64,000 bases of DNA, taken from NCBI GenBank assembly GCA_025544715.1, contig GCA_025544715.1_4109.3. One strand, written 5' to 3'. Position 1 is the stretch's first letter. Every line of letters begins with the position of its first letter. The position numbers and the translations under genes are program-made. The notes under the pieces were generated by a model that saw only the letters and a list, made by a program, of their open reading frames with translations, did not search any database and was not told the origin of the DNA. Below, in pieces: positions 1 to 64,000 of the stretch. The stretch is from Escherichia coli. Its GTDB lineage: Bacteria; Pseudomonadota; Gammaproteobacteria; Enterobacterales; Enterobacteriaceae.

Positions 1-2196
1 ACTTGCAGCGTTTGTTACAACACCACGAGTTGTACCAGCAGGTGGATACCATACATAACTAACACTATCACTATATGCATATGTACGCATTGCAATAGTA
101 CTACCAGGAACTGCAACTTCTTCACCATCAACGTTAGTACTTAGACACCAACCCATATACTGAGCAGCATAATCATAAGCAGTTGTACGACCAACTGAAC
201 CGTTACTTGGTGCATTGTTAGCATTAGTAGCCCATTGTTGTACAGCACTACCGTTTCCGGTTGGATTCAAACGTGCTGGAACGTCAGTAACAATAAATGC
301 AGTTTCTTTACGATCAGTGTTTAAAGTTACACATTCATCAAGTGTTTCAACGTAACCAGGTACACAAATTAGGTTAAAATCAATAAATTCAGAACGAATG
401 TCATCATTACCAATAATAACAGCAGCTAGTGCTTCAACTACTAGTTGACGTTGTGCAGCACGACCAAATAGACCAGCACCATCAAGACTTACACCACTAA
501 CAACTTCCCATTGACCATTAACCATTTTCTTAACAACACCTTCAGTGTTACCTAGGTCAACAGCAAGCATACCATTTTGATACAATGCCGCAGCAGGAAC
601 TTGGCTTGGGAAATTAAAGTCTTGGAAAATCATACCATTTAGTGTACTTTGGTCAGTACTGTCAAGTTTAACCCATTCACCATCAACGTTACGATAGAAA
701 TCATAACCATCAATGCCTTGAGATAAAGGACAAACCCAAATTAAACGGTCAGCCGCTGGTTCGTCAACTTGTACATATTTGTTTTCTTCTTGTACTAGAT
801 CCCATTCATCATTAGCAACATCAGCAACATACATAGTTACAGTTAGATTATCGGAGTTCCCGAAATCATACCAGAGAGTTCCTTCTTTTGCTACACTACG
901 TGGTACTGAATAACTAACACGGAAGTTATTAACGTTAATTAGAGAGTAGTTGTTACTATCTACAGTTAGTTTTTGTAGTTCAGATTCAGCAAAAATATCA
1001 TCACCACTTTGTGTGATTTTGAAACTGTAACCTTTTGTATTGGAAACAACTAAACCACCATTAGTTTCACGTTTAAATTTAAAACCATCGTTAATAATTT
1101 CAGCATTTGCATTTAGATTATTGATGATAGTTTGGGTATTAATAACACCGCCTTGTGGAACTGCTAGTACTTTAACTGATTTATTCAAATAAACAAAAGT
1201 CATATAACTATCAGCACCTGCTTGTTCAATAATAGTTTCACCAAGTGGCAAAGCAGGAGCACTAATTGTTGTTAGTTTTGCACTTTGAATATAGAAAGAG
1301 AAACTCTTACTATCTTCATCAAAACGAGATGCGATATAACTATTGTTTAGTACACCACTTTTCGCTTCAATTTCTTGGAATGAATTACCAGTATATGCTG
1401 GTACAATATTCCAAACTTGAGTTAGGGATGCATAACGTTTAATAACAAAACGAGTACCAAAATAGTTTGAACCATTTTGGGTGTAACCATCACGAATCCA
1501 AATGTTACCTTTTTCTACAGTTGAGCCAACTGGAACTTTGTTAATTGGTGATAGGTAAGTTTCCATTTGCACTAGCCCAGAAGCAGAACGTTTATACATT
1601 AGCATCTGACCATTGCTTGGTTTGTAACGTAGAACTAAATCATCAACATTTAAACCTACTAGACTTACATCTTCAACTTCTTCAGCACTTACAATAGTTA
1701 CTGGCTTAAGTTGCCAATCATAAAAACTGCTTGGACTATCTTTCTTCGCTACATACGCTTCTACTTGTGATTGTGCGGTATCAAACCACAAAGTACCATT
1801 GGATACTGGGCCAGTTGGTGCTTCAGCACTTGGTGCTAGTTGTGCTAGATCGATATCAGCACGAATTACATATGCACGGTTAGTAATGCCTAGATAAGAA
1901 TATACTGCATGTAGGCCATATTCGTTTAGTTCATCACCTTGAACAACAGAACCGTTATTCATTTGAAAAATTGGTGTACCATAGGTATCAAGTGAGCTTT
2001 TTTGTGATGTTAGAAGCTGTAGTTTTCCAGCGTTTGATTTAGTAGTTCCCGCAGCTATTGCACTGCTTCCAGGGACAAGTTTGTCTTCAGCAGTAGCGAT
2101 TACAAATAGTGGTACAGTGCCAGGAGCAGCAGCGGTACTCATACTTTCATCAGTTACTGAAATGGAAACGCCAGGTGAGAGTAGATCTCCTGCCAT
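1..2196 (-). CDS. Tail sheath protein, N-terminal ~730 aa; gene continues beyond window start
   Basis: Own translation from ATG at 2196 (GGAGG RBS 8 nt upstream) is open to position 1; N-terminus MAGDLLSPGVSISV resembles T4 gp18 MTLLSPGIELK from memory; not in ORF track because no stop in window. Confidence 0.6.
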   Translation of the reverse strand, partial: MAGDLLSPGVSISVTDESMSTAAAPGTVPLFVIATAEDKLVPGSSAIAAGTTKSNAGKLQLLTSQKSSLDTYGTPIFQMNNGSVVQGDELNEYGLHAVYSYLGITNRAYVIRADIDLAQLAPSAEAPTGPVSNGTLWFDTAQSQVEAYVAKKDSPSSFYDWQLKPVTIVSAEEVEDVSLVGLNVDDLVLRYKPSNGQMLMYKRSASGLVQMETYLSPINKVPVGSTVEKGNIWIRDGYTQNGSNYFGTRFVIKRYASLTQVWNIVPAYTGNSFQEIEAKSGVLNNSYIASRFDEDSKSFSFYIQSAKLTTISAPALPLGETIIEQAGADSYMTFVYLNKSVKVLAVPQGGVINTQTIINNLNANAEIINDGFKFKRETNGGLVVSNTKGYSFKITQSGDDIFAESELQKLTVDSNNYSLINVNNFRVSYSVPRSVAKEGTLWYDFGNSDNLTVTMYVADVANDEWDLVQEENKYVQVDEPAADRLIWVCPLSQGIDGYDFYRNVDGEWVKLDSTDQSTLNGMIFQDFNFPSQVPAAALYQNGMLAVDLGNTEGVVKKMVNGQWEVVSGVSLDGAGLFGRAAQRQLVVEALAAVIIGNDDIRSEFIDFNLICVPGYVETLDECVTLNTDRKETAFIVTDVPARLNPTGNGSAVQQWATNANNAPSNGSVGRTTAYDYAAQYMGWCLSTNVDGEEVAVPGSTIAMRTYAYSDSVSYVWYPPAGTTRGVVTNAAS

Positions 2197-2290
2197 ATTA
2201 AATCCTCCAAAAATAATTGGTTATTCGAAATATATTCGTATAGTCTTATTTATTGAAGGATTTAATTGTCCAGTCCTTATTGTTTATAAT

Positions 2291-2917
2291 TTATGTATTA
2301 GAATAAATAATGTCCATTGCTTTTTTATGTAAATCATCAATCGTACTGTTATTCTGTACAATTATATCAGGATTGTTTATTCCAATCCAAGCCCACTCAG
2401 ATTCGTGTACTGATTCTAGTTCAACTGGTTTAATATTAATATCCCCTTTATTATAAGAGGCAGCCAAACCATACCAATGTGGTAGAACACGTTGAACTTC
2501 AATAATAGTCCCATTATTTGATCTAATCATTTTTAATTCATTTGGAAAACGGCAATCAGTGATGATGATATTTCCATCTATGTCTTGCATTGATTTTTCT
2601 AAACTGAATACCCAAATATCATTATGAAAATACTTACGCAAAATATTAGTACCATAATTCTGCAATACCCATCGAGGGGATACATCATTACGACCTAACT
2701 TATCACACCAGTACTGATCCGGTTCTTCACGAATCTTACGACTTTCCTTAGTTGACCCCTCAAGCATTTCACGGTCCCATCCAAAGATAGCAGCAACTGA
2801 ATCTTTTAGATTGGTTGCGAATGACATTCGTGTGTAACCATTATTAATAAAAGATTCACCAAATGTATCTTTACCACTTCCAATAGTTCCGTTGATTGCA
2901 ATTATTTGTCTTCCCAT
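2291..2917 (-). CDS. Deoxynucleoside monophosphate kinase (T4 gp1-like)
   Basis: P-loop GTIGSGKDT; segments resembling T4 gp1 as recalled. Confidence 0.75.
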   Translation of the reverse strand: MGRQIIAINGTIGSGKDTFGESFINNGYTRMSFATNLKDSVAAIFGWDREMLEGSTKESRKIREEPDQYWCDKLGRNDVSPRWVLQNYGTNILRKYFHNDIWVFSLEKSMQDIDGNIIITDCRFPNELKMIRSNNGTIIEVQRVLPHWYGLAASYNKGDINIKPVELESVHESEWAWIGINNPDIIVQNNSTIDDLHKKAMDIIYSNT

Positions 2918-2935
2918 TATACTACTCCATGTATT

Positions 2936-3205
2936 TTATATAATTTCTATTAAATCCTTTCCTACTAAACTTTCAAGTAATCCAAGAATTGACTCATTAC
3001 CATAATATATAGAAACATAAGTAATAAAAAATGTTTCCCCATCATCATCACGATATATACTCGCCCATGCATTTATTCGATCTCTACCGATAACATCAAT
3101 GATTGAATCTTTGATAAATTTCCAGTACTTTTCAGTTGATTCATAATCAAGCGTTGGTCTACCACAACGATATCTGTTATACGTTACATTTATGTTATTA
3201 TTCAT
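2936..3205 (-). CDS. Hypothetical protein (89 aa)
   Basis: ORF in co-directional array; no motif recognised. Confidence 0.4.
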   Translation of the reverse strand: MNNNINVTYNRYRCGRPTLDYESTEKYWKFIKDSIIDVIGRDRINAWASIYRDDDGETFFITYVSIYYGNESILGLLESLVGKDLIEII

Positions 3206-3250
3206 GACAAGTTCCTTTAGATTAATATTATCATTATATCACATAATATG

Positions 3251-3275
3251 AAAAAAGACTCCATATAGGAGTCCT
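3251..3275 (-). terminator. Rho-independent terminator
   Basis: Hairpin GGACTCC-TATA-TGGAGTC then T6 on minus strand, after stop of 3282-4088. Confidence 0.6.
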
Positions 3276-3281
3276 TTTAAT

Positions 3282-4088
3282 TTAACCAATAATCATACCG
3301 AGTGGTTCAGCACCATCTTGATAACGTTTCAAACGCTCTTTAAGCTGTTCTTGAAGCTGTAAACCTTCATTGCGTAAGGTATCACCATCCATAGAAAACG
3401 TTCCCTGTGGTCCAGGAAGCGATGCAAATTTAGCACGGTTACGACCCAACATTATCATTGCTTCGGATAAAGCCCAATCACGCAACCAAGGATAACTTTG
3501 CTGCCTTTGGAACAACAATGGTTCAGGAATATTATGATACACGTGTAATAGTACTTCTTCAGTACCACGAATATCACGATCTATAATTAATTTTTTGGTC
3601 ATTGGGTTAAATTGAAATATAATATCACGACCAAACATACGACCTACCAGTTCTTGGAACTGAAAACTAAAATCATATGTAGTTAGATCATATCCACCAG
3701 CATTTCGTGCTGAAGTCAATAAGTAAGTGTTGGTGAATGCTAGAGAAAACGGGTCTACTGAGTTCCCACTACCAGAACTTAAGTAACCATTACCATAACG
3801 ATAAATCTTTTTAACAATTTCAACTTCAGTTGGTAGCATATATACAGATTGTGAATCATAAAATTTCATATTTAAAAATGCTTCTTCTTTAGAAGCAGAA
3901 CTCCACGCTCTGTAATTCGATACCGCATTATCAATTGCAATTTCTAATTGACCATCAGTAATTTCTACCTCAACGGCCCCAGCACCCAACATTTGAGTGA
4001 TAACATCTTTCAGTTTTTCACGATGGTCAAAGTTAGGAGCATCAGGGTTTCCACCCATATAATCGTAAGACATAAAAAAGCACCTCAT
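3282..4088 (-). CDS. Hypothetical protein (268 aa), possibly virion or tail-associated
   Basis: ORF followed by terminator hairpin at 3251-3275; position near sheath; no motif recognised. Confidence 0.45.
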   Translation of the reverse strand: MRCFFMSYDYMGGNPDAPNFDHREKLKDVITQMLGAGAVEVEITDGQLEIAIDNAVSNYRAWSSASKEEAFLNMKFYDSQSVYMLPTEVEIVKKIYRYGNGYLSSGSGNSVDPFSLAFTNTYLLTSARNAGGYDLTTYDFSFQFQELVGRMFGRDIIFQFNPMTKKLIIDRDIRGTEEVLLHVYHNIPEPLLFQRQQSYPWLRDWALSEAMIMLGRNRAKFASLPGPQGTFSMDGDTLRNEGLQLQEQLKERLKRYQDGAEPLGMIIG

Positions 4089-4123
4089 TAATGTTTATAT
4101 ACATTATTTAGAGGTGCTAATAG

Positions 4124-4342
4124 TTATTTTGAATTATACAAGCAGTACAGGTATACCAATGGAGTAAAATGTTCGGAATCTATTATATATATTAACTGAG
4201 TAACATATATTCCATATAGATCTCGTGATTTATCTCTGTACATTAACAATGATTTATTTAAGTAAGGATCAACCCAGTACTTAATATCATTGTACTTCAA
4301 CGTGTTGTTACGGTAACCTGATAGTTTTGAATTTTTATTCAA
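4124..4342 (-). CDS. Hypothetical protein (72 aa)
   Basis: ORF in array. Confidence 0.35.
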   Translation of the reverse strand: MNKNSKLSGYRNNTLKYNDIKYWVDPYLNKSLLMYRDKSRDLYGIYVTQLIYIIDSEHFTPLVYLYCLYNSK

Positions 4343-4712
4343 TTTTCTTACAATTACTCAGTAAGTGAATGATATCATCAGCAGTGAATGGTCCCAATAC
4401 CAGAACTTCTTCACCATTACCGAAAATGCTCAATGGTACTGATTGTTGACCAGCTAGATATTCAATTTGTTCCAGTTCGAAAATGTCATCAGCAGCATAA
4501 ACTACCTGCTCCATTTCATTATCTTTAATCCATGACTGCCAATGTTCTTTAAACTTCTTAGCTTCGTATTCTTGAACATAGTTAGGTGATTCAGGGTTAT
4601 ATTGATGTAACATAGTCATCCCAGCCATTACTAATTCTTTAGGGGATGGTGTAGAATCTTTCAGTACTACGATAGCTTGGATAGTTTTTACTTTAACGTC
4701 ATTAGCAGCCAT
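4335..4712 (-). CDS. Hypothetical protein; possible peptidyl-tRNA hydrolase PTH2-like fold
   Basis: C-terminal VLVLGPFTADDI resembles PTH2 VLGIGPxPADLI from memory; weak. Confidence 0.3.
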   Translation of the reverse strand: MAANDVKVKTIQAIVVLKDSTPSPKELVMAGMTMLHQYNPESPNYVQEYEAKKFKEHWQSWIKDNEMEQVVYAADDIFELEQIEYLAGQQSVPLSIFGNGEEVLVLGPFTADDIIHLLSNCKKIE

Positions 4713-4724
4713 TATATACCTCTA

Positions 4725-5042
4725 TTATAGAATGATTTTATTCTCAGGAACGAAAACTTTTGGAGTGTTTTCGATTGCTTTAATAGCATCAACATAAGCA
4801 TCAACTAATGCAGGGTTTGCATCACTAACACTAATAATGTTGGATTTATAAAAAATAACATTTTTCTCCATACTAACAAACTCTAGATAATCACGAAGAA
4901 TGATTTCACCATTTTCGTCAGTCCCTAGTTGTGCTGGGTAGTTAACTACAACAGCTTCAGCAGAATCGGTTTGAAGAACTGCTAGTACTGGGCCAATGTT
5001 ATTGATGTTTAGTAGTTTAACGGTCATAGTCATTTTTGTCAA
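4725..5042 (-). CDS. Hypothetical protein (105 aa)
   Basis: ORF in array. Confidence 0.4.
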   Translation of the reverse strand: MTKMTMTVKLLNINNIGPVLAVLQTDSAEAVVVNYPAQLGTDENGEIILRDYLEFVSMEKNVIFYKSNIISVSDANPALVDAYVDAIKAIENTPKVFVPENKIIL

Positions 5043-5052
5043 GTCCTTTTGT

Positions 5053-5529
5053 TTATTTTAGAATATATAAGTGTTTTTCTGCATTGACCAGACGGTGATC
5101 AATGATTTCTTTGATAACGTTCCAGTTACCGCCGCCCAAATCGGCTCCAATTTTCGGGAAATGTACATGAACATCTCGATCAACTTTACAAAAATAATTT
5201 AGATGTTTGAACACATCGTCGATTGCATCATAACTGACATATTTAGCACCGTCATTACCGTACATTTTTTGGGTAATACAGTTTGCAATAATCAAATTAT
5301 CGTTAATTGCTGAATATGCAATTTGTCCAATTCTAAGAAATCCCATTTCCTTTTCATATGCTTTATAATCATCATATGCCATTGGATAACGATTTCTTAG
5401 TTCTTTTGCAAAACCTGAACCCATTTTACCCTGTGCGTTACAACCATGAGCAATTATATGTATTGCTGTTTTATCATCTGTTACAGTACTGAATAATTCA
5501 AACAGATTACCTCGGTGTTCATGAATCAT
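5053..5529 (-). CDS. Macro-domain-like (ADP-ribose binding/processing) protein
   Basis: Gly-rich loops HGCNAQGKMGSGFA and FPKIGADLGGGNW resemble macro domain signature. Confidence 0.45.
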   Translation of the reverse strand: MIHEHRGNLFELFSTVTDDKTAIHIIAHGCNAQGKMGSGFAKELRNRYPMAYDDYKAYEKEMGFLRIGQIAYSAINDNLIIANCITQKMYGNDGAKYVSYDAIDDVFKHLNYFCKVDRDVHVHFPKIGADLGGGNWNVIKEIIDHRLVNAEKHLYILK

Positions 5530-5540
5530 TATATTCTCCG

Positions 5541-5568
5541 AAAAGAAAGGACTCTGTGGTCAGAGTCC
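5541..5568 (-). terminator. Rho-independent terminator
   Basis: Hairpin GGACTCTG-ACCA-CAGAGTCC then T-rich tract. Confidence 0.6.
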
Positions 5569-5578
5569 TTATTTTAAA

Positions 5579-5836
5579 TTATTCTTCTTCACCGAAACGG
5601 ATTTTCTTTAATTCTTTTCGATGCTTTCTAGCTATTGTACTTTTGTGAAGTCTATTACTGCGTTTTGTGTCTTTTGTAATGTACCATGAATCTTCTGGTG
5701 CATCATAATCACAAAATCCATCTTCCGTAATTGTTCCTAAAAATGCAGATTTTTTAGGAATATTAGTTTGAGCTTTAGCCTGAAATTGACCTTTTGCTAA
5801 TTGTTCACGAAAACTGAGCATAATAGTATCTCCCAA
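5579..5836 (-). CDS. Hypothetical protein (85 aa)
   Basis: ORF in array; terminator just downstream. Confidence 0.4.
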   Translation of the reverse strand: MGDTIMLSFREQLAKGQFQAKAQTNIPKKSAFLGTITEDGFCDYDAPEDSWYITKDTKRSNRLHKSTIARKHRKELKKIRFGEEE

Positions 5837-5867
5837 ATTGTTAAGAAGAACTTTTTGTTCTTCACAT

Positions 5868-6119
5868 TTATTTAGGGTTGCCAGAAACCTTCACATATTT
5901 GATAAATGCCAAAATATCATCTTTACTAAAAGATTTTACAATAAATTCGACAGCGGAATCATACTGTTCTTGTTTAGATAGATATTCTTTCATCTTGTTA
6001 ATTTTAATCTGGGCTTTTTCTTTAGCTATTGAAATATCAGGAATTTTGAACTCTACTCCCAACGTATCAGCTAGTTGTTTTGCACGAGATGATACTTTTT
6101 CAATATCCATTAGTTCCAA
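5868..6119 (-). CDS. Hypothetical protein (83 aa)
   Basis: ORF in array. Confidence 0.4.
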   Translation of the reverse strand: MELMDIEKVSSRAKQLADTLGVEFKIPDISIAKEKAQIKINKMKEYLSKQEQYDSAVEFIVKSFSKDDILAFIKYVKVSGNPK

Positions 6120-6358
6120 CGACCTTCTTTAAGACCTTCAATAAACCCAGTACAACCACCTGGTACATAAATGTCATTTACGAAAATTTGAGGAACTTGA
6201 CGAACTGGTTCACCACAAATTTCAGACAGTTTTGAACCATCGATACCTTCAGCAACAATATCTACAAACTCCATTTCAAATTTATTTTGTTCACATACAG
6301 CTTTTGCAGTGTCGCAAAATTTACAACCAGTCTTGCGACCATAAATTTTAACTTTCAT
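6110..6358 (-). CDS. nrdC: Glutaredoxin/thioredoxin (NrdC-like)
   Basis: CKFC active-site CxxC in ~80 aa thioredoxin-fold sized protein. Confidence 0.7.
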   Translation of the reverse strand: MKVKIYGRKTGCKFCDTAKAVCEQNKFEMEFVDIVAEGIDGSKLSEICGEPVRQVPQIFVNDIYVPGGCTGFIEGLKEGRWN

Positions 6359-6359
6359 G

Positions 6360-6761
6360 TTATTTCCTTCTATTTCTTTGAAAAGCTTTAACAGCTTTAA
6401 TAATACTGTTACACATTCGTTCAGTCAAATACTTTTGACATTCTCGTACATCAATGTACATGAACTTATCCAATTCTGGATGACTCTTACCATATCTATT
6501 AGTGTAAGTACTTTTACAAACTAATTCATCTGGTATTGGTTTGTCTTTGGCAGTATAAAAGAAAAGTACTAACCTTTTTCCCTTTCTATAGGATACATCA
6601 CCAAGAAACAGAAGATCATCTTCATCGATTTCGTATCCTGTCTCTTCGAAACATTCACGTACAGCAGCTTCTTTGAAAGTTTCATTACCCTCAGCTTTCC
6701 CTTTAGGTAAATCCCAATGATTCTGTCCGTGTTGTATGTCCGATAAGTATCTGACCATCAC
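6360..6761 (-). CDS. Nudix hydrolase
   Basis: Canonical Nudix box GKAEGNETFKEAAVRECFEETGY. Confidence 0.75.
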   Translation of the reverse strand: MMVRYLSDIQHGQNHWDLPKGKAEGNETFKEAAVRECFEETGYEIDEDDLLFLGDVSYRKGKRLVLFFYTAKDKPIPDELVCKSTYTNRYGKSHPELDKFMYIDVRECQKYLTERMCNSIIKAVKAFQRNRRK

Positions 6762-6868
6762 GATAAAATATTATACCACAACTATAACGCATATCTTATC
6801 TCTTTGTCATCAATCGATGTTCAGATACTAATAATTATATCAGTTATTGGTTTTTTGTCCCACTATTT

Positions 6869-7981
6869 TTAGAACATTTGTTTGATTGCTTCGTAACGAA
6901 GTTCACAAACAAAATCACGAATTTCTGACGTTTCAAGTTCACCATCTTTAACCATTTGCTGAATATCAGGTAATTCAACATCAGTATAACGATCATAAAC
7001 TTTAATAATTAGATCTTCAAGTTCTAAATCAATTTCTTTTCGCAAAATGAAGTATTCCAAAACTTTATAAAGGAATTCTTCACCTCCGTTATTTTTAATA
7101 TTCATATCCAATAAAATATTACCCATTTCAATTGGGGTCTTTTTACGGAATGTTTTGATATCATCACGGAAACGTTTGATATAATTACTAAATTTAACAT
7201 ACTTAACTGGAACTTTAATAGCACCGTTAAGTACTGAATCATTATTTACTTCTTCATTTTCTAGAAGAATAGACCACAGAAAATATGGTTTATATACATC
7301 AGTACAGTTATCTGAAATATAATCAATAAGGTCTAAATTCTTTTTGGTCAAAGATGTATTAAACACCTTTTCGTAATAACCAAATTTACTTAGCGTCTTA
7401 AGGAACTTTGAAGGCTTTTCTTCAGAAAATGCTTTTTCGAATTCCACAAAAACACGGTCAGGAACAAGATGATTTAGCTCACCACTATTGACCATTCCAA
7501 TAGCGAGTTCCTCAGTGCTTTCATGAATAGTAAAGTCTGAATAACGAGTAGCAAATCGAGCAAGACGTAACACGCGTAATGGATCTTCTTTAAAATGGTC
7601 AGAAACATGACGTAGTACCTTGTTCTTGATATCAGCTTTACCACCGTATGGATCGATGTGAATTTGTAGTACTGGATCATACGCAATTGCATTAATTGTA
7701 AGGTCACGGCGATACAAATCTTGTTCTAGTGTTACGCCTTTTGTATCCACTTCAAAGCCACCATATCCAGTACCAGTTTTACGCTCAGTACGGGCTAATG
7801 CGTGTTCATTACCTTCTGGACTTAGATATACTGGGAAATCCTTACCTACTTGCTTATAGCCAATACTTTGCAAGTACTTAAGATCAGATTCGGATGCACC
7901 AACAATGACATAATCTTTGTCTTTTGCACGAAGACCCATTAAACGGTCACGGACGTAACCGCCAACCAAATACTTTTTCAT
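6869..7981 (-). CDS. cca: tRNA nucleotidyltransferase (CCA-adding enzyme / poly(A) polymerase family)
   Basis: Head-domain motifs GGYVRDRLMG...DKDYV and RRDLTINA. Confidence 0.75.
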   Translation of the reverse strand: MKKYLVGGYVRDRLMGLRAKDKDYVIVGASESDLKYLQSIGYKQVGKDFPVYLSPEGNEHALARTERKTGTGYGGFEVDTKGVTLEQDLYRRDLTINAIAYDPVLQIHIDPYGGKADIKNKVLRHVSDHFKEDPLRVLRLARFATRYSDFTIHESTEELAIGMVNSGELNHLVPDRVFVEFEKAFSEEKPSKFLKTLSKFGYYEKVFNTSLTKKNLDLIDYISDNCTDVYKPYFLWSILLENEEVNNDSVLNGAIKVPVKYVKFSNYIKRFRDDIKTFRKKTPIEMGNILLDMNIKNNGGEEFLYKVLEYFILRKEIDLELEDLIIKVYDRYTDVELPDIQQMVKDGELETSEIRDFVCELRYEAIKQMF

Positions 7982-8116
7982 GTTATTCCCCCATCAACCA
8001 ATCACGTAGACGTTCCCAGAAGCCTTTTGGTTGGTATTCTGGGTATTCATATTCATCAGTGCCTTGCTCGGAAACACCCCAATCTTCTTCTAGCATAGCA
8101 ATCATAATGCCTCCAA

Positions 8117-8539
8117 TTAAATTAATCTGTCACGTAGACGGTCGTAATATTTTTTGTGTATAGCTAGTATACACTGATATGCAGAATAGTCAATACCAAA
8201 TGTATCATCAATGAACATGTACTGATCAAGTGTTTCGGGTCCATTATCATCAACTGGTAATGTCCCTTCTTTTTTTGATAGTGTGTGCCACATCAACTCA
8301 CTTTCAATATGGTGAGTTGCGTATGTCAATTCTATCTTACTTTTTCGTAGTAAAATTAACAATTCATCATTGTCGTCGAGTGCATTACGAAATTTAATAC
8401 GAACTGTACCCTGGAAATTATTAGTGTACATAACACGATGATGATTGTATGAAATCAAACCACGCCTTTCAGTACTGATTTCGTGTTCAGCAAAGTACTT
8501 TAACGTTTCATTAAATTTTGGAATTTTAGTAACGTCCAA
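8117..8539 (-). CDS. Hypothetical protein, tandem paralog A
   Basis: Shares YMFIDDTFGIDYSAYQ-like block with adjacent ORF 8526-8942. Confidence 0.5.
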   Translation of the reverse strand: MDVTKIPKFNETLKYFAEHEISTERRGLISYNHHRVMYTNNFQGTVRIKFRNALDDNDELLILLRKSKIELTYATHHIESELMWHTLSKKEGTLPVDDNGPETLDQYMFIDDTFGIDYSAYQCILAIHKKYYDRLRDRLI

Positions 8540-8942
8540 TCACATAATCCTCATAAAGTTCGTATACCCTCATTATACTCTGATATGTATCAAAGTCAAT
8601 ACCAAAGGTATCCTCAATGAACTGATATTGCAAAAACTCTTCCTCTGTGGCAGCAATAGGAAGAGTCCCGTTTCGTTGTTCTGGGGATTGAACATCCTCA
8701 ATATACATCAACACTATACCTTCATCCAGATTTATATCTATCATAAAAACATCTTCACTATAAAATATGTTATATGTACGGATGAAGAGATTTCCTGTTC
8801 TATCATAACTTGACACGTGTGTTTCATAATACATTTTATCTAAACTAAAGAACAAACCTGTACTATCTGGCTTTTTAGTATTTTTTAATTTAATTTCGAT
8901 AGCATCAATAATAGGTTTAATATCAAACTTTTTCATAGACAA
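8526..8942 (-). CDS. Hypothetical protein, tandem paralog B
   Basis: Shares YQFIEDTFGIDFDTYQ block with 8117-8539. Confidence 0.5.
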   Translation of the reverse strand: MSMKKFDIKPIIDAIEIKLKNTKKPDSTGLFFSLDKMYYETHVSSYDRTGNLFIRTYNIFYSEDVFMIDINLDEGIVLMYIEDVQSPEQRNGTLPIAATEEEFLQYQFIEDTFGIDFDTYQSIMRVYELYEDYVIGRY

Positions 8943-9118
8943 ATCACATACTTATTACTATGTGGGTCGTAACAATATGAATCATTTACCTTAATACCAG
9001 GCTTAAGTTCAATAGTTGTTCCTGTTTCAGTACTGGATTCCGCATCACAGTAAATCATCACACCAACTCCTGCGAGTAATGCTACGATACATACAATTAC
9101 ACCAATGGTATATTCCAT
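8933..9118 (-). CDS. Small membrane protein (61 aa)
   Basis: Hydrophobic N-terminal segment. Confidence 0.4.
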   Translation of the reverse strand: MEYTIGVIVCIVALLAGVGVMIYCDAESSTETGTTIELKPGIKVNDSYCYDPHSNKYVICL

Positions 9119-9131
9119 TTCAATTCCTCGG

Positions 9132-9527
9132 TTATAAAAAGTAATTATACATTTTATTGTACAATATAAAAAGATCTTTCACATTATCATAAGTAATATC
9201 AGATACATCATGAATTAATGATAACTGAAAAAATGAAGCTTCGTCTATTTCTGCTGGAATTATAACATCACCATCGTCTTCGTCCATTTTATTAGTGTAG
9301 TATTTTATGTGATCTACATTCAACTCAATAGAGAACGCAATGTTGGTTTTTGTATAATCTTCAATTAATCCAATATATTGAGATTTTTCATTAATAAAAA
9401 ATCCAATCCCAATACAACGGTTATCTGTATATGGATAGTACCATCTATTAATAACTAGGTGTTCAGGTAAGTCCATATCATGTGTTGATATTAGAGATTT
9501 TACAATTTCCATCCAGGAATAATTCAT
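9132..9527 (-). CDS. Hypothetical protein (131 aa)
   Basis: ORF in array. Confidence 0.45.
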   Translation of the reverse strand: MNYSWMEIVKSLISTHDMDLPEHLVINRWYYPYTDNRCIGIGFFINEKSQYIGLIEDYTKTNIAFSIELNVDHIKYYTNKMDEDDGDVIIPAEIDEASFFQLSLIHDVSDITYDNVKDLFILYNKMYNYFL

Positions 9528-9542
9528 AATTAAAACTCCATA

Positions 9543-9569
9543 AGAAAAGGGACAGAATTAATCTGTCCC
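9543..9569 (-). terminator. Rho-independent terminator after hpf
   Basis: Hairpin GGGACAGA-loop-TCTGTCCC then T-rich tract. Confidence 0.6.
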
Positions 9570-9580
9570 TTTAGTCTATA

Positions 9581-9913
9581 TTACTCTTCGTTTTCTGTCA
9601 AATCATCAAGAACTGGGTGTTCTGGATGGTTTCGGCGGTGTAATTTAATGCTTTTGTCTTTACTGAATACAGTTTCCATCTTATCAAAAGATTCAACAAT
9701 TGCTTTATACAAATCAGCATCATCAGCAGTGACTGATTTACTACCAGCAGTTAAAGTTACAGCATATTGAGTTTTATGCTCTTTCTTAACATGAACACCA
9801 ATGTCTAGTACTGAAGAAGTACGGTACTTATCCAGACTTTTTGCTTCATTGTAAATAGCATCTTGGATTGCTGGAGTGATATCAACGTTGCCTTGAATAT
9901 TTAGATTTAGCAT
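9581..9913 (-). CDS. hpf: Ribosome hibernation promoting factor (HPF/RaiA family)
   Basis: N-terminus MLNLNIQGNVDITPAIQDAI...KSLDKY parallels E. coli HPF MQLNITGNNVEITEALREFV...KLEQY from memory. Confidence 0.7.
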   Translation of the reverse strand: MLNLNIQGNVDITPAIQDAIYNEAKSLDKYRTSSVLDIGVHVKKEHKTQYAVTLTAGSKSVTADDADLYKAIVESFDKMETVFSKDKSIKLHRRNHPEHPVLDDLTENEE

Positions 9914-9929
9914 ATTTCACCTTCCTTTT

Positions 9930-10889
9930 TTAGAGTGAACTTAACAACAAATCTGCTCGGTTTGTAACTTGACGATACCATAAGGAATTCATGATTTCTT
10001 TTTTAAATTTCTTAGGGTTATCATTTTTTACGCTTTTCCAAAGCTTATTAAACGTAGCCAATTTATCGACACCCATTGTATAGGACATTTCAAAAAGAAT
10101 ACGTTGTTGTTCTTTGGTCAGATTTACTGCTTCTTTTTTCTGCATCAACAATAAAAAGTCATTATATGTTCTTTTCATATCTTGCATTAAAAGTTTATTG
10201 GCTTGAGCTTTGGTAATACCGTTTCTGTACTTAATCGCATCAGATTCTTTTCTACCCAAATAATGCCCATAACCTATTGTATAATTACCTTTCATGTCCT
10301 TGTAGGGATGAAATTTAGAATTGTGGAAAGGAACTCCGACTTTCCCACCAAGTAAACGGCGTTTGTTCTTGGACTGAAATTCAATTGAACCTTCAGCTTC
10401 TTTGATGTGATTGACAATTTCTGGATCATTATAATCAAACAGTACAGTCACATCTGGTAACAATACGTTCTTCAAATCCTCTTTTGTTGGGATAAAGATA
10501 CCCTGAGAAGTATGAAGAGTAGCATTTAAATTGATATTTTTCAACAAAATAACATACTCTTCAAGTTGTACATTTTTAGGTTTAAACTTTTTAGCAATAG
10601 AATAATAACTATCACCAGGTTGAACCGTATAATGCTTCTCGCCGCGTGGAACATCCTTTGATATTTCTACCTTTGGTAATTCCTGCTTTTGAATTTGCGT
10701 AACTTGTGGTTTTAAATTGTGTACCTGACTTTCGTCCGATGATGATACACGATCATTTTGAGAAAAACCATAAAATCCAATCGCAGCGACAAGTACTGTG
10801 CAAACTAGAACACCATAAGTAGTCTTAGTTTTCAGTGCTTTTTTCGCTTGTTTCAAAACGCCTCCTTTGTTGATTGTTAAGATGGGCAA
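9930..10889 (-). CDS. Membrane-anchored LysM plus T4-lysozyme-like (GH24-like) protein
   Basis: N-terminal TM segment, LysM-like HYTVQPGDSYYSIAKKF, C-terminal domain aligning to T4 lysozyme (YKDMKGNYTIGYGH); catalytic Glu position appears to be His. Confidence 0.65.
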   Translation of the reverse strand: MPILTINKGGVLKQAKKALKTKTTYGVLVCTVLVAAIGFYGFSQNDRVSSSDESQVHNLKPQVTQIQKQELPKVEISKDVPRGEKHYTVQPGDSYYSIAKKFKPKNVQLEEYVILLKNINLNATLHTSQGIFIPTKEDLKNVLLPDVTVLFDYNDPEIVNHIKEAEGSIEFQSKNKRRLLGGKVGVPFHNSKFHPYKDMKGNYTIGYGHYLGRKESDAIKYRNGITKAQANKLLMQDMKRTYNDFLLLMQKKEAVNLTKEQQRILFEMSYTMGVDKLATFNKLWKSVKNDNPKKFKKEIMNSLWYRQVTNRADLLLSSL

Positions 10890-11024
10890 TCACAAAGATG
10901 GCAAAGAGGCCATTTGCAAAAGCCTCATCGGACTTTCTACAGTACAAAAACGTTCTTTTCAAATGTTTAAGTAGTATAGCATATTTTTATTTTATTACAA
11001 GACATATTTACTGTAAAAACCACA

Positions 11025-11435
11025 TTAATCGTAGTAGGTTCTACCTACAGTTATGTGATATTTAAAGTACTTGGTTGGTAGTCCTAGTTCGTTTCTAATG
11101 TGTGTGATGAAATCATCTTCAAATTCAATGATAAAGAATGAACCTGGATTCTTTTTATCTTTTACTATCTCAATAGAAGGATTGAACTTTATCTTTACTT
11201 TCATTCCATCGTATTTTTTCCAGAACTCTTCATGTGGTGGTACTTCACCACGCACTATACTAACATGTGCTCCCCATTGAGGATCTTTAACATCAATATG
11301 TAAATCAGTTCTGATGAAGTACTGGTAGTATCTAACCAACTGTAATGGAAGTTGTAGTACTAACCAGAAGTCCTTCTTCTTTTTCATAGTGCCACGATCT
11401 GGATCATACACCAGAGTTCCTTCCATTTCAATCAT
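11025..11435 (-). CDS. 2H phosphoesterase superfamily protein (LigT/Acb1-like)
   Basis: Two H-x-[ST]-x motifs (HVSIV and HITVG) with spacing typical of 2H fold. Confidence 0.5.
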   Translation of the reverse strand: MIEMEGTLVYDPDRGTMKKKKDFWLVLQLPLQLVRYYQYFIRTDLHIDVKDPQWGAHVSIVRGEVPPHEEFWKKYDGMKVKIKFNPSIEIVKDKKNPGSFFIIEFEDDFITHIRNELGLPTKYFKYHITVGRTYYD

Positions 11436-11442
11436 ATGTTAC

Positions 11443-11646
11443 CTATAAAATTACATATATGTTTTTATTTTCAATACGAACATATGTTTCCAAAACATCT
11501 TTCGGAATTTTATTACTTGTTTTGAACCATGTAGTATTCTCTACTAAAACAAAAGTTTCACCTTCAGTTTCACCAAATGTACTTAGTGCATAAATGAAGT
11601 AATTGGGTGATGCACTACAATATATATCAGCATTAATTTCAATCAT
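11443..11646 (-). CDS. Hypothetical protein (67 aa)
   Basis: ORF in array. Confidence 0.35.
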   Translation of the reverse strand: MIEINADIYCSASPNYFIYALSTFGETEGETFVLVENTTWFKTSNKIPKDVLETYVRIENKNIYVIL

Positions 11647-11649
11647 ATG

Positions 11650-11781
11650 TTACACCACAATAAAGCTTAATACAACGAGTGTAATAAACACACCCACGAT
11701 GGCAGTCATTTCTGGGTTTGCATCATATGTATAGCGTATACATTTTAGAAAATCTTTACCAAATTTCTTTAGTCCATTCAT
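11650..11781 (-). CDS. Small tail-anchored membrane peptide (43 aa), not in ORF track
   Basis: Own translation MNGLKKFGKDFLKCIRYTYDANPEMTAIVGVFITLVVLSFIVV; AAGGA RBS upstream; abuts next gene start. Confidence 0.3.
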   Translation of the reverse strand: MNGLKKFGKDFLKCIRYTYDANPEMTAIVGVFITLVVLSFIVV

Positions 11782-11792
11782 ATATTTTCCTT

Positions 11793-12149
11793 TTATTTCT
11801 TGTGTAAAGGTTCATCACTTTCATAATAAATTGTATCATTATTTCGCTCTATAGTAAAGCTCTTTTGACACAACTCTTCAGCTAAACCCTTTGCATAGTT
11901 TAATACATCTCGGTTGAGATATACTTCTTCTTTTGGAAAGCGTGGGTACTGAATAATACGAGCACACATCCCACTTTCAAGACCACCCGTGTAGATGTAT
12001 TCACACGGAATCAATTGTACACAAAAACCAAGATTGAATGCAAACTTTCTTGTGTACTCTCTTGCTGTTTGAATATCACCAGCAATATGGATATTCCAGT
12101 ACTGTGTCTCCACTGTACCTTTATCGATGTATTTCATACTCATCTCCAA
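11793..12149 (-). CDS. Hypothetical protein (118 aa)
   Basis: ORF in array. Confidence 0.45.
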   Translation of the reverse strand: MEMSMKYIDKGTVETQYWNIHIAGDIQTAREYTRKFAFNLGFCVQLIPCEYIYTGGLESGMCARIIQYPRFPKEEVYLNRDVLNYAKGLAEELCQKSFTIERNNDTIYYESDEPLHKK

Positions 12150-12166
12150 TTATAGCACTAAAAATC

Positions 12167-12556
12167 TCACTTTCCCAACTCTTCTATGATTCTTTTTATT
12201 GAATCATGATTTTCCAGACATAAAGTACTGTAATTTCTGCCAGTTTTTTCATTGAGGTCGTCGATTTCAATCATAAGATATCCATATGTAATATCTTGAA
12301 CCCTACTTCGTTTTACCCTTGAGTACAGCTTGATTGGTACTGATACACGAGTATTCAAAAACAATTCAGATAAATCATAACGATACACCAGGTATTCATT
12401 CTTGTAACGCTTACGACTGTAAGATTCTAAACACTGCGGATAACGTCTATCAAAAATACTGGTCCTTAGCTGAAGATTCATCGGATCTAACTTATGTGAG
12501 TAATATTTTTTAATTATTTTCTCAAAACGCTTAATGTGACGTTTCTTCCATCTCAT
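12167..12556 (-). CDS. Hypothetical basic protein (129 aa)
   Basis: ORF in array. Confidence 0.45.
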   Translation of the reverse strand: MRWKKRHIKRFEKIIKKYYSHKLDPMNLQLRTSIFDRRYPQCLESYSRKRYKNEYLVYRYDLSELFLNTRVSVPIKLYSRVKRSRVQDITYGYLMIEIDDLNEKTGRNYSTLCLENHDSIKRIIEELGK

Positions 12557-13050
12557 GTTCTAACTCCTTTCAATAATACAATAGGAAAATACTGTGTATC
12601 TGTATCAGAAATACTATTACAGTACTCAATAATTTCTTGATGGAGTGTGTTTATATAAATGCTAGGATATGGAATTGGTGTTTGTATTAGTCCAGAACTA
12701 TAAACACAATCAGTTCTTTGACAATCAATATAGTGTGTTGTCGGTATACCTTTACCACGTTCCTCAACTACAATTGAGTACGTGTCAGCAATAAAAATGA
12801 ACGCATTGTTAATTGATACATATTGGAGGGAATACACATCATCATGAACTTCAATCAAAGGACCATCAAAATTCATCAATACCGAACGGCGATATCCTAA
12901 CACATCACTCATTGCATCGAACTGTTCCTGTGATGAAAGATAACAAAAACACGTATCACGACATACGTCAATAAAACGCTTAAATGTTTCTGTTTCTATA
13001 AGCATATAATTTTCCTTAAAAAAGACCCCACATAGTGAGGTCAAATACAT
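12553..13050 (-). CDS. Hypothetical protein (165 aa)
   Basis: ORF in array; ATGA-type overlap. Confidence 0.45.
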   Translation of the reverse strand: MYLTSLCGVFFKENYMLIETETFKRFIDVCRDTCFCYLSSQEQFDAMSDVLGYRRSVLMNFDGPLIEVHDDVYSLQYVSINNAFIFIADTYSIVVEERGKGIPTTHYIDCQRTDCVYSSGLIQTPIPYPSIYINTLHQEIIEYCNSISDTDTQYFPIVLLKGVRT

Positions 13051-13275
13051 TTAATCGTTATCATCATCCAATGCGTCACGGTAAACATAATAAACATGTG
13101 CACCTAGCAGAGCAATAAGTACAATAAAGACTAACCAGAATGGTACAAAATGCAGTACTAGAGAAAACGCCAGTACTGTAATAACCATTACAACTGAACT
13201 GAAAATAAGACTGACTGCTTTTTCAAATCCAGATAGTAAATTTTTAAAGATTTTTTTCATAAATGAATCAACCAT
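13051..13275 (-). CDS. Small membrane protein (74 aa)
   Basis: Two hydrophobic helices. Confidence 0.45.
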   Translation of the reverse strand: MVDSFMKKIFKNLLSGFEKAVSLIFSSVVMVITVLAFSLVLHFVPFWLVFIVLIALLGAHVYYVYRDALDDDND

Positions 13276-13618
13276 TTTTAATCCTCAAGAAAGTATGCTT
13301 ACATTTTAGTTTATTACCATAGAATGAAATAGGAACATTAAACATTTCAATCTTATCTTCTTTCAACAAACGTAGAATATCAGGATCGTTTTTTGTTTGA
13401 ATACAATGAAGACCATTAACCTGAATTTCTAAACCTTTCTTTAGATATTCATAAATTTTTTGACGACGCATCCCGCCATAACTATCATTATGCACCACAT
13501 CACGTAGTTCTTTATATTCTTGCTTCAATGCTCGGTCTACAAGTGTTCCATCTTTCTTCCTGATCTCTGCAATACATTTATATTGATTTGAACCTCTAAG
13601 AGCCATGCTGTACCTCAT
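13268..13618 (-). CDS. Hypothetical protein (116 aa)
   Basis: ORF in array. Confidence 0.45.
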   Translation of the reverse strand: MRYSMALRGSNQYKCIAEIRKKDGTLVDRALKQEYKELRDVVHNDSYGGMRRQKIYEYLKKGLEIQVNGLHCIQTKNDPDILRLLKEDKIEMFNVPISFYGNKLKCKHTFLRIKNG

Positions 13619-14075
13619 TAGGGTATTTTTTCATCAATTCGTGTAAACGCTGAATCTCTTGTTCTTTTTTTCTATCACTCTCGTATTTTCGAGAAAGTTT
13701 CTTTTTTGTATTTGCTTCTTCTAATCTAATATCAGTACAGAATTTGTCATTTTTTAAAAAATTCTTACGCAATGCATTGTAAACAGCATTGAAATCGTTT
13801 CCTAATTCTTTAGAAGTGTCAGTGTAATTATGAAAATATATGTTATTTGTCATATTTACATGTTCAATTACTGCACCATTATGAGTTACGATAAACATTA
13901 TATCGCCATACTGTTCATGTGGTTCTGTACGATACAGATATATATGTTTACGTAGATAATCTTTTAATTCATGTTCAATGCCACTTTGTTCATAACTTTG
14001 ATATACTAAAACCTCACCATCAGTTGAACTGTTGTCAGATTCATATGGTTCGCGGATAATTATAAGATTATACAT
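13596..14075 (-). CDS. Hypothetical protein (159 aa)
   Basis: ORF in array. Confidence 0.45.
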   Translation of the reverse strand: MYNLIIIREPYESDNSSTDGEVLVYQSYEQSGIEHELKDYLRKHIYLYRTEPHEQYGDIMFIVTHNGAVIEHVNMTNNIYFHNYTDTSKELGNDFNAVYNALRKNFLKNDKFCTDIRLEEANTKKKLSRKYESDRKKEQEIQRLHELMKKYPNEVQHGS

Positions 14076-14083
14076 ATTACTCC

Positions 14084-14365
14084 TTATACCGGAGATACGG
14101 TACTCAACATTAGTAAAGCTGTATTTTCATCAATTTCATGATATTTGTCACACACAAGAGTTTCCAACAAATCAGGATGATAATAATAATGTTCATAATC
14201 AGTATCATTAGGAATATGATGATATACAAATACAATATCAAACACATCATCATCATTTTCACTTTTGAAACGCTTTAATTCATCTACACTTTCAACAAAG
14301 CCATATTCTTCAAAAGCAGTTGTACCATCTGGTAGTTTCATCCATGCACTTGCAACAATTTTCAT
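14084..14365 (-). CDS. Hypothetical protein (93 aa)
   Basis: ORF in array. Confidence 0.4.
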   Translation of the reverse strand: MKIVASAWMKLPDGTTAFEEYGFVESVDELKRFKSENDDDVFDIVFVYHHIPNDTDYEHYYYHPDLLETLVCDKYHEIDENTALLMLSTVSPV

Positions 14366-14382
14366 AAATTTGTGAATCCTTA

Positions 14383-14967
14383 TTATTTTGTAATGTTTAG
14401 TTTAGAAACGAAGTATTCTTTGGCTTCTTCATATGTCATTGAAGTATACATAGGATTCCATTTATCGTCAATATCCATAAGTACTTTAACTTCCATTACA
14501 TCTTCTGGTGTATAGAATTGCCATGTATTGTGATCTGGCTCATAGTTAGGGTCCAGTACAAAAACCGTACCATCCTGACCATAAACTTCTCCATCCTCTA
14601 ATAGCTCACGGAAGAAATCTTCTCCAGTAGTTGGGTCTTCGTATGCATTATAAAAACGAAAAACAACATTCTCAACATCAGTTTGGGTAGTACCATCGTC
14701 TTCATCATATTCCACCAAACGGTCCTGATGAAATACTAGGTCAATAGCACCAATGCGAGGTTTATTATGTGGAGTTTTGATTTCTTGCTGGGAATTCAAA
14801 TCAATACGTTCAGTGCTGATGAATACTCCACTAGGGGTAATTTCAATACCAGACACATTTTCTGGTGAATAGTAAGCGTCACACATGTCATCAATGTGCA
14901 TGTGCTCATGATACACTTCCATTTCAGGATTCTGCATCAACAGTGCTGCTAAGTCTTTTGCTTTCAA
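14383..14967 (-). CDS. Hypothetical protein, paralog of 15337-15999
   Basis: Shared N-terminus (MKxxELAxLL..P) and TPSGVF / DPNTW blocks. Confidence 0.5.
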   Translation of the reverse strand: MKAKDLAALLMQNPEMEVYHEHMHIDDMCDAYYSPENVSGIEITPSGVFISTERIDLNSQQEIKTPHNKPRIGAIDLVFHQDRLVEYDEDDGTTQTDVENVVFRFYNAYEDPTTGEDFFRELLEDGEVYGQDGTVFVLDPNYEPDHNTWQFYTPEDVMEVKVLMDIDDKWNPMYTSMTYEEAKEYFVSKLNITK

Positions 14968-15356
14968 TCTTCAATCTCCATAGAATTATCATCATCATAA
15001 TCATCACTGGTGTACTTAGTTTTTACCTCAATACCATTCTCATGTAGGTATGTGATAAAACCATTACCATAAACGAATTGATTATAATATGTATTTTCTT
15101 CTACATGTGCATCATAATCATCTTCATAATATGTGGGTATTGTAACATCATGACCGACACTTTGCAAGTACTGGAACAATTCTTTCAGTACTACTTCGAT
15201 ATCACCTTCTTCTGTGCCATAACAGTAAGCAGGTTCACCATGAGTGAATTTGAAACCTTTACAGGAAACTGTATAAATATCACTCATTTGTATACCACAA
15301 TCATCACATTCATGTATAGAACAATGCTGGTGGAATTTAATCTTTTTGATTTGCAT
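14964..15356 (-). CDS. Hypothetical Cys/acidic-rich protein (130 aa)
   Basis: ORF in array. Confidence 0.45.
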   Translation of the reverse strand: MQIKKIKFHQHCSIHECDDCGIQMSDIYTVSCKGFKFTHGEPAYCYGTEEGDIEVVLKELFQYLQSVGHDVTIPTYYEDDYDAHVEENTYYNQFVYGNGFITYLHENGIEVKTKYTSDDYDDDNSMEIED

Positions 15357-15999
15357 TTAGAAATTCACCAATTTTGGTAGTTGATGCTTTAACATTGAAT
15401 TCAGAATCAGGAAAATCTTTAGAAAATGATTCATTTTGTTCTTGTGAAAGTTCTTTTTTCGGTGGAAATAACATTTTGGCTAAATTTTTACCACATTCAA
15501 TTGCTTCATCATATGACATATTTTCCCATGTTTCATGCCAAGTATTAGGATCATATTCTGTCAGTACTGAAATGAAATCAATATCATCAGATGTATAACA
15601 AACAGCATGTTGATTAGAGAATTGTGTTGATTGATTTTTACCTAATAAAACAATTGGCTTTTCATAAGGAATGTTAAATACCAACCCATATTCTAAGCTA
15701 AGAACAGTTTGAATATGTGAACCCTCCAATTTTGGAGTAATAGTACCATCCTTAAAAAAAATTTGGACGTGACCCAAGAGTGGTGTATGGTATGGAGTAA
15801 GTACATTTTCATAATCTAATGTGGTTTTTACTGTGGTGAAAATACCAGATGGTGTAACCATTAATCTATTATCAAAATTCTGATAATGCAAGTCACTCTC
15901 TGCATCATAATGAAAAATGTCTAGATTCGGTTGAGACAGTAGTAATTTTGCTAATTCATGCGATTTCATATTATTTCTCCAAAAGAAAAGGAGAGTCAT
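15337..15999 (-). CDS. Hypothetical protein, paralog of 14383-14967
   Basis: See 14383-14967. Confidence 0.5.
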   Translation of the reverse strand: MTLLFFWRNNMKSHELAKLLLSQPNLDIFHYDAESDLHYQNFDNRLMVTPSGIFTTVKTTLDYENVLTPYHTPLLGHVQIFFKDGTITPKLEGSHIQTVLSLEYGLVFNIPYEKPIVLLGKNQSTQFSNQHAVCYTSDDIDFISVLTEYDPNTWHETWENMSYDEAIECGKNLAKMLFPPKKELSQEQNESFSKDFPDSEFNVKASTTKIGEFLNANQKD

Positions 16000-16010
16000 A
16001 GCGACTCTCC
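15981..16010 (-). terminator. Rho-independent terminator
   Basis: Hairpin GGAGAGTC-loop-GACTCTCC then TTTTCTTTT. Confidence 0.6.
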
Positions 16011-16017
16011 ATATAGT

Positions 16018-16458
16018 TTATTGTAAAACTTTAAGTTTGTAAAGTGTTCCTTCAACAAAACTCATAATATCTTCTAATGTGTTTACACTGCCGTAATCAC
16101 CCGATTCTTCAAGCATATCATGAATTGCTCTGCATTGCTCAACATATTCTTCAAGAATTGGTACACAATCTTCAATTGGTGTAAAACGATAACTATTACC
16201 AGTCCCAACTTGTAAAGCACCACGATTATTCATGATACCTTCAACAAATGCGTCTACATATTCTGGTAATTCTTTATATAGTTCATCTAATTGTAAATGC
16301 TTTGTATAAAAATGACATTGTAAGTGCCAGTTATGTGCAGCAGAACTTAAAAACAAACTATTTTCAATAAAAGTTAATAGTACTTCATCATATGAATTAT
16401 CTTCTTCAGTACTTCCGATAAAGTCCATTACGTGTCGTAAATCATTAATATCTTCCAT
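16018..16458 (-). CDS. Hypothetical protein (146 aa); possibly ferritin/Dps-like helical
   Basis: ORF in array; His/Glu-rich helical pattern, weak. Confidence 0.4.
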   Translation of the reverse strand: MEDINDLRHVMDFIGSTEEDNSYDEVLLTFIENSLFLSSAAHNWHLQCHFYTKHLQLDELYKELPEYVDAFVEGIMNNRGALQVGTGNSYRFTPIEDCVPILEEYVEQCRAIHDMLEESGDYGSVNTLEDIMSFVEGTLYKLKVLQ

Positions 16459-16490
16459 AATATCTCTCCTTAGAGTTATTCTCTTATTAT

Positions 16491-16919
16491 TTAGTTAATA
16501 ATAAAGGTAATTTCAGGATTCATTTCCGAAACTGCATTTCGTTTACTTCTATCCCATAGTATTCTGTTATTATACAAAGAAGAATCACATACTACAAGTA
16601 AGCAATGTCTTAATCTACTTACAGTACTTTGATTATTTAAATCAGTTTCTGAAATAAAAAATACATTTTCAGGAACTATTAAAGGAATAGATTTATCAAA
16701 AAACAAAACTACAATAGGTCTTGTTGTATGAACTGATTTAACGAAATCCAAAATACTATTATAAAAATTACTTTCTTTATTAATTACTGACGGATCTTTA
16801 ATTCTTTTCAAATATTGCTGTGGTAATTGATGTTCGTCTTTTATCTGGAACTCAAAATATTCTTTGAATAACATTTGTGTTAATTCAGATTTATCGGATA
16901 TTTTCGTTGTGTTACTCAT
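16491..16919 (-). CDS. Hypothetical protein (142 aa)
   Basis: ORF directly downstream of the non-coding structured region. Confidence 0.45.
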   Translation of the reverse strand: MSNTTKISDKSELTQMLFKEYFEFQIKDEHQLPQQYLKRIKDPSVINKESNFYNSILDFVKSVHTTRPIVVLFFDKSIPLIVPENVFFISETDLNNQSTVSRLRHCLLVVCDSSLYNNRILWDRSKRNAVSEMNPEITFIIN

Positions 16920-17058
16920 TCACTTCGTTCTCTCGTAACTCAAGAAGTCACTGCGTTTACTTCGTAAACTAGTTCCTTCTGAAAATGATAATGTACTTTA
17001 AAAACTTGACGGGATTTGTTGAGGACTATTACATCCCCCCGCAGGGGAATGAAGGTAA

Positions 17059-17082
17059 TAAAAAAGAGACAATTAAGTCTCT
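17059..17082 (-). terminator. Rho-independent terminator at 3' end of ORF-free region
   Basis: Hairpin AGAGAC-TTAATT-GTCTCT then T6. Confidence 0.55.
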
Positions 17083-17122
17083 CTTGACGATGATGGCATC
17101 GGATATTATCGAATTGCGAATT

Positions 17123-17151
17123 TCTCAAATTTTGGACGGATCTTTCTTGTA
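17123..17151. repeat. Direct repeat unit A (TCTCAAATTTTGGACG-N4-TTTCTTGTA) with stem AAATTTTGG/CCAAAATTT
   Basis: 25/29 nt identical to unit B at 17275-17303. Confidence 0.6.
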
Positions 17152-17274
17152 CCAAAATTTAGAGAGCGAAAGCGGGTTGCTCGGTTTCTCTCTATCGCAG
17201 TCATATGCAACGGTCGCTGGTCTTTTCATCAACAGCACTCAGTACTAACTCTATTCGATCAAAGTAGTACCTGT

Positions 17275-17303
17275 TCTCAAATTTTGGACGCAACTTTCTT
17301 GTA
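17275..17303. repeat. Direct repeat unit B with stem GGACGCAA/TTGCGTCC
   Basis: See unit A; similar loop sequence CTTTCTTGTA. Confidence 0.6.
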
Positions 17304-17608
17304 AAATTGCGTCCGCTATTCTTAAACTCCCTTAGCAAATCTGGTAAGGTGCGAACCTTATACATCTATCTAGGAACTCTCTGTATGCTTATCGGAGTTC
17401 TTTATACAGCCGTGTCGCCGTGATTCGTGGTCTTACATCGTGTTTGTTTAAATGCCAGTACTCTAACAGGTTTCTTCTGCTGTTCGCTACAACGGTAAAG
17501 CTCATCTATCCTTTACATTTTCAAGAGAAGTAGGTTCTCAGTGTCCATTTTTCAATGTCCGTTGTCATTTTCTATATACATTATATCATTGGAACATATA
17601 ATGTCCCA

Positions 17609-18082
17609 TTACATGTATACTTTTTTTAAATCCTTAGAACAACGATCAAAAATTGTGTTTATGAATTCAACATCTTCGATAATATTCGAATCGTTAGCAA
17701 CATTTTCATTTCTTGTCGTATTCCTATATGTGTGTTCAGGATGATTGTATACCACCTTGACTACATTATTTAGGTCTATAAAATTTGACGTTTTTTGCGT
17801 ATAGGAAGCCTGAAGCTTGATGAGTTTACCATCATTCTCAAGATTGGTTTTATGAATTAGTTCTTCAATGCCAGTTAAATGGCTATAGCTATCTTTTTCT
17901 TTTACAAAAGTAATAGTAACAAGAACTGCTTTCTCATCTCCCATATCGGAAATGTTTTTTACAGCACTGATAATTTCTAAGTTTGAAAAATCTAATTCTT
18001 TAAGCATTTTACAAATATTTCCACAAAGTTCGATAAGTGATAATTTCTTCTCTGGTAACAGAAACTTCATTGCACTTAACAC
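17609..18082 (-). CDS. Hypothetical protein (157 aa; likely true start at 18007, 132 aa)
   Basis: Internal ATG at 18007 lies 1 nt past the upstream gene stop. Confidence 0.45.
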   Translation of the reverse strand: MLSAMKFLLPEKKLSLIELCGNICKMLKELDFSNLEIISAVKNISDMGDEKAVLVTITFVKEKDSYSHLTGIEELIHKTNLENDGKLIKLQASYTQKTSNFIDLNNVVKVVYNHPEHTYRNTTRNENVANDSNIIEDVEFINTIFDRCSKDLKKVYM

Positions 18083-18365
18083 CGTCAGTTTCAGTACTGA
18101 ATGGTTGTACTAGTCTATCTTCTGTTAAACCTCGTTCATAAGTACAATGATAAAACTTATTTGTGCTCATGTCAAGAAATACGAGATCAAATTCTTCAGT
18201 CCACCTTCTGTGTCCTTTGCTTTCATTGCAGATGATTTTATATTTTACATCTGGTTTAAAAGTTTCAGTACTGTCATCCCATGCACCATAGTCAGTATAT
18301 TCATCATCTTCATCTAACTCTGCTAGATGCCACATTAATTGTGGTAAAAAGATTTTAGATTTCAT
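18009..18365 (-). CDS. Hypothetical protein (118 aa)
   Basis: ORF in array. Confidence 0.45.
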   Translation of the reverse strand: MKSKIFLPQLMWHLAELDEDDEYTDYGAWDDSTETFKPDVKYKIICNESKGHRRWTEEFDLVFLDMSTNKFYHCTYERGLTEDRLVQPFSTETDGVKCNEVSVTREEIITYRTLWKYL

Positions 18366-18376
18366 TTATTTTCTCC

Positions 18377-18404
18377 AAAAAAAAGGACTTGAATACTCAA
18401 GTCC
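18377..18404 (-). terminator. Rho-independent terminator
   Basis: Hairpin GGACTTGA-loop-TCAAGTCC then T8. Confidence 0.65.
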
Positions 18405-18417
18405 CTATAATATCATA

Positions 18418-19074
18418 TCAATCATGTTTATTCAATTTCTTCTGTTCTTTTTTCAAAGCTTTCATATGACGACCAAACTCTCGAACATGCCATAGATGAT
18501 CGGTTTCCCATAATTCTTGACGTAACCTACGTTCTTCTAGTAGTTTCGACTTGTCAATGTTATTTTTCTTTTTTTGTACATTAAAGAAATTATTCATATG
18601 TTCTTGAAGAAGATTACGACCTTTAACTTTCTCAAGAAACTCATCAACTGTTTCAGTTTTATTAGAACGTAGTTGATTGCATTTGGAGCACATAGTATTA
18701 AAGTTTGTTTCTAAATCAGGACCACCCTTAGATGCCAGATGGTTGTGATCAACTGTCATCAACACTTCATAAAGACCACATACAGCATATACATTTAAAT
18801 GTGGTTTACCATATACTGGATCAGAACTAAATGAACGTTCAATGCGTACTTCAGTGGCTTCAATCCCACATGCCACGCATTTTGGATTCTTAACAAAAGT
18901 AAGAACTTTTTGTGGGAAATATCGAAAAGTAATACCATTTAAAGTATAACGTTTCATCTTAGTACTTCGTTGATTTAATTCGTCAAGAAGTGATAATTTT
19001 GTCGTATAGTAAACATGATATTTGTTCATTTTATTCCTTGATATTGATTTTAATATCTTTACCTTGTAAATCAC
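18418..19074 (-). CDS. HNH homing endonuclease (likely start at 19029)
   Basis: HNH motif DHNHLASKGG...N...CSKCN with flanking Cys pairs. Confidence 0.6.
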   Translation of the reverse strand: MIYKVKILKSISRNKMNKYHVYYTTKLSLLDELNQRSTKMKRYTLNGITFRYFPQKVLTFVKNPKCVACGIEATEVRIERSFSSDPVYGKPHLNVYAVCGLYEVLMTVDHNHLASKGGPDLETNFNTMCSKCNQLRSNKTETVDEFLEKVKGRNLLQEHMNNFFNVQKKKNNIDKSKLLEERRLRQELWETDHLWHVREFGRHMKALKKEQKKLNKHD

Positions 19075-19339
19075 GAATAGTTTTAATTAATGCATCATGT
19101 TTTAAAGCACATTCGTTGTATACTGCATCCCAACGAGTAAGTACTTTAAGAATTTCTGCACCATCATAACCTTTAAAACCATTTTTGTCAATCATAATTT
19201 TTTGTGGTAGAGGTGTATCATCATCACATCTTTCTAACAGAATTTCTTGTTTAATTGGTGCAGGGGATTGTAGTTTTACTTGTTCTGCACATCCACTTAT
19301 AATTAAAAAAGAAATAAACGGAACTAATAATTTTTTCAT
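19031..19339 (-). CDS. Outer-membrane lipoprotein, putative o-spanin
   Basis: Signal peptide with lipobox LIISGC; directly downstream of TM plus coiled-coil gene. Confidence 0.45.
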   Translation of the reverse strand: MKKLLVPFISFLIISGCAEQVKLQSPAPIKQEILLERCDDDTPLPQKIMIDKNGFKGYDGAEILKVLTRWDAVYNECALKHDALIKTIRDLQGKDIKINIKE

Positions 19340-19710
19340 TTGAATTTATTCCTCGCAGCTTGAGAATTTTGTTTTAGTTCATTCAGTACTTTTACACCAT
19401 CTTCATCTAAACATACATTCTTATAAACTTCACGTTCTACAATAAAAGGAACTTTTGTTTCAATAACTTTAGCATTATCTTCCATGATTTTTTTAGTTTC
19501 AAGGTAATTTTTTGCATTTTCTTGTTGCATTTTATCCAAGGCGGTATCAACTTTTTTAGCTATTTGTTGCTCTATGCTTTGTTGATAGCCACTGTAATAA
19601 GTATTAGCTTCCCAACCAGCATAAGCTGAACCGCCAATCAATAATACAAAAGAAATTGGTTTCCAAAATGGAATAAGAATTTTCGAAACAATTATTTCTA
19701 ACATACTCAT
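19336..19710 (-). CDS. Putative i-spanin (N-terminal TM, coiled-coil periplasmic domain)
   Basis: N-terminal TM helix, charged helical remainder; overlaps lipoprotein gene. Confidence 0.45.
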   Translation of the reverse strand: MSMLEIIVSKILIPFWKPISFVLLIGGSAYAGWEANTYYSGYQQSIEQQIAKKVDTALDKMQQENAKNYLETKKIMEDNAKVIETKVPFIVEREVYKNVCLDEDGVKVLNELKQNSQAARNKFK

Positions 19711-19763
19711 AATAATATCTCCTATAGTTGATGATATTATTTAGAGTATATAATTGTATAGAT

Positions 19764-20183
19764 TTACAACATTTTTTGAATATGTTCTGCTAGTTCATAC
19801 AGCTTAGTTTCATTATTCTCGAACTTTTCATCAACTTGAACATTGAATTTTTCTTCTAGTTCCATGACCATTTCAATCCAATCAAGCCAATCAAAATTGA
19901 ATTTTTCTTCAACTTCCAATTTAGTAAGATTGAAGTTCGCTAATACATCATTCTCTGATGTATCAGAGTAACGAGTAGTGATGAATTTGACAATTTCTTT
20001 TTCAACATCGTTTAATTCACTAGTTTGATATTCTGGCTGAAGATACCACCATTCTCCCTTATTAATAGATTCCAATTCTTGTTTGATTTCATGCATTACT
20101 TTATAACGGTCAGTACTTTTATGAATAGAATTAACTTCTTGATTCAATACATGTAGTGCATTTTTAATACGTTCATTTAACAT
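19764..20183 (-). CDS. Acyl-carrier-protein-like protein with N-terminal extension; Ser to Trp at pantetheine site
   Basis: FDWLDWIEMVMELEEKFNVQVDEKF aligns with ACP helix II DSLDTVELVMALEEEF; codon TGG at Ser position. Confidence 0.5.
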   Translation of the reverse strand: MLNERIKNALHVLNQEVNSIHKSTDRYKVMHEIKQELESINKGEWWYLQPEYQTSELNDVEKEIVKFITTRYSDTSENDVLANFNLTKLEVEEKFNFDWLDWIEMVMELEEKFNVQVDEKFENNETKLYELAEHIQKML

Positions 20184-20195
20184 TTTATCACCTTA

Positions 20196-20226
20196 TAAAA
20201 AAAGAGAACTCCATATGAAGTTCTCT
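20196..20226 (-). terminator. Rho-independent terminator after 929-aa gene
   Basis: Hairpin AGAGAACT-loop-AGTTCTCT then T-rich tract. Confidence 0.6.
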
Positions 20227-20257
20227 AATTATACATAATTACTTTTTCTATGTCAAG

Positions 20258-23047
20258 TTATAAATCACGGAAACGATTTGGTGTGTTTAAACGGTACATT
20301 GAGTATAACCCCAATCCACGCATAATCTCACCTGCCCAGAAACCAAAAAACATACCATTATCAGTACCTTCTCTAACTGCTGGACTCCATGATCCATTCA
20401 TTGGGGAACTTGGATTTACAATAACATAATTCTTTTGAAGTTCTAAAACTAAGTTATCAGCGAGTGTCGTTAGACCTTCTATTTTACATCCAGCTAATCC
20501 AGCAGCACAAGCCCCAGCTAACCACAACCCACACATATGACCTGTAAAGTCCCAATCTGGTCCTTCAACTGTGCCATCTTTATTGAAGATTGTTGGTGAA
20601 CGACCATCATTATCTTTTTGAAATTGAATTAAAAAGTGAATCCAATTCTCACAAAAATCAACAAGATCTGCTGGTGGTTCGATTCCTCTTTCTGCAAGTT
20701 CTTGCCATGCTCTTGCAGCCCCAAAGAATGCACGAGGTTCATACCCGCTCCATGCTTGATCTCCCCAGTGTAGCATTGTGAACGTGTCTGGTTCACCATA
20801 TTTTAAGTTATCCCAGCGGTTCCAAACATATGCTTGTGCACATGGACCAACAGTACCGAATTGTTGAGTAAACCATGTTTGAGAATCTTTCATAAAGCTT
20901 AACATGTTGCCTAAACGTGTGTTATCTACTGGTTGGTCTTTAAAACAATATATCACTGGATACTGATAACCAGGATAAGGCAATCCACGCCAACCAGAAT
21001 ACTGATTCGCATACGGGTCAGTGATGTTAGAAAATGGTATTGTTCCAGGAGTGTAATGCAATGAGTTTAACAAATAATCTTTGATTACACAATCCCCTAA
21101 CTGTGCAGTATAAGGTGATTCACCTGCAATTGTTATTGAGAATGTCATGGTATAGTCATCACCGTCAGCATCCGTATATAATTCTGGAATGTCATTAATA
21201 CAATACCAATCAATTATTGCAGCAACACCATCTACTGGGGTTGTATCAGGTAAAATAGTAATATCTTCTAGCTCACTATAAACTGGTGCATCTGGTCTTG
21301 GATCAGAACTTGGATGATTTGGCTGATACCCAGATAAACGTAATGTATCAGAACTTAGTGTGATAGTAGTCCATTCCCCGTGTGTTGCAGGAATCATCCA
21401 CCACCATCTCCAACCATTATCATCTACAATTCGTATATTATAATCATCTTCATATGAACGATATGTGAAAGATTTAACTTCAGACTTATTTGTTGCTAAT
21501 AACCAAAATCCAATAACAGCACCATCATCTTCACCACAAACCAACTGATTAATTGTATCGCGTCTTGTGATTAATATATCAGTACTATATAACATTTCTG
21601 ATGTAGCTGCACCATAAGGAACAACAATTCTACTATCAGCAATTATATAAGGGGAACCATCTGCTTTCTTTTCTCTAACAAATGCACTTAAAGGTGTTAA
21701 TGAATGTGTGATATTTTGGTCTTTACTTTCTGGTAAGCCGCAACGATAACGAACAACATCATGGTCATTTTTTGTTTTTGACAATTCCAGTACTGGTTTA
21801 AATGATAACGGTTTACCATCATCGCACACGCCACCATAGTCAACTAGCAATTTTGAATCAGCATTTACCCTGAACCAAATAGCTTGTTGCTCCATCGTAC
21901 TCTGTGCACTTTGGTCTTGTCTGATAGTAATGTATCCTAACGAATTTCTACCAAACTTAGCAATAGCATCACTTGGATAAAAATATTCATAGGAAATACC
22001 ATCAGTGAATGGTGTGGTTACAATTGTACTTTGTCTGAAAAATTTATCTCTGGAGTCGATATCACCATAAGCATAGCATGTGAGTAGTGAACATTTCCAA
22101 CCCAAATAATGTTTTCTTTCTTTAGTTATTTTATATAACAAATACGAAGCATCACTGAACCATAATTCTGCATCTGATGCGTTATCAGCAAATTCTAAAT
22201 TAATTGGAACATGAAGTGGGCGGTTGTGTTGCATTTCATTTCGTTGAATTATTACACCACCATATTCTACTGGTTGACGATTAGCAAAATTTAATTTATA
22301 TACACCATTAATTGTTGTATTCTTTAATTGAACAGTTCCTTTTTCAGATTCGTCAAAACCTTCTGCTAAAATATTACCATCCCAGTCGATTTTTCTACCC
22401 ATGAAATCAATAACCCAGTCAACATCATATTGTTCACCTGGTGTATCCCAATCAACACTACCATCTGGTAATAAAGCTTTTACTGACGCATTTATTTGGT
22501 TCCATGCTAAAGCACCTTTGAATGCAAATGTCACTTTATCCAAGAACTGACCATAATATGGTGCACCATGTGGTATTTTGCATTGACCATTAGTAAATGT
22601 AAATTCTACTCCCTTGAAACCACCATGTGTGGGCCAGCCATCATCAGCTAAAGGCCAGTTAGCCAATATAGGTTCTTTTGCATTAACTATCCAGTTACAT
22701 TGTAGCGGTGTAGGTGGATCTGGTAATTCACGTCCAGCATAAAAGTACTGATGATATGCGTCCCAATACCACTTTGCCTTATCTAAAAACATTGGATCAT
22801 TTGTAGCCAGATATGCATAAATGTATCCTAAAATTAATAGACTTTGACCTTCTGTTGTCCCGTCACCGTTTGGTTGACCTTCCATTGCAGAATAGTTAAT
22901 AAAATGGCGGTTGTTCGCCAAAACACCCTGATTGTTCACCACATAATGCTGTACTGTTGGGTCTATTGTATCACCAGTATTTCTTTCAATAAATTTGTGA
23001 TGCCCATAAAGAAGTTGTACAATATTATCAATATTATTGTTTAACAT
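20258..23047 (-). CDS. Large protein (929 aa), unknown function; possible glycosidase-like or virion-associated
   Basis: Long ORF; Trp/Gly-rich C-terminal region; followed by terminator. Confidence 0.55.
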   Translation of the reverse strand: MLNNNIDNIVQLLYGHHKFIERNTGDTIDPTVQHYVVNNQGVLANNRHFINYSAMEGQPNGDGTTEGQSLLILGYIYAYLATNDPMFLDKAKWYWDAYHQYFYAGRELPDPPTPLQCNWIVNAKEPILANWPLADDGWPTHGGFKGVEFTFTNGQCKIPHGAPYYGQFLDKVTFAFKGALAWNQINASVKALLPDGSVDWDTPGEQYDVDWVIDFMGRKIDWDGNILAEGFDESEKGTVQLKNTTINGVYKLNFANRQPVEYGGVIIQRNEMQHNRPLHVPINLEFADNASDAELWFSDASYLLYKITKERKHYLGWKCSLLTCYAYGDIDSRDKFFRQSTIVTTPFTDGISYEYFYPSDAIAKFGRNSLGYITIRQDQSAQSTMEQQAIWFRVNADSKLLVDYGGVCDDGKPLSFKPVLELSKTKNDHDVVRYRCGLPESKDQNITHSLTPLSAFVREKKADGSPYIIADSRIVVPYGAATSEMLYSTDILITRRDTINQLVCGEDDGAVIGFWLLATNKSEVKSFTYRSYEDDYNIRIVDDNGWRWWWMIPATHGEWTTITLSSDTLRLSGYQPNHPSSDPRPDAPVYSELEDITILPDTTPVDGVAAIIDWYCINDIPELYTDADGDDYTMTFSITIAGESPYTAQLGDCVIKDYLLNSLHYTPGTIPFSNITDPYANQYSGWRGLPYPGYQYPVIYCFKDQPVDNTRLGNMLSFMKDSQTWFTQQFGTVGPCAQAYVWNRWDNLKYGEPDTFTMLHWGDQAWSGYEPRAFFGAARAWQELAERGIEPPADLVDFCENWIHFLIQFQKDNDGRSPTIFNKDGTVEGPDWDFTGHMCGLWLAGACAAGLAGCKIEGLTTLADNLVLELQKNYVIVNPSSPMNGSWSPAVREGTDNGMFFGFWAGEIMRGLGLYSMYRLNTPNRFRDL

Positions 23048-23048
23048 A

Positions 23049-23585
23049 TCATACTCCTGCTCTAATTAATGCACCGTACCATGTAACTCCTTTATCATAT
23101 GTTTCTAATGAAATAATATCTTTTTCACCAATTTCATAAGAAAGAACAACTGGTCTATTATATGACCATTTAACATTTGAACCCCAATTAACGAGGTTAG
23201 ACCCTGTTTGCTGAGTTAATAGGATAGTAATTGAATAAACTTCAGTAGGAGCAGCACCAATAGCAATAGTGGTATTTCTGTCAGATAAATTAATATTAAA
23301 AACTGTATTACCTGATAGGGGATTAATTAAAATATTATTAGAACTCAATACATTATATAACTTGTTACTAGCACTATCATACAATGTTACCCATTCTGTT
23401 TCATGATTCTCATTAGTAGCTTTAGCTTTTATTTTTACATTATTTTCGGAAGAAGTCATTCCAGTCCAGCCAGAAATAATAAAAGAACTGTTTTTATTTG
23501 TTCCAAATGATGCAATTACCGAATCACTAAGAGAACTATCTTCACCGTCAATAGATCCGAGTACTGACAATGTTAAAACCATCAT
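23049..23585 (-). CDS. Hypothetical beta-rich protein (178 aa), possibly fibre-like
   Basis: Ser/Thr/Asn-rich composition. Confidence 0.45.
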   Translation of the reverse strand: MMVLTLSVLGSIDGEDSSLSDSVIASFGTNKNSSFIISGWTGMTSSENNVKIKAKATNENHETEWVTLYDSASNKLYNVLSSNNILINPLSGNTVFNINLSDRNTTIAIGAAPTEVYSITILLTQQTGSNLVNWGSNVKWSYNRPVVLSYEIGEKDIISLETYDKGVTWYGALIRAGV

Positions 23586-23748
23586 TTTTAATGTCTACAC
23601 CAGTTGCACCTGAAAAATTATTTTGAAATTTAATAACTCCGGTAGTGTGGATATCTGTGAAAATTTGTTGTGCCATACTTAATCCTTGCGTTAATTTATA
23701 TTGAGTATTTATCGAGTATAATGGCATTTTTAGTACCATTATACTCAT
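23548..23748 (-). CDS. Hypothetical protein (66 aa); may be joined to 23049-23585 by frameshift
   Basis: 38-nt out-of-frame overlap with downstream ORF. Confidence 0.3.
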   Translation of the reverse strand: MSIMVLKMPLYSINTQYKLTQGLSMAQQIFTDIHTTGVIKFQNNFSGATGVDIKNDGFNIVSTRIY

Positions 23749-23753
23749 GTATA

Positions 23754-24986
23754 TTACTTATACCATTGCATTTCTCTGATATCAATGATAATTTTTGATG
23801 CTAATTTAATGTTTGGTTTTTTGGGAAGTACTGATTTCTTATATAGAACATCACGAATGTATTGTACTTTATCATCGAAATATTCTAATACTTCTTCATA
23901 CTTCCACTTACCATTACGAATATCCATCAACATTTGTGCATCAGGTCGTTTAACTTGAATAATTCCACTCTGTAATGCTTCTTCTGCACTATTCAAAAGT
24001 CTAATTGTGTGCATAGCATGTTTACAATCGTATCCGTGTTGTGATTCTAAAATAGCACGTTTGGCATTACGATTTTCTTTCCATTTATGATAACTTTTCC
24101 TATTCTCACTATTCTCCTGATATTCTTTTTCGTTAAATTTTACAATTAGTTCTGGTTTGGTTTTCAACTCTTCAGTACTACGTTCTTTAGAAAAATAACG
24201 CAATGAACCATCATGGTTAATAGTGCTTTCATTAGGATTCTTAACAATCGCAAAAATGTTTTCTCCGTAATGAATTAGTTCATAACCATTATTAAAATTC
24301 AATAAATTGAAATCACGATCAAGAATTTTTTCAGTAGTGTAGTTATGTACTAATCTTACGAAATGATATTGCTTTAATGGATTTTTCGAAACTAACTGCA
24401 ATGATGTATCACGCATATATTTTTCAAAATCAATCTTTTTAGCATTAAATGGATGTAAGTTGGATGTATCTAAACGTTCAACAAGATACTGTGGGAATGA
24501 ATCATACATCCACGCAAGAACCTCATCGACAGGGTGTTCTTCTAAAATCTCATTTAATCGTTTTTCAGCAATACGCTCTTTATCCATCCAACCGTGATGA
24601 TTTGTCATACGCTTAATCTGATTATATGCATATCCAGTGTATGAAAATGCAATCTTGGAACTAAGAAGTTTTTGGTTAAATGAACGAAGATAGTCATAAA
24701 TTTCAGTACTTTCAACAATGTGTTCAGGTTCAACCCAAAGTGATTCAAGAATATTAGGGTTAGCTTCAGTGTATAATTTTAAATACTGATTCAACTCATA
24801 GAATTTAGTATCTTCTTCGCTTTTATCAGCTACCTCTTTGACCTTATAGAAGGGTGTAAGAATAAATTCTTTATTAGCAAGAAAAATACCACGATAATCA
24901 GTATCACTTTCAGGTGTACTGGTTCCGTAGGCTTGTGACCCAGCCAAGTGTTTCACTATTGTTTGTTCAATATATTGGTTATTCAT
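23754..24986 (-). CDS. Pol-beta-superfamily nucleotidyltransferase
   Basis: N-terminal motif GSQAYGTSTPESDTDYRGIF (GS...DxD). Confidence 0.5.
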   Translation of the reverse strand: MNNQYIEQTIVKHLAGSQAYGTSTPESDTDYRGIFLANKEFILTPFYKVKEVADKSEEDTKFYELNQYLKLYTEANPNILESLWVEPEHIVESTEIYDYLRSFNQKLLSSKIAFSYTGYAYNQIKRMTNHHGWMDKERIAEKRLNEILEEHPVDEVLAWMYDSFPQYLVERLDTSNLHPFNAKKIDFEKYMRDTSLQLVSKNPLKQYHFVRLVHNYTTEKILDRDFNLLNFNNGYELIHYGENIFAIVKNPNESTINHDGSLRYFSKERSTEELKTKPELIVKFNEKEYQENSENRKSYHKWKENRNAKRAILESQHGYDCKHAMHTIRLLNSAEEALQSGIIQVKRPDAQMLMDIRNGKWKYEEVLEYFDDKVQYIRDVLYKKSVLPKKPNIKLASKIIIDIREMQWYK

Positions 24987-25384
24987 AGATAAATTGTTAA
25001 CTCCTTTAAGAAACCATTATAATAACGATTAAAGTCATGTTCTAATGTTTTATAATCATCAAAACTAAAACCTAAATTGATAATTGTATCTTCTTGAAAG
25101 AAAGTTTCTTCATTCATACATTCAATAGGTTCGTAATTAATTCCACCTTTGAAAACTTTTGTAAAAAACATTCCATCATTATTAATTTCAACATACATAA
25201 AATTATTTTCTGGGTCACGAGGACAGACGATATTCAGTGAACTATTTCCACTCGTATTGTACTCATAAGAAATTATATCAAAAGAATCAATACCATAACA
25301 CTTAGATTTTTCTTTATCGCCAAATACTTTTCTATCTGTACTCATATTGCGTATAGTGCTATAGATATCATCAACTGTAGTCAT
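24983..25384 (-). CDS. Hypothetical protein (133 aa)
   Basis: ORF in array. Confidence 0.45.
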   Translation of the reverse strand: MTTVDDIYSTIRNMSTDRKVFGDKEKSKCYGIDSFDIISYEYNTSGNSSLNIVCPRDPENNFMYVEINNDGMFFTKVFKGGINYEPIECMNEETFFQEDTIINLGFSFDDYKTLEHDFNRYYNGFLKELTIYL

Positions 25385-25386
25385 AG

Positions 25387-25896
25387 TTAACCACCATACT
25401 TTGACTTGTATGTTTCAAGTGATAAAGATATACGATTTTGCTTTTTAATTCTTTCATCAATATCCTTTGAATTCTTCACACTTCGGTATACGTCAGCTAA
25501 TAAATTATAATCTTCTTTATTTGAGCTATGCTGTGTCCAACCTATGTCTGTTTTAATACGAACACTTGCTTTATTTGACCAGTAAAAGAAACTGAAACCA
25601 TTTGACCCATCAAAAATATCAAAAGTATCTACCCAATCACCATAAGGAAAACTCGTCGGGACTGACTCGTGGTCGATTGTGATATCCGATAAATTGTTTG
25701 AACAGTACTTCGCAAAGTGATAAACAATTGGATCACATTTAGATAATTCATATTTGTATTCAATGATAGTTTTTCTATTAGCATCATTGATAGCATATTC
25801 TTTCATCAATGGGCTTTTTTTGATGATAAGAGTCCACAGAAACGATTCTAATCCGGTTTCATCAACTTTTTGTTTCTTTTTGAAAAATGAAATCAT
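25387..25896 (-). CDS. Hypothetical protein, member 1 of tandem triplicated family
   Basis: Shared block DxxRKxIIEYKYxLSK with the next two ORFs. Confidence 0.5.
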   Translation of the reverse strand: MISFFKKKQKVDETGLESFLWTLIIKKSPLMKEYAINDANRKTIIEYKYELSKCDPIVYHFAKYCSNNLSDITIDHESVPTSFPYGDWVDTFDIFDGSNGFSFFYWSNKASVRIKTDIGWTQHSSNKEDYNLLADVYRSVKNSKDIDERIKKQNRISLSLETYKSKYGG

Positions 25897-26414
25897 TTAT
25901 ATAAACCCTTAATTTTCTGTCTATTATGTATATCATTTTGCTGGATTTTCAATTTAGTAAGGTTGTTTCTTACACCTTCAACTCCACGCATTATTTGTAA
26001 CATAATTAGTGATTCGTCATATGTTAGTACATTGCTATTATTATCGATATATACTTTCACTCCACTTTCAAGATAATCATTTTCTTTGGAGTTAAAGTTT
26101 CTAATAGCAAACTTAACTTTATTTGTTGTATCACTGAATACATATCGTTCCGCACCGTAGAATGTTTTTCCACGAAATAAACCGCCGTCTTCCCACTTCC
26201 AACGGCTAGATTCATAATCATTAACGTAATCAAGGATTAAAGAAAGTAAAGGATGTTTACTTAATTTATATTTTGCTTCTAACAGGATACGTCTATCATT
26301 ATCTGTGGTGATAATATCCTTTAGTGAGTAGCTTTTAGATATAATTTTAAAGATAATTTCATGCCAAATTAATGTACTGTTTTGTTTTCCAACTGATCCA
26401 AAAAACATATCCAT
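25893..26414 (-). CDS. Hypothetical protein, member 2 of tandem triplicated family
   Basis: DNDRRILLEAKYKLSK and SSRW blocks. Confidence 0.5.
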   Translation of the reverse strand: MDMFFGSVGKQNSTLIWHEIIFKIISKSYSLKDIITTDNDRRILLEAKYKLSKHPLLSLILDYVNDYESSRWKWEDGGLFRGKTFYGAERYVFSDTTNKVKFAIRNFNSKENDYLESGVKVYIDNNSNVLTYDESLIMLQIMRGVEGVRNNLTKLKIQQNDIHNRQKIKGLYK

Positions 26415-26420
26415 TCCTCA

Positions 26421-26987
26421 TTAGTATAAATCAGTAATGTCTTTGTATGCATTAATCTGTTTTTGTTGTAATGAAAGTTCATTGAGTTTAGTTACCATCT
26501 TATCTACACCAACACGTGTATAGAAAATAATTAATGAATCTAAATTGCCTAGAGTAATTCTTGAACTGTAAGTTGAAAGTTTTCTTGCATAAACATAAAT
26601 TTCTTCTTCACTTGGTAAACGTTTCTCAATCAGCAAGTTTTCCACACCATTCGGCTCATAATCAATCTCGAACTCTACGCCTATCACTGTGTCTTGAATG
26701 CGATCCGTATATGAACCACCGTAAAAATACTCTCTTGGTTTGGATCTCCAACGAGAACTAAATGGGTCTGTTGCGTATTCTTTTACAAATTTGTAAAAGG
26801 ACATTTTACTGAGCATATACTTCATCTCAATTAGTGCTTTGCGGTCATCATCAGTTTTAAACTCTGCTTTGAGCGATGGACTTTTACACAGTAACTTAAC
26901 TAAATTGTTGTACATCTTTAATGTACGTTGTTCTTTCATTTCTTTGATTTTGTGACGTTTTGGTGGTGGTAATAAAGATTTGACCAT
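26421..26987 (-). CDS. Hypothetical protein, member 3 of tandem triplicated family
   Basis: DDDRKALIEMKYMLSK and SSRW blocks. Confidence 0.5.
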   Translation of the reverse strand: MVKSLLPPPKRHKIKEMKEQRTLKMYNNLVKLLCKSPSLKAEFKTDDDRKALIEMKYMLSKMSFYKFVKEYATDPFSSRWRSKPREYFYGGSYTDRIQDTVIGVEFEIDYEPNGVENLLIEKRLPSEEEIYVYARKLSTYSSRITLGNLDSLIIFYTRVGVDKMVTKLNELSLQQKQINAYKDITDLY

Positions 26988-27020
26988 AATTTCCTCCTAT
27001 TTTTATTCAATTATACACAT

Positions 27021-27048
27021 AAAAGAAAAGCCCGTCAATAGACGAGCT
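27021..27048 (-). terminator. Probable terminator after fibre-like gene
   Basis: Imperfect hairpin AGCTCGTC-TATT-GACGGGCT then TTTTCTTTT. Confidence 0.45.
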
Positions 27049-27054
27049 TTAAAT

Positions 27055-29784
27055 TTATTTCCAACGTGTACCTGGACCTGATGGTACACCAGTACTGGCA
27101 GGTATCGCTGAACCACGTTTCGTTGTACTTGGGCGATATGTCAAAAAACGAGTCACTTTTTCAGTATCAATCGAAGTAATTCCTGAAGTTCCAGTAACTA
27201 TCTTACCAATGTAAGTGCTAGTTAAAGATTCATCAATAGTTTCAGTACTAATAACATATGACGCTTTCTTAGTATTCCTGTTCATTTGTATATACAAATA
27301 GAACGTAGTATTAGCTGGATTACTTTTTACCGTACTTAAATCTACACTTTGTATAGGTAGTCTGTCGAAAATTCCACCTAAAAACACCGGAACTTCACGT
27401 GTAAAGTACACTGAGAATCCTTGTGCAACGTCTTGTGATACTACCACAATCTTTTCTTTAACGCTACCATTTCCGCTAATTAAACCATCCATTTCAGCAG
27501 ATGTTGTACCAAAAACGCTGAATACAGATTTGGTTTGATAGTCAGAATCTTGAAAATTGTAATATCCAAAACCAACACCAGGAATAACACCATGTTGATA
27601 TGCTGCACCGAGTTGGATGTAACTAGATGACAAAAAACGATTTGATGTTATGACACCATCTACCGTTTTAGCTATCATCATCTTAAATTGTGCATTACCT
27701 GGTTGTGAAAATTGATGAACTGCATCAACACCAATGTAACCGAATCCTGAATATTTAGCAACTGTTAGACCAGTACAACGTTTCATATATGCTTCAGTAA
27801 TAATTCCTGTAACAGAACTAAGTGTCTCATATCTAGTACTTACCAATGAAGCTGAAGTTATGTTAGTTCCAGATAATACAACATCAACTTCGGCATAAAT
27901 TGCATAACCTTGGTTATTGTTAAGATTATATGCTGAAACTACTGCAATGGATTTAGAAAAAGTATTATCAGGTACATAATATAATACAATTTGTCCAGAT
28001 AGTGTACCAACAATGCCAGAGTTTCCTAGATTAGCAAAAATATCTTGTTTTAATGATTCTAATACCGTTGGTTCTATTGTATATGTTTCATCAAATTCTA
28101 AAGTATCTGGGTTTAATAATCCACCACTTGTTTTATATACACCTTCAATGAATGATGTTCCATAGCATCTAACACTACCATCGGTATCAACAAGAGAAAT
28201 CATAGCAGTGTATGTAAAATCATCACCTATTTGTTTACGATTAGATTGTGGTGCAAAACCATTTAATGTAGTATTATTTTGAACTGAGTTATATTGATAT
28301 GTTGGTTGTGAGCCTATTTCAGAAAAAACAGTATTATTATAATTATATGTTACATCATCATACGTACCAGAACATGCTAATAATATTTTTCTATTATCGA
28401 TGAAACGTACACCTAATAGGTTTGCACCAACAGCACTACCAAAAACTGGTAAAACGTTTGCATTTATAACGTTACTTGCGGATCTAGTACTAGCAACCCA
28501 TGAATCAAACGGTGTGCCACTAACCTTATATCGTTGTAGACCATAAAATTCAGTTGAACTCCATCTAAATTTAGATGCAAATACTAAACCATCTTTGGTT
28601 TGACATAAACCACCTGCGTTTCCTAATACACCAGCAGCAGTTGTCCCAGTGAAGTTGACCATATCGATTTCAAATGGGTTAGAAACTTGAAATCCATTAT
28701 TATATGAAACTGTAGCAGGAGCACGAGCAGAACCATCTAGTGACATAGATTTTGAGTTTATATTATAAACAAAACTGATACCAGTACCATACACTGTTGA
28801 AATATATAAAGGTGTAACCATTCTATGTGTTGGGTATAAAGTTACACGTATTTTGGATAAATCAGTACTAACGTTTGCTTGTATATTAAAGTCTGTATAA
28901 TCCGAAAATTCTACACGTGAGACTGGTGATGTAACTTCGAATAATGAATCCGAGCTAGTACCAACACTATATAATCTATCAAACACTCTTATGTTATTAG
29001 ATGCAGAATAACTTGTATTTCTAACAGTTTGCCCTGATAATCCAGTAACTTTTGTTAATGATGCCATTGAGCTTGCTTTCACATCACTTAGCTCTACTGT
29101 ATAAATTGAAAGTGCTAATCCTAAATTAGAAACACTTTTATCTTTACACCAAATATATACTTTTGTTCCAACAATATGAGTATATATAGGCATATCATTA
29201 CCAAAAGAAGTACTTGGTACTTTAGCATGAATATGTGATACTTCGTTGAATGTACCATTAGTTATAGTAAAAATATAATTATCTTCTGTACTTAAACATC
29301 CAAGCATTTCATAACCATTAGAGCCAATAAAATACTTAATATTCTCTGTACTACTCATAATTGAAGGTTTATACATTGAATTGGTTGAAATAACACTTTC
29401 TTGTGAAATCATGGTTATATTTCTGATTTCTCGTATAAATGAATAATAAAAACCTTTAGTACTGCCATTCGTCCCACTACGTAGAACAACAGCAGTACCA
29501 TCATCTTCAATAATAGTCGGTTGAACAACTTGATCACTTGACATAGGTGTAGCACCTTCATACGACCCACTTACGTTTAATGGTAAGTAATCCATTTCTC
29601 CTACACGTGATATAGGCAACATATCTAAAATACTTTGAACTTCAGAACGCTTGTATATTGGATATTGAACAATTCCAGTATTTGCATTCGGTGAGGTTCC
29701 ATTGAAAGTACGCATAGCGTACCTTCCTCCAATTGCTAAGTTCCCAAGGATCTCGGCACTTCCTATAATTCGTTTTGATGACAT
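27055..29784 (-). CDS. Tail-fibre-like large protein (909 aa from ATG 29784), paralog of 30400-33096
   Basis: Start MSSKRIIG parallels paralog MSKKIYGG; track start 29874 would overlap upstream gene; shared C-terminal module incl. KSNPANTTFY. Confidence 0.5.
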   Translation of the reverse strand: MSSKRIIGSAEILGNLAIGGRYAMRTFNGTSPNANTGIVQYPIYKRSEVQSILDMLPISRVGEMDYLPLNVSGSYEGATPMSSDQVVQPTIIEDDGTAVVLRSGTNGSTKGFYYSFIREIRNITMISQESVISTNSMYKPSIMSSTENIKYFIGSNGYEMLGCLSTEDNYIFTITNGTFNEVSHIHAKVPSTSFGNDMPIYTHIVGTKVYIWCKDKSVSNLGLALSIYTVELSDVKASSMASLTKVTGLSGQTVRNTSYSASNNIRVFDRLYSVGTSSDSLFEVTSPVSRVEFSDYTDFNIQANVSTDLSKIRVTLYPTHRMVTPLYISTVYGTGISFVYNINSKSMSLDGSARAPATVSYNNGFQVSNPFEIDMVNFTGTTAAGVLGNAGGLCQTKDGLVFASKFRWSSTEFYGLQRYKVSGTPFDSWVASTRSASNVINANVLPVFGSAVGANLLGVRFIDNRKILLACSGTYDDVTYNYNNTVFSEIGSQPTYQYNSVQNNTTLNGFAPQSNRKQIGDDFTYTAMISLVDTDGSVRCYGTSFIEGVYKTSGGLLNPDTLEFDETYTIEPTVLESLKQDIFANLGNSGIVGTLSGQIVLYYVPDNTFSKSIAVVSAYNLNNNQGYAIYAEVDVVLSGTNITSASLVSTRYETLSSVTGIITEAYMKRCTGLTVAKYSGFGYIGVDAVHQFSQPGNAQFKMMIAKTVDGVITSNRFLSSSYIQLGAAYQHGVIPGVGFGYYNFQDSDYQTKSVFSVFGTTSAEMDGLISGNGSVKEKIVVVSQDVAQGFSVYFTREVPVFLGGIFDRLPIQSVDLSTVKSNPANTTFYLYIQMNRNTKKASYVISTETIDESLTSTYIGKIVTGTSGITSIDTEKVTRFLTYRPSTTKRGSAIPASTGVPSGPGTRWK

Positions 29785-29800
29785 CTTTCTTTTCCTTAAT

Positions 29801-30388
29801 TTACCAACCAATTGTACCAGTTTCTGATGGTTTCCCAGTACTGACTGGGAATGAAGAACCTTTTTGTGTAACACTAGGTCTATATGTACTAAATCTGGAT
29901 ACTTTATTAATGTTTATATTTGTAATGCCACTTGTACCAACGGTAAGAGTTCCAATAAACATTATAATTTCAGATTCTTGTATTTGTGTTGGTGATACTT
30001 TATATATTGGTTCACCGAGAACTAACGTTGCATATACATATTGTGTTTGTGTCCCAGATGAAACTGTTGAAGCAAAAATAGAAACTGCTGGAAATTTATA
30101 AAGATAACCACCAATAAATGATGGTATTTCTCTATTAAATGTAAGACTATAACCAGACGAAGTAATATTTAGACTTGCATCATCATACAATTCACCGTAT
30201 TGTGTGAGTGGTAATCCATTTACAATAAAATTAACTTCATCTTTAGTAATAGAGGGGAATGTACATTCCCCATTTGAATTTGTTGGGTAATAAGTCATAT
30301 TATTACCTAATACACCAAGTCCAGTACTTTTACCCTGTACTGTAACTTGTTGCATTGCCTTAAGGTCTGCTCTTATTTTATATGCCAT
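29801..30388 (-). CDS. Short fibre-like protein (195 aa) carrying the shared C-terminal module
   Basis: C-terminus SSFPVSTGKPSETGTIGW parallels large paralogs. Confidence 0.5.
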   Translation of the reverse strand: MAYKIRADLKAMQQVTVQGKSTGLGVLGNNMTYYPTNSNGECTFPSITKDEVNFIVNGLPLTQYGELYDDASLNITSSGYSLTFNREIPSFIGGYLYKFPAVSIFASTVSSGTQTQYVYATLVLGEPIYKVSPTQIQESEIIMFIGTLTVGTSGITNININKVSRFSTYRPSVTQKGSSFPVSTGKPSETGTIGW

Positions 30389-30399
30389 TATGTAATCCT

Positions 30400-33096
30400 T
30401 TACCAGTTTATGGTTCCTGTTTGTGATGGTAGACCGTAGCTAACTGGGAACGATGAACCTGCTGATTCAAGTGAAGCACCAAATATATCTAAACGTGAAC
30501 GTTTTTGTATATTAATTGTTTCGATTTGAATTGCATTAGTTTGAATTGTACCTATCCAAAAAATATTATATGCAGTTGTTCCTGTTTCAGAAATAACATC
30601 AGTAGTTATGTAATAGTTTGCCAATCCTTGGTCCAATTTAACATATACATAAAATGTTGTATTTGCTGGATTAGACTTAATAGTTCTCAAATCAATATTT
30701 GAAACTGGTAGTGAAAATGACTTACCTGAAAGAATAACTGGTGTTTCTTCTGTAAAATATACAATAAACCCTTGAGCAACGTCCTGTGATACTACGTTAA
30801 TTGGGCTACCTTGTGCAGTCCAGTTATTATAGTCTGTAATCGTTGTCCCATATTTTTTGAATGTCATTTTATTTGAGTAATCCATTGGTTCAAAAATTCC
30901 AAAACCAATACCAGGTAACGCTGCTGGTTGACTTCCCTGTTCATAACTGGCATGAGAACCAGTAATTATAAAACTTGTAAATTGTGCAGTTGATTTAGTT
31001 ACATATGCTCTAAATTGATGAGTTGCAGTATTACCTATTGTTGGATGTGATAATGGGTCAGAACCACCAATGAAGTAGAATGAACCTCCATCATATATTG
31101 TCAAACCAACAGAAGAAGATGCAATCGAACCATTTCCAGTTGGTGTAAAGTTATCACCATACGTATTCTCAAGTACTAAACGCTTGAATGTAATAGATGT
31201 AATATTACCAACTCTAGTATTGACGTTAACTTCAGCAATTCTAATATAGTTTCTATAATCATTAGTAATTGTACTCAACATAACAAAAGCTGGAATGTCT
31301 GTTTGTTGTGGAACAAATAGTGTCATATCACGGTATGCTTGTGGTGATAAATTCCAATCACTTAGAACTTTAGCATATTCAGTATTTCTAAAATTGTCCA
31401 GTACTGATTGTGTAACACTTATAATGCCTGTACCATTTAAGTTTTTATCATAGGATAATGATTGTGAATAACGTTGCCCAACCATAAAAATACCACCATT
31501 GGTTGTAACAGTTGACCCAGAAATACTACTAATGAAAATTCTATTATTTGCATTATCATCAACGTTAGCACGTTCAACTGTAGGTTCATAACCTTGTATT
31601 GTTCCTAAAGATAATGATTTAAATGTAAAATTAGGAGTACTTTTATGAACTGCATATGATGGTCTAAATCCACCACTACCTGATGCACGTGAATATTGTT
31701 TAGTACTGTTATCTGGTAGTAATTCTACACCATTAATAAATGAACCAACCGCTGAACCAAAAGACGGGCGAACTATACCACCTTTGAAGTCAGTAGAAAG
31801 TACAGCACGCACATTCAGCATACTATAAACTATTTGAATAGGAAACTTAGCTTTTTGCATAAGCAATGGTTCTGCTAAGTTTGGACATGCAGTACAAAAT
31901 GCTTCACCTGAATTTAAATAAAAATATGAACTGTAAATATTCCTTGCATTTGCATGGTTATACAATGGATCGTTATTTAAAACGTTTCCAGTAGGAACTA
32001 ATGCTGAACCGGTATCAGTAATAACTAATGGTGCTTGGTATGAACCAATATCATTACCTGCATCTAATGTACATTGTTTAGTACTCATGTTGAATACAAA
32101 ACTGTAACTATGTTGTGGTCGTGTATTATAAGTTGCCATTGTGAACCAAGCATCACCATTCATTCTAAAGCGGAAGTTCTGTGTACCTGGCTGCTGTGCA
32201 ACACATAAATCGATTGATGTCATGTAAATCCCAATACCACGTAGATTTTTTGGAACATACACATAAGGTTTATCAGCGATATTTGTTGATGTTACCTGAT
32301 TAGTTATAACCATATTATTTTGTGCAGAATAAGTTGTGTTATAAAATGTTTTAGTAGTCCATCCAGTAACACGAGTTGCGGTATAAGTACCATTACTGAT
32401 ATTATAAACCACTTTAACTACAACTAATTGTAATTGGTTATTTGCATTAAGTACGTTAAAAACATATATAGAACCATCTTCTGCCATCATAGCATATTCA
32501 ATACCACCTTCAGGTGATATATCTGCTTGGTTAACGAAAAAACCAGTATGCAATTTATCATCTAATGTACCATTAGTAATTGATATGAACAAACCATTAG
32601 TACTGTTAGAAGTGTCTACATATCTACCGAGTAAAATATTTGGATCAGTATTGTATAAGCCAATTGCGACTCGATTAGAACCGAAAAAACCAGGCTTGTA
32701 TTGACGACTGGTGTTAATTGTACGGCTCATGTCATCAACTGATAATGCGTTAGCCAAATATGAATAAAATAATCCCTCAACACTACCGTTTGTTCCACTA
32801 CGTAAAAGTACTAGTGTACCATCGTTTTCTAATAAAATTTTATTTCTACGTTGGGTCTGGTTTTCGGATGCACCATTGAAATCTCCAGAAACACCAGCAG
32901 GTAGATAGTTTTGTGAACCATAATGGGAGATTGGCATCATGCTTACTATATCTAGTACTTCATCTCTGGAATACGTGTCTAATTCCATGTTACCATTTGA
33001 ATCAAACACTTGTTCATTTATTCCTTGAATTGTTCTTTTACCATTAACTGTCACATTATGTGTGACATCTAAGCCACCATATATTTTCTTTGACAT
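30400..33096 (-). CDS. Tail-fibre-like large protein (898 aa)
   Basis: Paralog of 27055-29784; TATAAATA-like box upstream; Ser/Thr/Asn/Gly-rich. Confidence 0.5.
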   Translation of the reverse strand: MSKKIYGGLDVTHNVTVNGKRTIQGINEQVFDSNGNMELDTYSRDEVLDIVSMMPISHYGSQNYLPAGVSGDFNGASENQTQRRNKILLENDGTLVLLRSGTNGSVEGLFYSYLANALSVDDMSRTINTSRQYKPGFFGSNRVAIGLYNTDPNILLGRYVDTSNSTNGLFISITNGTLDDKLHTGFFVNQADISPEGGIEYAMMAEDGSIYVFNVLNANNQLQLVVVKVVYNISNGTYTATRVTGWTTKTFYNTTYSAQNNMVITNQVTSTNIADKPYVYVPKNLRGIGIYMTSIDLCVAQQPGTQNFRFRMNGDAWFTMATYNTRPQHSYSFVFNMSTKQCTLDAGNDIGSYQAPLVITDTGSALVPTGNVLNNDPLYNHANARNIYSSYFYLNSGEAFCTACPNLAEPLLMQKAKFPIQIVYSMLNVRAVLSTDFKGGIVRPSFGSAVGSFINGVELLPDNSTKQYSRASGSGGFRPSYAVHKSTPNFTFKSLSLGTIQGYEPTVERANVDDNANNRIFISSISGSTVTTNGGIFMVGQRYSQSLSYDKNLNGTGIISVTQSVLDNFRNTEYAKVLSDWNLSPQAYRDMTLFVPQQTDIPAFVMLSTITNDYRNYIRIAEVNVNTRVGNITSITFKRLVLENTYGDNFTPTGNGSIASSSVGLTIYDGGSFYFIGGSDPLSHPTIGNTATHQFRAYVTKSTAQFTSFIITGSHASYEQGSQPAALPGIGFGIFEPMDYSNKMTFKKYGTTITDYNNWTAQGSPINVVSQDVAQGFIVYFTEETPVILSGKSFSLPVSNIDLRTIKSNPANTTFYVYVKLDQGLANYYITTDVISETGTTAYNIFWIGTIQTNAIQIETINIQKRSRLDIFGASLESAGSSFPVSYGLPSQTGTINW

Positions 33097-33130
33097 TGTA
33101 TATCCCTTATAAATTAGATATTAGTTAATG

Positions 33131-33138
33131 TATTTATA
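33131..33138 (-). promoter_or_regulatory. T4-late-promoter-like box TATAAATA (minus strand)
   Basis: Exact octamer ~35 nt upstream of start codon 33096. Confidence 0.3.
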
Positions 33139-33145
33139 TACATAA

Positions 33146-33168
33146 CAAAAAAGCACCCAACGGGTGCT
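33146..33168 (-). terminator. Rho-independent terminator after nrdG
   Basis: Hairpin GCACCC-loop-GGGTGC then T6. Confidence 0.6.
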
Positions 33169-33172
33169 TATG

Positions 33173-33643
33173 TTAAAAATCTTTATTTTTATATAGTATT
33201 CTTTGATTATTTGAACCACGGAAAGGTAATTTTAAATTCTTTTCGGACTCGATAAACTTACCATCAACTAATACATCTAAGTACTGAAGTATATCTTTAG
33301 AATGATTTTTCATAATCTCATCTAAAGTATACCCACTCCAGCACCAAATAGTTTTACTAGGATAAGTTTCTTTAACTACTTTGCATAGATTTAAAACTTC
33401 ATCTATATTCTTTTTCATTAATGGATCGCCGCCTAGAAGTGATAAACCACTAACATATGGTTTTTTTAGTTCCTGTAGTATAATCTCAACTGTTTCAGTA
33501 CTGAACTCTTGACCACTTCTGTAGTCCCATGCTTCTTCATTGAAGCAACCATCACATCCGTGCGAACACCCACTAACAAATAAAGAGCAGCGAACACCCT
33601 CTCCATTTACTAAATCATCCTTGATTATCGTCTGGTAATTCAT
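33173..33643 (-). CDS. nrdG: Anaerobic ribonucleotide reductase activating protein (radical SAM)
   Basis: CxxxCxxC cluster GCSHGCDGC near N-terminus; adjacent to nrdD. Confidence 0.85.
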   Translation of the reverse strand: MNYQTIIKDDLVNGEGVRCSLFVSGCSHGCDGCFNEEAWDYRSGQEFSTETVEIILQELKKPYVSGLSLLGGDPLMKKNIDEVLNLCKVVKETYPSKTIWCWSGYTLDEIMKNHSKDILQYLDVLVDGKFIESEKNLKLPFRGSNNQRILYKNKDF

Positions 33644-33947
33644 CTAATATTGCACTCACTATTTCGACAAGAACATCGCCGTGACATGATTTGGGTTTAC
33701 AGAAACAACCAAGGCGTTTCCCTGCGAGTTCAAGTAATTCATCAATCTTAACTTCTCCACAAGAAATACGTTCAATAATGTATTCTCTGAATTTTTCAAT
33801 TGATTCTTCTCTTGTACTAACAATGAATTCGGCTTTGGTTTGTTTATCTTTAATATGGGTAAATGGGTTTCCCCATTTAGACCCACGCCCAATATACACA
33901 TCATACGGTTCTTTGTATTTGTTAACCACAATTGGCTTTAAATCCAT
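33615..33947 (-). CDS. Conserved hypothetical protein between nrdD and nrdG (possibly DUF4326-like)
   Basis: YIGRGSKWGNPF motif; family name from memory. Confidence 0.4.
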   Translation of the reverse strand: MDLKPIVVNKYKEPYDVYIGRGSKWGNPFTHIKDKQTKAEFIVSTREESIEKFREYIIERISCGEVKIDELLELAGKRLGCFCKPKSCHGDVLVEIVSAILDELPDDNQG

Positions 33948-33955
33948 AATTTACC

Positions 33956-35824
33956 TTATTTGTGCTGAATACGCTCACAACACTCTTGTTGTTTGCCTTT
34001 ATTGAATCCACGCGAAGAAGGATTACCCAAGTAACCAGAAACACGACGAATCACTGAGATTGTCTTCTCATTACGATTATCACATACCGGACAGTGGAAA
34101 CCATGTTTATCTACACTGAACTCACCCTGGAAGCCACATTCATAACAATGGTCAACGGGTTGGTTAATACCAAAATATGGTATCTTCGTGTAAGCATAGT
34201 TAACTAATGTTTCAAGTGCTTGAATGTTGTTTGCTAAGTTTGGAGATTCAACATAACTGATGTTTCCACCGTTACTTAGGTAAGCAAAGCCTTCTTCATA
34301 ACTCCATTTATCAAATGGAGAACTTTCTACCCATACTGGTTGATGAAAGGAATTTGTGATGTAATCACGTTTTAGTACTGACGGATATTTTGCTTCAATA
34401 CAACGTGCAAATTTATAACAAAGTGACTCTGCTGGAGTTCCATATAGACTAAAAGCTATATTACTCTCTTTTTTGAACTCATCACATTTTACTTTCATAT
34501 AATTCAGTACTGACATACAAAACTCCTTACTGATAGAACCAGTGAGGATTTCTGAACATTCAACAAGTCCAACATAACCAATACTAATACTAGCATAACC
34601 ATTGTAAAATAGCTTGTCAATGGTTTCTTCTGCACCTAAACGTGCTAATGCACCTTCCATGAACAAAATTGGATTTTGCTTTGCTTTAGTGCCTTTTAAA
34701 CGCTCTACGCGGTTCATCTGAGCACGATATGCAATATTCATATGCTCGTCTATCTTATCAAAAAACTCTCCGTCAGAAGCACTCTCAAGAGCAATTAGAG
34801 GTAAATTGATAGAAACCACACCTAAATTGAAACGACCGTTGTATTGTTCATTTCCATTAGAATCTTCCCATTTTCCTAAGAATGAACGACAGCCCATCGG
34901 TGTTACCGCAGTACTACTACTTCCAGTCACTTTGTGATTTAATGGTACGGAAACAAAGTCAGGGTAGATTCGTTTTGATGCACAACGCATAGCTAACTGT
35001 TTAAGGTCATAATTACTATCATTGGTATTCATGTTTATACCATCTTGTAAAAAGAAAATTACTTTAGGAAACACTGGAGTAATCTTATCTTTACCTAAAC
35101 CATTCTCATGAACTTTTAAGTACTGTTCAGTGATTAATTTACCAAATTTAGAAGTGTTAAGACCTAAACTAAGAGAAATAAATGCAGCTTGACCATTAGT
35201 ACTAATCATTGAATTAGTTTGGTAAAGTAATGTTTGGCAGCCATCGTATACTTCTTTTCGTAGTTCTTCTTCAATGAATTCATCACTTAGATTATATTTC
35301 TTTTGTTTTTCTAACAGCTTATCCCATGACTTTTGAACGTAAGGTTCTAATCCGACATCAATGTGAGCCAAAGATTGACCACCATACTGGGAACTGGCAA
35401 CAGCTTGGACAATTTGTGTCAGTACTGTACATGCTACACTAAAACTCTTTGGTTCTTCAATTTTAGCACAACCAATGGTGAATCCATTTTTTAGCATATC
35501 TGGGTAGTTAACTAAGCAACAGTTGGTTAATGGGCTGATATAGTAGTCTAAATCATGGATATGACCATAACCATCATTATGCCACTGCATTAGCTCATTT
35601 GGAATAACATCTTGTGAATAATGCTTAGATAGGATACCTGCAAGTAAATCCCTGTGTGTATTGACGCATTTCGCATCTTTGTTCGCATTTTCGTTTGTAA
35701 GATCAGTATTGCTCTGATTGAGGAAATTCGTTACGTCAGTATATAATTTATCTAATTGCATTGTACATTCCTTGTATTTTGAAATCATCTGGGGGTGAAG
35801 ATATTTAATATCACCAGACAACAT
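33956..35824 (-). CDS. nrdD: Anaerobic ribonucleoside-triphosphate reductase
   Basis: C-terminal zinc ribbon CYECG...CPVC and glycyl-radical motif RRVSGYLG; uninterrupted 622 aa. Confidence 0.9.
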   Translation of the reverse strand: MLSGDIKYLHPQMISKYKECTMQLDKLYTDVTNFLNQSNTDLTNENANKDAKCVNTHRDLLAGILSKHYSQDVIPNELMQWHNDGYGHIHDLDYYISPLTNCCLVNYPDMLKNGFTIGCAKIEEPKSFSVACTVLTQIVQAVASSQYGGQSLAHIDVGLEPYVQKSWDKLLEKQKKYNLSDEFIEEELRKEVYDGCQTLLYQTNSMISTNGQAAFISLSLGLNTSKFGKLITEQYLKVHENGLGKDKITPVFPKVIFFLQDGINMNTNDSNYDLKQLAMRCASKRIYPDFVSVPLNHKVTGSSSTAVTPMGCRSFLGKWEDSNGNEQYNGRFNLGVVSINLPLIALESASDGEFFDKIDEHMNIAYRAQMNRVERLKGTKAKQNPILFMEGALARLGAEETIDKLFYNGYASISIGYVGLVECSEILTGSISKEFCMSVLNYMKVKCDEFKKESNIAFSLYGTPAESLCYKFARCIEAKYPSVLKRDYITNSFHQPVWVESSPFDKWSYEEGFAYLSNGGNISYVESPNLANNIQALETLVNYAYTKIPYFGINQPVDHCYECGFQGEFSVDKHGFHCPVCDNRNEKTISVIRRVSGYLGNPSSRGFNKGKQQECCERIQHK

Positions 35825-35898
35825 TATAGCGTCAGAACAGGTTATTTCTCTTGACCTATATCAAGGAAAAGTCACATTGGTTTTTATTTGCACAAATA

Positions 35899-35920
35899 GA
35901 AAAAGCACCACTAGGGTGCT
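35899..35920 (-). terminator. Rho-independent terminator upstream of nrdD
   Basis: Hairpin GCACC-loop-GGTGC then T5. Confidence 0.55.
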
Positions 35921-36037
35921 TTAAAGTACTGCTAATATAACAACTGCCCAAATTAACAGTAATACATTGGTTGGGGCTGAAAAAATCATATATGCAGCAA
36001 TTGCACTACAACCTATGACAAGTTTAGCTAGTCTCAT
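35921..36037 (-). CDS. Small hydrophobic peptide (38 aa), not in ORF track
   Basis: Own translation MRLAKLVIGCSAIAAYMIFSAPTNVLLLIWAVVILAVL; GGAG RBS; terminator immediately after. Confidence 0.3.
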   Translation of the reverse strand: MRLAKLVIGCSAIAAYMIFSAPTNVLLLIWAVVILAVL

Positions 36038-36209
36038 CTGGACTCCATGTAATAGTCACTGTGAACGTCCCTTCCTGAAAACCAAACTCATCTTGTGGGA
36101 TTTGTTCAGCTAATGGGTTAAATCTTGAATCGAAGGCTTCATGTACGTCTCTTTGAATATCATAGAGACTTTCACCATCATATTCTTTTTTAAATATTAC
36201 ACTTCCCAT
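36024..36209 (-). CDS. Hypothetical protein (61 aa)
   Basis: ORF in array. Confidence 0.35.
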   Translation of the reverse strand: MGSVIFKKEYDGESLYDIQRDVHEAFDSRFNPLAEQIPQDEFGFQEGTFTVTITWSPDETS

Positions 36210-36222
36210 AATATAACTCCTA

Positions 36223-36438
36223 CTACAAAACGTTACAGTAGAACTGAATGATGTAAGGAAATAAAGGATTATTTACGTATGTTGCAAAATTAGCTATTGT
36301 AACTTTTTTATAGTACGAGTTGTGAATTGTTATAATAGTGTGAGGATCTATTGATTCTCTATTAGAGAGTTCAACAAAACGCCCACACTTCATATAAGCC
36401 TTACCATAATAATCGTAAATTATATCGTATTTTTCCAT
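36223..36438 (-). CDS. Hypothetical protein (71 aa)
   Basis: ORF in array. Confidence 0.35.
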   Translation of the reverse strand: MEKYDIIYDYYGKAYMKCGRFVELSNRESIDPHTIITIHNSYYKKVTIANFATYVNNPLFPYIIQFYCNVL

Positions 36439-36798
36439 TTATTCAGGATCTTTGTTTTTATCAACTGTGTTGTTTTTATTCAAATCAATTTGTAAAGCCA
36501 TTGCAGCTTCAGCATTTTCTTCATGTGTGCCATTGAATTTATACCCATTCTTAATGAGATTCACTGTGTAGTACTTATTATAAAGAAATGCCCAAACGAT
36601 CATCGCAATAGTACCTACAATCCAAAAAGACACTGCGTTTAGGATGAAGTAAATTACAAATGCACCAATGAACGTAATAAAGTCACCACGGAACAATGCA
36701 GGGAAAGGTCCAAAAAATAATGTAGTCCAAGAAAAACCAAAGAAACCATCTTTGCGTTGTCCTACATTTTCATTTTTTAAAGAAATTGTTTTAGCCAT
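36439..36798 (-). CDS. Membrane protein (start likely MAKTISL at 36798)
   Basis: Two TM helices; motif GFSWTTLFFGPFPALFRG. Confidence 0.45.
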   Translation of the reverse strand: MAKTISLKNENVGQRKDGFFGFSWTTLFFGPFPALFRGDFITFIGAFVIYFILNAVSFWIVGTIAMIVWAFLYNKYYTVNLIKNGYKFNGTHEENAEAAMALQIDLNKNNTVDKNKDPE

Positions 36799-36808
36799 TT
36801 TTAATCTC

Positions 36809-37030
36809 CTACTTTTTATTTGGGTTTGGTATGCAGTACACAAATACTAAATGATTAAAATGTTCTGTATTCGCATACTTTGCTAAGTCGGTTATGATGA
36901 AGTTTGTATCTTTAAATCTGCCATCATTGAATGTTGTGATTTGAAAACGTAGTTCAGGTGCAAAAATATAATAATAGAATATATCATTTACACACCCAAC
37001 AGTATGTTTAGCATATCTTTCAATTTTCAT
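36809..37030 (-). CDS. Hypothetical protein (73 aa)
   Basis: ORF in array. Confidence 0.35.
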   Translation of the reverse strand: MKIERYAKHTVGCVNDIFYYYIFAPELRFQITTFNDGRFKDTNFIITDLAKYANTEHFNHLVFVYCIPNPNKK

Positions 37031-37395
37031 GTGTGGATGATCTCTTTTACCCCGTATTCATAGATTGCCAATGAGCAAATCTCACAAGGTTTTGCTGGAA
37101 CTGGAATTCCATCTTTACTTACACGAGCAATCAGAAGAGTATGAACTTCAGCACGTGCAGCAAGTAAACATGAAATTTCAGCATGAAGAAACTCACCTTG
37201 TGGTCGCCCAGCACGAATTGCGAAACCCTTCTGTACTGGGTGAGTCTGTGTATAAGAATTTGTGCGAGTTGCTAGTACTCTACCTTTTTTATCAAGTGCA
37301 CGAGCAATAACACGATACCGTTTGTAATTTCCTACTTGTTCAATAGGCGGCATCTGGCGTAATTCTTCGATTAGTTTCTCCAATTTACTATTCAT
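37027..37395 (-). CDS. Compact cytidine/dCMP-deaminase-fold zinc-binding protein
   Basis: HAE...PCEIC zinc-binding motifs with ~24 aa spacing. Confidence 0.55.
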   Translation of the reverse strand: MNSKLEKLIEELRQMPPIEQVGNYKRYRVIARALDKKGRVLATRTNSYTQTHPVQKGFAIRAGRPQGEFLHAEISCLLAARAEVHTLLIARVSKDGIPVPAKPCEICSLAIYEYGVKEIIHT

Positions 37396-38018
37396 AAGTC
37401 TAAGTCTATACCTTTTTCAATAGATTTCTCTAGAACCCAAAGTTTACATTCTTCACTCTCCAAATGTATCTTTGCCTCTTTCTGTTGTTCTATTGTACAA
37501 GACTTTATGAATTCACGCAAGGCTTCTATCGTATTTTTTAAATTTTTTATATCATCGATAATTTTTTCTTTGGTTTCTTCATCGATTACACATGAACTCC
37601 AACTGTGTCGTTCCTCCCAAACAGTTTTAGTAGGATTATAAATTGATGGAGTAGATTTGAATGCATGGATCTTATTAAAGGTATCGTCCGCTTCTTGTTG
37701 GGTGTAATCACCATATGTTCTTAGCACATTTTTGTATAATTCATCAATGGCCTCTTCATACGTATCACCACCACAATCCAATTGATAATCATGTGCTTGT
37801 ACCCATTCGTCGTCTTGCTCAATATACATTGGTGAAAGAAATTCTACCCAAAATTGATTCTTTGTATTCAATGCTTTGAAATCTTCAATTCGATTTGTCA
37901 TTGGACACACATCATGAGGTTCAATATCAATCCTAGCTGGAACCATATCTTTGTTTATGAATTTAGGATGACCCAAAATCCACCAGTACTTTTCCGATGT
38001 AGTCATAATAATCTCCAA
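37392..38018 (-). CDS. Hypothetical protein (208 aa)
   Basis: ORF in array. Confidence 0.45.
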   Translation of the reverse strand: MEIIMTTSEKYWWILGHPKFINKDMVPARIDIEPHDVCPMTNRIEDFKALNTKNQFWVEFLSPMYIEQDDEWVQAHDYQLDCGGDTYEEAIDELYKNVLRTYGDYTQQEADDTFNKIHAFKSTPSIYNPTKTVWEERHSWSSCVIDEETKEKIIDDIKNLKNTIEALREFIKSCTIEQQKEAKIHLESEECKLWVLEKSIEKGIDLDL

Positions 38019-38052
38019 TTAAAAAGTACTGCCCGTGATGGCAGTACTGATG

Positions 38053-38412
38053 TTAAACGTAACGTTTCTTTTTATAATCATACCCTACTGCTTTGTAAAA
38101 GTCAAACAAAGAAGCATGTTCAAATGTAGGTAATAGATCATATGGGTGCTGATAGTTCGCAATACCAACAATAGCCATCATTGATTCAGCAGTTCTTACG
38201 TTCTCACTATCCCATTCATCTAAACGCCAAAGTGAGCAAAGTACCTCTCGTTCATGTTGCTTACCCAGAAAGAATCCAGCTTCACGGTCACGAAATGCAC
38301 CTACACTGACAGTACTTTTGTACCAGTCTTTTTCACCATATAATGGCATACGGATAATATGTTTTTCTTTAGCTTCTCCAAAGCGATGAAGAAATGCTAC
38401 ATAATCACTCAT
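38053..38412 (-). CDS. Hypothetical protein (119 aa)
   Basis: ORF in array. Confidence 0.45.
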   Translation of the reverse strand: MSDYVAFLHRFGEAKEKHIIRMPLYGEKDWYKSTVSVGAFRDREAGFFLGKQHEREVLCSLWRLDEWDSENVRTAESMMAIVGIANYQHPYDLLPTFEHASLFDFYKAVGYDYKKKRYV

Positions 38413-38579
38413 AATTTATAACCCATTACAGGTTTGTTATGATCCGGTTCGTAAGACTTTTCAGTACTGAACCCTCTGAAATTACCACGTCCTGGATTTG
38501 GACAAGCCATCCCTTGTATTGAATGCTTACCCTTATCTTTGCCACAATTTTTACATTTGTAGCCAATTACTTCTTTCAT
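38409..38579 (-). CDS. Small zinc-ribbon protein (56 aa), not in ORF track
   Basis: Own translation MKEVIGYKCKNCGKDKGKHSIQGMACPNPGRG...; ATGA overlaps on both sides. Confidence 0.35.
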   Translation of the reverse strand: MKEVIGYKCKNCGKDKGKHSIQGMACPNPGRGNFRGFSTEKSYEPDHNKPVMGYKL

Positions 38580-38806
38580 TGTGCATCCTTCGGAACAGTA
38601 TTAAGACGTTTGCGATTCACAATCTTCCTGCACATGAGATTAAGATCTTGCCCATGACGCATAGTATGACATGCATATAGTGTTCCTTGATGATTTAGTT
38701 TTGTTAAACCTTGACGGATGATTTCAGCATCCATCTCATCAACTTTAGGAGCACAGCCACTGAGAAATACAATAGAAGAAATAATAAAAATATATAATAA
38801 TTTCAT
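38576..38806 (-). CDS. Small lipoprotein (76 aa)
   Basis: Signal peptide with lipobox FLSGC. Confidence 0.4.
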   Translation of the reverse strand: MKLLYIFIISSIVFLSGCAPKVDEMDAEIIRQGLTKLNHQGTLYACHTMRHGQDLNLMCRKIVNRKRLNTVPKDAQ

Positions 38807-38809
38807 AAT

Positions 38810-38989
38810 TTAATCACCTATACATAAGTACTCGATTGATGGTTTACCATTAACTAACACAATTCCAGTGTGAGTTAATACACAGTTGTCGGGAGCTTCT
38901 TCAAACACTGATACGTAAATGTATGAACCATTACTAACTGAACAAGATAATACCATAATAACTGCGATTAGTACAAGTAAAATTTTCAT
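38810..38989 (-). CDS. Small lipoprotein (59 aa), not in ORF track
   Basis: Own translation MKILLVLIAVIMVLSCSVSNG...; lipobox VLSC; ATGA overlap with upstream gene. Confidence 0.3.
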   Translation of the reverse strand: MKILLVLIAVIMVLSCSVSNGSYIYVSVFEEAPDNCVLTHTGIVLVNGKPSIEYLCIGD

Positions 38990-39645
38990 ATAAACCTACT
39001 TTTTGATTTATGTAATGCAATTTGTACTCGTGTAATGAACTCACGCTGTACTTCTTCAGCACTGTATCCTTCATATTGTGTCTTGAAAAGTTCCATTGCT
39101 TTTAGTGCCATCTGTACAGAAATGTCTGTAATACTTTCTGTACTGGTGCTTTCAAATACGTTTTTGAGAGTTAGTTCACCATCACAAACATCATCAACTA
39201 CAACTGGGGTATTGTTTTGTTCATCAATGTAACGTAAAGCTTTGTACTCTGCTTTTGTTAGATTTTCATACCAACGTGGGTGGTGGAACAAATCATGCAT
39301 TGTAACTTTTGCTGCTTCCATGAGAAGTAATAGCTCTTCATTTCTGCGAATATGTTTTTCTTCACCTTTATGATTTTTGTAAGTATATGCACAACGCATA
39401 ATGGCTAATCGAACTTCACCTGCTTTGGTGATAGTGTATGAATGTATTGCATTATCATAATCACTTTCCCATTTCTGACCAGCATATTCGTACCAAAGTT
39501 CATTAGTTTCCCATTTAATGAAATCAAATTCTAACAAACTGTCAATCAACTTAGCCAAATTACCACTGTACTCACGGCTAATGATATTGAAACCACCATT
39601 GTACTTTGCAAGGTACAGAATCTTTTCTTGAGTTACATTTTTCAT
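38986..39645 (-). CDS. Hypothetical protein (219 aa)
   Basis: ORF in array. Confidence 0.45.
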   Translation of the reverse strand: MKNVTQEKILYLAKYNGGFNIISREYSGNLAKLIDSLLEFDFIKWETNELWYEYAGQKWESDYDNAIHSYTITKAGEVRLAIMRCAYTYKNHKGEEKHIRRNEELLLLMEAAKVTMHDLFHHPRWYENLTKAEYKALRYIDEQNNTPVVVDDVCDGELTLKNVFESTSTESITDISVQMALKAMELFKTQYEGYSAEEVQREFITRVQIALHKSKSRFI

Positions 39646-39983
39646 TACATGTAATCCTTGATGTATTTTAGCAGTTTAGATTTCTCTTCGGTACTTAATG
39701 ATTTCTTGTTCATTAAATGTTTCATTTCTTGACGTTCAATTTCTTCACATCTTTTAGATTCAGCTTCAATTCGTGTATTATATTCTTCGTCAGTTTCTTC
39801 TCTGGTCCAAATTACATTGTATCCATGAAAACCGCCATAACCACTGTCTGGTGAAAGACTAATGTGACCGTTATATTCAGCACGATACTTATTAAGAGTG
39901 TCAATAAAGGTATCAATGCCACACGGTTCAATTTCAATATAACCAATCACTACAGTAACGTCAATTTTGTTCATAAAGTTCAC
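39645..39983 (-). CDS. Hypothetical protein (112 aa)
   Basis: ORF in array. Confidence 0.45.
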   Translation of the reverse strand: MNFMNKIDVTVVIGYIEIEPCGIDTFIDTLNKYRAEYNGHISLSPDSGYGGFHGYNVIWTREETDEEYNTRIEAESKRCEEIERQEMKHLMNKKSLSTEEKSKLLKYIKDYM

Positions 39984-40001
39984 CTATAAAATTAGGGAGC
40001 A

Positions 40002-40559
40002 TTAGCTCCCTTTGTATTGATGTTTACGTTTAGTACTGTATTTCCAGCCAGTACTGTGTCTTGTTCTGATATCGTCCCAATACGATGGTAATGAACGCAT
40101 CTTACGTCTTCCACGTATATCAGGTTCCCCCTCATCCTTCAGTACTGCACAAGCCATACGACGCTCTTGTTGAGTCTTAGGACGCTTGTATCGGGAGTGG
40201 TTATGTTTGTACATATACGAACGCTTATGTCGCCATTCCGTATCACGAGCTTTGCGTTTATGTTCCCAGTACTCATTATAGAGTATCATGTATTCACCCA
40301 TAAGTAAATCAGGAGATACAAGTAATCCTTTTTCAGTACAAAGATAATAACCCACAAACTCTTCTGGGAACATTTCGTAATAGAAACGGTTCTTCCAAAA
40401 AGTTTCACGATTCTTTTTGTTGAATTCTGCTAAATCAAATTTCATCTTACTGTGGAAACGATCTATCCCTTGATGGTCAGCAATGTATTGAAGTAGATCG
40501 TCTACAATCTCAACTTTACCAGAATCGTGATACAACGTAAATGTTTGGTCAAAAAACAT
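40002..40559 (-). CDS. Hypothetical protein with basic C-terminus (185 aa)
   Basis: ORF in array. Confidence 0.45.
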   Translation of the reverse strand: MFFDQTFTLYHDSGKVEIVDDLLQYIADHQGIDRFHSKMKFDLAEFNKKNRETFWKNRFYYEMFPEEFVGYYLCTEKGLLVSPDLLMGEYMILYNEYWEHKRKARDTEWRHKRSYMYKHNHSRYKRPKTQQERRMACAVLKDEGEPDIRGRRKMRSLPSYWDDIRTRHSTGWKYSTKRKHQYKGS

Positions 40560-40654
40560 ATGAAATCTCCTTTAAGTTAAAATAACCTAATGGAAAGTCA
40601 TTCTTCCTTTAATACATGTTCTCATGATTTGTTCCTTTTGTCAAGATATAGATA

Positions 40655-40681
40655 TAAAAAATCCCTGCCAAAAGACAGGGA
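40655..40681 (-). terminator. Rho-independent terminator
   Basis: Hairpin TCCCTG-loop-CAGGGA then T6. Confidence 0.55.
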
Positions 40682-40785
40682 CGAAAAACTGAAATAACAC
40701 ATGGAGTTCTTTTTAATTTAATAAAAAGTATTATTATTCTTATAAAAGTATTTATTAAGAACTCCACAATATGGCTTCAAATGAA

Positions 40786-40974
40786 TCAAAAACCTTTCTG
40801 AGCTACTAGTTCACGGTACTGTGCACGAGTTAGTACACCTTGTTTGCGTAGAGCTTGTAGACCGGATAGGGTTTCACTCTTACGTTGTTCGTACATACGT
40901 TGTTCTTTGGATTGAATAACTTTCTCTTTCTTAACTTTTGCTACTGGTTCTTGTTTCTTAGGTTGTTTAGCCAT
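40786..40974 (-). CDS. Small basic protein (62 aa)
   Basis: Lys-rich N-terminus; ORF. Confidence 0.4.
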   Translation of the reverse strand: MAKQPKKQEPVAKVKKEKVIQSKEQRMYEQRKSETLSGLQALRKQGVLTRAQYRELVAQKGF

Positions 40975-41042
40975 TTTATATCTCCTTCTGTATTATGATA
41001 ACAACATTATATCATGTATGGGACATAATGTCCCATACAATA

Positions 41043-42482
41043 TTACATATTTTCTTCAGCAAATTCAGCCAGTGGTGAACGAACAACACCTTCTAGTTCG
41101 ATGACACGACAACCTGCCCAGTCTTTAAACTTCTCAGTTACATAAGTCAAACCACTGTTAACTGGACTAATAAACTTACTGTCAATCTGACTCAAGTTAC
41201 CCATAATTACTACTTTACAGTTTAACCCTGCTCGTGTCAAGATGGTTTTTGCTTGTGCAGGTGTAATGTTTTGGAATTCATCAACTACTAGAATAGTGTT
41301 GGTGAATGAACGTCCACGTACAAAGTTTAGTGCTTTAAATTGAATAACATTACGTTTCATAATCTCTTCAATACTACCTTGTGGGTTAGCATCATCTTTA
41401 TGAAGAAACTCTAACGCATCAATCGCGGCTCCACAGAATGGAATCACTTTTTCTGCTTCTGAACCTGGCAAGAAACCAATATCTTCAAACTGTGAGTCTT
41501 GAGTTTTAGAGAAGATGATTCGGTCGTATTTACGTTTTTCCAGTACTAATTCCAATGCAGTAGCAATCGTAATTAGTGTTTTACCAGTACCAGCAGAACC
41601 TAGCAGTACTGTTAGATGTACATCAGGATCGAGAATACTGTTGATAGCGAGTGCTTGTTGGATATTCTTTGCTTTAATATCCCATACTTTAGCACGTAAA
41701 GCCACTGATTGTCCAATGTCTTGGAATACCAAAATATCTTCTGGTGTTAGTGTTCCATCATCTTCCTCAATTGCTGATTGTCCTTCGTACACAAATAATA
41801 CGTCAGCATCATCATATAGGTAATCACCGATGCATAGATTTTGTGGAAGCAGATGTTCAATCAAGCTTTTAGAAATGTAATGATACAAACGACGACCAAC
41901 TTGTTCGGATTGAATATTAGTATTGGTTAAGTTGCTGTATACTTCCCAAAAATTGATTTCCAGATGGTGTTGACCAATGTGAATCAAATCACTATCACCA
42001 ATAACAATATCATGGCGATAATCTTGTACCTCGACACCATAACTTAGTGCTTTGATACGCATGTTGATATCACGAGTTACCAGTACTGATTCTGTTGCTA
42101 AAGCTACCAGAATGATTTTATCATCAGGTACAGTACTTTTGAGAAGGGTTTGAACTTTCTCTTCTGTACCTTTAGTACGAATTAGTGCCTCAGCTTCTTC
42201 GTTTGTAATAACAAACAATTTGCTATCAGGATTCATATTGGTATGAACATCAGCAATATTAACACCAGTACTACTAATCTCGTCATGTGATGCATCTGCA
42301 ATAATTGCTTCAATGTTACGAATAGCAACACGTGCATCGCGTGAAACATCTACATTACGACTCTTAATCGAATCTAATTCTTCCAGTACTGTAAATGGTA
42401 GAATGATTGCAGCACCATCAAAAGCAATAGATGCATTAGGGTCAGATAGTAGTACGTTTGTGTCAATTGTATATTTTTTCAT
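41043..42482 (-). CDS. phoH: PhoH-family ATPase with N-terminal PIN domain (PhoH2-type)
   Basis: Walker A GSAGTGKT; N-terminal PIN-like YTIDTNVLLSDP. Confidence 0.7.
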   Translation of the reverse strand: MKKYTIDTNVLLSDPNASIAFDGAAIILPFTVLEELDSIKSRNVDVSRDARVAIRNIEAIIADASHDEISSTGVNIADVHTNMNPDSKLFVITNEEAEALIRTKGTEEKVQTLLKSTVPDDKIILVALATESVLVTRDINMRIKALSYGVEVQDYRHDIVIGDSDLIHIGQHHLEINFWEVYSNLTNTNIQSEQVGRRLYHYISKSLIEHLLPQNLCIGDYLYDDADVLFVYEGQSAIEEDDGTLTPEDILVFQDIGQSVALRAKVWDIKAKNIQQALAINSILDPDVHLTVLLGSAGTGKTLITIATALELVLEKRKYDRIIFSKTQDSQFEDIGFLPGSEAEKVIPFCGAAIDALEFLHKDDANPQGSIEEIMKRNVIQFKALNFVRGRSFTNTILVVDEFQNITPAQAKTILTRAGLNCKVVIMGNLSQIDSKFISPVNSGLTYVTEKFKDWAGCRVIELEGVVRSPLAEFAEENM

Positions 42483-42542
42483 AAAACATCCTTGAGTTAT
42501 GAGTACATCCTTGTACTCGACTAATGTTATTGACTCGGATTA

Positions 42543-42845
42543 TTACATATTTGGTTCGTATTCAACATAGCAACGTGAACCTCGAACCTTTTCTTCCCAG
42601 CACTCCTGGTAAACAAGTTGACCAATTGAAACTGGTTCTCTTGATAGTCCATTACGTACTTCACCACTTTGGGTTTTATACATGAATGAACATTTGGACT
42701 CGCTACATTGTCCTAAACTAACAACTTCTGCGGTATTGTAGTGAATGTTGGTACGCTTAGTGTTCTCGTGATACTGTCCGAACCAAAGAACTCCTGCACC
42801 TAACAGAACAGTACAAATAAGACTTTTAATGTGTGTTTGAATCAT
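42543..42845 (-). CDS. Membrane-anchored small protein (100 aa)
   Basis: N-terminal TM helix; Cys-rich. Confidence 0.4.
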   Translation of the reverse strand: MIQTHIKSLICTVLLGAGVLWFGQYHENTKRTNIHYNTAEVVSLGQCSESKCSFMYKTQSGEVRNGLSREPVSIGQLVYQECWEEKVRGSRCYVEYEPNM

Positions 42846-43162
42846 AATGCGTTAAATCCATTGTTTAAGTATGTTTCAATATTAATTTTACCAACAGGAT
42901 TACTACTGTGAACAAAGTACTCAAACGGTTCTTTAATATTATTATCAAACATATAATCAATAAGAAACTTAGCAAAAGAATATCCAGTCTTTTCGTCTTC
43001 GCTCACATCACCCAAGTCATGGTCGAATGATACAAATGCTGGAATTCCATTTTCAATAACATATTCACATGCACTTTTAAAGTCACGACATACCACCATA
43101 TCTTGGTTTGGATAATATAGATTTGCATCACGAATATCATCCAAAAACATTGAGTAAGACAT
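42842..43162 (-). CDS. Cyclic-phosphate processing receiver (CPR) domain protein
   Basis: Pattern FLDDIR...VSFDHDLG...TGYSFAKFL matches CPR signature as recalled. Confidence 0.55.
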   Translation of the reverse strand: MSYSMFLDDIRDANLYYPNQDMVVCRDFKSACEYVIENGIPAFVSFDHDLGDVSEDEKTGYSFAKFLIDYMFDNNIKEPFEYFVHSSNPVGKINIETYLNNGFNAL

Positions 43163-43171
43163 GTTAAACTC

Positions 43172-43723
43172 CTATAGATAACTAATTAGTAAGTTTTCTT
43201 TTTGAACCAGATACTCCAATTCTTGTTTTGCTGTACCGATGAAGTTCTGTGTCATAAGATTATTATATCCCGCTTCTCGATTTTGTCCCTTAGAATAACG
43301 AGAAATATGACATAAATTTACACCAGCAACTTCAGCACTCGCATGTTTAGCATTAGTGTATCCATCTCTAATGTGTTTCAACTCGTCATAGCTTACTTCA
43401 TAGCTAAAACTATGACTGTTTGCACCTGGGTAAATTTCAAAAGTTTTGAGTGGTCGGAGATGGGAAACAAAAATATTGTAATCCATTTCTTCTTGAACTT
43501 CACGACGCAATGCATCTTCTAATGAGATATCAGTACTTTCTACGGTTCCACCACATCCACCAAGAAGACCATCCCATCGTAATTGTAGTAAAACTAAATT
43601 TACTTCTGGTATATCATTCAACTCATAGTTTTTGTAAGGGTTGCATTTTCTTGCAAAGAAATAACAAAATACAAAATTTGCACGTGAGCCATATTCACCA
43701 AAGGGAACTTCTTTAACACTCAT
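43172..43723 (-). CDS. Nudix-like hydrolase (second copy)
   Basis: Degenerate Nudix box ...RREVQEEMDY; operon with Sir2 and CPR. Confidence 0.5.
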   Translation of the reverse strand: MSVKEVPFGEYGSRANFVFCYFFARKCNPYKNYELNDIPEVNLVLLQLRWDGLLGGCGGTVESTDISLEDALRREVQEEMDYNIFVSHLRPLKTFEIYPGANSHSFSYEVSYDELKHIRDGYTNAKHASAEVAGVNLCHISRYSKGQNREAGYNNLMTQNFIGTAKQELEYLVQKENLLISYL

Positions 43724-44478
43724 TTCATACGTTCCTTAATTATAGTCTCTAGATGTGGTATTGCTTTGGTTGCTGGCTTGATAACTTTTTCATTAAACAA
43801 AAAATCATTATCATTTTTACGAATGTTAACATTAACACTATAACATGGCAATGCTGCTGCTAATCTCGACCATACCAGTACTGTATCGCTACTACCAATT
43901 ACAATAACTGTATCATTTTCATTAAGAGATTTCAACACATTATTTCGTTCTTCGTAAATTGGTAAGCGAATACCATCAACATAACGATGATATTCTCCAA
44001 TCATTACTACATTTGGTTTAGCAAAAACATCATGCTTTGGTATGTATGGTTCGTATCCGCAGTTAATAACATTATAATCATCGGAATTAATACTATAATT
44101 TTCAATAACTTCGCACAAGTTTCCATGAAGTTTAAGCTCATGACCACCAATACGAGTATAAAGATCATCCATGTTAGAAGTCATATGAAGGAAGCAATCA
44201 CCATATTGATCTTCTAACGATTTTATAAAATAATGCATTGCATTGGGTTCGCATTGTCCCAATTTTACACGTAATGTATTATAGAAGGAATGAACAACGT
44301 GATATTTTGTAGTTAAACTAGCAATGTTACATACATCATTAATTTTAAATGTATCCCACAAACCATCATCAAATCGAAAAGGTTCCATACCACTTTCAAC
44401 GGAAAGTCCTGCACCTGATATAATCAGTAATCGTTTTTTACCTTCATTGCTTATAAATTTTTCTGATATCATATTCAA
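43720..44478 (-). CDS. Sir2-family (sirtuin/CobB-like) NAD-dependent enzyme
   Basis: GAGLSVESGMEPFR, PNAMH, TSNMDDLYTRIG, HGNL align with CobB GAGISAESGIRTFR, PNAAH, TQNIDNLHERAG, HGEL. Confidence 0.75.
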   Translation of the reverse strand: MNMISEKFISNEGKKRLLIISGAGLSVESGMEPFRFDDGLWDTFKINDVCNIASLTTKYHVVHSFYNTLRVKLGQCEPNAMHYFIKSLEDQYGDCFLHMTSNMDDLYTRIGGHELKLHGNLCEVIENYSINSDDYNVINCGYEPYIPKHDVFAKPNVVMIGEYHRYVDGIRLPIYEERNNVLKSLNENDTVIVIGSSDTVLVWSRLAAALPCYSVNVNIRKNDNDFLFNEKVIKPATKAIPHLETIIKERMK

Positions 44479-44481
44479 TCC

Positions 44482-44676
44482 TTATAAAAAACCAATTAAA
44501 TATATTGATAATAACAGAATGATTCCAATATGATAGGCATACATAAAATTATTATCTTTGTGATAACCTTTGGATGTCAAGTCCCTATATAAGCATTTAG
44601 CATTGTTATAAATTACAACAATAGAAAAAACTATAAAAAAACTCAAAACCCATTCATAAATTGTGTATGCCATCAT
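44482..44676 (-). CDS. Small membrane protein (64 aa)
   Basis: Two hydrophobic helices. Confidence 0.35.
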   Translation of the reverse strand: MMAYTIYEWVLSFFIVFSIVVIYNNAKCLYRDLTSKGYHKDNNFMYAYHIGIILLLSIYLIGFL

Positions 44677-44694
44677 CTATTCTCTCTTATAATT

Positions 44695-45291
44695 TTAATA
44701 CTTTAAAACATCAAACTCTGCACTTACACTAGTTACATTATCACTGACAATTTTAAAAATTGATTTGATGCGTTCATGTAGTGGTACTTTTGATTCATTC
44801 TCAACTTCAATATATGCTTGCATTGCTGCAATAGCATGATATGTCCCGCTACCTACGGCTGTGATTCGTGTTTTCGGTTGAAGAACTGAAAAATCTTCTT
44901 GAACTTCATAAATTGTATGATTGTGGAGAATGATGAACTGACCACCACCTACTTCTTGTGAAGGATCACGAGAACCCCATTCCTCTTTGAACATTTGACG
45001 AATAATAGGAATAACTTTCAGTACTAAGTACTGTGGGAACGTCTCATTGGCATCTTGCTGTGGTAGATTCAAACTGTAAGTAAGAAGTTGACCCATACGG
45101 AATGATGTGGTGTAACCAATCGCCATAATTTCTTTTGTACGGGTCAAACCAGCATCATCATTGATTTTAATGAATTCTTTCTCAAATACTTTAGGCTCAG
45201 TTTGAACTGATTTTGTGAAACCATTACTTCCTAGTTTGTCCCCTGCAATAAAAGAAGTTACACCATCAGTGTGTGCAATGATACATGTCAT
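44695..45291 (-). CDS. HslV/proteasome-beta-like Ntn-hydrolase (start MTCIIA at 45291)
   Basis: N-terminal Met-Thr, IAGD and GSGTYHAIAA blocks parallel HslV; ATGA overlap with upstream gene. Confidence 0.5.
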   Translation of the reverse strand: MTCIIAHTDGVTSFIAGDKLGSNGFTKSVQTEPKVFEKEFIKINDDAGLTRTKEIMAIGYTTSFRMGQLLTYSLNLPQQDANETFPQYLVLKVIPIIRQMFKEEWGSRDPSQEVGGGQFIILHNHTIYEVQEDFSVLQPKTRITAVGSGTYHAIAAMQAYIEVENESKVPLHERIKSIFKIVSDNVTSVSAEFDVLKY

Positions 45292-45548
45292 AAAATAGCT
45301 CCAATTGCAAATAAAGTTGTATATAAAATATAAATCAATGTACCTAATAACATTAGACACACCAAATATGATGTTGCCAGAACATAATAAATTATTGCTT
45401 CAAACTTTGAATTGAACTTCATTGTTGTGTTATCAATAAAGCCATTTTTGTAATCTTTGTAAATGAAAACTGTTAGGAAAAGTACAGTAATATACATCAC
45501 TACTGTAGCATAAAAAATAATAGATGTCAAATTTTGGATGTTTGTCAT
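45288..45548 (-). CDS. Membrane protein (86 aa)
   Basis: Hydrophobic helices. Confidence 0.4.
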   Translation of the reverse strand: MTNIQNLTSIIFYATVVMYITVLFLTVFIYKDYKNGFIDNTTMKFNSKFEAIIYYVLATSYLVCLMLLGTLIYILYTTLFAIGAIL

Positions 45549-45618
45549 AGTTATATAATCTCAATATAATTAATAACAAAGGAAGTACAACATAATCATC
45601 CTGTTATTTTAATTATTT

Positions 45619-46227
45619 TTATTGGTTTACTGATCCATATCGGATTAGTTCAGTTTTTGTCAAGATAACAACATCTTCACCACGAGAACGGCTAACTTTA
45701 TATAGAACGTCTGGTGGAATTCCATTTGCAGAATATAGTGTAAATAGAAAACCTACTTTAGTTGCCATTTCTTCAGTAAAAGTTGATAGCTGCCTAACTG
45801 ATACAAAAGAATTATCACCGTCTTTAACATTACTTTTAATAGAAATGTTATGAAGTCCCAGTACTGAGCGATTTATCATGTATCGCTTTTCAAAAGCTAC
45901 ACTAAAGAATACCACAGTACATGCTGAGTTGCAATACCTAGAAACAATTAAATTTATACCATTGTCTCTAACGAAGTTTGCCATTTTAATTCCAGCATCA
46001 AAATCACCACCTGGTGATGTGATTGTAATGGTATCATAGTGTTCTTTATCATACAACTCCATCATACGCTTGAGTGATCCATCTGTAATATCTGAGATGA
46101 AATATACATTACGTGTTTCTGGATTGTACTTTATCACATTTTTACGTTCAACACCAGCACTGGCTGGAAAATTTATCAACATCAGAAGCATTACTGCTTG
46201 TACTACCTCAAGCCATAGTCTTTTCAT
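45619..46227 (-). CDS. Secreted ClpP/S49-fold serine peptidase-like protein
   Basis: Signal-peptide-like N-terminus; ITSPGGDFDAG motif. Confidence 0.5.
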   Translation of the reverse strand: MKRLWLEVVQAVMLLMLINFPASAGVERKNVIKYNPETRNVYFISDITDGSLKRMMELYDKEHYDTITITSPGGDFDAGIKMANFVRDNGINLIVSRYCNSACTVVFFSVAFEKRYMINRSVLGLHNISIKSNVKDGDNSFVSVRQLSTFTEEMATKVGFLFTLYSANGIPPDVLYKVSRSRGEDVVILTKTELIRYGSVNQ

Positions 46228-46255
46228 AACAAATCCTTAATTTTGGTTAGGAAGA

Positions 46256-46263
46256 TATAAATA
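46256..46263 (+). promoter_or_regulatory. T4-late-promoter-like box TATAAATA (plus strand)
   Basis: Exact octamer ~150 nt upstream of plus-strand gene start. Confidence 0.25.
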
Positions 46264-46409
46264 ATATAGTACTTAAACACTTAAGTCAAACTTTTTCTGT
46301 ACTTAACTCAAATTTCCCTCATCAGATAATCCCCTTAGTACAATCACTGTGAAGATTCTATCACAAACCCATACCAAATGTAAAGCTTTTTTTATAAGGA
46401 GTGCCCTTC

Positions 46410-48335
46410 ATGGGAAAACCAATTGCAGGACAAGACCAATTTCCATTCACTATAGGTGGATATTTAGTTGATGGTGCAAACATAAAAGGTACAACATATG
46501 TAAAATCGTTGTACATCTACAAACAGCGTTCCTCTGATTTGTATGATTTAATGGATTCAAATGGAACAATATATCGTTTTATTCGTATTGTTGGATATGG
46601 TCAAGATGGTAACAGATTAAATTATTTTACACCAGCAGAAGAAATTGTACCAAATCTGGCGACCAATACATTTTTTATAAAAGTTCAAGATGCTGAAAGA
46701 AATATATTTTCATTTGTTAGATTGTACCAATTAAATAAAATAATAACATTCGATGGTGATTATATTTTTAGAAAAATAGATAAAGATCGTTATCTAAGTG
46801 GTGTGTTAATTCAACCATCATTAACTACATTACAAGTTGGTAAAACCAGTTCACTGCATTGTGTATTCTACCCTAATGATTACTATGATACTGATGGAAC
46901 TTGGTACATAAACGACCATTCTGATATAAATCCAGAAATACCTAGTAAGTATGCTAAAATCATAGAATATAATAAAAATGAAGTATCTATTGAAGGAACA
47001 TCGGTGGGTATGTCAATACTTTCATTTGTTCCTAAAAATAATAAATCCATAATTTCACATTCTCTTATTAACATTGTTAATGAAAATGTAGATATAGAAT
47101 ACATGGTTGCCGAAAGAAGTTCTCCATTTTTTAATCATTATATTGGCAATGAATGGACTATTCAAATAGTCACATATCCGTATGACGCGACTATACAATA
47201 CCCTCTTGAAATCGTAATCGATGCGGAAGTAGATCCTTATATGAAAATTGCCACTACCGAGTTAGTTGGAGTCTCTGAAAATAATAAAATATATACATTT
47301 AAATCAACACTTGAGCCAGATTTAGAATATTATATAGATTATTATCCACAAATCACCTTCACTATGAATGAACCTTACAAATTTAGTGCATTGTTTGAAA
47401 ATAAAATTTGTTTGTCTGGTTGGGAAAGATATTGTGAAAAAATTACCAGTCCTGGAAAGTTATTTTCTATTGATGAATATGTACGTCCAAACACGACTAA
47501 AACATTAAAATATTGGTTAATGAATGATTATGACCAACATATGTATCCAATACGTTCAACTGATGATGAAATTGCCACAATTGATGTAACAACTGGTATA
47601 TTGAGAACTTACGATAAAAGAGGAACAGTATCTTTCTATACAAATTATACTGATATAACTACTGGGGCCATTAGTCAAGATGAATATTTAGTTGGGAAAC
47701 TAACCGTTACAGACGATGTGTACGATTTAATCGAGGTAGAACCATCAAATATACAATATATGTTCCCAAATCAATCACAACAATTCACGTTAACTGGTTA
47801 TAGAGAAGGTTATCCAAATACATCTTTTAATGTTAATGTAAGTATGTTGAACAATTATGCAACTTCTTCAAACAATATCGTCACTATTAACGAAAATACA
47901 TCTAATAACTCTAGATTTAAGATAGTATCAGATTTCAATGGTAATTATAAAAACTTTAGTAGTATATATTCTAATCAAACACCATCTATTATAGTAAAAA
48001 CAAATCCAAATGATTTAACTCCAATACAAAGTATTGATGTTTCTGAAAATGAAATTTTATCTATAAGAATGGCTGAAGAAAATGAAATAGATGATTATAA
48101 AGTTAGTTTTTATCCAAAACCAAATTATTGTGTTAATTATGAACTTGAAATTGTATCATATGATAATACTATAATTGAAATATATGATAAAGAAAATGCA
48201 TTAAAAAACGGGCTAAATTATTATGGTAATATTATGTTATACATAACACCAAAAAGTCCTGGAAGTACCGAGATTGTTGTTAGATCTGTTCATTACCCAG
48301 ATGTACAACAATCTGTAAAAGTAGTTGTTTATTAA
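46410..48335 (+). CDS. Plus-strand large protein (641 aa from ATG 46410), possible virion decoration/adhesin
   Basis: AGGAG RBS 9 nt upstream; N-terminal ~110 aa paralogous to next gene; Asn/Ser/Thr/Tyr-rich. Confidence 0.55.
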   Translation: MGKPIAGQDQFPFTIGGYLVDGANIKGTTYVKSLYIYKQRSSDLYDLMDSNGTIYRFIRIVGYGQDGNRLNYFTPAEEIVPNLATNTFFIKVQDAERNIFSFVRLYQLNKIITFDGDYIFRKIDKDRYLSGVLIQPSLTTLQVGKTSSLHCVFYPNDYYDTDGTWYINDHSDINPEIPSKYAKIIEYNKNEVSIEGTSVGMSILSFVPKNNKSIISHSLINIVNENVDIEYMVAERSSPFFNHYIGNEWTIQIVTYPYDATIQYPLEIVIDAEVDPYMKIATTELVGVSENNKIYTFKSTLEPDLEYYIDYYPQITFTMNEPYKFSALFENKICLSGWERYCEKITSPGKLFSIDEYVRPNTTKTLKYWLMNDYDQHMYPIRSTDDEIATIDVTTGILRTYDKRGTVSFYTNYTDITTGAISQDEYLVGKLTVTDDVYDLIEVEPSNIQYMFPNQSQQFTLTGYREGYPNTSFNVNVSMLNNYATSSNNIVTINENTSNNSRFKIVSDFNGNYKNFSSIYSNQTPSIIVKTNPNDLTPIQSIDVSENEILSIRMAEENEIDDYKVSFYPKPNYCVNYELEIVSYDNTIIEIYDKENALKNGLNYYGNIMLYITPKSPGSTEIVVRSVHYPDVQQSVKVVVY

Positions 48336-48351
48336 TAAGAGGAAATAAAAT

Positions 48352-48729
48352 ATGAAAGCTATAGCAGCACAAGGTAAATTACCATTCAATATCGGCGGCT
48401 TTTGTGTAACCGCAGCTAATATAAACGGTGAATTGAAATATAACTTGAACATCTTTAATCAACGTTCTAGTTGTGTTTACGATCTTATCGACACTGATTT
48501 TAATGTTTATCGTTTTGTAACTATAACAAGTTTTGATAAAGATAAAATCAGATTAGACGCATCTAAAACTGCACTAGAGATTGCACCAACTTTAGCAAAA
48601 AATACTTTTTGTATTAAGATTGATGATAGTGCATTTGCCGAATCATTCCAGTTTCATAAAATTAAATTGAGTACTGGAGAAATGAAATATCACCCTTGGG
48701 ATTTGTATTATTGTAACATCCCTGGTTAA
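48352..48729 (+). CDS. Plus-strand protein (125 aa), paralog of N-terminal domain of 46410-48335
   Basis: AAGAGGA RBS; shared blocks PFxIGG..., RSSxxYDL, YRFxxI. Confidence 0.55.
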   Translation: MKAIAAQGKLPFNIGGFCVTAANINGELKYNLNIFNQRSSCVYDLIDTDFNVYRFVTITSFDKDKIRLDASKTALEIAPTLAKNTFCIKIDDSAFAESFQFHKIKLSTGEMKYHPWDLYYCNIPG

Positions 48730-48730
48730 C

Positions 48731-48760
48731 AAAAAAGGAGCCACAAGGCTCCTTTTTTTT
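48731..48760. terminator. Bidirectional terminator between convergent plus and minus genes
   Basis: Hairpin GGAGCC-ACAA-GGCTCC flanked by A6 and T8. Confidence 0.7.
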
Positions 48761-49016
48761 ATTCTACAGTATTAAGCTTCTGACAAATCATGTCAGCTTC
48801 TACTCGGTCTTTATAATAAATGGTAAATCCAAATCTACTTGTTACCCTTTTCTCACTACGGTGTATACAGTTTACAATATAGTACTTATTATTTTGTGCA
48901 GAAAAACGAACTTCATAATTTCGAAAATAAGTATTAGGTTCATCTATAGCAACTATATATAACATAAAAATGAAAAGCACTATTATTAGAAAAGCAATAA
49001 TAATTATTACTGTCAT
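48759..49016 (-). CDS. Small membrane protein (85 aa)
   Basis: N-terminal hydrophobic helix. Confidence 0.4.
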   Translation of the reverse strand: MTVIIIIAFLIIVLFIFMLYIVAIDEPNTYFRNYEVRFSAQNNKYYIVNCIHRSEKRVTSRFGFTIYYKDRVEADMICQKLNTVE

Positions 49017-49504
49017 TTATCAAGACCCTTATCATAAATGCAATTAACAATAATTCCAGCATCTTCCAGTACTTTAATAGCTTCTGGTGGTGTACGAGGA
49101 TAATTTTTGAGATAAATTACACGTGAAATACCACTACCCGCAATCAACTTAGAACAAGTATAACATGGTTGTAGTGTTGTGTAAAGAGTAGCACCTTGAC
49201 GTTCAGTAGGAGAACTATAGAGTAAAGCGTTCATTTCGGCATGGATTTCATGAATATTACTCCACTCATGATGTTGATGCTTTGCTTCATCACTAACCCA
49301 GTCTTGAAAAGACCCATCATTTACTAAGTGTTGATTCACGTCACAGCAATTTGGTTGTTTTGATGGAGTACCATTGTATCCAGTACTCAATACTCGATTA
49401 TTTTTAACAATAACACAACCAACTTTTTGTGAAATACATTTACTTTCCTCAGCAACTACTTCTGCTATCTTCAACCAAGTCGTATGTTTCATTATAAGCT
49501 CCAA
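49013..49504 (-). CDS. cd: dCMP deaminase
   Basis: HAEMNAL...PCYTCSKLIAGSGISRVIY and N-terminal VGCVIVKNNRVLSTGYNG. Confidence 0.8.
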   Translation of the reverse strand: MELIMKHTTWLKIAEVVAEESKCISQKVGCVIVKNNRVLSTGYNGTPSKQPNCCDVNQHLVNDGSFQDWVSDEAKHQHHEWSNIHEIHAEMNALLYSSPTERQGATLYTTLQPCYTCSKLIAGSGISRVIYLKNYPRTPPEAIKVLEDAGIIVNCIYDKGLDK

Positions 49505-49973
49505 TACTTAACAATGCGTTTTTACACAAATCATGAATTTTCATAACTCGAATATAGTTTAACACATCTGTTTCATTAATTTCAAATGGTTTATCTGCAT
49601 ATGTAGACCACGTTTGATTTAATTCAATAACAAATGTAATTTTATCTGTATCCATAATATTATCACAAAATCTACGAAAATCTTGCTCTTCATCGGAAAG
49701 TCTGAAATTTAAATCATTTTTTAAACCATTAACTGTGAAGCAAATACCAGTACTGTAACCTATGCAAATATCTTCAATATCATATAATCCATAAATTAAT
49801 TTAGAGATAAACGTGCTATATTTGTTTCTATGATAATAGTTTAATATTTCTTTTTTAATATTATTTTCAATATCAGTAGTTTTTTGTAATGTAAGTTTAA
49901 TTAATTCTAATGTCTTGATTATGTTATCTAACCAGATATTAGTATCATCTATACTTAGGTGTGTGTATTTCAT
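49449..49973 (-). CDS. Hypothetical protein (174 aa)
   Basis: ORF in array. Confidence 0.4.
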   Translation of the reverse strand: MKYTHLSIDDTNIWLDNIIKTLELIKLTLQKTTDIENNIKKEILNYYHRNKYSTFISKLIYGLYDIEDICIGYSTGICFTVNGLKNDLNFRLSDEEQDFRRFCDNIMDTDKITFVIELNQTWSTYADKPFEINETDVLNYIRVMKIHDLCKNALLSIGAYNETYDLVEDSRSSC

Positions 49974-50499
49974 TATGTCCCTCTAGATTCCAATCATCAA
50001 CGAGTTTAGAACAAACTTCCATATGATTATAGTACTTTTCATTCAATACATAAGGTTTATTATGATATTGTCGTACATCAGTGAATATATCATAATTTCT
50101 ATATATGAATGACATATTTTTGTGCATGAATTCTATAGTTTTCCAAATCTTTTCTATATCATATAAAATTGTTTTTAATGATAAACCTGTAAGCTTTGAA
50201 ATTCTTTCAACTTTAAAACCGGATAACATCATAGTATTATTGTGTTTAGTCAAATAACTATATCCAATTGAACTATGTATCATTTCTACACTATCAACTT
50301 GTGTTATTGTTTTTAAAAATGACTTTAAATTTCTATTAAACCAATACCACTTTTTGTTTTTATTATAACATGAATACCATTTCTTCAATATATCAATTGC
50401 TTCAGAATTAATTTTCAAAGCAAACTCATCAATTAAAAACATATGATGATAAAAAATATCACTTTGTTCTTCAGTTAAATTATATTGCTGCATATTCAC
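49945..50499 (-). CDS. Hypothetical protein (184 aa)
   Basis: ORF in array. Confidence 0.4.
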   Translation of the reverse strand: MNMQQYNLTEEQSDIFYHHMFLIDEFALKINSEAIDILKKWYSCYNKNKKWYWFNRNLKSFLKTITQVDSVEMIHSSIGYSYLTKHNNTMMLSGFKVERISKLTGLSLKTILYDIEKIWKTIEFMHKNMSFIYRNYDIFTDVRQYHNKPYVLNEKYYNHMEVCSKLVDDWNLEGHNEIHTPKYR

Positions 50500-50576
50500 C
50501 TACCCTAGTAACAATGATTCCTTGGGTATTTAGCTTATATAGATCATTTTTTGATCGATGAAAATTGATATACAGC

Positions 50577-50606
50577 AATAAAAAGAGGAATCCAGTACTG
50601 GATTCC
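50577..50606 (-). terminator. Terminator formed by 20-nt perfect palindrome GGAATCCAGTACTGGATTCC
   Basis: Perfect palindrome centred on CAGTACTG; T-rich tract follows on minus strand. Confidence 0.55.
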
Positions 50607-50617
50607 TATTTGTAATA

Positions 50618-51064
50618 TTATTTTTGATATGGGGTGTACTGATATTTTTCACAATCAGAAACAGTTAGGACACCTTCATCATAACCATATTGAAGTACAA
50701 GGTCAAATGCTTTATCAACCATAGCAACAACATCTTTATAACGAACAATCTTATGAGATTGATTCTCAACTGCTTTCATAATCCCCATTAGCAACCAGCG
50801 ACCTTCATCGGTGTGTAATTTAGCAAAACGTGGACGCTTTGTTGCTGCCATAATATCAGTCCATTCAGCTTTAAAAATGTGTGGACGTTTTGGAATATCA
50901 TATAGTGTAGTAGGGAAAGTTACATTATTTTTCTTCATTGCTTCTGCTTGTGCTGCACGATAGCCCTGACGATATAATGGATGCTGCATTTTTAGCTGTT
51001 CAGCACTTAGAACTACTTTTGCTTTGTATGCGTCATAACCATCTTTATATTGTGCATTGGACAT
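50618..51064 (-). CDS. Hypothetical protein (148 aa)
   Basis: ORF followed by palindromic terminator. Confidence 0.45.
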   Translation of the reverse strand: MSNAQYKDGYDAYKAKVVLSAEQLKMQHPLYRQGYRAAQAEAMKKNNVTFPTTLYDIPKRPHIFKAEWTDIMAATKRPRFAKLHTDEGRWLLMGIMKAVENQSHKIVRYKDVVAMVDKAFDLVLQYGYDEGVLTVSDCEKYQYTPYQK

Positions 51065-51065
51065 A

Positions 51066-51383
51066 TTATTCTTTTACCTCATCAGTTTGAATGTATTTTT
51101 TGTCAGAGAATGTACCGTGTTCTTTACGCACAGCTTCTGCATGTTGAACCGCATCAACTGGATTAATGTTCTTTTTAATTAGTACTTCTTTCATTAATTC
51201 AAGTACAATTGCAAAACCATTTAGTACACGCTCAGATTCATCCACATTTTTTAACTCAAGTGCTACTGCACTAATTTGATCGAACGCAACATTAATAAAA
51301 TCGGAATCTTCTAATACATTTGCTACTTCCGTATTATTACGTACTAGTACTTTCATATAATCTCCACAAAGATGATGCCCCAA
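51066..51383 (-). CDS. Hypothetical protein (105 aa)
   Basis: ORF in array. Confidence 0.45.
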   Translation of the reverse strand: MGHHLCGDYMKVLVRNNTEVANVLEDSDFINVAFDQISAVALELKNVDESERVLNGFAIVLELMKEVLIKKNINPVDAVQHAEAVRKEHGTFSDKKYIQTDEVKE

Positions 51384-51404
51384 ATTGAGGCATCAAAATC
51401 TATC

Positions 51405-52100
51405 TTACACCCACTCTTCCACACCACCGCGACGCTTAACTAAGTACTTGCCTTCTTCGTTACGTGGTCCAAGAATAATACCATCAATGAAACCATGTTC
51501 ACCATATTCAAGTGCTTCTTCTGCATTTAACCACAAATCTCGGTCAGCATCTTTTAGTAATTGTTCATGTGATACACCTACTGCTTCTGCAATTTCTTTG
51601 GTCAACAATGTATTCAGTGCATCAGAATGTTGTAGTGAAATCTTCTGGTCTGTAATTAGACCTTGTGTACCAGAACTTACTTGGTGACACATGAAGTATG
51701 AGCGTTTACCACCTAAACGGAAACCTTTAGTTCCAATAACAGATTGTGTATAGCAACCCATTGATGCTGCATAACCCATAACTACAGTGCGAATTGGGGA
51801 AATACAAGACTTAGCAACGTCTGCAATACCCAAACCTGCGTGTACTGAACCACCTGGTGAACTAATGTAGAATGTAATAGGGGAATCACCTTGTGAGTCT
51901 AACCACACCAATTGTTGTTTGATGATATGTGCCATTTGATCATTGAAATCAGTATCAAGGAAAATGATACGGTCTTGCATCATACGAGATGCTAGATCAT
52001 ATGTACGTTCTGAACCATTAACTTTCTCAACTACGTAAGGAATAGAAATGTTACGTACTTCGCCATTAGCATAACCACCAAACATGAATTGTTCAACCAT
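51405..52100 (-). CDS. clpP: ATP-dependent Clp protease proteolytic subunit
   Basis: ISSPGGSVHAG, GYAASMG (Ser) and MCHQ (His) in ClpP order. Confidence 0.8.
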   Translation of the reverse strand: MVEQFMFGGYANGEVRNISIPYVVEKVNGSERTYDLASRMMQDRIIFLDTDFNDQMAHIIKQQLVWLDSQGDSPITFYISSPGGSVHAGLGIADVAKSCISPIRTVVMGYAASMGCYTQSVIGTKGFRLGGKRSYFMCHQVSSGTQGLITDQKISLQHSDALNTLLTKEIAEAVGVSHEQLLKDADRDLWLNAEEALEYGEHGFIDGIILGPRNEEGKYLVKRRGGVEEWV

Positions 52101-52164
52101 TGTTAATTTCCTCTATTATTTCGTTGTTGTGAGTATTATATCACTAAGATTTAAAATGTCCAAA

Positions 52165-52587
52165 CTATTTTACTGGAATATTTGAAAAGAAATCAGTCAT
52201 CCAATACGCCGTTTCTTTGTTGAATAATACTGGATCAAACTTAAGTAACTCAACATGACTTGTATCATACACGCTTGTATCGGTAATGTCAAACAAAGTT
52301 TTAGTACTGAATAGTGGGTTACTCACTAGAAAGTAGTAATCAGCAGTACTGCTAATGTCATCATAAAACACACCGTCATACCATCCATCATCATATACAA
52401 AAACAGAATCGTCTTGAAGATAGTAAACTTCTATATGTAAACTCAAGATCTTCATGGTTTCAATCATTTTTGCCGTATGAGGATTTAACTTATTGACATT
52501 TTCAAACACATAAGAGTGTTTTTCATTCATATCAACAAATGAAAATATTCGTACTGCACGTATATTCATATTACTCCAAATAAACAA
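52165..52587 (-). CDS. Hypothetical protein (140 aa)
   Basis: ORF in array. Confidence 0.45.
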   Translation of the reverse strand: MFIWSNMNIRAVRIFSFVDMNEKHSYVFENVNKLNPHTAKMIETMKILSLHIEVYYLQDDSVFVYDDGWYDGVFYDDISSTADYYFLVSNPLFSTKTLFDITDTSVYDTSHVELLKFDPVLFNKETAYWMTDFFSNIPVK

Positions 52588-52954
52588 GTGAATTAATGAA
52601 ATCGTATTTCAATTTATCATCCACATCATTTAAATCAACTTTAATCATCGGAGAATGGGAACGTATAGACAGTGTTTCCATAAAGTACTGATTAAGTTTG
52701 TATGTATGGAAAAGATGAGTATCACCTTTCATCACCACCAACACTTCCCCGAACAGATCACTGAGTTCAACTTCAGTACCACTTGAGTTAAACCCATAAC
52801 GATTCTTTAATGTACGTGGTTCTTTATTTCGATAATAATGCACAGCTTTATTACTATTCACTAACAAGTGATGATATGCATTACTATAAACTGAGCAAAT
52901 AACTCGGCTTGGATAATTGGTATATTCTGGTAGTTCAAAATAAATCAATGACAC
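52571..52954 (-). CDS. Hypothetical protein (127 aa)
   Basis: ORF in array. Confidence 0.45.
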   Translation of the reverse strand: MSLIYFELPEYTNYPSRVICSVYSNAYHHLLVNSNKAVHYYRNKEPRTLKNRYGFNSSGTEVELSDLFGEVLVVMKGDTHLFHTYKLNQYFMETLSIRSHSPMIKVDLNDVDDKLKYDFINSLVYLE

Positions 52955-52966
52955 TGTATCCTCACA

Positions 52967-53770
52967 TTAAATTTCAAATACAAATTTAGGATTGTAATCA
53001 AAATTCTCACAAGCTCCACTATACGATTCATAGCCTCGTGGATTACAAATGATACGTGTCTTACCAATGTGGTAGTCAAAGCTACTATGAACATGACCAT
53101 GAATCCAAACATCAGCACCCAAATCTTCAATGTACTGATCCATATCGGAACAGTAACAACCATTCAGTGAATCATTTTTATATTTTGGTGAAACACTTTG
53201 ATAACTTGGTGCGTGATGAGTAACCACGATGACCTTGAAATCATTATCATGCATAAAGCGAACTGTGTCAATAGAATTTTTGATAAATTGTTTATCTTTG
53301 TGATGCATAAACTCAGTATCATCAGGTGTCAGTTTCTTACGCCAAGGCTCGGTTGTTGTTCCATGACGGATATGTTTGTAATCGTTCATCTTCTGACGAG
53401 CATCAAACTTCGTCAAAGAATTACCTTTATCGAAGTCTGTCCACAGAGTACTACCAACAAGCAGTACTCCATCCAGCCATACAAATTTGTTTTGCAAAAA
53501 GATGAAATTTGGAATCTCATCTTGCATATCGGACAGTACTTTATGCGTTTTGATGATATTGGAACCATAATATTCATGATTGCCAGGAACCAGTACTACA
53601 TTTTTGAACTGCTTACACAGTGATTCGATACCAGTACGGTAACGACTGCGTTTAACTTCATCGAAGTCCCCAGCAATGATCAGTACTGTATCACTGTAAT
53701 CACCACTATGGAGGTAATCAGTGCCACCGTGTACATCAGATGTTACAACAAATTTCATAATTACCTCCAA
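52967..53770 (-). CDS. Calcineurin-like metallophosphoesterase
   Basis: Motifs DVHG, GDFD, GNHE, GHVH. Confidence 0.7.
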   Translation of the reverse strand: MEVIMKFVVTSDVHGGTDYLHSGDYSDTVLIIAGDFDEVKRSRYRTGIESLCKQFKNVVLVPGNHEYYGSNIIKTHKVLSDMQDEIPNFIFLQNKFVWLDGVLLVGSTLWTDFDKGNSLTKFDARQKMNDYKHIRHGTTTEPWRKKLTPDDTEFMHHKDKQFIKNSIDTVRFMHDNDFKVIVVTHHAPSYQSVSPKYKNDSLNGCYCSDMDQYIEDLGADVWIHGHVHSSFDYHIGKTRIICNPRGYESYSGACENFDYNPKFVFEI

Positions 53771-53777
53771 TAAATGG

Positions 53778-55196
53778 TTAACCTAATGATTCAATAATAC
53801 TGTTTGAGAACACTTCAACCGCACTCTCACGAATTTCTAAGATACGAGTATAATCGTCACAAGTGTTTTTGTCAAATCTAAATTCAATAAACACAGGTAA
53901 GAACAGTGATGGTTCACCAGTACGCTTGTCGAATACAATGTCATTACACTCAACAGTAACCACTTTACCAATAAGTTCTTGCATTCTTTCCCAAATGGTT
54001 TTAAATGTCCATTCAGCATCTTTTTCGCGGATGCCTGTTCCTACGCTTACTTTTAGTGTACCACAAGCACTTTCCAGTTGTAAAGAACCAAGCATACCTT
54101 TACGTTTACCTTCACCTTTATTGAAACCAACAATACGCAAGTCCAGTTGCATTTTCAATTTCATTTTCAACTGCTTAGGAGAAGTATGAGATTTCCAGAT
54201 ACCATCTTCACATTTCAGTACTGAACCTTCTTCACCTTCAGCCATGAGTTCGCTATTGTACTCAAATGCTTCTTTGATATTTTGGACTTTACGATAACCT
54301 ACCATACGAACAAATTCACTACCCAATGCATTGATTGCACCTTCAAGAATCTCTCGGCGTTCTTTACGTTTTACATTCCATACACCTTCACAGAAAGCAT
54401 CATATGGCACGACATCCCATAGAACGAATACTGTACGCATTGCTTCGCTTTGGTTAATGGTATCCTTACCTGCTTTCTGAATGATCCCGTTGCCAGTTGT
54501 ACGTGGTAGAATAGTTTCCCCATCAGTATCAAGTACCAACCCTTCCCCCATAAAGACTACACCACTACTGAAACGTTCATCTTTACTTTGGATGATGTGA
54601 GCAAGACCTGCCATCTCACCATCACGACAACCCAGGAAGTCGTACAGTTTGCCATTACGGGATGTAGAAGTTAATGAACCATTAATGACAACGTGGTTCA
54701 AGTACTGACCATCCATTTTCACTTCTGATATAGCGTAACCATAATCTTTGAAGTTGATGTTCTTTGCAGTCTTTTTGTCAATCAAAGAACAACGCATATA
54801 TGGTTCGTCTTTGATGAATCCTTTACCAAACACATCATTGCAGTTCTTCTCCTGAATACCACAATCAAGGTTCTTAGTGAGCATTTTACGGAGAACTTCC
54901 TGATCATCTTCAGATACAGAACCCAGTACTGAAGCAATGAAATCACGCCCCGCATTTCCTGTCACATCACGCTTGTAAATGCATTCCAGCTTATCAATTG
55001 CTTCATCTAACGTCATATGTTGATATACGTCATCAGCGACTGGTAGCTTCTTATAGCCACTTACGATAGAAGGGTCGAGAGTATATTTCAGAACTTTTTG
55101 TAAAGTTACATTATCTTTATTTTGTTCAAGAATAGCCTTTTTGCCCAGAGTACTGCTAGTATTTTTAATGCTTTCAAGAATTGCTAAAATGCTCAT
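53778..55196 (-). CDS. ATP-dependent DNA ligase
   Basis: Adenylation motif EVKMDG; size and organisation like T4 gp30. Confidence 0.8.
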   Translation of the reverse strand: MSILAILESIKNTSSTLGKKAILEQNKDNVTLQKVLKYTLDPSIVSGYKKLPVADDVYQHMTLDEAIDKLECIYKRDVTGNAGRDFIASVLGSVSEDDQEVLRKMLTKNLDCGIQEKNCNDVFGKGFIKDEPYMRCSLIDKKTAKNINFKDYGYAISEVKMDGQYLNHVVINGSLTSTSRNGKLYDFLGCRDGEMAGLAHIIQSKDERFSSGVVFMGEGLVLDTDGETILPRTTGNGIIQKAGKDTINQSEAMRTVFVLWDVVPYDAFCEGVWNVKRKERREILEGAINALGSEFVRMVGYRKVQNIKEAFEYNSELMAEGEEGSVLKCEDGIWKSHTSPKQLKMKLKMQLDLRIVGFNKGEGKRKGMLGSLQLESACGTLKVSVGTGIREKDAEWTFKTIWERMQELIGKVVTVECNDIVFDKRTGEPSLFLPVFIEFRFDKNTCDDYTRILEIRESAVEVFSNSIIESLG

Positions 55197-55207
55197 TGTA
55201 TATTCCT

Positions 55208-56410
55208 TTATAGATAATACTTTCCAATATAAAGTGGATTACTAATTGATAGTTGAACGTGACACGGCTTATCTTGGTAGTAACGAGAACTTGATGTTTT
55301 GCGTTCATTTGGTGGGAAGAATGGTGAACGATAACCGTTCCATGTACTAAATGATGTGTGCTCATTAATATCAACATCCATTGACATAATTCCATTATCA
55401 TCAATTTGAACTGGGTATGCACTAAAGCGTTCAAATTTATCATTATAATGAATATTATAATCCCCGCTACGTCCATAATAACTACGTGTTGTATTATTAC
55501 TTACACCAAAAAATACGCGATAAGATTGTTCATTATCTTTAGTCATAAATGGTACGTTCTCGTTGAAACGTCCATTATTCATAAGATCATCAACATTTAT
55601 TTCTTCATATTTAATTTTTAGGTCTTTTGCTTTAAATGATTTATTGTGTACCAGTACTGGAATGTTAGATTCACCTAATGGGTTATGTCTGTTTGTTCTA
55701 TAGCTTTGCCAAAATTCATTAGCAAGTTTAATTTCTTCATCTGCCGTAGTCTTCTTATTCAAGAGTGCACGAGGTTCCAGATTGTAATTATCCAAACGTT
55801 GATTCAATGCATAAGTTCCACGAGTACTGTTATAAAGTAAATGATAAACAGAACTTTTGTCGGGGTATGCAAATTCTTTAGTTTTCTTTATACAAATTGC
55901 ATGTACTTTACCGCAGTAATAGTAATCTTCTTTGAGATACGTGAAGCCATCACCAACTTTAAGACCTGCTACAGTTTCTTTTTGTTGTTCTTTTTTATTT
56001 TCTTTTTCAACTAACTTAGCAAATGTTTTTGTTTTACCATTAATTAATTCTAAGTTATTGTTGAAAAACATTGGGTCTACAAAAACACCTTTGATTATAT
56101 CGTTATTGATAATTAAATCATTCATGTTTTTGGCACTAATCATAAATTCAAATCCTTCTGGGTGACGGATTGTGAAATATGTTTCTCGTGCATGAATTGT
56201 TAATTTATCAACTACACAAAATCCAGTAGTTGGAACGTTGTCAATATATAACGATGGAAGATTGTTCTTCTTTGCCCAGTACTCTGCTCTCTCTTTCTTT
56301 GTTTCAAACGCTTTTGTATGTGATTTTGTTGCATCGATAATAAAACCATCAACTTGGTTGTGGTTTACATAGGAACGTGCAACAAATAACTTCTCTGGAA
56401 AATCCATCAA
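55208..56410 (-). CDS. Hypothetical protein (400 aa)
   Basis: ORF in array. Confidence 0.5.
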   Translation of the reverse strand: MMDFPEKLFVARSYVNHNQVDGFIIDATKSHTKAFETKKERAEYWAKKNNLPSLYIDNVPTTGFCVVDKLTIHARETYFTIRHPEGFEFMISAKNMNDLIINNDIIKGVFVDPMFFNNNLELINGKTKTFAKLVEKENKKEQQKETVAGLKVGDGFTYLKEDYYYCGKVHAICIKKTKEFAYPDKSSVYHLLYNSTRGTYALNQRLDNYNLEPRALLNKKTTADEEIKLANEFWQSYRTNRHNPLGESNIPVLVHNKSFKAKDLKIKYEEINVDDLMNNGRFNENVPFMTKDNEQSYRVFFGVSNNTTRSYYGRSGDYNIHYNDKFERFSAYPVQIDDNGIMSMDVDINEHTSFSTWNGYRSPFFPPNERKTSSSRYYQDKPCHVQLSISNPLYIGKYYL

Positions 56411-56826
56411 ATAGTCCTCATTGTACTGATTGCTTTTAGTGTGTCAAACAATGCACCATATTTTACTTGCATTAGTTGATCACCCGCAGGAAGATTCATA
56501 CGCATAACAGCCATGTCTTCAATCATTTCAGACGTACACAGTACTGCTACACAGGTAATAGCATCATTTAATCCAGCTTCATTGAATTTGGCAAAAGGAA
56601 CTTTTCCCTGTTTGCTAAGGTTGTTATAATAAGAATTTAATTTATCATGTCCACCAGCATTTAGTACTACAATAGTTTCGTGTTCATAGTACCATTCATC
56701 AATAATAGTACTGAAAGCAGTACCTTCATATTCTTTAATTAGTTTAACACCAGCATGGAATGCTTGAATACCAGCTTGGACACCTTGACAGTACATATTA
56801 GTTAAGCAATACAATTTCATTTCCAT
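56407..56826 (-). CDS. Hypothetical protein (139 aa)
   Basis: ORF in array. Confidence 0.45.
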   Translation of the reverse strand: MEMKLYCLTNMYCQGVQAGIQAFHAGVKLIKEYEGTAFSTIIDEWYYEHETIVVLNAGGHDKLNSYYNNLSKQGKVPFAKFNEAGLNDAITCVAVLCTSEMIEDMAVMRMNLPAGDQLMQVKYGALFDTLKAISTMRTI

Positions 56827-57044
56827 ACCTCTTGTTTTTCTACATAGCCTTTCCCATCACAGTGTGGACAAGCAAAAAAGCTGCGGTAATCTTCTGACGG
56901 TACTTGTTGTGTTCCATTACATGTAGGACACACTTTACGTGCACCCGAAATAATACGTTCATGGTGTTCAGCTTGTTTAGCTGAATCAAAAATACGACCA
57001 TCTTCAGTTTGGTATTTTTCTACCATAACTTGAATTACTTTCAT
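56817..57044 (-). CDS. Zinc-ribbon protein (75 aa)
   Basis: CPTC...CPHC. Confidence 0.45.
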   Translation of the reverse strand: MKVIQVMVEKYQTEDGRIFDSAKQAEHHERIISGARKVCPTCNGTQQVPSEDYRSFFACPHCDGKGYVEKQEVWK

Positions 57045-57054
57045 TTCTATTTCC

Positions 57055-57324
57055 TTATAAAAATGTTAAATCTTCAGTACTTAATTGTGATAATTTACCA
57101 TCATATTCAATTTCAACATATACATTTTGGTCATAAACAGCAACTACACGTTTAATAACTCCAATCTTCACTACATTCTTTTTGTAGTAGAACTCAACTG
57201 AACAACCAATAAGTTTATTTGATAGAATCTCACGTATTTGATTAGCATGATCTTTTAGGATAGAATTAATAGATTTTTTCATAATATATCTATCATTCAA
57301 ATATTTTTTAACTACATCATGCAT
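57055..57324 (-). CDS. Hypothetical protein (89 aa)
   Basis: ORF in array. Confidence 0.4.
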   Translation of the reverse strand: MHDVVKKYLNDRYIMKKSINSILKDHANQIREILSNKLIGCSVEFYYKKNVVKIGVIKRVVAVYDQNVYVEIEYDGKLSQLSTEDLTFL

Positions 57325-57329
57325 AATTA

Positions 57330-58088
57330 TTACCTTTTGAAACGATTGAATGAGTACTCATCTTTTTCTTTACGTAAGTATCTCATCCCACCACTTTGTG
57401 GAGTAGCAAGAGTTAAGTCACCCGTCAAGAACTGACTATCAATCCAAATGCGATTACCATAAATGAGTGGTTCAGTAACGGCTGTATGTCCACTAAAGAC
57501 ACAATGCACTCCATCTAACTTAGGTGCATAATAGGTATTATTCATTCTACAATAATCGAATGTTTTCCTATCCCACAAGCACTTATCAATTATATCAGCA
57601 CTAAGTGATTTTGTCCCATTAACAAATCGTTCCCATGTTGTATATTCCAACGGAACTCCAGCATGAACTAACCCAATCTTCAATCCTCGGTGATTGATTT
57701 GGATAATCATGGGTAAATCTTTTAAGTACTGACGAAAGAATTGAATGCCTGTTCCTCCAACTTCATCAAGGAATTTATCACCACCATTACTTATCCAACA
57801 ATGATACCAATCTCGAAGTGTTTCCGAATCAACGCACATCATCTCATGATTACCCGCAATCATGTAACGATTTTCTCCGAACAAAAATTCAAAAAGGAGC
57901 TTTGAATTTTGTTCTCCACGGTCGATAATATCACCTACACTGAAAACATAATCATTGTGTGTAATACCAAATTCTTTCACTGTAGCATCCCATAGTTTAC
58001 CATTACCATGCAAATCACCTACAATGTATAAATCTTTATCATCAGGTACGGTTACTTCTAAGAAATGTTTCATTATTACTCCAACCAT
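57330..58088 (-). CDS. Ser/Thr protein phosphatase (PPP-family metallophosphatase)
   Basis: GDLHG, GDIIDRG, GNHE motifs. Confidence 0.7.
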   Translation of the reverse strand: MVGVIMKHFLEVTVPDDKDLYIVGDLHGNGKLWDATVKEFGITHNDYVFSVGDIIDRGEQNSKLLFEFLFGENRYMIAGNHEMMCVDSETLRDWYHCWISNGGDKFLDEVGGTGIQFFRQYLKDLPMIIQINHRGLKIGLVHAGVPLEYTTWERFVNGTKSLSADIIDKCLWDRKTFDYCRMNNTYYAPKLDGVHCVFSGHTAVTEPLIYGNRIWIDSQFLTGDLTLATPQSGGMRYLRKEKDEYSFNRFKR

Positions 58089-58327
58089 ATAATATTAGTG
58101 TGTTTAGTAACTTGTGTTCCAGCAAAAGAACCATCTTTAAGATAAGTATTAATTTTAAAACGCCATTCACCACCACTAATATACATATCAGTAATAATAT
58201 ACTTTCCATACCCTCTAGAGTTTATTAATCGTACTTCTTGACCAATATATTTTGGCTTCAGATCATTTATAAAATCATCAGCCAAAGACATAAGATATCG
58301 CAAATGTGATAAGTCGTGGTTGAACAT
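58076..58327 (-). CDS. Hypothetical protein (83 aa)
   Basis: ORF in array. Confidence 0.4.
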   Translation of the reverse strand: MFNHDLSHLRYLMSLADDFINDLKPKYIGQEVRLINSRGYGKYIITDMYISGGEWRFKINTYLKDGSFAGTQVTKHTNIIWLE

Positions 58328-58542
58328 TATTTCTTTCTCTTATATTTGTTAATAATATCTTGGGTAAGTGAAATAAAAATATATACTAACGTTACAGGCC
58401 AAATAATAGCCATCAGTGCTGCTGTTTGGAGATTCATGATAATCATGAATTCATCTTTAAAACAACCCCAATTAAGTACTAGAAAGTTGGTTATAAATGT
58501 AACAAATGCTACAAATCCATATATTGCAAAAAATGTTATCAT
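58327..58542 (-). CDS. Small membrane protein (71 aa)
   Basis: Two hydrophobic helices. Confidence 0.4.
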   Translation of the reverse strand: MITFFAIYGFVAFVTFITNFLVLNWGCFKDEFMIIMNLQTAALMAIIWPVTLVYIFISLTQDIINKYKRKK

Positions 58543-58544
58543 AA

Positions 58545-58874
58545 TTATTCCTCATCATCCACTAAAACAAGATAATCCAAACTCAACTCTGTATCTATGT
58601 AACAATCACAATTCAAGTACTCAATTTCAGCACCTATAGTTCTCCCATTCTTAAATATCTCAATGATTTTCATTCTAGTATTGGGATTAATGTGTTCAAT
58701 GTCGTATTCGTATTCAGGGTCAATATACTGACTTGTAATACGTTTGATGTATTGTTCCGAATATCGTACAGTTTTACCTATAAGATCATTACTCAACGTC
58801 TGATAAAAATCATCTTGAATTTTGAATAATGACCTATAAAAAATATTATGTTGAATTAGTGGTTTCATAGACAT
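58545..58874 (-). CDS. Hypothetical protein (109 aa)
   Basis: ORF in array. Confidence 0.45.
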   Translation of the reverse strand: MSMKPLIQHNIFYRSLFKIQDDFYQTLSNDLIGKTVRYSEQYIKRITSQYIDPEYEYDIEHINPNTRMKIIEIFKNGRTIGAEIEYLNCDCYIDTELSLDYLVLVDDEE

Positions 58875-59503
58875 TAATCACAACTTCCAGAAGATGAACT
58901 TGAATCAGAACTAGAGCTATCATAGGAACAAGAATCAGAGGAAGAACTGCTGTGACGGCTATAATCACTGTAATCATCATTGTTGTAGATTGGTGATGTT
59001 ACGATTGCTGCTGCGGTCGCTGCCGTTGCAATTTGTGCAGTATGGTCATGAACACCTAGTTGTGGTTCATCCTTAGATTTACCTTTGTTCTTACCTTTAG
59101 TGTAACGAGCTTTCTTTGCAGTTTTAGTATTTTTCTGTGCTTTAGGAGCTTTTGGTTTCACATCTTCAACGACTGGAACTACATTCACTACAACTTTAGG
59201 GTCAGTTTCTTCAAGTGTATTATACACTTTAACTTGCATTTGCACTTCAACTTCTTTAACTTCTTCTTTAACTTCTGGAATAACTGTTTCTGGTGCTGGG
59301 GTGATTTTATCAAGTTCTTCAGTAATAAAGAAGCTTGTATTTTTCTCACCTAGCATAACAAGAAGACCAATAGCAATCACTGGACTTAGTACTGTACCAA
59401 GTACTACATAACCTAGAACACTTCTGTTATAGTTATATGCAAGCATACCAGAAATAATAATACCGATTACATATGCACTGCTAAGAATAATTGGGGTTAA
59501 CAT
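58874..59503 (-). CDS. Membrane protein with Lys-rich linker and Ser-rich C-terminal tail
   Basis: Two N-terminal TM helices; C-terminal low-complexity Ser/Asp/Cys tail. Confidence 0.45.
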   Translation of the reverse strand: MLTPIILSSAYVIGIIISGMLAYNYNRSVLGYVVLGTVLSPVIAIGLLVMLGEKNTSFFITEELDKITPAPETVIPEVKEEVKEVEVQMQVKVYNTLEETDPKVVVNVVPVVEDVKPKAPKAQKNTKTAKKARYTKGKNKGKSKDEPQLGVHDHTAQIATAATAAAIVTSPIYNNDDYSDYSRHSSSSSDSCSYDSSSSDSSSSSGSCD

Positions 59504-59807
59504 ATTCTACTCCTTTGTATATAAATTTACTAACTTCTTCGATGTATAAAGACGTCCCTAAACGTTCATTTAGAACTAACCAAGCACCAAAACCACATCG
59601 AATCTCGGATATATGAAACTCTTCTACACTGTAATTTGAATACGCCTTAAATGGACATATTTCATCAGATATACTTACCACATAGTTATTACTAATTGAA
59701 TCTAACACTTGGGTATTGTATAAATTATTAGTACTGAAAATGTGCATTAACGAACTAGAAAGCATCTCGAATGTCTTTTCTAAAATTGTTAAAAACGAAC
59801 CATTCAC
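59481..59807 (-). CDS. Hypothetical protein (108 aa)
   Basis: ORF in array. Confidence 0.4.
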   Translation of the reverse strand: MNGSFLTILEKTFEMLSSSLMHIFSTNNLYNTQVLDSISNNYVVSISDEICPFKAYSNYSVEEFHISEIRCGFGAWLVLNERLGTSLYIEEVSKFIYKGVEYVNPNYS

Positions 59808-59864
59808 TTCAACTTCTCCACATTGGTGATGTAATCAAATTATATCACCGAATTCTGATACGTC

Positions 59865-60170
59865 TCATGATATTCGCATTTCATCTATATATAATGAACA
59901 TGATTCAGAATTATCGTCTAAACTTAAACCTAAATCAACCATTAAACCACAATGAGTTCCCCAGAATTTCTTTATGTATAGTTTTTTCCTACTATTACCT
60001 AAATCATAAACATATTCATTTTTAAACATACTTTTTAATTCTTCACATATACATTTTACTATCTTCATTAATTGATTATGATATTCGTATGGTATCCCAT
60101 CAAGTTCGTTAATTATTAATGCAAAACCATTATCATAGTACTTTAGCTTATTGAATGTTTGTATATCCAT
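59865..60170 (-). CDS. Hypothetical protein (101 aa)
   Basis: ORF in array. Confidence 0.4.
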   Translation of the reverse strand: MDIQTFNKLKYYDNGFALIINELDGIPYEYHNQLMKIVKCICEELKSMFKNEYVYDLGNSRKKLYIKKFWGTHCGLMVDLGLSLDDNSESCSLYIDEMRIS

Positions 60171-60467
60171 TTAATATATAATCTCACTAGCTTCTATTGT
60201 GTAGACACCATCATCAGTCATTAATCTTACTGCAACTTTAATATTACTAGACAATCGTGTAACTATCAATCCAATAATTATACCATCCTTTAAAGTACCA
60301 TTATGGTATCTTACTTGTACTTTAGTTTTGTTATCAATTAGGTATCTTCGAATATAATGAATTTCAGTTCTAAACAGTTCTAAGTAAACTTCACTATATT
60401 CCTTATCTGAACCGTCTGAACACCAGTACAATAAATTTACTTGTTCAAATAATTTTTTTATATTCAT
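60171..60467 (-). CDS. Hypothetical protein (98 aa)
   Basis: ORF in array. Confidence 0.4.
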   Translation of the reverse strand: MNIKKLFEQVNLLYWCSDGSDKEYSEVYLELFRTEIHYIRRYLIDNKTKVQVRYHNGTLKDGIIIGLIVTRLSSNIKVAVRLMTDDGVYTIEASEIIY

Positions 60468-60766
60468 AAAAATCTCACAGATTTAATATTACTAGTTACA
60501 TGATTAACCCAAGTGTTATCGAACTTGTAAACAATTGTATTAAGTGATTTATGAAAATTAACCTCAGACACCACAGCCTTGGAACCATTGATTACACAGA
60601 CGGTTGACGGTAAATTATTTGCTAATATCTCTTTTTCATCTAAAGATAGTGAACTAATACAATCATAATAGAGAGGTTCAAGAACTTGTTCAGTACTGAG
60701 AAATTCAAAAGAAAGATCATCTATTAGTTTTATGTAATCGAATAAATTATGATAATATTCATTCAT
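60464..60766 (-). CDS. Hypothetical protein (start likely MNEYYHN at 60766)
   Basis: Internal ATG avoids 65-nt overlap with upstream gene. Confidence 0.4.
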   Translation of the reverse strand: MNEYYHNLFDYIKLIDDLSFEFLSTEQVLEPLYYDCISSLSLDEKEILANNLPSTVCVINGSKAVVSEVNFHKSLNTIVYKFDNTWVNHVTSNIKSVRFL

Positions 60767-61013
60767 TGCAGATCCTTTTAAATTTAGCATTATTAGAATA
60801 TGTATATGAATGACCAAAATCATTTACGCCATGTACATTTAGTACACCGTCACTGAAATAAATTCGTTCAATAGTGAGTTCACGTTTATAATCCCAATCA
60901 TCATACCAGCACAGAACACGAATACCTTTGTACTTTGTAGTTAAATCATTTTCTAATATAGTCAAGTAATCAATATGACTTTTGAATATCTCTAAGTCCT
61001 GCTCAAACATCAT
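60759..61013 (-). CDS. Hypothetical protein (84 aa)
   Basis: ORF in array. Confidence 0.4.
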   Translation of the reverse strand: MMFEQDLEIFKSHIDYLTILENDLTTKYKGIRVLCWYDDWDYKRELTIERIYFSDGVLNVHGVNDFGHSYTYSNNAKFKRICNE

Positions 61014-61270
61014 TGTTCCTCGTATAATTCTATATCATCAACTCCAACTTGGCGAATTGCAGTACTTCTGTTGAATGTATTTTTTTCAAACAAACATACT
61101 GTTAAACGTATTTCACACTTCAATGCACTGTAATAAATCATATCAATAACACCATATGTTTCATACATTTCTACGTATACATTTCGACCTAAATACTTTT
61201 CTTCTAAATCAGTAATTAGACTATTGATAAGATTACCTATCTGTGTTATATCTGTGTGAAATTTATCCAT
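61010..61270 (-). CDS. Hypothetical protein (86 aa)
   Basis: ORF in array. Confidence 0.4.
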   Translation of the reverse strand: MDKFHTDITQIGNLINSLITDLEEKYLGRNVYVEMYETYGVIDMIYYSALKCEIRLTVCLFEKNTFNRSTAIRQVGVDDIELYEEQ

Positions 61271-61515
61271 TATAATAAACCTCTCACATAAAACATTGAT
61301 GAAAATAGATAATCATTAGTACTTGTGTTTAGTTGTTTAGAAAAGTTATATTTTTTATCTTTATTTTCGTATAAAGACAATCTATAGAACATTTCTATAT
61401 TTTCTAAGTATTCTTTTTGTAACAACATCTGTGTTTTTACATTCATTACAATATACCTTAAAAGAAAAAGGGACCAACATATGATCCCTTTTGTATTAGA
61501 AATTTCCTTCTGCAA
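61270..61515 (-). CDS. Hypothetical protein (81 aa)
   Basis: ORF in array. Confidence 0.35.
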   Translation of the reverse strand: MQKEISNTKGIICWSLFLLRYIVMNVKTQMLLQKEYLENIEMFYRLSLYENKDKKYNFSKQLNTSTNDYLFSSMFYVRGLL

Positions 61516-62428
61516 CTTGAAAAACTTTCAAGCCAAGTAGTTTACGCCACATGAATACAACTTGATCGCGGTCATCATAAACCTTTTTAACATCGTAATG
61601 ATCAACCACATTTTTCATGTACAGGTCGAATTTTACAACATCATCGGGACGTTTATCATCGATGTCTCGCATAAACAATGCATCGTAAGGAACACCCCAA
61701 TTCTTAAGCCACTGTTCGGTATCAGCACGACACCCTTCAGTACGCCCACTCATGACGATAATCTTGCGTTTATGAAAAACTGCTTCAGCGATAATAGACA
61801 AAATAACTTCTTCATCTGGTGTATCCTGAAGAACAGTACTTTCATCGTAAGGATTACGACCCCATTTATGAGCAAGAGTACCGTCAATATCAACGATAAC
61901 AGCAGCTTCTCGTGAATTACCATAGTAACCAATGTGCATGGCCTTACTATAATAGTACGTATCTGCCATAGTGTCAATGATATTATCTTGTACAGAACGC
62001 TCACGCATGAGGTTACGTTTCTTACAAAGTTTTACGAACTCTTTAATCTTAAAGAAAACATGAACATCTGCACCACGATCTTCATTCGGTACAAAATCTT
62101 CGTAGAAGTTCTTTTCTTTGTAGTCGTATTCATTATCTTTAGCCCAACGTTTCCATTCATCACGGAAATGTTGTTTAAGGTTCGTATCGGACACAATGAT
62201 GTTCCAACCATTCTCTGCTGCTGAATTTGCTGCACTGAACTGCATTTTAGTTACGTACTGCTCATTAGCGTCGTTGAATTTGTATGCATCATGTGACCCA
62301 GCCATAGATTCACGAATATCATCACGGTTGATGTTGATAGTCTTTGATTTGGCATTTTTAATTTCTTGAACTGCCCATGTAGTTTTACCACAACCAGGCA
62401 ACCCAACTGTTAGTGTAATAGTTGGCAT
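61496..62428 (-). CDS. pseT: Polynucleotide 5'-kinase/3'-phosphatase (T4 PseT-like)
   Basis: P-loop GLPGCGKTT; HAD motif VIVDIDGTL; C-terminus DDRDQVVFMWRKLLGLKVFQVAEGNF parallels T4 Pnk from memory. Confidence 0.85.
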   Translation of the reverse strand: MPTITLTVGLPGCGKTTWAVQEIKNAKSKTININRDDIRESMAGSHDAYKFNDANEQYVTKMQFSAANSAAENGWNIIVSDTNLKQHFRDEWKRWAKDNEYDYKEKNFYEDFVPNEDRGADVHVFFKIKEFVKLCKKRNLMRERSVQDNIIDTMADTYYYSKAMHIGYYGNSREAAVIVDIDGTLAHKWGRNPYDESTVLQDTPDEEVILSIIAEAVFHKRKIIVMSGRTEGCRADTEQWLKNWGVPYDALFMRDIDDKRPDDVVKFDLYMKNVVDHYDVKKVYDDRDQVVFMWRKLLGLKVFQVAEGNF

Positions 62429-62440
62429 TATTACTCCTTG

Positions 62441-62755
62441 TTACTCAATGAATTCAACATCTTCGAGTTTGTGCCATCCTCTTGAAAGGTTTCTTGTTCC
62501 GTTATTGTATTCAGTGTATACAAAGCATTCACCATTTACTAAATTACCAATAGCAGTACGCGATACTTTAACATCAAGAATTATAGTACTGAACCATTCT
62601 CTGATTGTATGATCCCAGCATTTAACTTTACATCCAATCAATGTTTTCTTAAAATCGAAAACGTAATCTTCGACCATTGATTCGACAGATTCTATTAGTT
62701 CCTTTTCAATGTACTTTAACTTTTCGATCCTCTCAAATGCAAGTTCTTTATTCAT
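62441..62755 (-). CDS. Hypothetical protein (104 aa)
   Basis: ORF in array. Confidence 0.4.
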   Translation of the reverse strand: MNKELAFERIEKLKYIEKELIESVESMVEDYVFDFKKTLIGCKVKCWDHTIREWFSTIILDVKVSRTAIGNLVNGECFVYTEYNNGTRNLSRGWHKLEDVEFIE

Positions 62756-62761
62756 ATGTCC

Positions 62762-63016
62762 TCAATTATCTAGAACATCCACTATCAAACAAGCTTCAAT
62801 AACGAAACAATCATCTAATTCAAAGAGTAATTGATAGTCATCAGAAAACTTCACTTTAGTAATGTAAGCACTTTCAATTCCACCACTATGATAAGAACTA
62901 TATAAAATACATTTACCTGTATATTCCTTACGGATACGACTAAATTCTTCATATAAATGAGTAATAAACGTATCCGCAGTTTTGTTGTAGTATTTTAGGT
63001 CACTTACTGTGCTCAT
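62762..63016 (-). CDS. Hypothetical protein (84 aa)
   Basis: ORF in array. Confidence 0.4.
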   Translation of the reverse strand: MSTVSDLKYYNKTADTFITHLYEEFSRIRKEYTGKCILYSSYHSGGIESAYITKVKFSDDYQLLFELDDCFVIEACLIVDVLDN

Positions 63017-63230
63017 TAACTTTTCCTACTCCAAATCGTTTGGAGATTTTCACAAGTACAGATTCATCACAACGAATACTAGCTGTATCATTGGATGAAC
63101 TGTACTTTAATGGGGTCCACTGTAATTGAGATTCTTCTAGGAACTTGATACATCTGAAGTAATCTTTCAGAGAAAGAAATTTAACTACTGACATATCCTG
63201 AACAATACTATGCTGAACTTCAACTTTCAT
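63000..63230 (-). CDS. Hypothetical protein (76 aa)
   Basis: ORF in array. Confidence 0.4.
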   Translation of the reverse strand: MKVEVQHSIVQDMSVVKFLSLKDYFRCIKFLEESQLQWTPLKYSSSNDTASIRCDESVLVKISKRFGVGKVNEHSK

Positions 63231-63239
63231 ATGAACTCC

Positions 63240-63497
63240 TTATAGTGGATCAAATTTATTTTCACGTTTCGATGTATAGCGAGTTACATCATGTATTCTC
63301 GGCTTAACACCTTTTGGTTTCCTTTTCTTCTTGTATTCAGTACTACTACATCCGAAGGTATTCTCGATTCGTTTCTTACTTATCTTCACACCTTTCATTG
63401 AGCGTTTGTGCTGTAATTCATCGATTTCTTCTTGTATTTTCCTGAACTCAGTCGGAGAAAGGGAACCGTCATTTTTATACTTAGGTTTAGCCATCAC
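63240..63497 (-). CDS. Small basic protein (85 aa; GTG start)
   Basis: Lys/Arg-rich. Confidence 0.4.
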   Translation of the reverse strand: MMAKPKYKNDGSLSPTEFRKIQEEIDELQHKRSMKGVKISKKRIENTFGCSSTEYKKKRKPKGVKPRIHDVTRYTSKRENKFDPL

Positions 63498-63524
63498 TTC
63501 TCCTTGTGCTTAGGCTAGATAGTA

Positions 63525-63974
63525 CTAAAAATCCTTTAGTACAATTTTCATGTATTTTATAAGAGTCTCTTTGTAATCAACTTTCTTATTGTTATACATT
63601 GCAAAGGCCAAGCCCTGACGATTCAGTTCATTAGTTAAACACTCCTGAACCTTCATTGCGAATTCCTTTCGCTCCAAGTGCTTGTGTTCCTTGACGAAGC
63701 TTTCTACTTCATCTTGTAATGCATTATAGCACGAAAATACCAATTGTTCCATTCTTAATATCTTTTGCATAGCATATTCATCAGTACTGAACAATTGTTT
63801 TAAATCATCACTTGAACCATTTAATACGGCTTCATATAAATGAGAATCAATAATAATACTATCTTTTGTAAGATGTAATGAACTGTACCAGTCAGTCTTT
63901 ATTTTACACATTGTTCCATTATTTAGGATGCACACAAAACCCTCAATATCAAGCATTTTATGAACTTCCTCCAC
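63525..63974 (-). CDS. Hypothetical protein (149 aa)
   Basis: ORF near window end. Confidence 0.4.
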   Translation of the reverse strand: MEEVHKMLDIEGFVCILNNGTMCKIKTDWYSSLHLTKDSIIIDSHLYEAVLNGSSDDLKQLFSTDEYAMQKILRMEQLVFSCYNALQDEVESFVKEHKHLERKEFAMKVQECLTNELNRQGLAFAMYNNKKVDYKETLIKYMKIVLKDF

Positions 63975-64000
63975 GCTTTCACGGAAGGTATTTCGTACCG

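Follow-up and report, generated by a model that had tools for sequence, protein, structure and literature searches.

What are two plus-strand genes doing in a phage genome segment that is otherwise coded on the minus strand? The window, by which we mean the whole 64,000-nucleotide stretch of DNA analysed, belongs to an Asteriusvirus (nucleotide identity ~96% to coliphages 121Q and PBECO4 over 24 kb), and judged by its sequence the source genome is that of a Rak2-like jumbo coliphage. A first-pass annotation described the two genes as the sole convincing plus-strand genes of the window and offered two explanations for them, a late-expressed decoration or adhesin module and a horizontally acquired cassette. 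Their singularity was confirmed: every other plus-strand ORF of at least 100 amino acids overlaps a longer minus-strand ORF, and positions 1-2290, for which no ORF had been listed, form an open minus-strand frame of at least 740 amino acids running off the window edge. The coordinates assigned to the two genes, from ATG to stop, were also correct (Table 1), as was the description of their ribosome-binding sites as strong. The large gene has AAGGAG at 46396-46401, with a spacer of 8 nt to its ATG, and the small gene has GAGGA at 48339-48343. An alternative start of the large gene at GTG 46401 was rejected because it lies inside the ribosome-binding site and 26 of 26 homologues begin with MGKPIA.

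Table 1. Features of the plus-strand island, in window coordinates
Feature	Position	Strand	Remarks
TATAAATA box	46256-46263	+	T4-type late-promoter motif, 147 nt 5' of the large-gene ATG
Candidate sigma-70-like promoter	46261-46289	-	TTGACT-17-TATTAT, 10 of 12 consensus matches; consensus match only
Leader	46264-46409	+	146 nt
Large gene	46410-48335	+	641 aa; NCBI WP_262845365.1, 'hypothetical protein'
N-terminal domain of the large protein	46410-46784	+	~125 aa; proposed virion anchor; paralogous to the small protein
GTACAACA, left copy	46489-46496	+	8-nt direct repeat at the 121Q deletion junction
Beta-sandwich (Ig-like) domains, predicted	46791-48332	+	about five, aa 128-641
GTACAACA, right copy	48303-48310	+	8-nt direct repeat at the 121Q deletion junction
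Small gene	48352-48729	+	125 aa, N-terminal domain only; orthologue of 121Q gp471, PBECO4 AGC34778, phAPEC6 gp347
Intrinsic terminator	48731-48758		symmetric, A6-GGAGCC-ACAA-GGCTCC-T9

The two products share a paralogous N-terminal domain, as the first-pass annotation had claimed, with 47 of 109 residues identical (43%, E = 4e-25). The small protein matches phrog_33171 over its full length (E = 3.3e-88), and residues 1-122 of the large protein match phrog_33171 (E = 3.3e-21) and phrog_10468 (E = 2e-18); both proteins hit both families, which carry the label 'virion structural protein'. The domain family is small, uncurated and without a Pfam model. We found 91 clusters of it among 1.84 billion proteins, in proteins of 102-1859 amino acids, and in 91 of the 91 library clusters the match begins at residues 1-13. 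Within the family, 35 of the 40 invariant columns fall in residues 1-126, and mean pairwise identity is 0.79 for this domain versus 0.42-0.61 for the C-terminal domains. When the large protein is compared with its orthologues, the N-terminal domain is 62-67% identical and residues 128-641 are 31-34% identical, the latter being the region that evolves fastest in the neighbourhood. AF2 predicts a compact beta core (residues 16-114 of the small protein, pLDDT around 90) and, ahead of it, a disordered N-terminal arm of 15 residues. The arm is strongly conserved and contains MGKPIAGQxQFP, and its invariant residues M1-Q10 have pLDDT below 50. A structure search with the anchor domain returned no structural match. 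In Rak2-like jumbo phages the domain appears to serve universally to anchor Ig-like displays, and we infer that it docks onto the assembled virion.

Downstream of the anchor, the large protein is predicted to consist of about five Ig-like domains. Its AF2 model is all-beta and multi-domain (mean pLDDT 83.6), and Foldseek against the PDB returned NUP210 Ig repeats, the S-layer proteins SbsB, SbsC and EA1, and cadherins, over 560-757 aligned columns. A Big_2 domain occurs in 13 of the 26 homologues, and the family profile for residues 130-220 matches bglH (chain 7quz, E = 3e-4). An Ig-like domain search was among the checks that the first-pass annotation had proposed. The large protein itself matched no Pfam family at E <= 0.1, Ig families included, and the gathering threshold of Pfam Big_2 (PF02368) was reached by its homologues only; NCBIfam gave no match for either protein, and comparison of hhalign sub-profiles detected no repeats among the five C-terminal domains (best pair D4-D5, E = 0.0024, probability 12%). 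Since there is neither a Pfam Ig match nor a significant repeat relationship, the Ig-like call for four of the five domains rests on predicted structure. The C-terminal part had also been described as a low-complexity region rich in Asn, Ser and Thr. In the C-terminal third Asn (13.9% versus 6.4%) and Ser (10.9% versus 7.2%) are indeed enriched, but Thr is not, and the region is predicted to form folded beta domains, with pLDDT mostly above 80, instead of low-complexity sequence. No Ig-like domain was detected in the small protein by Pfam or AF2, despite the 'Ig domain' annotation in 121Q.

Evidence for association with the particle comes from homologues. The small protein shares 98% identity with phAPEC6 gp347, which virion mass spectrometry detected through 8 unique peptides at a coverage of 75.2%, peptide coverage being only a rough proxy for abundance (Table 1 of PMC7247149). 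CBB_112, a syntenic protein comprising the N-terminal domain and Big_2, was also detected in published virion mass spectrometry. Going by gp347, the small protein is a well-detected virion component. The large protein would be incorporated into the virion as well.

The genes had been reported to follow a TATAAATA box, and this box proved to be one of only three copies in the window, where 13.0 +/- 3.9 would be expected (4-fold depletion). As the motif is avoided in the window, its position at 46256 is meaningful. Alignment showed that the box is identical in 121Q, PBECO4 and phAPEC6, in each of which it is present once per locus (loci of 3.6-10.7 kb). A second window copy, at 33131 on the minus strand, lies upstream of the orthologue of phAPEC6 gp323c, a virion protein, bringing to two of three the copies that precede genes with virion-protein orthologues; the distance from box to ATG is 27 nt there and much longer, 147 nt, at the large gene, which weighs against the box as the promoter of the island. 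For Rak2-like phages PMC5259590 describes an ATAAATA late motif, reported from CBB and GAP32. By its box, the island would constitute a T4-type late transcription unit, with promoter activity at the box and late timing of expression.

The candidate sigma-70-like promoter overlaps the late box within a stretch that is 100% conserved and faces the divergent ClpP-like protease gene at 45619-46227. The first ~52 nt of the leader (to 46315) are invariant in four phages, and the remainder is common to 121Q only. The leader has no significant RNA structure (fold z = 0.06), and Rfam gave nothing for it at gathering score, the sub-threshold matches falling only on the terminator; the idea of a riboswitch or other structured leader was therefore dropped. 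The bidirectional terminator proposed for the 3' end of the island was confirmed as a symmetric 12-pair stem with an A-run on one side and a T-run on the other, common to the island and a convergent 85-aa gene (48759-49016) that ends at 48759. It is kept in 121Q, PBECO4 and phAPEC6. As a separate observation, the annotation of PBECO4 places a sigma factor elsewhere in the genome.

The second explanation, a horizontally acquired cassette or moron inserted in reverse into the early-gene block, draws on the absence of the large gene from 22 of 22 sequenced close relatives in the phage collection, on the lack of any tblastn match for the C-terminal 475 amino acids of its product in 50,697 phage records, and on a slightly low GC content (0.288 versus a mean of 0.337). 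The composition of the genes is nevertheless ordinary. Synonymous codon usage relative to the window gives z = 0.25 for the large gene and 0.10 for the small one, the corresponding z values for GC are -1.4 and -0.6, and foreignness was rejected because GC, GC3 and synonymous codon scores all lie within the range of 44 minus-strand genes. That the block contains no copy of CAGTACTG, as had been noted, is true but not significant; the gap over the island, 3,889 nt, ranks third by size among 35 gaps (mean 1,804), and was discarded as a signal. Homologous genes occupy the same place in the same orientation in RaK2, CBB, A4 and several metagenomic Rak2-like contigs. The locus adjoins the dCMP deaminase gene in RaK2, CBB, A4 and the loci labelled L003, L009, L010 and L012, and its inverted orientation is kept across Rak2-like phages. 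Orthologues of ~640 amino acids stand beside the dCMP deaminase gene in distant Rak2-like contigs, and the promoter and terminator are common to relatives that carry the small gene alone. Syntenic genes in relatives, ordinary composition and a CAGTACTG gap within chance are the observations that the first-pass annotation had itself set down as counting against acquisition. Same-locus homologues across Rak2-like phages, together with typical codon usage, indicate a conserved variable late-gene locus and not an acquired cassette; in Rak2-like phages it holds one to four paralogues, each opening with the N-terminal domain and differing in its C-terminal array. Nor does the switch of orientation hint at acquisition, for it is simply the usual placement of late genes inside early regions in a T4-like genome layout.

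The only unusual point of the locus is that the large gene is gone from every sequenced close relative. It is missing altogether from PBECO4-type phages, where no similarity could be detected between a 113-nt PBECO4-specific spacer and any large-gene allele. In 121Q a 43-aa stub remains, which keeps 87 nt from the start of the large gene and ~33 nt from its end at 95-97% identity. Alignment against 121Q identified the pair of GTACAACA repeats, the only two copies in the island, of which 121Q keeps one, without the 1,814 bp between them; the other direct DNA repeats in the island are short chance-level families only. The two gene ends in the stub and the clean 8-nt microhomology junction indicate loss, not gain, and the deletion between the repeats makes the large gene ancestral and dispensable. 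Dispensability concerns the large gene only and is demonstrated by this natural deletion and by the absence of the gene from about 20 viable isolates. The cassette reading is largely refuted by the deletion junction in 121Q and by synteny, and we consider it most improbable. Repeated loss among relatives, along with the interrupted copy at the same locus in phage A4, might instead suggest that the large ORF is decaying or has lost its function and is tolerated as a remnant in one genome. An uninterrupted frame of 641 codons in 29% GC DNA, a strong ribosome-binding site, a confident multi-domain fold and full-length collinear orthologues of 631-645 amino acids in at least 15 other contigs make such decay very unlikely.

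We favour the reading, at a probability of about 0.7, that the locus encodes a late-expressed surface-protein pair of a Rak2-like jumbo phage, a Hoc/pb10-like accessory module at a conserved position. Transcription would run against the surrounding early and middle genes from the T4-type late promoter TATAAATA and yield one message covering both genes, which would thus be co-transcribed, ending at the terminator at 48731. The N-terminal domain of both products would dock on the assembled virion. There the 125-aa protein would be the anchor domain alone, and the Ig-like part of the 641-aa protein would stand out from the particle as a flexible rod of ~20 nm. This Ig-like rod may give weak multivalent binding to glycans, host-surface or environmental, in which case the large protein would act as an adhesin. 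The module is accessory, 121Q having lost the large gene through the 8-nt microhomology deletion. The late decoration or adhesin module of the first-pass annotation is supported in this by the late-promoter box, the mass spectrometry of gp347 and CBB_112, and the Ig-like string, with which late timing and an adhesin role would be in keeping.

Several structures seen by cryo-EM bear on the docking site. In phAPEC6 the unassigned structures are a set of 12 elongated decoration proteins located at collar and distal tail, rings of fibres on the sheath at three levels, and capsid fibres (PMC7247149); long fibres lie around the capsid and sheath of 121Q (PMC5646251), and the capsids of both phages have an unassigned hexamer-centre density (PMC7247149, PMC5646251). 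We tentatively consider, as a possibility somewhat on the unlikely side, that the N-terminal domain family is an external capsid protein of T=28 Asteriusvirus heads, either the 'fibre-anchoring' density at the hexamer centre of phAPEC6 or the two-fold ridge protein of 121Q. If so, the locus beside dCMP deaminase would be a swappable cassette array, in which the bare 125-aa anchor fills most sites, paralogues with Ig-like arrays of 200 to ~1,850 amino acids are shown at the same sites, and gene gain or loss at one locus re-dresses the entire capsid surface. The same family with the same timing might instead bind sheath rings or the collar, its products decorating the tail or forming the base of the 'hairy' whiskers. 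The collar and tail decorations and sheath fibre rings of phAPEC6 would suit such tail anchoring, as would the 121Q fibres, which surround the sheath as well as the capsid, and family members of up to 1,551-1,859 amino acids. The 641-aa protein, however, would span only ~20 nm, and a capsid site of high copy number would account at least equally well for the high coverage of the 14-kDa protein. We rate tail anchoring, like the capsid reading, as somewhat on the unlikely side. The long whiskers of CBB and phAPEC6 themselves are unlikely as a product of the locus, because the CBB locus protein has only 218 amino acids and the CBB hairs measure ~119 nm. A C-terminal Big_2 domain can occur on tail tube proteins of the lambda type, and RefSeq/GenBank name the homologues in RaK2, K64-1 and CBB 'major tail protein', which would make the proteins tail-tube-type components; the non-Ig domain was examined for a tail-tube fold and did not show one, and we find this identity scarcely credible.

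T4 Hoc, the highly immunogenic outer capsid protein, is late and non-essential and combines a virion-binding domain with a row of several Ig-like domains; weak multivalent adhesion to glycans is the proposed mode of action of both Hoc and T5 pb10. As a surface-protein module, the locus resembles Hoc in encoding what would be a late, non-essential protein with one virion-binding domain and a projecting Ig-like string, here predicted. It differs in that the anchor is C-terminal in Hoc and N-terminal in the large protein, and in that the anchor domain here also exists as a stand-alone, apparently abundant virion protein and as one to four tandem paralogues. T5 pb10 is likewise dispensable, and its capsid-binding domain stands at the N-terminus, ahead of its Ig-like domain(s), as the proposed anchor does in the large protein. 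Searches of Pfam, NCBIfam and PDB sequences found no homology to Hoc or pb10. True homologues, through phrog_10468 and phrog_33171, are RaK2 gp496, CBB_112 and the GAP32 'Ig domain-containing structural protein', which share with the window the N-terminal domain, the dCMP deaminase locus and the inverted orientation, and carry at most one Ig-like domain (125-218 aa) versus about five predicted in the large protein. The Big_2 displays on phage structural proteins described by Fraser et al. (2006), as cited in PMC5259590, are likewise accessory and patchy among close relatives; unlike those cases as cited there, the display here is on a dedicated anchor-domain family, with no essential capsid or tail carrier and no frameshifting.

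The locus is an ordinary, expected kind of accessory virion gene. It offers a concrete candidate for the surface densities and fibres left unassigned in the cryo-EM studies of phAPEC6 and 121Q, and the intact large gene here and the clean deletion in 121Q form a natural comparison for a Hoc-like fibre role in a jumbo phage. Three annotations are corrected: the 'major tail protein' of the RaK2, K64-1 and CBB homologues, the 'Ig domain' of 121Q gp471, and 121Q gp472, which is the deletion stub and not a gene.

The 24-kb stretch around the island, a plus-strand pair formed by a large gene (641 aa) and a small gene (125 aa), is 96% identical at the nucleotide level over 91-92% of its length to the Escherichia phages 121Q and PBECO4 and some 20 further Asteriusvirus isolates, jumbo myoviruses of the Rak2-like kind and ~350 kb in size. 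NCBI has the large protein solely as WP_262845365.1, 'hypothetical protein [Escherichia coli]', from a single 68-kb contig, and one further copy at 90% identity or more lies on a 5.5-kb Logan contig. Both genes begin where the first-pass annotation had placed them, each behind a ribosome-binding site (RBS). GTG 46401, an alternative start of the large gene in the ORF listing, falls inside the RBS and was rejected. As that annotation had also held, these are the sole credible plus-strand genes in the window, every other plus-strand ORF of at least 100 aa overlapping a longer minus-strand ORF. The seemingly empty left end of the window is taken up by a frame on the minus strand, at least 740 aa long, which continues beyond the window edge.

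The small protein has a full-length match to phrog_33171, 'virion structural protein' (E = 3e-88), and is 98% identical to phAPEC6 gp347. In the published phAPEC6 virion proteome this 14.1-kDa protein is represented by 8 unique peptides and 75.2% coverage, above the 68.0% given for the tail sheath protein in the accessible part of the table (PMC7247149). The N-terminal domain said to be common to both island proteins (here denoted N-domain) was recovered with 47/109 identities (E = 4e-25); in the large protein it spans residues 1-125 and matches phrog_33171 (E = 3e-21) and phrog_10468 (E = 2e-18). A profile search of 1.84 billion representative proteins returned just 91 clusters with protein lengths of 102-1,859 aa, and in all 91 the match begins at the extreme N-terminus; the family is an uncurated one of putative anchor domains. 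Among the ~640-aa orthologues mean pairwise identity is 0.79 in the N-domain versus 0.42-0.61 in the five C-terminal domains, and 35 of the 40 invariant columns of the homologue alignment fall within residues 1-126. The invariant M1-G2-K3-P4-I5-A6 and Q10 sit in an arm that is disordered in the AF2 model. A conserved disordered arm and a conserved small domain carrying variable displayed domains are the pattern we would expect of a docking module with a conserved partner.

The AF2 model of the large protein, built on a 26-sequence alignment, is all-beta and multi-domain (mean pLDDT 83.6), and we read about five predicted domains beyond the N-domain, roughly at residues 128-226, 229-337, 345-436, 438-532 and 538-641. 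A Foldseek search of the PDB aligned 560-757 columns of this model to Ig-like-repeat proteins, including NUP210, the S-layer proteins SbsB, SbsC and EA1, cadherins and a virion chain of phage SU10; the low TM-scores are in keeping with a flexible, beads-on-a-string chain. The window's own large protein matches no Pfam family above threshold; Big_2 is matched by 13 of its 26 homologues (best E = 5e-10), and over residues 130-220 the family profile hits the bglH chain 7quz (E = 3e-4). Pairwise comparison of sub-profiles of the five C-terminal domains gave no significant similarity, indicating that the array did not arise by recent internal repetition. The description of this region as low-complexity and Asn/Ser/Thr-rich stood for Asn and Ser; Thr is not enriched, and ordered beta domains are predicted in place of low complexity.

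Features of the island and gene content of the homologous locus in Rak2-like phages and metagenomic contigs (L003, L009, L010, L012)
Feature	Position	Strand	Detail
TATAAATA box	46256-46263	+	candidate late promoter
Large gene start	ATG 46410	+	AAGGAG RBS 46396-46401; MGKPIA start in 26/26 homologues
Small gene start	ATG 48352	+	GAGGA 48339-48343 ahead
121Q deletion-junction octamer GTACAACA	46489-46496 and 48303-48310		exactly two copies in island
Terminator	48731-48758	both	12-pair stem, A-run and T-run at its sides
RaK2 locus			one gene, gp496, 212 aa
CBB locus			one gene, CBB_112, 218 aa; virion MS, 4 peptides
Phage A4 locus			three N-domain copies: interrupted one, 722 aa, 124 aa
L003 locus			four genes: 391, 442, 639, 606 aa; N-domain at start of all
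L009 locus			637, 162 and 162 aa
L010 locus			299 and 638 aa
L012 locus			644 aa

The box noted ahead of the large gene is one of just 3 copies of TATAAATA in the window, where shuffles predict 13.0 +/- 3.9; this 4-fold depletion indicates that the octamer is avoided. No base of the box or of the next 52 nt varies among four phages that differ by 4-11% in the flanking genes, and the box is the sole copy within each of three relatives' loci. A second copy, on the minus strand at 33131-33138, comes after a terminator hairpin and 27 nt ahead of the ATG of ORF 30400-33096 (898 aa, minus strand). This ORF is 99% identical to phAPEC6 gp323c, another virion protein detected by MS (PMC7247149), indicating that a late gene also lies in the 'early' orientation. 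Together with the ATAAATA-type late motif reported for CBB and GAP32 (PMC5259590), the conservation of the box and its second copy at a virion gene make late transcription from 46256 a well-supported inference from sequence. A sigma-70-like promoter match (TTGACT-17-TATTAT, 46289-46261, minus strand) faces the divergent ClpP-like gene and overlaps the box; it may lie behind part of the conservation of this stretch, and the arrangement suggests back-to-back early and late promoters on a common A/T-rich core. In the 146-nt leader neither significant structure nor an Rfam match was found. At the end of the pair the bidirectional terminator was confirmed as a symmetric stem whose flanking A-run and T-run allow it to serve both convergent units.

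Throughout the Rak2-like group the locus has a ClpP-like protease or genes of NAD salvage on one flank and a small ORF with dCMP deaminase on the other, and N-domain-family genes are inverted there; the synteny check found such homologues at the same site in all seven relatives of the table. The first N-domain gene of the phage A4 locus (L006 6998-7501) is annotated as two ORFs of 65 and 43 aa covered by one tblastn alignment, probably a pseudogene or sequencing error; TATAAATA stands at 7561, just ahead of the 722-aa gene, and the 124-aa paralogue also lies downstream of the split gene. PBECO4 has a second N-domain paralogue, gp368 (L008 8001-9155; 384 aa, phrog_10468), a lone inverted gene in a long minus-strand block; AATAAATA stands 38 nt ahead of it, and CAGTACT beyond that. 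The inverted genes across relatives and gp368 indicate that the orientation switch is the usual arrangement for late genes that lie within early regions of these T4-like genomes.

A horizontally acquired cassette had been offered as an alternative to a late decoration or adhesin module. Coverage of the 2.5-kb query stays at or below 29% in all 22 close relatives from the phage collection, and tblastn of the large protein against 50,697 phage records matched only the first ~165 residues in any. In the nearest intact orthologue (L009) the N-domain is 66% and the C-terminal part 34% identical, the lowest value in a neighbourhood whose flanking proteins range from 48% to 90%. In 121Q, window positions 46410-46496 are joined directly to 48303 onward, 1,814 bp being absent, so that the common ancestor with the window phage had the large gene, and its loss in 121Q came about through a microhomology-mediated deletion. 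121Q gp472 ('hypothetical protein', 43 aa, L001 5154-5285) consists of the large gene's first 29 codons followed by an out-of-frame run into the small-gene start; it is a deletion stub, not a gene. PBECO4-type phages have the promoter and first 52 nt of the leader in common with the window phage, then an unrelated 113-nt spacer and the small gene's RBS. Checked against the window, codon usage is typical (z = 0.25 for the large gene, 0.10 for the small) and the GC of both genes is inside the native range. Synteny, the 121Q loss and native composition refute recent horizontal acquisition and show that the large gene is an ancestral, dispensable, fast-evolving accessory gene. The island also coincides with a mosaic boundary: the left flank (45600-46315) is nearer 121Q (ClpP-like protein 97.5% versus 89.6% to PBECO4) and the right flank (48330-49100) nearer PBECO4 (85-aa protein 95% versus 75% to 121Q; dCMP deaminase 98.7% versus 93.7%).

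The late decoration or adhesin reading is supported by the late box, virion MS of gp347 and CBB_112 and the predicted Ig-like domains, and a Hoc/pb10-like accessory surface module is our best reading of the island, with a probability of roughly 70%. One message late in infection would yield both proteins, whose N-domain and conserved arm would dock on the finished particle; the 125-aa form would decorate the particle without any display, and the 641-aa form would project about five Ig-like domains, roughly 20 nm, for weak multivalent adhesion. In phAPEC6 and 121Q, cryo-EM places a protein of unassigned identity, with a fibre emerging, at each hexamer centre and more unassigned decoration on the ridges of the capsid, the collar and the distal tail (PMC7247149, PMC5646251), all candidate docking sites, capsid and tail alike. 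With the large protein a known kind of phage protein gains a larger member, valuable chiefly as a candidate for jumbo-phage surface structures left unassigned and for the natural presence/absence pair of window phage and 121Q. RefSeq/GenBank label the locus homologues of RaK2, K64-1, CBB, fHe-Yen9-04 and XbC2 'major tail protein', which was unsupported by fold or family searches; for the RaK2, K64-1 and CBB homologues the label probably derives from the Big_2 domain. This locus is an unlikely source of the very long CBB whiskers (~119 nm), given that the CBB protein there has only 218 aa. An 'Ig domain' note on the 121Q small protein was unsupported by fold or family searches.

The palindromic octamer CAGTACTG occurs 36 times in the window versus 0.79 expected from dinucleotide shuffles (for example at 654, 2709, 45859, 49748 and 63782). 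Thirty copies lie inside minus-strand ORFs, in line with the coding fraction, with skewed codon phases (2/18/10), and the flanks of the 36 sites have no conserved context; it may serve as a binding or modification site or be linked to restriction. The island does lack the octamer, and the first-pass annotation was right to call this weak: the gap there, 3,889 nt, is only the third largest of 35 (mean 1,804).
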